This document shows positions 1 to 22,588 of a DNA stretch of 22,588 nucleotides, piece by piece (position 1 is the stretch's first letter; every line of letters starts with the position of its first letter). The notes under the pieces were generated by a model. The model had not been told where the DNA came from, did not search any database, and saw only the letters and a list, made by a program, of their open reading frames with translations. The stretch comes from Promethearchaeota archaeon. GTDB taxonomy: Archaea; Asgardarchaeota; Lokiarchaeia; Sigyniarchaeales; SOKP01. The translations under genes and the position numbers were made by a program. The stretch is from NCBI GenBank assembly GCA_016930515.1, contig JAFGGO010000007.1, positions 1 to 22,588 on the forward strand, in the 5' to 3' direction.

Positions 1-239
1 AAATCAAGGGAGATCAGGTCATAAAAGAGTAAAAGTTAACATCAATTTCCAATATAATCCGCTTATCATTAAATAACACTCATTTTAATGAATCTTCTGG
101 AAATATGAAATTAATAGGAATTATTAGTGCCATTTTTTTAGTCCTTAAGTCCTTTTTTTGAGATATTTAAATCCTTTCTTCATATATGTAAAATATACAG
201 ATAAGTAGAAATAAAAGAAAGTAAAAGGATTTGATTTCT

Positions 240-986
240 TTATTGTTGTTCAATTTTAAATATTTTTTTTACGAATTTAGGTAATGTAAATCCAAGATAG
301 AAATGAAAAGTAATATAAACATACATGATGCGGGTAATAAGGTTAATTATTTCTATCGTGCCGAAAAGTACTTCTAATATTCCTGCTATTAGGAGCGATA
401 AAAAGGCAAAAAATAACATCTCTCCTTTTTTCTTGATAATTGGATTCTCAGATTGAACCGCTGTACGAGAAAAGATTAAACCTGGAATCACAAAAAAAAT
501 TGCAATTAAACTAAGATTTGCAATTACGATCCAGCTCCATATTGCTGAATATGGACCAATTCGAATGCCAATACTCTTATAATCAGTACTAAAATATATC
601 AAGAAGATAATTTCTAATACAATGGTAGATGTAATAGCGCTCCAAATGAATGCATTTCGAAGGGTCTTTTTTTCGTTTAATACCAATTCTCCATATACCT
701 GTGGCCATAAGAGAAAAATAGGAAGTATAAGGACGACTTTGAGCAAGAAATAGATGGGATCGGGCAACCAAACATCGTTTCCAAAAAGCAACATTGAATC
801 GAATGTAAGAGCATCGCCCCACCATGCCGTGCTTAAGAAAGTCCATGTTAATCCAACATAGAGTAATTGTTTTTCTTTGAATTTTAAGTATCGCTTGATC
901 ATAAAGGCTCCTAATAAACCAGACATTACACAAAATAATGATGTTATTAAACCTATTGCGAAATTCATTGGTGATATTGGTGTCAT
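240..986 (-). CDS. Multi-pass (~7 TM) membrane protein of unknown function, possibly a stand-alone membrane sensor-type domain
   Basis: About seven hydrophobic segments in the 240..995 ORF. First ATG is at 986 (TTG at 995 is the alternative). A TTTATATA box lies upstream at ~1034-1041 on the minus strand. Confidence 0.75.
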   Translation of the reverse strand: MTPISPMNFAIGLITSLFCVMSGLLGAFMIKRYLKFKEKQLLYVGLTWTFLSTAWWGDALTFDSMLLFGNDVWLPDPIYFLLKVVLILPIFLLWPQVYGELVLNEKKTLRNAFIWSAITSTIVLEIIFLIYFSTDYKSIGIRIGPYSAIWSWIVIANLSLIAIFFVIPGLIFSRTAVQSENPIIKKKGEMLFFAFLSLLIAGILEVLFGTIEIINLITRIMYVYITFHFYLGFTLPKFVKKIFKIEQQ

Positions 987-1205
987 TTTTAACAATTCTT
1001 TTGTCTTTTAATTTAAGATAATGGGTCACAATATATATAAACCTTTATTATAATTGAGAATAGGAGAAGATTATTATTACAAAAATGTAAGCATCCAAAA
1101 AACGATTTGAAATACTATTCAATCAACAATTCCTAAAGCCTCAACCAATTTTAAATAAGATCCTTAATTTTAAAATTCATTCAATTTAGTGCAAATTTTA
1201 ACGAA

Positions 1206-2375
1206 ATGGGGCAATTTAATAACCTTCGACAAATATTGGAGCAGCTTACTTTTCCGCGCGTTTCAGGAAGCAAATTTGAACGAAAGGCTTACGAGATGGT
1301 TAAAATTGAAGTAGAAAAAATGGACCATCGAACAGAGACGCAAGAATTTACATTTAGCACGTTTTACTCGAGAATTCTTCCGAAAATCTTCTTCACGCTT
1401 ACTTTTATCTTACTTTTATTCTTTAATACCGAAAATTACATTTTAATGGCAATTACCGCCCTTGGCATGTTCATGACGGTATTAATATCCATTAATCCAA
1501 AGGATAGCCGATTGGGAAAGAAGCTCGAATCTCAAACGCTTTACACTAGATTACCTTCTATCAAGAATGGAAGCAATATTCCTAAAAATTTTTTAGACGA
1601 ATTAAAAAAAGACTCTAAACATATTTTCCTTTTTGCTCATTTGGATTCAAAAGGTCAAAGATTGACTATTACCTTAAGAATTATTTCTTTTAGGTTATGG
1701 TTATATTCCTACATGTTAAGTTGTACGATCATTTCATTAAATAATTATGTGTTTCAAACCTTTATTTTCGTTTTCTTGATAATTATTTTTTTATCTATTA
1801 ATTTAACAGCTACCACGATGATCTTGCTGAATACTACCAACAATAAGTCTCCTGGAGCAATTGATAATGGTTCTGGCGTAGTCGTGCTACTTGATATTCT
1901 CCGTCATTTTACAAACGATGGAATTCGATTGAGTAATTACGATTTATGGTTCGTGTTTACTGGGGCAGAGGAATGTGGAACGATGGGTGCACGTCATTTT
2001 CTTAAGATAATGAGAAAAGTTCCTGAAAAGGAGAATATATTAATTGTCAATTTTGATGGCATTGCAAAGGGTGTTGATTATTACAGCGGGCTCATTACTC
2101 CAAAAAAAAATAGAGAAATATATTCGAAGTTCCAGAAAATAGCTGAAGATATAAAATTTGATTTTACTCATTCTAATAAAGTCTTTGGAATTCGATCTGA
2201 TGGATTATATCTGAAAAATAAAGGTTTTGGGGGATTTGGGTTTGGAGACAACAGGACTTATAAGTATTATCATTCGCAACACGACTCAATTGACAAGGTA
2301 AATTTTGAAATCTTAGAAAAGCTTAGTAGGTTTGTTTTTAAAGCGCTCGTTGAATTAGACAAGATACAACTCTGA
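1206..2375 (+). CDS. M28 family zinc metallopeptidase with membrane-spanning insertions
   Basis: M28 motifs AHLDS, GAIDNGSG, FTGAEE, NFD and YHSQHD, plus two hydrophobic helical hairpins inserted in the catalytic domain. Confidence 0.88.
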   Translation: MGQFNNLRQILEQLTFPRVSGSKFERKAYEMVKIEVEKMDHRTETQEFTFSTFYSRILPKIFFTLTFILLLFFNTENYILMAITALGMFMTVLISINPKDSRLGKKLESQTLYTRLPSIKNGSNIPKNFLDELKKDSKHIFLFAHLDSKGQRLTITLRIISFRLWLYSYMLSCTIISLNNYVFQTFIFVFLIIIFLSINLTATTMILLNTTNNKSPGAIDNGSGVVVLLDILRHFTNDGIRLSNYDLWFVFTGAEECGTMGARHFLKIMRKVPEKENILIVNFDGIAKGVDYYSGLITPKKNREIYSKFQKIAEDIKFDFTHSNKVFGIRSDGLYLKNKGFGGFGFGDNRTYKYYHSQHDSIDKVNFEILEKLSRFVFKALVELDKIQL

Positions 2376-2489
2376 TCCGTGTCTAAAATTTTAATTTTTA
2401 ATTTTTAATATTTTATATCTTATATCTTATAAGACTAAATTAAAAATAATTGGTCTAATTTTTACCATTAAAAACTATTTTTTTATTTA

Positions 2490-3392
2490 ATGAAAATTGG
2501 ATACACCTGTATCAATCAATCGTTAAGTTGTCGGAGTAGCAATACTTTCAGGTTAAAAAATTATAGTAAAAAAAGGTTAATTGAAGTAATCGAAGGAAAT
2601 CTAAATTGTCTCGAAAAAATTTTAACCTTTAATAAATCAAATGGGATTTATTTCTTCAGGATAACTTCAGGGCTCGTTCCTTTTGCGTCTCACTCCATAA
2701 TGGATTTCAATTGGCAAGATCATTTTAAACATCGATTTAGAGAATTGGGAACATTCGTAAAAAAGAATGAAATGCGCATTAGCATGCATCCTGGTCAATA
2801 TATTGTTTTGAATTCCACGAATCCCGCTGTTTATGAGAAATCCATCAAGGATTTAAAATATCACGTGGAGCTTCTCGACTTGATGGAACTGGATGCTAAC
2901 GCTAAAGTGCAGGTTCATGTGGGTGGTGTTTATGGTGATAAAACAAAGAGCTTGAAGCGCTTTATCAGTCGATATTATTCTCTGGAAGAAGAGATTAAAA
3001 GAAGATTGGTAATAGAAAACGACGATAAAAGCTACGCTCTACGAGACTGTATGGAAATTCATGATTCTACGAATATTCCCGTTATATTTGATGTATACCA
3101 TCACGCTTGTTTCAATTGCGGTGAAAGCATCCAAGAATGCTTTGAAGTATTTATAAAAACTTGGAAAGAAATCGATGGACTTCCAATTGTTCATTATAGC
3201 TCGCAACATCCCGACAAGGGAAAAGGTAGTCACTCCGACACGATGGATGTTAATAATTTTAGGAACTTCATAGACATGACAAAAAATTTCGACTTTGATC
3301 TAATGTTAGAAATTAAAGAAAAGGAAATCGCTGCTTTAAAGGCTTTGAAGTATTTAATAACAGATTCGCGATTAATATATAAATTATCTTAA
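2490..3392 (+). CDS. uvsE: UV DNA damage repair endonuclease (UVDE)
   Basis: MKIGYTCIN start and motifs FFRITS, RISMHPGQY, HVGGVYG, IENDD, FDVYHH, HYS, HSD and DLMLEIKEKE; 300 aa. Confidence 0.95.
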   Translation: MKIGYTCINQSLSCRSSNTFRLKNYSKKRLIEVIEGNLNCLEKILTFNKSNGIYFFRITSGLVPFASHSIMDFNWQDHFKHRFRELGTFVKKNEMRISMHPGQYIVLNSTNPAVYEKSIKDLKYHVELLDLMELDANAKVQVHVGGVYGDKTKSLKRFISRYYSLEEEIKRRLVIENDDKSYALRDCMEIHDSTNIPVIFDVYHHACFNCGESIQECFEVFIKTWKEIDGLPIVHYSSQHPDKGKGSHSDTMDVNNFRNFIDMTKNFDFDLMLEIKEKEIAALKALKYLITDSRLIYKLS

Positions 3393-3890
3393 ATTCAATT
3401 CGCGTCCCAATATAGATTCAAACTCGTCCTTAATATCTAATAATGCTTTTTTATATTGCTTTAGCTCTGGATTTTTTGGAAAATAAGAAATTGTGAAGTT
3501 AACCGAATGGTCGTTAACACAAGAAATTTTAAAAAATTTTAAACATTGTTCGAGTTGGCTCAGAAGATTTTTGTTCGAAGTCTGCGGTATTAAGTCTAGG
3601 TTAATCTCGTCGATTTTCCATCTTCCCTCTTCGGTTTTAGACATCGTGAGGTTAAACTCTTTTGGAACAAAATCTAATTTTTGAGTTAACTTTCCAATGC
3701 ATGTGTTAAGCATCGTTGCTATGCAGTTGAACACGGCCTTGTTGATGATATTTGAAGCCTCTTGGCTCAAACCTTGGCGAGTATCTATTTCTACGCATTC
3801 TTTTAATTTATTGTCACTGAATACGCACTTGTATTGATTTTCTTTATTGAATGGTATTAACTTTATGGTGGATGGCTTATCTTCAGACAT
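3384..3890 (-). CDS. OsmC/Ohr-like protein (divergent)
   Basis: AVFNC followed later by EEGRWKIDEINL and a C-terminal Cys (KISC) matches the two-Cys OsmC layout. The 3' end overlaps uvsE by 9 nt. Confidence 0.5.
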   Translation of the reverse strand: MSEDKPSTIKLIPFNKENQYKCVFSDNKLKECVEIDTRQGLSQEASNIINKAVFNCIATMLNTCIGKLTQKLDFVPKEFNLTMSKTEEGRWKIDEINLDLIPQTSNKNLLSQLEQCLKFFKISCVNDHSVNFTISYFPKNPELKQYKKALLDIKDEFESILGRELNLR

Positions 3891-3992
3891 TTTAACTCTT
3901 AAATTTCTTTTCTTTAATACATTACGAATAAAATTAAATAGTATTTTATGTTTGTTGTTTATGAAAAATAACTCTTTTTATCATTGATATTT

Positions 3993-4793
3993 ATGGCTAA
4001 CATCAGAATTGGATGTGCTGGTTGGGATTATAAGGATTGGAAGGGATCTTTTTATCCAAAAAAAATTGAAAAACTCGAACACTTAGAATTTTATGCTCGT
4101 TATTTCGATTTCGTGGAGATTAACTCCACATTTTATAATATTCCCTCAGAAAGCGCTGTAATACATTGGGGGGCGTGTGTATCAAATTCATTTCAATTTT
4201 CCGTAAAACTATGGCAAGATATTTCTCACGATCTAAACAATTCCGATTTGGAGTCTTTAGTTAGCCAATTTTTTTCCAGATTTACACCACTTGGTGATAA
4301 AATTGCTCTTTTTTTGATCCAATTTCCCGCTCGTTTTCAACATTCTGAGATTCACGAGCATTTATTCAAGCTTCTATTGAATAGCTTTCCTTCAGAATAT
4401 AAATTTGTTTTCGAATTTCGCCACGAATCATGGTTCGATTCGGATATGTTATCGAAGATATTTAAAAAAAATAACTTAATTATTGGAACAACTTATCTTG
4501 AAGGTGTTAAATCCTATTTCCATCCAAATCAAGACTTATATTATATTAGACTTATTGGAGATCGAAAATTAACTAAGTTTGATGGGATTCAAAGGAATCA
4601 ATCACTTATTACAAACGATTTAGTTAAACGCATCCATCAACTAAACAAATCCAATATTGTAAAACAAATTTTCATTGTTGTGAACAATCATTATGAGGGA
4701 TTCTCTCCCGATACTGTTAATAAAATCAAGAAGAAGCTCCAATTGCCAATTCTGTCGTTTTCTAATCAAAAAAAATTAGAAGATTTCTTTTAA
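3993..4793 (+). CDS. DUF72 (YecE-like) TIM-barrel protein
   Basis: IGCAGWDYKDWKGSFYP, VEINSTFY, LIQFP, FEFRHESW, YIRLIG and NNHYEG motifs. ATG at 3993 preferred over TTG at 3984. Confidence 0.93.
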   Translation: MANIRIGCAGWDYKDWKGSFYPKKIEKLEHLEFYARYFDFVEINSTFYNIPSESAVIHWGACVSNSFQFSVKLWQDISHDLNNSDLESLVSQFFSRFTPLGDKIALFLIQFPARFQHSEIHEHLFKLLLNSFPSEYKFVFEFRHESWFDSDMLSKIFKKNNLIIGTTYLEGVKSYFHPNQDLYYIRLIGDRKLTKFDGIQRNQSLITNDLVKRIHQLNKSNIVKQIFIVVNNHYEGFSPDTVNKIKKKLQLPILSFSNQKKLEDFF

Positions 4794-4824
4794 AAAAATG
4801 AAATGAAAAAATATTAAAAAAAAA

Positions 4825-5004
4825 TTATTTGCTTTTTTTCTCGTCTTCTTCTTTCAAGAACGAATAGGAAATCACGCTTTTTTCTTCGATTTCCAGGCTT
4901 TCAATTAAGTCTTTTAAATGACTTTTTTGGGGGTGTTGCTCCAATTCATTTTCACCTTTTACTTTTTTTTCAATTTCCAGGACAAAGACGAATTTTAATA
5001 TCAA
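4825..5004 (-). CDS. Small charged protein, 59 aa, missing from the ORF track (MILKFVFVLEIEKKVKGENELEQHPQKSHLKDLIESLEIEEKSVISYSFLKEEDEKKSK)
   Basis: Translated by hand: TTG at 5004 to TAA at 4825. GGAGA SD lies 5 nt upstream, codons are purine-rich (Glu/Lys), and a U-rich tract follows the stop. Confidence 0.65.
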   Translation of the reverse strand: MILKFVFVLEIEKKVKGENELEQHPQKSHLKDLIESLEIEEKSVISYSFLKEEDEKKSK

Positions 5005-5027
5005 ATGCGTCTCCTGTAAAAACGCAT
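5005..5027 (-). promoter_or_regulatory. Hairpin occluding the Shine-Dalgarno of the 59-aa ORF
   Basis: AUGCGUUUUU-ACA-GGAGACGCAU forms up to 10 bp including 3 G-U pairs that exist only on the minus strand. It ends immediately before the UUG start. Confidence 0.55.
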
Positions 5028-5090
5028 CAAAAATCTTAGATTCGTAGAAAATAAAACGCTAAATCCATAGAAAAGAAGTAATGAATCGCC

Positions 5091-5203
5091 AGAGACGCTT
5101 TCATGAGTTATTGACAAGTACCGTTATATGCCCATACTGGCAGGTACTTAGTTCTCATGTATTCGTGAGTGGTTGGCACCACGCACTTAAATCGTCTCTC
5201 CAT
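5091..5203 (-). ncRNA. Candidate structured RNA (three-way junction); family not recognised
   Basis: Nested stems: 5091-5097/5193-5199 (7 bp), 5165-5173/5178-5186 (8 of 9 bp, 4-nt loop), 5102-5107/5154-5159 (6 bp), 5116-5122/5143-5149 (7 bp) and 5129-5132/5139-5142 (4 bp). It is GC-richer than the flanks and begins ~25 nt downstream of a BRE-TATA. Confidence 0.65.
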
Positions 5204-5227
5204 AAATAAAACAAATCATCCATTGGA

Positions 5228-5242
5228 TATAAAATTTTCGCT
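5228..5242 (-). promoter_or_regulatory. Archaeal BRE-TATA promoter (AGCGAAAA-TTTTATA) driving the structured RNA and small ORF
   Basis: Close match to purine-rich BRE plus TTTATA. The predicted start near 5203 coincides with the 5' end of the RNA structure. Confidence 0.6.
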
Positions 5243-5258
5243 TGAAGTCCATCCCTGA

Positions 5259-5678
5259 TCAAACAATATTAGGTAATATAGCATTACTCGGACATTCTTT
5301 AAAGCATTTCAAGCACTTTGAGCACCCTATTATTTCAGAAACTTTGAATTCAATGCGTTCTTGGCCAATTTCGTCAGTGGAAATAATAAATAAGTTCTTA
5401 GGGCAAAAATCTTTTTTTAAACACATTTTGCATAATACGCACTTATCTGAATCTATTGAAAAACCATCTAAAGAACCCTCTGCTATAGAGATGACCTCAA
5501 TTGCTCCGTGTTCACAAACATCCACGCATTTTAAACATCCTTCGCATTTATCGTAATTCACGTAACGAAGTGAATTGTCGAAAAAGATGGCTTTTGGGTG
5601 ACAGCTATAGAAACATCTTTGACATCTAACGCAGAGGGAAGGATTTATCGAAATTGGAAATAATTTCTCATTTTTCAT
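5259..5678 (-). CDS. Polyferredoxin with four [4Fe-4S] motifs
   Basis: CVRCQRCFYSC, CEGCLKCVDVC, CVLCKMC..FCP and CSKCLKCFKECP. ATG at 5678 preferred over TTG at 5714. Confidence 0.9.
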   Translation of the reverse strand: MKNEKLFPISINPSLCVRCQRCFYSCHPKAIFFDNSLRYVNYDKCEGCLKCVDVCEHGAIEVISIAEGSLDGFSIDSDKCVLCKMCLKKDFCPKNLFIISTDEIGQERIEFKVSEIIGCSKCLKCFKECPSNAILPNIV

Positions 5679-5792
5679 TGTTTTTAAAGTCAAGAGCGTA
5701 GTTAGACTAATCAATCTAAAATTTTATTACATTTTAATGTTTTTAATATATTTAATAAATTGTACGATTCAGCGAAATAGAAGATATTTTTA

Positions 5793-6320
5793 ATGAAATA
5801 CGAAGCTCTTAAAAATACTGATTTTTTTAGTTTTTTTAATTTTCAAGAGTCAGAATTTTTTAATCTTTCTTTCAAGGGAATTTGCCTCAAACCCGGAGGA
5901 TTTCAAGAATATATTGATTTAATTCTATGTCTAGACAACGAGGAGGAAATCGTACAAGCCTTCCTTTACCTCGATCGAGAGTGGATTGGAAACGAGGCTT
6001 CTATAAACCCATTTGGAAAGGATATTTCAAAGAGTTTTATCGACGCCTTATATCCTAAGGATTTGAACGACGAATTTAAACCATCGTTAATAACGAGCTT
6101 GTGGAACTTAAAAGGAACGAAAGATACCATAATTTGCCTCGATAAAGTGATACAAGCCTGGGAAAATTCTGATAGCCAAGTGAAGGCGTTTTTGGATGCG
6201 TATCGGGGCTCATTAAAAGAAGTTTCAAAAAAGAATAACGATAATGTCGAGATTCGGATGAAAAATCTAATAGAAAACGGAAAAAATCGACTTTTAATAA
6301 CCATTATATTTCCAAGATGA
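5793..6320 (+). CDS. Hypothetical soluble protein
   Basis: 175-aa ORF with ATG start and normal composition, 9 nt upstream of the next co-oriented gene. No motif recognised. Confidence 0.75.
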   Translation: MKYEALKNTDFFSFFNFQESEFFNLSFKGICLKPGGFQEYIDLILCLDNEEEIVQAFLYLDREWIGNEASINPFGKDISKSFIDALYPKDLNDEFKPSLITSLWNLKGTKDTIICLDKVIQAWENSDSQVKAFLDAYRGSLKEVSKKNNDNVEIRMKNLIENGKNRLLITIIFPR

Positions 6321-6329
6321 TAAATTATA

Positions 6330-6926
6330 GTGGTATCTCTGAAAAATCTCAGGAAATGGATCATTCCTCTATTGGCTATAGTTTTTCTCGTAATATCTAT
6401 TTTCGTCTATGGATTAAGATGGTGGTTTCCACGAGATCAAATAGATTGGCAAATAATCTTATTTTTATTTACCTTCATTGCTTTATTCGAAATCACGGCG
6501 TTAATCCTAAACCCAAAGATATTAAAAAATTCTATTGATTTATTGAAAGACCAAATGGTGGTTAAAGCCCTTCAAAGGAAAGATTTAACAACATTAGTAA
6601 TAATTTTTCCTTTAACAATGCTATTCGAAGAATTATTATTCCGCTTGTTCATTTTTGTTACTTTATTCGTTAGTTTAGACCTTTTTTTTGCAACAACCAT
6701 TGGAACGCTCTCTTTTTCAATTTATCACATCCATATTTGGTTTGAGTTTAAAAATAAGAAAATTTTATCCTCTTTCATACTTTTTTCTGCATTATTGGGA
6801 TTCATTTTAAACCTGATGGTTTATTATATTGGTTTATTTGCGTGTGTTGTTATTCATCTTATTTCTGTTTTGTGGTTGTTTCAAAATATAAGCAAGAAAA
6901 TTAATCTATCCTACTCCCTGTCTTAA
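6330..6926 (+). CDS. CPBP family (Abi/CAAX type II) intramembrane glutamic endopeptidase
   Basis: FEELLFR (EExxxR), FSIYH (FxxxH) and a C-terminal VVIH motif in a polytopic membrane protein. GTG start. Confidence 0.88.
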   Translation: MVSLKNLRKWIIPLLAIVFLVISIFVYGLRWWFPRDQIDWQIILFLFTFIALFEITALILNPKILKNSIDLLKDQMVVKALQRKDLTTLVIIFPLTMLFEELLFRLFIFVTLFVSLDLFFATTIGTLSFSIYHIHIWFEFKNKKILSSFILFSALLGFILNLMVYYIGLFACVVIHLISVLWLFQNISKKINLSYSLS

Positions 6927-6967
6927 TATTGAAGAAATCTTTTTGTCGAAACGAATTTGAACTTACA

Positions 6968-6975
6968 TTTATATA
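6968..6975 (+). promoter_or_regulatory. Putative TATA box upstream of the 7030 gene
   Basis: TTTATATA about 55 nt upstream of the ATG. Confidence 0.35.
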
Positions 6976-7029
6976 GTCGAAAAGAAAAATAATATCTAAC
7001 AACAACAACGGATTTAATTGATTCATAAC

Positions 7030-7767
7030 ATGAAAAAAATAAAATCAGCAAGTGTGCTAATTATTACCTTGATTGTATTTCTTGGCATATTAACCGTGTC
7101 CGCAAGTGCAACAATGAACTTGGGAGGAGAGATTTCAATAGAGCTTTCGAGTGGAGACACGTTAACATGGAACGTTGATAGGAGGAATGCGAGTTATTTG
7201 TTAGAATTTTACAGAGGAGATACAATAAAAATGACGATTCAAGGGAAGCAAACAACTGGAAATCTTACTTATATCAAATCAAAATTGGAAGCCATAAATC
7301 CCGATTCTGGTGTTGCAACGACGATATGCTCTTCTGGAACATACGGGTTAGGCGTGGATTCTTCAGGTCCTAAAGTAATCTTCGCACTGAATTCAGACCT
7401 CTCTCAATTAGGTTTTATTGGCAGAGTCCCCTCTGAATTTGGATTGAACGATCTTGGAAACGCTTTAGAAAATACGGGCGATTGGGACGATCACTCTGTT
7501 GTATCCGGAGTTTTAAATCTGACTAATTCACTTGGCCGAAGCCTTTTGTTAGAATTAGACGCGGAAGGATTTATCTCAAGCGTGACTGCATTTTATAAAA
7601 ATATAGAAGTATTTTCTGCGTCTTTTGAATCTTACACGCCATTCGTTGAAAACTCGGTACCTAGTTACGAACTAAGCATAATAATTAGCGTTTTATCACT
7701 TGTGACAATGATTTCGGTAATAAAATATAAGATATTCAAGACTAAGAGAAAGACTGACGATTTTTAA
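7030..7767 (+). CDS. Secreted/surface protein with Loki-CTERM-like C-terminal anchor
   Basis: Signal peptide MKKIK-hydrophobic-ASA, a beta-rich body, then VPSY + TM helix + basic tail (KYKIFKTKRK). Confidence 0.8.
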   Translation: MKKIKSASVLIITLIVFLGILTVSASATMNLGGEISIELSSGDTLTWNVDRRNASYLLEFYRGDTIKMTIQGKQTTGNLTYIKSKLEAINPDSGVATTICSSGTYGLGVDSSGPKVIFALNSDLSQLGFIGRVPSEFGLNDLGNALENTGDWDDHSVVSGVLNLTNSLGRSLLLELDAEGFISSVTAFYKNIEVFSASFESYTPFVENSVPSYELSIIISVLSLVTMISVIKYKIFKTKRKTDDF

Positions 7768-7845
7768 CTTGGTATATTTTTTTTTTATTTTTTTATCTAT
7801 CTATAAATTCGTTATTCAATTTTTTTTATCAATCATAAAACTCTA

Positions 7846-7869
7846 TTCTTGATTTTAAAGAATCAAGAA
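7846..7869. terminator. Inverted repeat between convergent genes (possible terminator or protein-binding site)
   Basis: TTCTTGATT-N6-AATCAAGAA, with long T tracts at 7777-7830. Confidence 0.3.
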
Positions 7870-7945
7870 ATAATTTATCCTATATTCTTTTTCTGTCATA
7901 ATTTAGGATATTTGATTTTTAATTAATATATTATATCATAAATAA

Positions 7946-9184
7946 TTAAAGTGCTTTTTTTATCAATTCAGAAATATCAAGGGCTTTTATTTCTTTTGAA
8001 TTAATATTTGTTTTAAATTGATTCAAACAAAACGGGCAGCACGAGATAATGGCATCGGCAGTTGTATTTTTTGCTTCTTCTATTCGCTCCCTAGCCGCAA
8101 ATTGCGACATTTCCTTGAATGCCGATCGAACGCCTCCCCCAGAACCACAACACCAAGCATTATGCCTATTCCTAGGCATTTCCACGAGTTCCACACCGGG
8201 AACGCTTTGTATGAGTTCCCTTGGCTGCTGGTACATTCCCATGTGCCTGCCAATATGGCAAGGATCGTGATAGGTGAGTTTCATATCCAGCTTATTGGTA
8301 AGTTTTAATTCTCCAGTTTTTATCTTTTCTAACAAGAACTCGGGCAAGTGAACGATTTCAATTCCGTGTTTCAAGTCTAATTTCTTGGGATAAACTTCCT
8401 TGAGCGTTCGATAGCATCCCGCGCAAGATGTGATGATCTTTTCAATTCCAGCATCTTTAAATTTCCTGATATTAATCTCCGCTATCTCTCTGGCCTTGTC
8501 AATTTGACCGGTCATGAATACGGGCGAACCACAACAGCTTTCGTTATTTAGGATTTGAAAATCTTCGTTCAAGTAGTTTAATAGTTCAACAGTAGCAATA
8601 GCAATGTTTTGCTCTCTATAACTTGAAGTACACCCTACAAAATATGCTAATTTAGAATCTGAAGTTAGATCTAGATCCGAGGGAAGCCAAGCAAGCCTTT
8701 CAGAACGCTTTTCCATATACGGGTTGTCCTGATTGAAAATTGATTCCGTGTATTTCACATGTTCTGGCATCGGACCGTATCCTAATTTAACTGCTTCTTC
8801 TCTCATGGCAATTAACCATTCACCTGCGTAGGCGTGAATCTCTGGAATTTGACACTGTTGTGTGCACGCCAAGCATACCGAACAGTGGTAAAAAATCCTT
8901 GCCAAGTTATTAGTCCACTTGATCTTTCCTGAGGTGATTGCCCAAGTAAGCAGATTTTTACCACCTAAATAATAAGGTTCGAACTTCCCAAATTCTCCCG
9001 ATGGACAAATTCGAGCCCAATTCACATCTTGAAAGACGGTCCTGCATGTTCCACATTTACCACATTGGTACACCACATCTTTGTAATGTATTATATCCCT
9101 GTTCCGCGAAATGTCGTGCTCTTCTTGTTTGAAATCAACTTTGCTAATTCCCGTCCCTCTTTGATACCTTAGCTTTTTTCCCAT
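7946..9184 (-). CDS. (Fe-S)-binding oxidoreductase, GlcF/HdrD-like: two [4Fe-4S] motifs plus two CCG domains
   Basis: CGKCGTC...CP and CSVCLACTQQC; GC...CCG...CAGC; HDPCH...CCG...CPFC. Confidence 0.92.
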   Translation of the reverse strand: MGKKLRYQRGTGISKVDFKQEEHDISRNRDIIHYKDVVYQCGKCGTCRTVFQDVNWARICPSGEFGKFEPYYLGGKNLLTWAITSGKIKWTNNLARIFYHCSVCLACTQQCQIPEIHAYAGEWLIAMREEAVKLGYGPMPEHVKYTESIFNQDNPYMEKRSERLAWLPSDLDLTSDSKLAYFVGCTSSYREQNIAIATVELLNYLNEDFQILNNESCCGSPVFMTGQIDKAREIAEINIRKFKDAGIEKIITSCAGCYRTLKEVYPKKLDLKHGIEIVHLPEFLLEKIKTGELKLTNKLDMKLTYHDPCHIGRHMGMYQQPRELIQSVPGVELVEMPRNRHNAWCCGSGGGVRSAFKEMSQFAARERIEEAKNTTADAIISCCPFCLNQFKTNINSKEIKALDISELIKKAL

Positions 9185-9185
9185 A

Positions 9186-10604
9186 TTAATCGCCCCAACC
9201 GTGTCCTGGATTCATGATGCCGTTTGGATCCAAGAGTTTTTTCACTTTTTTCGTCAATTCTACCGTTGCTGGTAACATCTTTTTCTCATACACCTCGTGT
9301 GCCCATTGTGGTGCCTTATACATAACTACACCGTCAATAGATTGTACCTCGTCGTGAATTTCTTTTAGTATTTCTCGAGCGGATTGGATTTCTTTTAGGT
9401 CGTCTTTGTTGAAGTTCACATTCGTTCTTGCAACCACATAATGGCCTCCAAAAAGAATCCGACCGTAAAATTGTGGCGTGTGTCCGTATTTAAGAGTAAC
9501 TTTTCTAGAAAGCTCGTAATATTTGACCACATCACGAGAAGAGCAATAACTTCCGATCCATTGCCCCCCTCCACCTCGAGAGAAGTTCCAACAACCCCAT
9601 AAGTGAATTGGCATTTCACTTCCGATATTAGCTCCTCCTTTTGGTAATTTGAGACCTCCTTCTCTTATGATTTCTTCGATTGCTTCGCATTGCGCGTCGT
9701 GCTGTTTTTCGGTGTACGCCTGTGTGGTAATAAAAGAAAAGAAGTCTGGCAAGTTTGATTCAAAAGCATCTCGAGGAACCTTTTTCTCGTTTGCTTCCAT
9801 GGTTGATTGGAGCCAGCCGTAGTTCTGGAATACTATATCACAAATTCCTAACCCTGCTTTTGATAATTTTGATAATATTGGATATCCGAGGCTAAAAGAT
9901 CTCCCAATTGCAGTATAATCTTTTCTAAACGGTAATTTAGGCCATAATTTGATTGCTGCTTTCGTAACGATTCCGGTAGAACCTTCCCATCCAATGAACA
10001 AGCCCGCTAAATCAGGTAGGGGTTGTCTTCCGTACCAACAATCAGAAAGGCTGCAGGAACCTACTCTTATTAATTCGCCAGATCCAAGCACGACTTCTAA
10101 GCCATTTATGAATTCTGCTCCCGTACCTCCCAAGTTCCCAAGATCAAACATGCCGTAACATAAACAAGAAGCCACGACTCCTGTACCTGGAGGTGACCAT
10201 GTAATACCTGCTCTTAAGTCTGGATGGTACTTCCCTAGATGTCCTTGAAGGTCAGCCCACGTGATTCCTCCTTCTATTAAGGCGTACATGTCGTCCTTGT
10301 TGACCTCTAAAATGCGATTTAACCTCCTCAAATCAACGACAATACCCCCTTTCAATGGTGTTGCTGTAGATCCGAAATTGATTCCAGAAACCCAGGGTAT
10401 TACTGGAATTTTAAGTTTATTTGCAACTTTTACAATTTGTTGGATTTCTTCAGCAGATTCAGGCATGACAACGATATCACATTGACCTTCAGGTTCTGCG
10501 GTAATAAAATCATAATGATATAAATATCGCATTTCGGGATCGTTCGATACATTTTGTTCCCCCACTATTTTTACTATTTCTTCGAATGCGTTATCTAATT
10601 CCAT
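9186..10604 (-). CDS. FAD-binding oxidoreductase, VAO/PCMH (GlcD-like) superfamily
   Basis: VVMPESAEEIQQIV, VDLRRLNRILEV, GLEVVLGSGELI, EGSTGIVTKA and LDPNGIMNPG motifs. It lies 1 nt from the Fe-S gene, indicating an operon. Confidence 0.92.
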   Translation of the reverse strand: MELDNAFEEIVKIVGEQNVSNDPEMRYLYHYDFITAEPEGQCDIVVMPESAEEIQQIVKVANKLKIPVIPWVSGINFGSTATPLKGGIVVDLRRLNRILEVNKDDMYALIEGGITWADLQGHLGKYHPDLRAGITWSPPGTGVVASCLCYGMFDLGNLGGTGAEFINGLEVVLGSGELIRVGSCSLSDCWYGRQPLPDLAGLFIGWEGSTGIVTKAAIKLWPKLPFRKDYTAIGRSFSLGYPILSKLSKAGLGICDIVFQNYGWLQSTMEANEKKVPRDAFESNLPDFFSFITTQAYTEKQHDAQCEAIEEIIREGGLKLPKGGANIGSEMPIHLWGCWNFSRGGGGQWIGSYCSSRDVVKYYELSRKVTLKYGHTPQFYGRILFGGHYVVARTNVNFNKDDLKEIQSAREILKEIHDEVQSIDGVVMYKAPQWAHEVYEKKMLPATVELTKKVKKLLDPNGIMNPGHGWGD

Positions 10605-10757
10605 TTAACCATCTACCTATCTTGCATTTCTTAAGAATAATCTAATAGCACATAAAAAGTCTATTACAATCATGAAGTGAATCTAAAGAAATTATATAAT
10701 TTAATATATTATACCTATTTAGGATTAGATTGTCAATTTTCGATTTTTAGATTTAAA

Positions 10758-11849
10758 ATGAAAAAGAATATCAAGATTTTTGGTGCATCGTTGGATGCAA
10801 CCGATTTGCCCCTCTCTATCAAAACGAAATTGCTATATTTAGATCGACGGCTACGAAAGGAAATTCCAGAACCAAGCTTCTTCGATCCTTACGATGGGAT
10901 TCTATTGTATTCCAAAATATTATCGAACGATAAGTACTTAAAAATCGGAAAAATCCCAATTAAGACTTGGCTAACTCCGAAGCCTTGCATCGAAGATATT
11001 TCAAGAATCAATCAACTCGCATTTCAAAAGTTCTCCAATGATGGATTGGTCGAGAAGTATTCTAATGAGGTAGAACAACTTGTTAAAAGCAAGGTTTTAC
11101 CTGACATTCCACTCATGATAGGAGTAGATCATTCATTAACCGGAGGCGTATTAAGGGCGTTGTCCCAAAAATATGGTCCCGAAAATATTTTAATCGTAAT
11201 TTTTGACGCTCATTTCGACGGAATTCCGGCTAAAGTAGCAGTAAATATTGCGCGATATTTTCAAGATCATCCGGACCAATCGAATCTTTTAGTCCCTGAA
11301 CTCGCTTATGAAATGACTAGCGATATTAAAAACACTTACACTTGCGCATCTTTTTTATATTATTTGATAGAAGACGCCATAATATTACCCGAAAATGTCA
11401 TAATATTCGGTTGTCAAGATTATCCTAGAGGTGAATTTCGTGCAATTGAAGATCCGAGAATAATAGAATATGTTAATTTTTTTGATCGAATGGAATCAAA
11501 TGGCGTTTCATTCGTTCCGAAAATTAGGCCCGAAGAAATGATAAGTGCTCTCTCCTCTAAATTAGAACGAGTTAAAAAGCCATATTTGTATATTTCGTGC
11601 GATGTCGATGTTGGAGCCCTTAAAGACATAATCGCCTCGAGATATAAAAACGCAATTGGCATCGAAAAATCTACTCTGATACAAGCATTCCAAGTATTAA
11701 AAAATACCATTGATTCTTCAGATTGCGAATTGATTGGACTTGATTTCATGGAAATCGATACTTTCCTGCTTAATAGGTATTTTCCCAAAACCCAAAGGAA
11801 AGATTCAACGATAGAAATAATAGATGCTTTATTAAAAATCTTGTTTTAA
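10758..11849 (+). CDS. Arginase/ureohydrolase family protein (divergent)
   Basis: GVDHS, DAHFD, SCDVDV and DFME metal-binding motifs. ATG at 10758 preferred over GTG at 10677. Confidence 0.85.
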   Translation: MKKNIKIFGASLDATDLPLSIKTKLLYLDRRLRKEIPEPSFFDPYDGILLYSKILSNDKYLKIGKIPIKTWLTPKPCIEDISRINQLAFQKFSNDGLVEKYSNEVEQLVKSKVLPDIPLMIGVDHSLTGGVLRALSQKYGPENILIVIFDAHFDGIPAKVAVNIARYFQDHPDQSNLLVPELAYEMTSDIKNTYTCASFLYYLIEDAIILPENVIIFGCQDYPRGEFRAIEDPRIIEYVNFFDRMESNGVSFVPKIRPEEMISALSSKLERVKKPYLYISCDVDVGALKDIIASRYKNAIGIEKSTLIQAFQVLKNTIDSSDCELIGLDFMEIDTFLLNRYFPKTQRKDSTIEIIDALLKILF

Positions 11850-11901
11850 GAGTTAAGTGAAATAAGACAACGTGTTTAGAACGATTTTGATGAATTTTCT
11901 C

Positions 11902-13329
11902 TTAATTATTATTTAGTTTATTTGAGATTGTTTTTGTTAAGGTTTTAATCATTAGCGGTATTCCGTTGATCATCGATCGACTGTAAAAACGAGGTGCGTG
12001 AAAAGGTAACCCTCGTTTTATTATTAAACGCTTAAATGCGTCTTTAGGATTAAAGTTTACCTCGTGATATGCTCTTTCTAAATAAGTACATAGCATATCG
12101 GACGATAAATGGTCGTATCTAATCGTTGGTGCCGACCAGCTGAAATAACGCCAATCTTTCGTGAGTAATCGATCTTCTTGTAAAACCTGTTTCATTAATT
12201 GAGTTCCAGGAAACGATGTCAATAAAGAAAAAGTGGGAAGATCTATGTCTAAGGAGTTTGCGATATCTATCGTGGATTGAAGGTCCTGTTCTTTATCTTC
12301 TAAATCCGCACCAATTATGATATTGCCTTGAATTATATACCCCATATCGTGAAGGATTTTAATTGATTGCTTGATTTGTTCGAATTCAGTTCTTTTATTC
12401 ATTTTTTTTAAAGTCCGATCAGAAAAACTTTCAATTCCCAAAAACAGGAACACGAATCCCGCATCTGCCATTTTTTTGAAAATCTCGGGATGATTTACAA
12501 TCATGTCTACTCGCGCCTGCGCCATGAAATATTTGTTAATCCTTTCTCGAATGATGGCTTCGCACAGTTTCATGGTATATTTCTTGTTCACGACGAAGTT
12601 ATCGTCGACAACATAGACAATACTTGCGTGGTTCTTGATTTCTTTCGTTTTTAATTCCCTAATTATATCATCAATGCTTCTTTGCCGGTAGGTTGATCGA
12701 TAAAAATGGTGAATGCAGCAAAAATTACAATCATAAGGACATCCCCGGCTGGTTTCGATGCTATCAACTGAAAAACCAAAATAATTGTAAGTCTTTTTTG
12801 CCTCAGGAGAACGATATTCGCGAGCGGGTAATTGAATGTCTTTTAGGTCCATTAAGTCTCGATCAGGATTGTGGACGATATTTCCATTATTTTTATAAGA
12901 TAAGCCTTGAACTCCAATCGGGTTATTATTTTTTATTAATTCTCGAAATGTGATTTCTCCTTCGGCTTTTACCACGATATCGACAAATGGGGATTTTAAC
13001 GTGTCATCAACTGCCAAAGATGGATGCCAACCCCCCAAAACCGTTTTACATCCATAAGATTTAGCAATACTAGCAATCTTTATTGCTCTATTGATTTGAA
13101 AGCTATAATTACAACTAATTCCAACATAATCTGGTTTATGGATTTTGATCTGATATTCTATAGTTTTTAAAGTCACGCTTTTAAGACGCTCGTCTAACAT
13201 GTAAACGCTTGCGATATCTTTGATATAGGCCGCTAGATATTCTAAACCCAATGGAGGGAAAATTAGATTCGGTAAGATTCCTATTCTATCAGAGGTGGGA
13301 TTATCGGGCGTGATTAATAATATTCGCAT
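11902..13329 (-). CDS. B12-binding domain radical SAM protein
   Basis: N-terminal cobalamin-binding domain (PPLGLEYLAA, VGIS, GGWHPS, EGE), then SRGCPYDCNFC (CxxxCxxC), DDNF and GIES. Confidence 0.95.
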   Translation of the reverse strand: MRILLITPDNPTSDRIGILPNLIFPPLGLEYLAAYIKDIASVYMLDERLKSVTLKTIEYQIKIHKPDYVGISCNYSFQINRAIKIASIAKSYGCKTVLGGWHPSLAVDDTLKSPFVDIVVKAEGEITFRELIKNNNPIGVQGLSYKNNGNIVHNPDRDLMDLKDIQLPAREYRSPEAKKTYNYFGFSVDSIETSRGCPYDCNFCCIHHFYRSTYRQRSIDDIIRELKTKEIKNHASIVYVVDDNFVVNKKYTMKLCEAIIRERINKYFMAQARVDMIVNHPEIFKKMADAGFVFLFLGIESFSDRTLKKMNKRTEFEQIKQSIKILHDMGYIIQGNIIIGADLEDKEQDLQSTIDIANSLDIDLPTFSLLTSFPGTQLMKQVLQEDRLLTKDWRYFSWSAPTIRYDHLSSDMLCTYLERAYHEVNFNPKDAFKRLIIKRGLPFHAPRFYSRSMINGIPLMIKTLTKTISNKLNNN

Positions 13330-13526
13330 GGTAAAGTCGTTCGTTTTTCAATGAAATAGGTATTGTTAGATAAAAAGTATATTACATTTGAACCTTATTA
13401 TTGTTTCTCTAGAAATATATATGAGATATTAAAAGTGTATGATAAAGATTATTGCAATAAACAAGGATAATACTCATATTTTTTAATTTAGTTCAAGAAA
13501 GGATAATTAAGTAAAAAAAGATAATT

Positions 13527-15695
13527 TTATTTTGATTTTCGAATTTTGTTGATGAGCACGATGGTACTGACACTAACTAAACTTAAAATCAATAAGAGAT
13601 CGAAACCTATTATTGTAGAATCGTCTACTTTTACGAAGATGTAATTCGTCAATATTATAAAATCAAACTCGCCATCTGAATCCATAACCATGAGACTCAC
13701 CGAATAAGATCCAATATTTTTATAAGTATGCACAGGATCTCTTTCGGTTGAATTTTCACCATCACCAAAATCCCAATAATACGAAGTGGGCGTGTTTCCT
13801 TCCGAACCGGTAAATATAAATGCGACTTCCTCATTTGGTTTTATAGAAGTTTTATCGGAAGTAAAATTTGCCGTCGGTTGGGTGTCCAAAATTAAGGAAT
13901 ATCCGAGTTGACTGTTATTATAATCGCATTCAATGGCCAATATTCCGTTTGATGTGTACCTGTATTCTATTCGAATGGTGCAAAAAATTGGGTATGTGTA
14001 ATTCCATTCAACTGCGAAACCATCTTCGAGCGATTCAAACACGTTATCAGAATTCACGAAAAGTGGATCCTGCCTCATATTCTCTGTAAATTCATTCCAG
14101 TCCATCTTGTTATTAGAAAATAATGGTTGTCCTAAGGATCCAAATCTTGAATCGTTATAGACATAAGAATGAACATTTGATGAATATGGAAACCAAGTAT
14201 CGTTAATTAGAATAGTTGTGTGAAAAGCAATCAAAGTGCGCCCATTGATGGTATCTTCTCCCGATATTGCGTCTATTTCTATTCTCATCCTTTCGAACAT
14301 CCTATTTGGGTCAGAATAGATAAATACTTCGGAATCAAAGAATGGATCATATTCGTATATATCACCTTCGTTCACGCCTACATAAGAGGGCTTCGGACCA
14401 TCGTGATATCTTATGAAATTAAAAATATTTTTTTCAAAATATGGTAAAGACCAGTCACATAGGATTATTGAAAGGCGTTCTAAAACACCATTAGCGTCAT
14501 ACATAATTCTAATTTCGTAATCCATTCCACCGCTGTCTATTATTTGAAATTCACCAGTAATTCGATTGAAATAAATATTGTTTGAATATGGTAGTGATGC
14601 TTTATACAGGTATAACGCACCGGGATTTGGAACTATTAGCGGATATAGCGCGAAGAAGACGTTTTCCTCGGGATTCTTTGCGTACGATTGATTCAATGAA
14701 TCGTTTGATAGTAAAAATTGATTGTCCTTGTTAATAAAATCCCAAGTATCGTAATTAAGGAAAAGATGGGTACCATTTTCACTATTTTCGGTAATGTTAA
14801 TTTTCATCTTTTCGAGATCGTTTGGTATTGTATTAAATCCTAATTGATCGTACCAATCTGAACCAAATATATCTGTCATGTTCTTTTGATCAACATTGGT
14901 TACCATCCATATTATTTCTTCTTCGGGTTCAACAGAAAAATTGAAATCAACAGGGATTAGGGGTTCTGGAGTAAATTCTATTGCTTTTCCGATGAGTGGT
15001 TCCGTAGGTTCGAACAAGTTAAAGTTTGTCAAATCACCATGATCTAATCCAATAGTGGTTGGATGTGGACTACTCGCTAATGTGGTCTCGTTTACTTCCT
15101 TATATTGAAATTTGATTGTTCCACTTTCGTAGAGAATGATTTCAAATGATCCTAAGTGCGATGTAATAGTCTCCCAACCCATGTCTTCTTTACCACTGAC
15201 ATTAAAAAACTCTATGACTAATCGATTCGGACCAGTGAGAAATTCATAATAGATTCCTGGTGTAATTTCTAAGCCTGTAGATAAAAGTGCTATTAAATTC
15301 TCGTTTTCACTCGAAACTGCGGGTATTTCGACATGATTTTCACTATTTTGAAGAAAGGTAAAATAACCATAACCCTCGTGATAAATCTCGTCAAATTCTT
15401 CACCGTAAAAAGTGAAATTCCACCCTTCGCTAAAGGAAATGTTTTCTTCAAATATTGACATCAATGTGCCTGTACTATTTATTTCGATCCAATCGAAATT
15501 TGCACTCGTATTCATCAAATATCCTCCTCCGTTAAAATCTGCAGTATCAAGCCCAATTAACGAATTCTCATTTTTAATTTCATTTTCATTATTTATATTC
15601 ATTTTTTTACCAGAATTAACGAAACAAAAGGAAATAACAAAACATAGAATTAAAATAAATGAAATTGTTCTTTTTCTCAATATTTTTCTCTCCAA
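13527..15695 (-). CDS. Large surface protein: signal/TM, nidogen(NIDO)-like domain, two beta-rich repeats, PKD domain and Loki-CTERM-like anchor
   Basis: FTFYG...GYFTF...FEIILYESGTIKFQY is NIDO-like. PTANF...YYWDFGDG...PVHTY...YSVSLMV is a PKD domain. IIGF + TM + KIRKSK forms the anchor. Many NxS/T sequons. TTG start. Confidence 0.85.
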   Translation of the reverse strand: MERKILRKRTISFILILCFVISFCFVNSGKKMNINNENEIKNENSLIGLDTADFNGGGYLMNTSANFDWIEINSTGTLMSIFEENISFSEGWNFTFYGEEFDEIYHEGYGYFTFLQNSENHVEIPAVSSENENLIALLSTGLEITPGIYYEFLTGPNRLVIEFFNVSGKEDMGWETITSHLGSFEIILYESGTIKFQYKEVNETTLASSPHPTTIGLDHGDLTNFNLFEPTEPLIGKAIEFTPEPLIPVDFNFSVEPEEEIIWMVTNVDQKNMTDIFGSDWYDQLGFNTIPNDLEKMKINITENSENGTHLFLNYDTWDFINKDNQFLLSNDSLNQSYAKNPEENVFFALYPLIVPNPGALYLYKASLPYSNNIYFNRITGEFQIIDSGGMDYEIRIMYDANGVLERLSIILCDWSLPYFEKNIFNFIRYHDGPKPSYVGVNEGDIYEYDPFFDSEVFIYSDPNRMFERMRIEIDAISGEDTINGRTLIAFHTTILINDTWFPYSSNVHSYVYNDSRFGSLGQPLFSNNKMDWNEFTENMRQDPLFVNSDNVFESLEDGFAVEWNYTYPIFCTIRIEYRYTSNGILAIECDYNNSQLGYSLILDTQPTANFTSDKTSIKPNEEVAFIFTGSEGNTPTSYYWDFGDGENSTERDPVHTYKNIGSYSVSLMVMDSDGEFDFIILTNYIFVKVDDSTIIGFDLLLILSLVSVSTIVLINKIRKSK

Positions 15696-15998
15696 AATTT
15701 TTGTTGAAATTTTGTACTTTTTATTTGTGAATGATTTTTGTGCTGAAAATAATTTAATATGCCTAAGAATGTTCTAAAAAATTTAAGTAATTTGTAATTC
15801 TTAATTGCTTCTTCTTTTTAATTCTACAACGCGTCATTATTACATCGCAAAAATAAAAGATTATATCCCATAAATGTATATTTTGATTGAATTTTGAAGT
15901 CTTATTTCAAAAACTTACCACTTAGTTTTAAATATAAATTTAAGTTATTGAATGTTAGATTTTAATACAAAATTTGAAATCAGAAAGAGAAAATTAAT

Positions 15999-16805
15999 AT
16001 GGAGAGTTTCAAAGAATTATTCAACCCACTTGAAAGGGCTCGTGTTATTGAGGTTTTATTCGGAATAATTACACTTATTGTTATTATTGCAATAGTTATT
16101 GTTGCGAGTGTGATTAACGGAATTCTTGATCCGTTCATAATTGCTATTGTTTTCATTATTATTTGCGGAGTGGGCCTAAGCATATTAATTTATAGAGAAC
16201 ATAAAAATAAACCAACTGAAAAAAAAGCACGAGATCTCTCTAATCAAGGATTATATGCTAAATCAATTGAGTATTATCAAAGGTTACTGGCAAAACAGCC
16301 AATAAATGTTAGCATGTGGTTGGAATTAGCACGAGTCTATGAAAAGAAAAAAATGCACTCCGAAGCACTCAATGCCTATAATGTTATTCTTGAAATTGAT
16401 CCTAATAATAACGAAGTAAAAGAACATATTATATCAATTAATAATGAAAAAGAATCTGAATTCATCAGATCTAACCTAAACAAATCAATTAAAGTAATAC
16501 AAAAAAATAAGAAAATTGTCTCGAATAAAACACCTCATCAAATGGAAAACTATCATATTAGCAGGATTTCAATCGAAAGCGATGATGAATATGCACCAGA
16601 AGAAAGGGAAGAATTGTTAAAGACCGAATTAGAACTTGAATTGCACGTTAAAGAGTTTATTTGTGCCGTTCATAAAGGACCGGTTAGTGGACTTGATGTA
16701 TATATATGTCCTAAATGTGCTATGGTGTATTGTCGAGCGTGCGCTCAAGCAATTAAAACAAGGGGAGATTATTGTTGGTTTTGTCGTGCTAACTTAGAAT
16801 TATAA
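15999..16805 (+). CDS. Membrane protein with 2 TM helices, TPR repeats and a C-terminal 8-ligand zinc finger
   Basis: Two hydrophobic helices; TPR pattern WLELARVY...EALNAYNVILEIDPNN; C-x2-H-x11-C-x2-C-x4-C-x2-C-x10-C-x2-C. Confidence 0.85.
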   Translation: MESFKELFNPLERARVIEVLFGIITLIVIIAIVIVASVINGILDPFIIAIVFIIICGVGLSILIYREHKNKPTEKKARDLSNQGLYAKSIEYYQRLLAKQPINVSMWLELARVYEKKKMHSEALNAYNVILEIDPNNNEVKEHIISINNEKESEFIRSNLNKSIKVIQKNKKIVSNKTPHQMENYHISRISIESDDEYAPEEREELLKTELELELHVKEFICAVHKGPVSGLDVYICPKCAMVYCRACAQAIKTRGDYCWFCRANLEL

Positions 16806-17014
16806 ATAGATATACTTTATTAAAAGAATATTCGTAAAAAAACCAGATATTAAATTCTAATAATATTTAAGCAAAAAAATTGATTCGAACAATCAAGAAT
16901 ACAATATAGATATCTAAATTAAAAAAAATAATCAACTTTCTTGTGATAAATGTATTATATTTTTAGAAGAAATCATTAATTTAGGTGAAGATATATGATA
17001 TTTAGATAATTTGA

Positions 17015-17036
17015 TCGTGAAACTAAACTTTCACGA
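17015..17036. promoter_or_regulatory. Perfect inverted repeat, possible operator
   Basis: TCGTGAAA-N6-TTTCACGA in a long intergenic region. The half-site TCGTGAAA recurs at 17277-17284. Confidence 0.35.
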
Positions 17037-17420
17037 ACCTTCATTAATATTATTATATCACAGACACAATTCCTAAATAATATGTTCATTTGATTAATTT
17101 CTGAAAAAATAACAGAAGAAAATAAAAAAAATTTGACTCTTTCTTTAAATAAATATAATTAAAAGAAAAGAAAAAAGAGAAATTAAGCAAAAAAGATTTA
17201 GACCTAAGGAGAAGTGATAATCGTATTCTCTGCAACTATATCGGTGGCACTTGGGTTATTAATTGCTAATTTGACATCGTGAAATATGTTATGTGTAGCA
17301 ACCATTTTTAGGAATAATACTTAGAATTCCGGAGGAAGATCATATTTGGCAAAATATAAAAATTTAAAAATAAATTCTTTTACTTTTTGTAATAATTATC
17401 TTTAAATTGAGGTATTGTAA

Positions 17421-17834
17421 ATGGCAAAAATAATACAAAAAAAAAGTACTCATGTTTTAACTGATTATGAAGAAGATAGATACATGCATATTGAATGGAA
17501 ATCGATAGTAACTGGAAAACAAATGAAAAAAATATTAGAAAAAATATATAAATTTTATAAAAAGAATGGTTATTCTCGCATGCTTACTGATATGACAAAC
17601 ATGGGCGTGCTTGAGCCAGAATTTCAAGAGTGGTTTCTTAACGATTGGTATCCCAGAATGATTCAAATTGGATGCCTCTATTATGCATCCCTCACATCAG
17701 CATCAGCAGCCGCAGCAATGGCAGTAGATCTAGCAGATGAAAAAGCAGAAGAGATTCGTCAGGCAGATGGTAATGCCCAATCGCTTTTCTTTGTTGACAT
17801 TGAAAAAGCTAGAACATGGCTTATTAACCAATAA
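17421..17834 (+). CDS. STAS/SEC14 (SpoIIAA-like) domain protein
   Basis: HIEW...RMLTDMT...QEWF...WYPRM...FFVDIEKARTWL pattern typical of this family. GAGGT SD lies upstream. Confidence 0.75.
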   Translation: MAKIIQKKSTHVLTDYEEDRYMHIEWKSIVTGKQMKKILEKIYKFYKKNGYSRMLTDMTNMGVLEPEFQEWFLNDWYPRMIQIGCLYYASLTSASAAAAMAVDLADEKAEEIRQADGNAQSLFFVDIEKARTWLINQ

Positions 17835-17960
17835 TAAAATCTGTTAATTTATTTTAACTCTTTTTCATTATTTTTATTTAATAAAAAAAATGAGGAAATA
17901 GAAATAGAACATTGAGAAAAAAATTATCATCGTTACGATTATACCCAATCGATTAAAAAA

Positions 17961-17976
17961 AAAAAGATTTATATAA
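17961..17976 (+). promoter_or_regulatory. BRE-TATA promoter of the MCP gene
   Basis: AAAAAGA-TTTATATAA about 55 nt upstream of ATG 18030. Confidence 0.45.
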
Positions 17977-18029
17977 CACATACAAGATTAATATTAAAAA
18001 AAATCTAAAAAAATGATTGATTGTTAAAA

Positions 18030-19025
18030 ATGTCCAATGATATATTCTTGATTCTAATCCCTTTAATTTTTAGCATGCTTTGGGTTGTTTTCATTATATA
18101 TTATCGAATAAAACCTAGAGATCGTATTTTTAAAACGACAATCGTGTTGTTTTTATTGATAATTACCTTTCTCATATTAATCATAATCACAATCGACTTT
18201 ATTGTAGCCAATCCTGAAGATAGTCTTACGGGTATTTTACTTCTGTTGATATTTGGTATTTTTCTATTTATTTTTTTTATAAGCATATTTCTAAACAAGA
18301 ATAAACTTTTTCAAGAACAAGCTAAAGGGACGGATAGAATTGTCAACTTACAAACACAGAAATTGACTAATGTATTACAAGCAAGTAGTGATGTATCAAT
18401 ACAAGTTTCAAATATGGCAACACAATTATCATCAAGTATTGAGGAAGTAAACGCTTCGACTGAAGAAATAGCGTCAAATACCCTAGAATTTGCTAATCAA
18501 AATAAAAAACAAGTACAAATCCTCAAGGAAATCAACAACAATGCAAAAATATTAAGTGAAGATGCAAACATAATGATAAATGCAACAAAAGAAATAGCAC
18601 GGATAATGACAATAATAAATGATATATCCGTTCAAACCAATTTATTAGCATTGAATGCCAGTATAGAAGCTGGACGGGCCGGAGAACACGGTAGGGGATT
18701 TGCTGTAGTTGCAGACGAAGTGAGAAAACTTGCAGAAGAATCAAGAGTCTCAACACAAAATACTACATCTAAAATCGAGCAAATTATAGAACGGATAAAT
18801 TCCCAAGTTAAAGATATTTCTCATATCTCTCAAGAATTGGAAAACTCTACACAAAAAGGGGAAGCTAATAATAAATTAATAGAAGAGATAAGTACTAGCA
18901 CGGAGCAACAAACAGGGGTTATAGAAGAAATTGCCTCTTCATCAATAAAACTATCCGAACTTTCAGATATATTACGCTCAAACTTAGAAAAATATCAAAT
19001 TCATAAGGTAAAAACGATTAAATAA
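18030..19025 (+). CDS. Methyl-accepting chemotaxis protein (3 N-terminal TM helices + MCP signalling domain)
   Basis: Hairpin-tip signature [37 protein letters not shown] flanked by heptad helices. Confidence 0.95.
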
Positions 19026-19040
19026 AATTCATTATCAATG

Positions 19041-19517
19041 TTATTCTACAAGGGATATTACAAATTTTTTAGCATTTTCAAAATCCTTCTTGTCAGGATG
19101 GAATCCTAGCTCAATGAAATTTTCTTGAGCGTCCTTTTATTCTTCATTGGAGTAGTATGTGAAGGGTTCTCCCAAACAATGAAATTCACCAATGCAATTT
19201 GATCCCCTCAAATCAGCTTCTTCCCTAATCGGCTGAAAGCAATCAGGATAAGGTTCTTTTCTTTCACGGGAATAAAAACAAGCGTATTTTAAAGTAAAAT
19301 TTATGGCATTTCTTACAAACTCAATCAGTTTATCTCCAACCAAACCGAGGTAAACTCCTGAGCCTAATATTAAAAGCTCATAATCTATAAGATTCCGAGG
19401 CTGATAATCCTCAAGTTCAAGCACATCAACATCGTGATTATCAAGAGCAGATCTTATAGCAAGAGCAATCTTTCTTGTATTTCCAGTGCTTGTATAGTAT
19501 ACTATATGTATTTTCAT
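19041..19517 (-). pseudogene. Flavodoxin family protein interrupted by an in-frame TAA at 19137-19139
   Basis: YYTSTGNTRKIA FMN loop, LGSGVY and GEFHCLG. After the TAA the same frame continues KDAQENFIELGFHPDKKDFENAKKFVISLVE*, which is the family's terminal helix. Confidence 0.8.
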
Positions 19518-19552
19518 TTGTAAATTGTTCTCGTTAATATAATGCAAGAATA

Positions 19553-22075
19553 TTAAATTTCGGGATCTTTCTCTAATTTTATCACATTCACTCCCCTTCT
19601 TTCGAGTTTTTCAATTATTTCTTGACTGTTTGGATCAGTTTTTTGGGTTAATGGATTTGCAGTAAAACACAATTCTTGAAGATTTTTGAGCTGAAGTATT
19701 GAATTTGGGAGATTCTTGAAATCATTAGCAATTAGATCAAGACTTGCAAGCAAAGTAAGATTCTCAAAAGACTGAGGTAGACTTTTCAACTTATTATAAC
19801 CTAGAACAAGGATTTGAAGTGATTTTAGATTTCCAAAAGATTCTGGAAGACTTTCTAAATCATTTGCGTATAAATCAAGGTAATAGAGGGAAGAAAGGTT
19901 TCCAAATGATTCTGGTAGGTATTTCAACGTTTTGCCTGAATATAAAACGTGAAGCGAAATGAGGTTTCCAAACGAATCTGGAAGCGTTTCTAATTGATTA
20001 TTACTCAAATACAAAACTCTAAGTTTCGTTAGATTACCAAATGTATCTGGTAGGGACTTTAATTGATTGTTATACAATAGTAAAATTGTGAGTGATTCAA
20101 GATCTCCAAAAGATTGAGGAAGCGATGTTATTTGCGTGTGGATGAGCTCCAAATGATCAAGTTTGATAAGATTTCCAATTGAGAGTGGGAGCGATTTTAA
20201 TGCATTATTTCCCAATTTTAACTTTCGAAGTGATGAAAGATTTCCAAGCGACTCTGGGAGGAATAAAATTCGATTATGCGATAAATCCAGAACTTCAAGC
20301 AAGGGAAAATGAAAAAGTGGTTCTGGTATTAATGATAAGAGATTATGCGATAATTCTATTCTTTTAAGCGATTTAATGTTTCCCAACGATTCAGGAAGCG
20401 AATTTATTCTATTTTTATGTAAATTAAGTTCTTGAAGTGACTCAAGATTTCCAAAAGAATCAGGTAATGATGTCAATTGATTGTTTCCTAAAAAAAGTTT
20501 TTCAAGAGAGATAAGATTTCCTAACGATTCGGGGAGCGATGTTAATTGATTAAAGCTTAAATCTAATCCTCGTAGAGAGGTGATATTTCCTATAAATTCT
20601 GGAATATATTTTAAACGATTATCATATAAATTCAAACTTCGAAGATGGATTAATTTTTTTATCGATGTCGGAAGTGAATCTATTTCATTATGTTCTAATG
20701 TTAATACTTCAAGCGATTCCAGTTTTGTCAACAATTTAGGGAATTTTTTAAAGTAATTGCTACCTAAATGTAAGAATTTAAGCGATGCAAGCTTGGCAAA
20801 CGATTTAGGAAGAAAATTTAAATTATTTACGGATAGTGATAAAAATCTAAGATTCGATAGATTTCCTAAAGTTTCAGGAAGCGATATTAATTGATTCTCA
20901 TCTATTTTAAGTTCTTCGAGCGCCAATAAATTTCCAAAGGACTCTGGAAGCAATGTCAACTTATTATAACGGAGCTCTAACTTTTTAAGTGATGTTAAAT
21001 TGCCAATTGATTCAGGGAGCGCAATTATTTGGTTTAGAGTTAAATGTAATTGTTGAAGTGAAGATAGATTCCCTAATGATTCGGGAAGCAAAGTTAATTT
21101 ATTATCATTTAAGACGATCAACCTTAAAAATGGCAGATTCCCCATTGAATTAGGGAGATATTCTAATTTATTCTTCATTAAAAATATTTCTTGAAGCTCG
21201 GTTAGACTACCAAGTGAATGCGGAAGTTTTTCTAATTGATTATTATCTAAATATAGATATTGAAGCGATATAAGGGCTCCCAAGGATTCGGGAAGATCTT
21301 TTAAATGATTCTCTACCAAGTGTAATTCCAGAAGCTTTTGTAGATTTCCCAAAGATTCTGGAAGGGATCTCAATTGATTCTTATTCAATTTTAGCTTTTG
21401 AAGTGATATAAGATTTCCAATCGAATTGGGAAGTGTCGTTAATTTATTATTTGATAAATCCAATTCTTTAAGAGTAGTAAGATTTTCCAATTTATCAATT
21501 TCAGCTATATTACATATATCTTTATTGCTCAAGTCTAAAATATTATCTACTATTGGAAATATTCTCCCTTTATATGTAATGAAATCATATTTTTGAAATA
21601 ATTCTTGAATTTCTTCGTTATTGAAATATTTTAGATAGTTTTCTTGGACTAAATATTTAACAACGGGAATATATCCTTCAGAGATTCTATTAAAGATTTC
21701 ATTTTTGAAAATCCTTTTCGCTAGAGGATCGCCAACCTCAGTCAATTTTTTTAATAAGGGAAAGGACAAGTTTGAGTGCAATAAATGAGTATCGTAATCG
21801 TTTTCTACCCAAGCTTGCAAGTTGGAGCAATGTCCCCAAAATTCCTCTTCAGAGGTAATATTAAGAGCTTTACAATTTTTTGTTCGATCCTTTGATTCTA
21901 ATTCATCTATTGATTGAATGTGATTATAATCTTCAATTTCGTTTATGCCGATTTCAAAAAGCAAGTATTTGCATTGCTCGTATAACTCTCCATTGACAAA
22001 AATTTGAGTTTTTTCTTTTTCTAATTTGAGCGTTATATATTTGTTTACCTTGAATTCTTTTTTTATCATTATCAT
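19553..22075 (-). CDS. Leucine-rich repeat protein with Lokiarchaeia-type N-terminal domain
   Basis: N-terminal EFKVNKYITLKL...EEEFWGHCSNLQAW...LHSNLSFPLLKKL, then roughly 27-28 23-aa repeats of LxxLxLxxNxLxxLPxSxGxL. Confidence 0.95.
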   Translation of the reverse strand: MIMIKKEFKVNKYITLKLEKEKTQIFVNGELYEQCKYLLFEIGINEIEDYNHIQSIDELESKDRTKNCKALNITSEEEFWGHCSNLQAWVENDYDTHLLHSNLSFPLLKKLTEVGDPLAKRIFKNEIFNRISEGYIPVVKYLVQENYLKYFNNEEIQELFQKYDFITYKGRIFPIVDNILDLSNKDICNIAEIDKLENLTTLKELDLSNNKLTTLPNSIGNLISLQKLKLNKNQLRSLPESLGNLQKLLELHLVENHLKDLPESLGALISLQYLYLDNNQLEKLPHSLGSLTELQEIFLMKNKLEYLPNSMGNLPFLRLIVLNDNKLTLLPESLGNLSSLQQLHLTLNQIIALPESIGNLTSLKKLELRYNKLTLLPESFGNLLALEELKIDENQLISLPETLGNLSNLRFLSLSVNNLNFLPKSFAKLASLKFLHLGSNYFKKFPKLLTKLESLEVLTLEHNEIDSLPTSIKKLIHLRSLNLYDNRLKYIPEFIGNITSLRGLDLSFNQLTSLPESLGNLISLEKLFLGNNQLTSLPDSFGNLESLQELNLHKNRINSLPESLGNIKSLKRIELSHNLLSLIPEPLFHFPLLEVLDLSHNRILFLPESLGNLSSLRKLKLGNNALKSLPLSIGNLIKLDHLELIHTQITSLPQSFGDLESLTILLLYNNQLKSLPDTFGNLTKLRVLYLSNNQLETLPDSFGNLISLHVLYSGKTLKYLPESFGNLSSLYYLDLYANDLESLPESFGNLKSLQILVLGYNKLKSLPQSFENLTLLASLDLIANDFKNLPNSILQLKNLQELCFTANPLTQKTDPNSQEIIEKLERRGVNVIKLEKDPEI

Positions 22076-22278
22076 TTTTAGAAAATAATCAAAATTAACA
22101 TGTAAAAATACAATATGAACCTATTTAAATTAATATGGGAATATTTTGCAGTGCTTTTTATTCACATTTTTATCTCTTAGTTTAAATTCCTTTACAACTA
22201 TAATACATTCATATTTACTTTAGGATTATTATTGATAAAATCGGAGCACACACAATTAGTAATATTAATTTTGATTTT

Positions 22279-22588
22279 TTGAGTCTTTTTCAAGCCATTC
22301 CTTTAATTGTTCCTTTAGTTTTATTAGTTATAATTTTTAGAAAATATCTTATACTCGAAAGAAGACTTTTATTAATTTTGGGAATTGGAATTTTCTTTCT
22401 GTTGTTTCTTTCTGCAATCTTGTTCTATGGTTTTTATTATATATTGTTTGGACTAAATTCTCCAGTGTTTTTTCTTTCTTGTTTTAATCTACATTTTATT
22501 TTTCTTTCTGTGATCTTCTTTTTTTTAGGAACAATACGCTTATCAAGGATATATGATGAGGTAAATAATGATAAAAAAAATATAGGAT
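22279..22588 (+). CDS. Partial multi-pass membrane protein running off the window; start uncertain
   Basis: The frame is stop-free from 22204 to the window end and encodes ~3 hydrophobic helices (QAIPLIVPLVLLVII; LLLILGIGIFFLLFLSAILF; FIFLSVIFFFLG). There is no ATG; TTG at 22279 is the first common start codon. Confidence 0.55.
   Translation, partial: MSLFQAIPLIVPLVLLVIIFRKYLILERRLLLILGIGIFFLLFLSAILFYGFYYILFGLNSPVFFLSCFNLHFIFLSVIFFFLGTIRLSRIYDEVNNDKKNIG

Follow-up and report, generated by a model that had tools for sequence, protein, structure and literature searches.

A micro-protein gene preceded by a structured RNA with an internal open reading frame in one genus of Promethearchaeota (Asgard archaea)

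Organization of the locus

The window analysed here is a stretch of 22,588 nucleotides (contig JAFGGO010000007.1, positions 1 to 22,588) from a 4.0-Mb assembly of a Promethearchaeota archaeon, and its DNA is AT-rich (32% G+C). A compact module made up of a promoter, a folded RNA and a small gene lies entirely on the minus strand, and all coordinates of the module are window positions. Eight modules (n = 8) are compared: those of the genome of the window (G000), of two genomes of the same genus (G003 and G005) and of five metagenome contigs; G004 is a further genome. The features of the locus, in the order of transcription, are as follows:

5714-5259, minus strand: gene of a 4Fe-4S protein (Pfam Fer4), the end of which is the upstream neighbour of the promoter
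5241-5227, minus strand: BRE-like GCGAAAA and TATA box TTTTATAT, a promoter at equal distance in 8/8 modules
5203-5108, minus strand: leader ORF of 31 codons (ATG 5203-5201, TAA 5110-5108) for a basic peptide of unconserved sequence
5199-5091, minus strand: structured RNA domain (-38.6 kcal/mol, z = -3.4)
5199-5193 with 5097-5091, minus strand: closing helix P1 (AGAGACG/CGUCUCU)
5186-5165, minus strand: hairpin P2, part of the RNA domain
5159-5102, minus strand: long arm, part of the RNA domain
5098-5091, minus strand: 3' strand of P1, GCGUCUCU, partner of the purine element
5081-5069, minus strand: pyrimidine tract after the closing helix, with a longest T run of 4
5059-5053, minus strand: GCGUUUU, as read in the sequence
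5028-5004, minus strand: local hairpin that encloses the purine element (11 bp including G-U pairs, -10.3 kcal/mol)
5016-4984, minus strand: second alternative hairpin, between the purine element and CGUCUUU (-7.9 kcal/mol, z = -3.4)
5014-5007, minus strand: purine element GGAGACGC, the anti-P1 strand, SD-like and with no conserved start codon behind it
4958-4952, minus strand: SD site AAGGUGA (including GGUGA 4956-4952), 7 nt before TTG 4944
4944-4825, minus strand: gene of a 39-residue acidic micro-protein (TTG start, TAA stop; core motif LEIEEKSVISYS)
4824-4768, minus strand: strong oligo-T terminator region (T9, T6, T7 and T8) behind the small ORF

The spacer between the RNA domain and the region of the small gene is about 146 nt in the window.

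The micro-protein gene

An earlier note on this DNA had described the small ORF as a protein of 59 residues. Though the frame 5004-4825 is open, the conserved protein is one of 39 residues that starts at TTG 4944: for the 15 database relatives and the homologues of related genomes, the alignment with the longer frame is confined to its 39 C-terminal residues, and the homologues carry an SD (GUGAGGUG or AGGAGGUG) at the position that matches the SD of the window. The arrangement is the same in G003, where the ORF is of 38 residues with an ATG start and a strong SD, and the TTG GAG CAA of the window aligns codon for codon with the ATG GAA CAA of that genome. A profile search of 5.8 billion proteins finds 16 members, including the window's own 59-residue call; nearly all are of 34-39 residues and share one start position. 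An exhaustive search of 1.84 billion representatives finds 14 matches, of which three are long proteins that match over short stretches only. The variable sites of the micro-protein gene are distributed 10/3/18 over the three codon positions, and this third-position-dominated variation indicates protein coding under purifying selection. As judged from these alignments, the conserved gene is 4944-4825 and the 59-residue gene call is over-extended.

Two further parts of the earlier description change with the start codon. The element GGAGACGC, which the note had labelled as the SD of this ORF, does not have that role for the conserved frame, because the homologues begin level with TTG 4944 and have an SD of their own in front. 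The beta-strand that had been read in the protein falls in the non-conserved N-terminal extension, which is probably untranslated. The micro-protein itself is acidic and hydrophilic, and is modelled by AlphaFold2 (mean pLDDT 75) as one helix of residues 5-17 followed by an invariant KSVISYS stretch; a single helix of this type is no fold worth a structure search. A Pfam search with the micro-protein gives no match, and an ESM Atlas feature search gives no usable match.

A folded RNA domain with an open reading frame

The RNA domain 5199-5091 folds at -38.6 kcal/mol (z = -3.4), and its helices P1, P2 and P3 covary across the eight modules, with covariation counts that are non-independent because the eight sequences are related and belong to one lineage. 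In the RNA alignment 89% of the cells are paired, versus 37-52% when the partners are slid, and the unpaired motifs of the domain are also conserved. Compensatory changes are present in P3, where residues of the encoded peptide are altered on both sides of the helix. On this comparative evidence, the RNA structure is under selection. The central part of the domain differs between the two clades, being a three-way junction in G000 and G003 versus a four-way junction in the other clade, such that one set of conserved bases is paired in different ways in the two. Rfam 15 returns zero matches at gathering score on the window, chance-level matches only at E <= 10 on 4700-5400, and no match at E <= 1 on five homologous loci; a tRNA/tmRNA search also gives no match.

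The domain coincides with an open reading frame of 31 codons. Its start ATG lies just before P1 and its TAA lies inside a conserved UCAAUAA motif, both of which are invariant in 8/8 modules, and the ORF is of identical length in all eight, with the other frames holding 1-4 stops each. When the columns of the alignment are permuted, the frame is open in 8/8 modules in only 5 of 20000 trials (p = 2.5e-4), a result that contradicts a pure noncoding aptamer. The centre of the TATA box is about 27 nt upstream of A5203; thus, the predicted transcript start falls on the ATG and would give a leaderless mRNA.

The peptide is far less constrained than the frame. Variable sites of the leader are spread 19/19/21 over the codon positions, with no periodicity, and non-synonymous versus synonymous differences stand at 451:77; the BLOSUM62 score is 2.1 for leader frame 1 versus 1.2 and 1.0 for frames 2 and 3. 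Amino-acid runs, regulatory codon runs and known arrest or stalling motifs are absent from the eight leader peptides. The leader stop codon lies 7-12 nt before the strand that is proposed to switch. Because the frame is open in 8/8 modules, the variable sites (19/19/21) and differences (451:77) follow no coding pattern and the P3 changes alter residues, the frame and the RNA fold are maintained while the peptide sequence is free, which is the look of a translated regulatory leader ORF. The 31-codon ORF that is kept, the clade-variable central fold and the lack of an Rfam match make a strict metabolite riboswitch doubtful.

Pairing between the closing helix and the purine element

Much of what the earlier note had read in the letters of the spacer holds. 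The element GGAGACGC is located at 5014-5007 and is enclosed in a local hairpin; it is complementary over 8 nt to GCGUCUCU (5098-5091) with seven Watson-Crick pairs and one G-U; together with the letters that follow, it resembles the 5' end of the RNA (GAGACG..AUUU) as the near-repeat that had been claimed; and the GCGUUUU copy (5059-5053) and the pyrimidine tract (5081-5069) are both present. The local hairpin 5028-5004 is stable (-10.3 kcal/mol, z = -5.4; 0/200 shuffles fold equally well), and an equivalent hairpin is significant in only one further module (L045) besides that of the window; it is thus not retained as a conserved feature. In G000 only, CGUCUUU 17 nt downstream offers the element another partner (5016-4984), which gives a small copy of the closing helix; the G003 spacer shows no counterpart.

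The complementarity to P1 is found in 8/8 modules. In the window no other part of the spacer pairs with the P1 3' strand as well as the element does, at -15.1 kcal/mol versus -10.0 +/- 2.2 kcal/mol for shuffled spacers (p = 0.022), and the 7-mer GAGACGC occurs four times on the two strands of the window versus 0.5 expected, two of the four sites being the partner sites of the P1/anti-P1 pairing. In 8/8 modules the purine element that complements the P1 3' strand lies 76-88 nt after the RNA, and in 7/8 of them the best spacer partner is found at this distance of 75-88 nt downstream. The anti-P1 energies range from -13 to -21 kcal/mol and beat at least 95% of shuffles in six of the eight modules. 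The distance from the RNA to the element is fixed; that from the element to the start codon is variable (60-103 nt).

The two strands also differ in concert between the clades. In G000 and G003 the strand GCGUCUCU is matched by the element GGAGACGC or AGAGACGAG, and in the larger clade the strand CUCACCUCU pairs with the element AGAGGUGAG in an uninterrupted helix of as many as 11 pairs (-18 to -21 kcal/mol). Cognate combinations of tail and spacer gain 4-10 kcal/mol over cross-clade ones: the tails of G000 and G003 favour the spacers of G000 and G003 (-11 to -18 versus -8 to -12), and those of the other clade are poor partners for the spacer of G000 (-8 to -10). By these sequence comparisons, the complementarity between the element and P1 is more than chance, and the element changes with P1 between clades. 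Of the competing pairings first put forward for this locus, the alternative helix is thus conserved in 8/8 modules and clade-specific, but the element in it is not the SD of the conserved ORF.

The element is better described as an SD-like decoy than as the SD of the conserved ORF. In the larger clade it matches an SD perfectly but is not followed by a start codon at SD spacing. In G003 and G005, the stretch of 16S rRNA picked up by the search pattern has GGAUCACCUCC as its last letters (read up to there), and on this basis the switching strand of the larger clade mimics the anti-SD. Other roles for these sequences were considered and rejected. The element does not serve as the SD of an upstream ORF, in that starts are 12-17 nt away in most modules and absent in G003, and the short frames found there are not conserved. 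Pairing of the P1 3' strand with the true SD is strong in 4/8 modules only and is absent in G000 and G003, and pairing of the pyrimidine tract with the SD or the start is no better than that of shuffled tracts (p = 0.15-0.95).

Linkage and distribution

The genes of the micro-protein family are of two types: type A genes, which are preceded by the RNA, and type B paralogues, which are without it. The RNA ends 145-194 nt before the ORF in 8/8 distinct modules with differing flanking genes, a linkage that bears out the module of leader RNA and small protein supposed in the earlier note. Every type A copy with enough upstream DNA carries the RNA, and every RNA copy has the gene downstream.

The RNA was searched for in 151 genomes of the order with a covariance model (R1) and a clade model (R2), and by both models true copies are found in 3/6 genomes of this genus only. 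Weak covariance-model matches outside the genus (L082 and L083) lie inside coding DNA and were rejected. Pattern scans of metagenome and genome contigs that start from the RNA give 24 loci, three of which are true by the model and all already known; the remaining loci are chance matches, some of them in bacteria. RNA homologues unlinked to the ORF, which would have counted against the module of the earlier note, were looked for in the 151-genome model search and the contig pattern scans, and none was found.

Transcription of the module

With the background of T runs calibrated on the window only, 52% of random 60-nt windows drawn from this DNA hold a run of at least four T and only 5-6% hold one of at least seven; the T4 that follows the closing helix is thus no evidence of a terminator. 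In the window, only T4-T5 is found between the RNA and the ORF versus T9, T6, T7 and T8 after the ORF, and other gene ends of the window have T6-T10. In the other modules, runs of T6 lie behind the RNA in two and the tract of one has no run above T3. An alignment of the eight modules reveals no conserved promoter box at a fixed distance from the second ORF; A/T-rich boxes at +15 to +30 after the RNA and right behind the purine element are possible TATA boxes. A leaderless first ORF followed by an SD-led second ORF is an archaeal operon pattern, as in Sulfolobus. The background-level T4-T5 of the spacer, the T9/T6/T7/T8 after the ORF, the lack of a fixed promoter box and this operon pattern indirectly favour a single transcript that would span the leader and the small ORF.

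Proposed mechanism

The region 5241-4768 of the minus strand is proposed to be one small transcription unit, conserved in one genus of Promethearchaeota. The reading preferred here, to which a probability of roughly 0.45 is given, is that the closing helix and the anti-helix compete within one transcript, with the outcome set by leader translation or by folding, and that this competition tunes translation of the micro-protein. The TATA promoter would start the RNA at the AUG that opens the 31-codon leader ORF, and the P1 3' strand (5098-5091) would pair either with the P1 5' strand or with the element at 5014-5007. Ribosomes that start on the 5'-terminal AUG would read the leader and melt P1, and by stopping 7-12 nt before the switching strand may choose between re-formation of P1 and formation of anti-P1. 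The resulting fold of the spacer would then set the access to the SD and start of the micro-protein gene, so that the module would act as a translation-sensing attenuator, the mechanism favoured here. We infer all four of the components of this scheme, namely co-transcription, leader translation, the direction of the switch and its signal.

When anti-P1 is enforced in folding calculations, the SD/start becomes more accessible in 6/8 modules, and the mean accessibility goes from 0.48 to 0.67. The shift is modest, with one module showing none and another the opposite change, and it is derived from thermodynamic folds, which are unreliable for 300-nt AU-rich RNAs. In six of the eight modules, P1 is the preferred state by 4-10 kcal/mol. 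Because the SD/start opens with anti-P1 in these models, the calculations suggest that P1 would be the state of low translation and anti-P1 that of high translation, a direction which is likewise deduced. The most far-reaching version is that this would be the first translation-sensing attenuator described in archaea: a leaderless ORF would lie in the fold, and an anti-SD-mimicking strand would alternate between pairing with the leader and with an SD decoy, and so control the synthesis of a lineage-specific Asgard micro-protein, a paralogue of which shares an operon with a ribbon-helix-helix regulator beside amtB-glnK. This version is tentative and less likely than not.

Alternative readings

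An arrangement of two transcripts is unlikely. It supposes a small RNA, possibly dual-function and encoding the basic peptide of 31 residues, that ends in the pyrimidine tract, together with an mRNA that starts from the spacer, with the pairing taking place in trans with the 5' UTR of the neighbour. The RNA does have a conserved promoter of its own, P1 is followed by T-rich tracts, which reach T4 in the window and T6 in two modules, and TATA-like boxes are seen at +15 to +30 and directly behind the purine element; yet the T4 is at background (52% of windows), one module has nothing above T3, and promoter boxes at a fixed distance from the ORF start are lacking. The geometry also argues against it, in that a distance from RNA to element fixed in 8/8 modules is needless for pairing in trans, the pairing strand would be locked in P1 of the folded RNA, and an mRNA that starts after the element would exclude the element as a target. 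Somewhat less probable again is a ligand-binding riboswitch, in which 5199-5091 would form the aptamer, the ligand would stabilise P1 and free or occupy the element, and the open frame would be incidental. The P1 3' strand has an alternative partner that is conserved and co-varies with it, as in a classical expression platform; the helices covary, the unpaired motifs are conserved, z is -3.4 for the fold, and small ORFs are known to occur behind glutamine riboswitches, which provides a precedent. Against the aptamer stand a frame that is open in 8/8 modules (p = 2.5e-4) and that starts at the predicted transcript start, a core in which the same bases are re-paired between a three-way junction (G000/G003) and a four-way junction (the others), and an Rfam search that is without a match even at E <= 10 for the window or E <= 1 for five relatives; moreover, the regulated gene is neither metabolic nor a transporter, and the family is limited to one genus.

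A simple operon of two cistrons, one for a basic and one for an acidic micro-protein, with folds that stabilise the mRNA and an element that is a decayed duplicate of the RNA 5' end, is improbable. While the element and the letters that follow resemble the RNA 5' end in the window (GAGACG..AUUU), the element of the larger clade complements a longer stretch on the 3' side (up to 11 bp) instead of copying the P1 5' strand, and the element has changed in step with P1 between clades. Similarly, the BLOSUM62 score of leader frame 1 (2.1 versus 1.2 and 1.0) and the opposite charges of the two products would fit two cistrons, but the leader is without third-position bias and its non-synonymous to synonymous differences are 451:77. 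Very improbable is the model of the earlier note, here confined to this genome, in which translation starts at TTG 5004 behind GGAG (5014-5011) to give 59 residues, and the SD is sequestered by the hairpin 5028-5004 or by the P1 3' strand. The frame 5004-4825 is indeed open, GGAG lies 6 nt before TTG 5004, and the conserved start of G000 is a weak one, TTG, whose SD is shorter than those of the relatives; by contrast, no homologue has anything that corresponds to the extension of 20 residues, an in-frame stop just upstream of the start excludes it in G003 and L046, and no start codon is found at SD distance behind the element in G003 or in the other clade. A type I toxin-antitoxin system was also considered and rejected: the protein is acidic and hydrophilic, and the RNA is on the same strand as the ORF and does not overlap it.

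Comparison with known regulatory systems

The competition of closing helix and anti-helix proposed here appears to have its closest experimentally shown analogue in the leaderless short-ORF attenuators of mycobacteria, in which the 5'-terminal AUG of a polycistronic mRNA opens a short ORF that is unannotated, and leaderless short ORFs attenuate downstream translation (Canestrari et al., bioRxiv 10.1101/834739). The two systems share a leaderless short ORF, a stable duplex at its flank and an SD-led gene downstream. The mycobacterial ORFs use a polycysteine tract as the sensor in the control of cysteine metabolism, whereas the archaeal leader is without a codon tract. The archaeal system further differs in its host and in its downstream gene, which encodes a micro-protein, and it is known here from sequence alone.

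In attenuation of the ermC, cat and cmlA type, translation of a leader selects the fold in a relay of pairing segments. The archaeal module is similar in that a segment within or beside the leader ORF pairs with a second segment, which can instead pair with a third. In the erm-type relay a fourth segment holds the SD of the regulated gene, whereas here the third segment is an SD look-alike located about 60-100 nt before the real SD; unlike in that relay, no stalling motif is recognised in the leader and sequestration of the real SD is only putative. With translational riboswitches (glutamine-II / Downstream-peptide), the module shares a P1 3' strand that takes part in a mutually exclusive helix, a short ORF downstream and covarying helices, but it is unlike them in lacking an Rfam match, in the open and apparently translated frame of its 'aptamer' and in the clade-variable fold of its core. 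The dual-function RNAs SgrS/SgrT, RNAIII/hld and SR1/SR1P act in trans on distant targets. Like these, the archaeal RNA is a structured RNA (~110-230 nt) that also holds a short ORF; by contrast, its sole supported partner is encoded by the same DNA strand at a distance that stays fixed, and its peptide is unconstrained.

Cis-regulatory RNAs are, to our knowledge, scarce in archaea. Within the literature searched, no such element is described in Asgard archaea or Lokiarchaeota, no cis-regulatory RNA is described for Asgard archaea, and no attenuation by a leader peptide or leader ORF is reported for archaea. If the proposed mechanism is true, ribosome-coupled RNA switching would operate in the closest prokaryotic relatives of eukaryotes. 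The module is a compact, mutable test object for reporter assays and is testable in cultured relatives. For annotation, the gains are a recognised family of 34-39-residue proteins, a 31-codon ORF that had been unannotated, and the correction of a 59-residue call to 39 residues.

Paralogues and neighbouring genes

The type B paralogues follow a ribbon-helix-helix (PF01402) regulator and adjoin amtB-glnK, a setting which hints that the micro-protein family acts with the ribbon-helix-helix regulator or in nitrogen control. In the genome of the window (contig C113, locus L043), the type B paralogue is of 37 residues (877-764, minus strand) and comes directly after the regulator, a ribbon-helix-helix protein (PF01402) of 197 residues (903-1496, minus strand). 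This type B gene converges on amtB-glnK, and the layout is common to G003, G004 and G005. A further type B paralogue, at locus L044 (365-562, minus strand) on contig C292 of G003, is called as 66 residues (P0007), and a near-identical database entry (P0010) stops at 39 residues; this gap in length points to the loss of a stop codon or to a difference between assemblies.

Around the module in the window, the ORF at 3984-4793 (plus strand) encodes a DUF72 protein (Pfam); in at least three modules, DUF72 is convergent with the gene of the micro-protein. The ORF at 2490-3392 (plus strand) is taken by us, on its N-terminal sequence, to resemble a UV damage endonuclease. Two other neighbours, at 5793-6320 (plus strand, 175 residues) and 3384-3890 (minus strand, 168 residues), are conserved and without a match in Pfam, and the 175-residue ORF is syntenic in G003.

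Follow-up and report, generated by a model that had tools for sequence, protein, structure and literature searches.

The minus-strand element studied here is, in our reading and with fair probability, a stand-alone, monocistronic, leaderless mRNA of ~130 to 160 nt, predicted to express a basic microprotein of 31 residues. It lies in the window, by which we mean the whole stretch of 22,588 nucleotides of Promethearchaeota archaeon DNA that was analyzed. An earlier note had described it as a structured RNA of no recognized family, either a cis-regulatory aptamer or a noncoding small RNA. That proposal is not supported, since from its first base onward the element is occupied by an open reading frame (ORF) that the note missed, which begins at the predicted transcription start and is conserved in start, stop, length, and amino acid similarity in all three copies. 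A candidate new Asgard noncoding RNA or riboswitch is thereby removed; its place would be taken by a microprotein gene that is unannotated and whose leaderless mRNA is unusually structured. The features of the locus are given below in window coordinates; G000 is the window's own genome, and G003 and G005 are the genomes with the other two copies.

5241..5227, minus strand: predicted archaeal promoter, BRE-like GCGAAAAT plus TATA box TTTATAT (5233..5227), read from the sequence; box kept in three of three copies
5203..5108, minus strand: predicted 31-codon ORF, ATG at 5203..5201 and TAA at 5110..5108; same ATG and TAA and no indels in G003 and G005
5199..5193, minus strand: closing helix, 5′ strand AGAGACG, covering codons 2 to 4; from the minimum free energy (MFE) fold, kept in three of three homologues
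5186..5165, minus strand: short hairpin GUGCGUGGU-GCCA-ACCACUCAC over codons 6 to 13; from the MFE fold
5159..5102, minus strand: long arm with internal loops, from the MFE fold of the window; lineage specific, not conserved
5097..5091, minus strand: closing helix, 3′ strand CGUCUCU, in the 3′ untranslated region (UTR), 11 nt past the stop codon; from the MFE fold
5074..5046, minus strand: T-rich tracts beyond the fold, namely, UUUU (5074..5071) and conserved UUUUAUUUUCU (5056..5046), from the sequence and the spacer alignment
4944..4825, minus strand: predicted acidic small ORF of 39 codons, TTG start at 4944, Shine-Dalgarno sequence AGGTGA; from the alignment, with strong matches only in G000, G003, and G005

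The fold of the minus-strand element is real and nonrandom. When positions 5206..5088 of the minus strand were folded, the MFE structure was the set of stems drawn in the earlier note, with an energy of −38.6 kcal/mol, compared to −25.5 ± 3.0 for dinucleotide shuffles (z, −4.38). None of 200 shuffles was equally stable, so that the fold lies outside the shuffled distribution, a comparison which that note had suggested. The plus strand of the region folds nearly as stably (z, −3.71) because the set of helices is near-palindromic. Local G+C content is 0.39, against 0.28 to 0.32 in the flanks.

We also agree with the earlier view that the element belongs to no recognized RNA family. The window gave 0 matches at gathering thresholds in Rfam 15, which includes 5S rRNA, riboswitches, hammerhead, and snoRNAs. 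A permissive Rfam search of positions 4800-5500 returned chance-level matches alone (E > 1), and the homologous loci L004 and L036 gave a single unrelated match (E = 0.65). A tRNA had been dismissed by eye, and an ARAGORN search of the window for tRNA and tmRNA likewise found 0 genes. The element is single copy in its own 4.0-Mb genome, with no match on viral contigs; a mobile-element end, a miniature inverted-repeat element (MITE), or another repeat is ruled out by that one copy.

The homologue search that the note had recommended did produce relatives, all of them confined to one genus. There are two in total, in G003 and G005, both Promethearchaeota MAGs of the window's genus. Sixty relatives were searched with BLASTN, 120 and 150 genomes from the family and order with covariance models R1 and R2, and 154 genomes from the order with a peptide profile; all GTDB species representatives were scanned for DNA and peptide patterns. 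JGI metagenomes and viral contigs were also covered. Beyond G003 and G005, no homologue was found in the order genomes, GTDB species, JGI metagenomes, or viral contigs. Covariance-model matches in G142 and G156 were marginal; they are AT rich and have no closing helix, and we consider them chance. The G003 copy is 75% identical to that of the window and has the same 109-nt length; the G005 copy is much more diverged. Three other genomes of the genus (68 to 90% complete) have neither the element nor the neighboring Rce1-like gene, and thus the whole locus is patchy within the genus.

The three copies share only part of the fold. Their native sequences have z-scores of −4.38 (window), −2.15 (G003), and −3.93 (G005). 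The MFE structure of G003 differs from that of the window, and G005 folds as a four-way junction, sharing just the closing helix (AAGAGAGAA/UUCUCUCUU) and a short hairpin. In a model-based alignment of the three, pairing is kept at 95% in the closing helix and at 87.5% in the short arm, with double-sided changes. A single-stranded AUUUAA junction is also conserved. In the lower stem of the long arm, which is broken in G003, pairing is 75%; the remainder of the arm has no alignable counterpart in G005, where two other hairpins replace it. Hence, the three-way junction that the earlier note described is present in the window but is not a family feature, given that the long arm is not conserved; as such, it is a feature of the window's lineage. 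Covariation, among three sequences, divides in the same way, with compensatory changes in the closing helix and short arm but a long arm that is not conserved. Assignment to a riboswitch or aptamer class finds no support in this comparison, the shared architecture being limited to the closing helix and short arm and the long arm being replaced in G005.

Within these limits, some RNA structure appears to be under selection, since the native sequences are more stable than synonymous recodings that preserve the peptide and the native UTRs (z-scores of −4.05 [0/400], −1.46 [8%], and −1.9 [3%]). Two G-C pairs of the short arm have switched to A-U in G005, and both switches are synonymous on both sides: Lys6 AAG>AAA with His13 CAC>CAT, and Val8 GTG>GTA with the third base of codon 11, C>T. 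Such double changes would be the outcome expected from joint coding and structural constraint; if this is true, synonymous compensatory changes can satisfy both constraints together. Arg4 has become Glu in G005, a radical change that is compensated in the 3′ UTR and for which the helix, and not the protein, looks to be the cause.

The ORF spans the 5′ strand of the closing helix and both arms, and only the 3′ strand of that helix lies beyond the stop, in the 3′ UTR. In all three copies, the ATG and the TAA are at identical positions, separated by 31 codons with 0 indels. A six-frame comparison found this frame to be the sole one open in all three. Its BLOSUM scores are 107, 47, and 54, compared to at most 8, and down to −20, for the other sense frames in the distant pairs. 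When the observed substitutions were scattered at random, the frame stayed open with a score as high in 0.05 to 0.2% of trials for the distant pairs; for the close pair, this happened in ~4%. The permutation P value for the amino acid excess in this frame is ~0.0005 to 0.005, from three sequences; all of these comparisons rest on three related sequences of one genus, and every statistic is thin. Antisense coding was also considered and rejected, as the window's 42-codon plus-strand frame is broken by two stops in G003.

The 3′ half of the ORF bears most directly on the peptide. Compared to G005, nucleotide identity there is 41 to 46% and the long arm of the window is not shared. Frame 0 scores +10 and +17 over this stretch, versus −8 to −19 for the other frames (column-shuffle P, 0.002 to 0.005), and the amino acid similarity includes a Trp-to-Phe replacement and a Pro-x-aromatic-x-aromatic pattern. 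Conservative replacements of this kind, e.g., Trp>Phe (TGG>TTC), fit selection on a peptide. The unpaired 5′ AUG is invariant, and the bases preceding it vary. Differences by codon position number 8/6/8, 16/13/18, and 12/12/17 for the three pairs; they are nearly even, with no clear third-position excess.

The promoter is placed as one might expect for a leaderless transcript. The TATA box at 5233..5227 occupies −30 to −24 from the A of the ATG at 5203, with CGAAAAT just before it, and TTTAWAT stands at exactly −30 from the ATG in three of three homologues. This is leaderless-mRNA geometry, by position alone, and the transcription start near 5203 that was predicted earlier is a reasonable one. 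In the genome at large, upstream of 2,682 long ORFs of G000, TTTAWAT has a broad peak at −64 to −54 and Shine-Dalgarno-like GGTG/GAGG lies at −14 to −11. There is a minor extra TATA peak at −34/−30 from start codons, implying that leaderless genes do occur in G000. As judged from these motifs, G000 is mostly leadered with Shine-Dalgarno sequences and has a leaderless minority. At the other end of the element, the T-rich motif UUAUUUUCU.CGAA (window, 5056..5046) is common to all three spacers, and the T-rich tracts are probably an archaeal oligo-T terminator. A promoter of its own, correctly spaced, and the conserved T-rich tract that follows the fold make it probable that the transcript is stand-alone, as one branch of the earlier interpretation had it. 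Two metatranscriptome runs of the source study have no contigs on the region and are evidence neither way; the DNA runs gave short unrelated pieces only.

The predicted peptide is basic and hydrophilic, with a net charge of +3 to +7 and a GRAVY score of −0.28 to −1.05. The best 15-residue window has a hydrophobicity of at most −0.01, and there is no membrane helix. No usable match to the peptide was found in Pfam, NCBIfam, or the ESM Atlas. A search of 1.84 billion representative proteins returned solely a translated tandem repeat, which we regard as junk, and the exact peptides are absent from a collection of 15 billion proteins. AlphaFold2 gave a low-confidence model (pLDDT, 55). Most likely, to go by sequence, this is an unannotated basic microprotein of a family not recognized, restricted to one genus.

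Downstream of the element, an acidic ORF of 34 to 39 codons follows in the same orientation and adjacency in all three genomes, with an invariant core, LEIEQKSVISYS. A GATAAAAT-like box ~45 to 50 nt upstream of its start is conserved in the three spacers. The alignment suggests that this ORF starts at TTG 4944 (39 codons) and not at TTG 5004 (59 codons), in which case the GGAGACGC motif at 5014..5007 would not be its Shine-Dalgarno sequence; a protein search with the 59-amino-acid extended form matched itself alone. The minus strands of the window (5007-5027) and of G003 (L004, 1413-1440) have a hairpin ~80 nt past CGUCUCU, the 3′ strand of the closing helix; G005 has no equivalent. The 3′ strand of this hairpin repeats GAGACG, which could take over from the 5′ strand of the closing helix as the partner of CGUCUCU. 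Elsewhere in the genus, there are paralogues of the acidic ORF (34 to 40 codons, ...LEI.QK.VI.YSK...) without the structured element. They lie directly after a gene of ~197 residues whose N terminus is ribbon-helix-helix (RHH)-like, making up a recurring two-gene cassette in the genus, at the following places.

G000, contig C113, 14164-14896 (L089, 964-1696): paralogue cassette
G003, contig C292: paralogue cassette
G004, contig C269 (L056): paralogue cassette
G005, contig C214 (L088): paralogue cassette

The idea that the element's locus is the decayed 3′ end of such an RHH-type gene was dropped, as tblastn found no similarity. The shared T-tract, the acidic ORF's own upstream box and Shine-Dalgarno sequence, and the paralogues without the element suggest that the two small genes are transcribed separately, and this speaks against the element serving as a riboswitch or leader.

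How else might the conservation be explained? The element could be a purely noncoding, stand-alone structured small RNA with a fortuitous ORF, its conservation reflecting RNA structure and tertiary contacts. We consider this unlikely. It would account for the strong z-scores, the conserved closing helix and short arm with their compensatory changes, the AUUUAA junction, the flat codon-position profile, the Arg-to-Glu change compensated in the 3′ UTR, and the lack of protein homologues in the databases searched. It would not readily explain why length, ATG, and TAA are exactly kept although the long arm has given way to two unrelated hairpins in G005, or why amino acid similarity holds at 41 to 46% nucleotide identity without shared structure. 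Moreover, no other frame of the six is open in all three copies, and the unpaired 5′ AUG does not change although the preceding bases vary. A further step would be a dual-function RNA, a messenger for the peptide that also works as a base-pairing or protein-binding small RNA via the conserved helices and the A/U-rich junction. For such an RNA, we found no target; the sole nearby complementary motif, GGAGACGC at 5014..5007 (AGAGACGAG in G003), is absent from G005, and control of the mRNA's own translation or stability is a simpler account of the structure. Thus, even though coding and structural constraints act together here, the compensatory changes are synonymous, and Methanosarcina mazei provides an archaeal precedent in small RNAs that encode translated small proteins (PMC11456600; bioRxiv 10.1101/2025.10.28.685009), we think the dual-function RNA improbable.

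Finally, the element might be a cis-regulatory leader, either a riboswitch or an attenuator with a leader peptide, for the acidic ORF 150 to 200 nt downstream, and here we are close to dismissive. The constant orientation and adjacency of the two in three of three genomes would be in keeping with such a role, as would the capacity of the 3′ strand of the closing helix to pair with the downstream GAGACG copy in the window and G003. But that alternative pairing motif is absent from G005, a conserved T-rich tract separates the element from the acidic ORF, and the acidic ORF has its own conserved GATAAAAT-like box and Shine-Dalgarno sequence as well as paralogues elsewhere that do without the element. 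The parts that would form an aptamer core, the long arm and junctions, are not conserved, and there is no Rfam riboswitch match.

Returning to the leaderless microprotein mRNA, we imagine that transcription would start ~25 nt downstream of the TATA box, at or beside the ATG at 5203, and end within the T-rich tract at 5074..5046, with translation initiating without a leader from the 5′-terminal AUG. The RNA would also be selected for folding, codons 2 to 4 forming a helix with a segment of the 3′ UTR and a hairpin forming on codons 6 to 13. As the closing helix begins 1 to 2 nt from the 5′-terminal AUG, the finished transcript may be a poor one for leaderless initiation. Translation might then take place mainly during RNA synthesis or once the RNA has been opened or trimmed, and the paired ends could shield this short mRNA from exonucleases. 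In this way, the 5′-3′ helix probably gates translation and stabilizes the transcript. Two points are against the leaderless reading: most G000 genes are leadered, and a helix 1 to 2 nt after a 5′-terminal AUG is awkward. One can envision a stronger version, a translation-gated or truly dual-function Asgard RNA in which the 5′-3′ helix and the codon-embedded hairpin are kept by synonymous compensation, as a peptide-timing switch or for a second noncoding activity; this we regard as doubtful.

The closest known kind is the archaeal small-protein-encoding small RNA (spRNA) or unannotated small ORF, both catalogued in Methanosarcina mazei (PMC11456600; bioRxiv 10.1101/2025.10.28.685009). Like the M. 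mazei spRNAs, the element would be a short, small-RNA-like transcript with its own promoter and a conserved ORF of <70 codons overlooked by gene callers. Unlike them, its translation is a prediction and no antisense partner was seen, and there is no sequence relationship between the two; the 5′-3′ closing helix and the predicted leaderless start set the present element apart. Leaderless translation is itself well documented in archaea, for instance by ribosome profiling of Haloferax volcanii (PMC7261190). The element resembles archaeal leaderless mRNAs in having a TATA box ~25 to 30 nt upstream of the ATG, no Shine-Dalgarno sequence, and a predicted AUG at the 5′ end, and it departs from typical ones in the stable helix 1 to 2 nt after that AUG and in its setting, a genome where most genes appear leadered.

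The pairing of the two ends recalls type I toxin mRNAs such as hok and aapA1, in which 5′/3′ end pairing keeps the full-length mRNA translationally inert (PMC6733600, PMC8594479). As in those mRNAs, a tiny ORF sits in a compact fold, with a 5′-3′ helix, kept by covariation, beside the initiation region. The peptide here differs in being hydrophilic and basic with no membrane helix, and the host is an archaeon and the mRNA putatively leaderless. Membership among type I toxin-antitoxin systems was rejected on the character of the peptide, which is hydrophilic and cationic. In a motif scan of the three loci for an antisense antitoxin, neither the ORF nor the sequence downstream of it had a conserved antisense TATA-like box. 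Bacterial dual-function RNAs, SgrS/SgrT, RNAIII/hld, and SR1/SR1P (reviewed in PMC12612679), offer another comparison. Shared with these is a single short structured transcript under both coding and RNA-structure constraint; the present element differs in having no known base-pairing target, in belonging to another domain of life, and in showing no homology to them.

If the gated or dual-function reading is true, this element would show, in an archaeon, a folding logic like that of type I toxin mRNAs in bacteria. If the coding reading is true, structured-RNA scans of AT-rich archaeal genomes can pick up tiny coding genes, and genus-specific microproteins in Asgard archaea escape gene callers. 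For now, the wider importance is limited, in that the family has three members and no functional link.

The other neighbors differ in how constant they are. Upstream on the same strand, an ORF with a 4Fe-4S ferredoxin domain (5714..5259) is absent beside the G005 copy, for which the Rce1-like/CPBP gene is the direct divergent neighbor. This gene, for an Rce1-like/CPBP intramembrane protease, is divergent in three of three genomes (window, 6330-6926, plus strand; L036, 793-1365, minus strand; L004, 2740-3111, plus strand). CPBP/Abi proteins are immunity factors in some bacteriocin loci. The cationic peptide might partner with the adjacent acidic small protein or with this neighboring CPBP/Rce1-like membrane protease. 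The window also includes a UvdE UV-endonuclease (2490-3392) and a DUF72 protein (3984-4793), and a 175-codon ORF at 5793-6320, which has no Pfam match, is conserved in G003.
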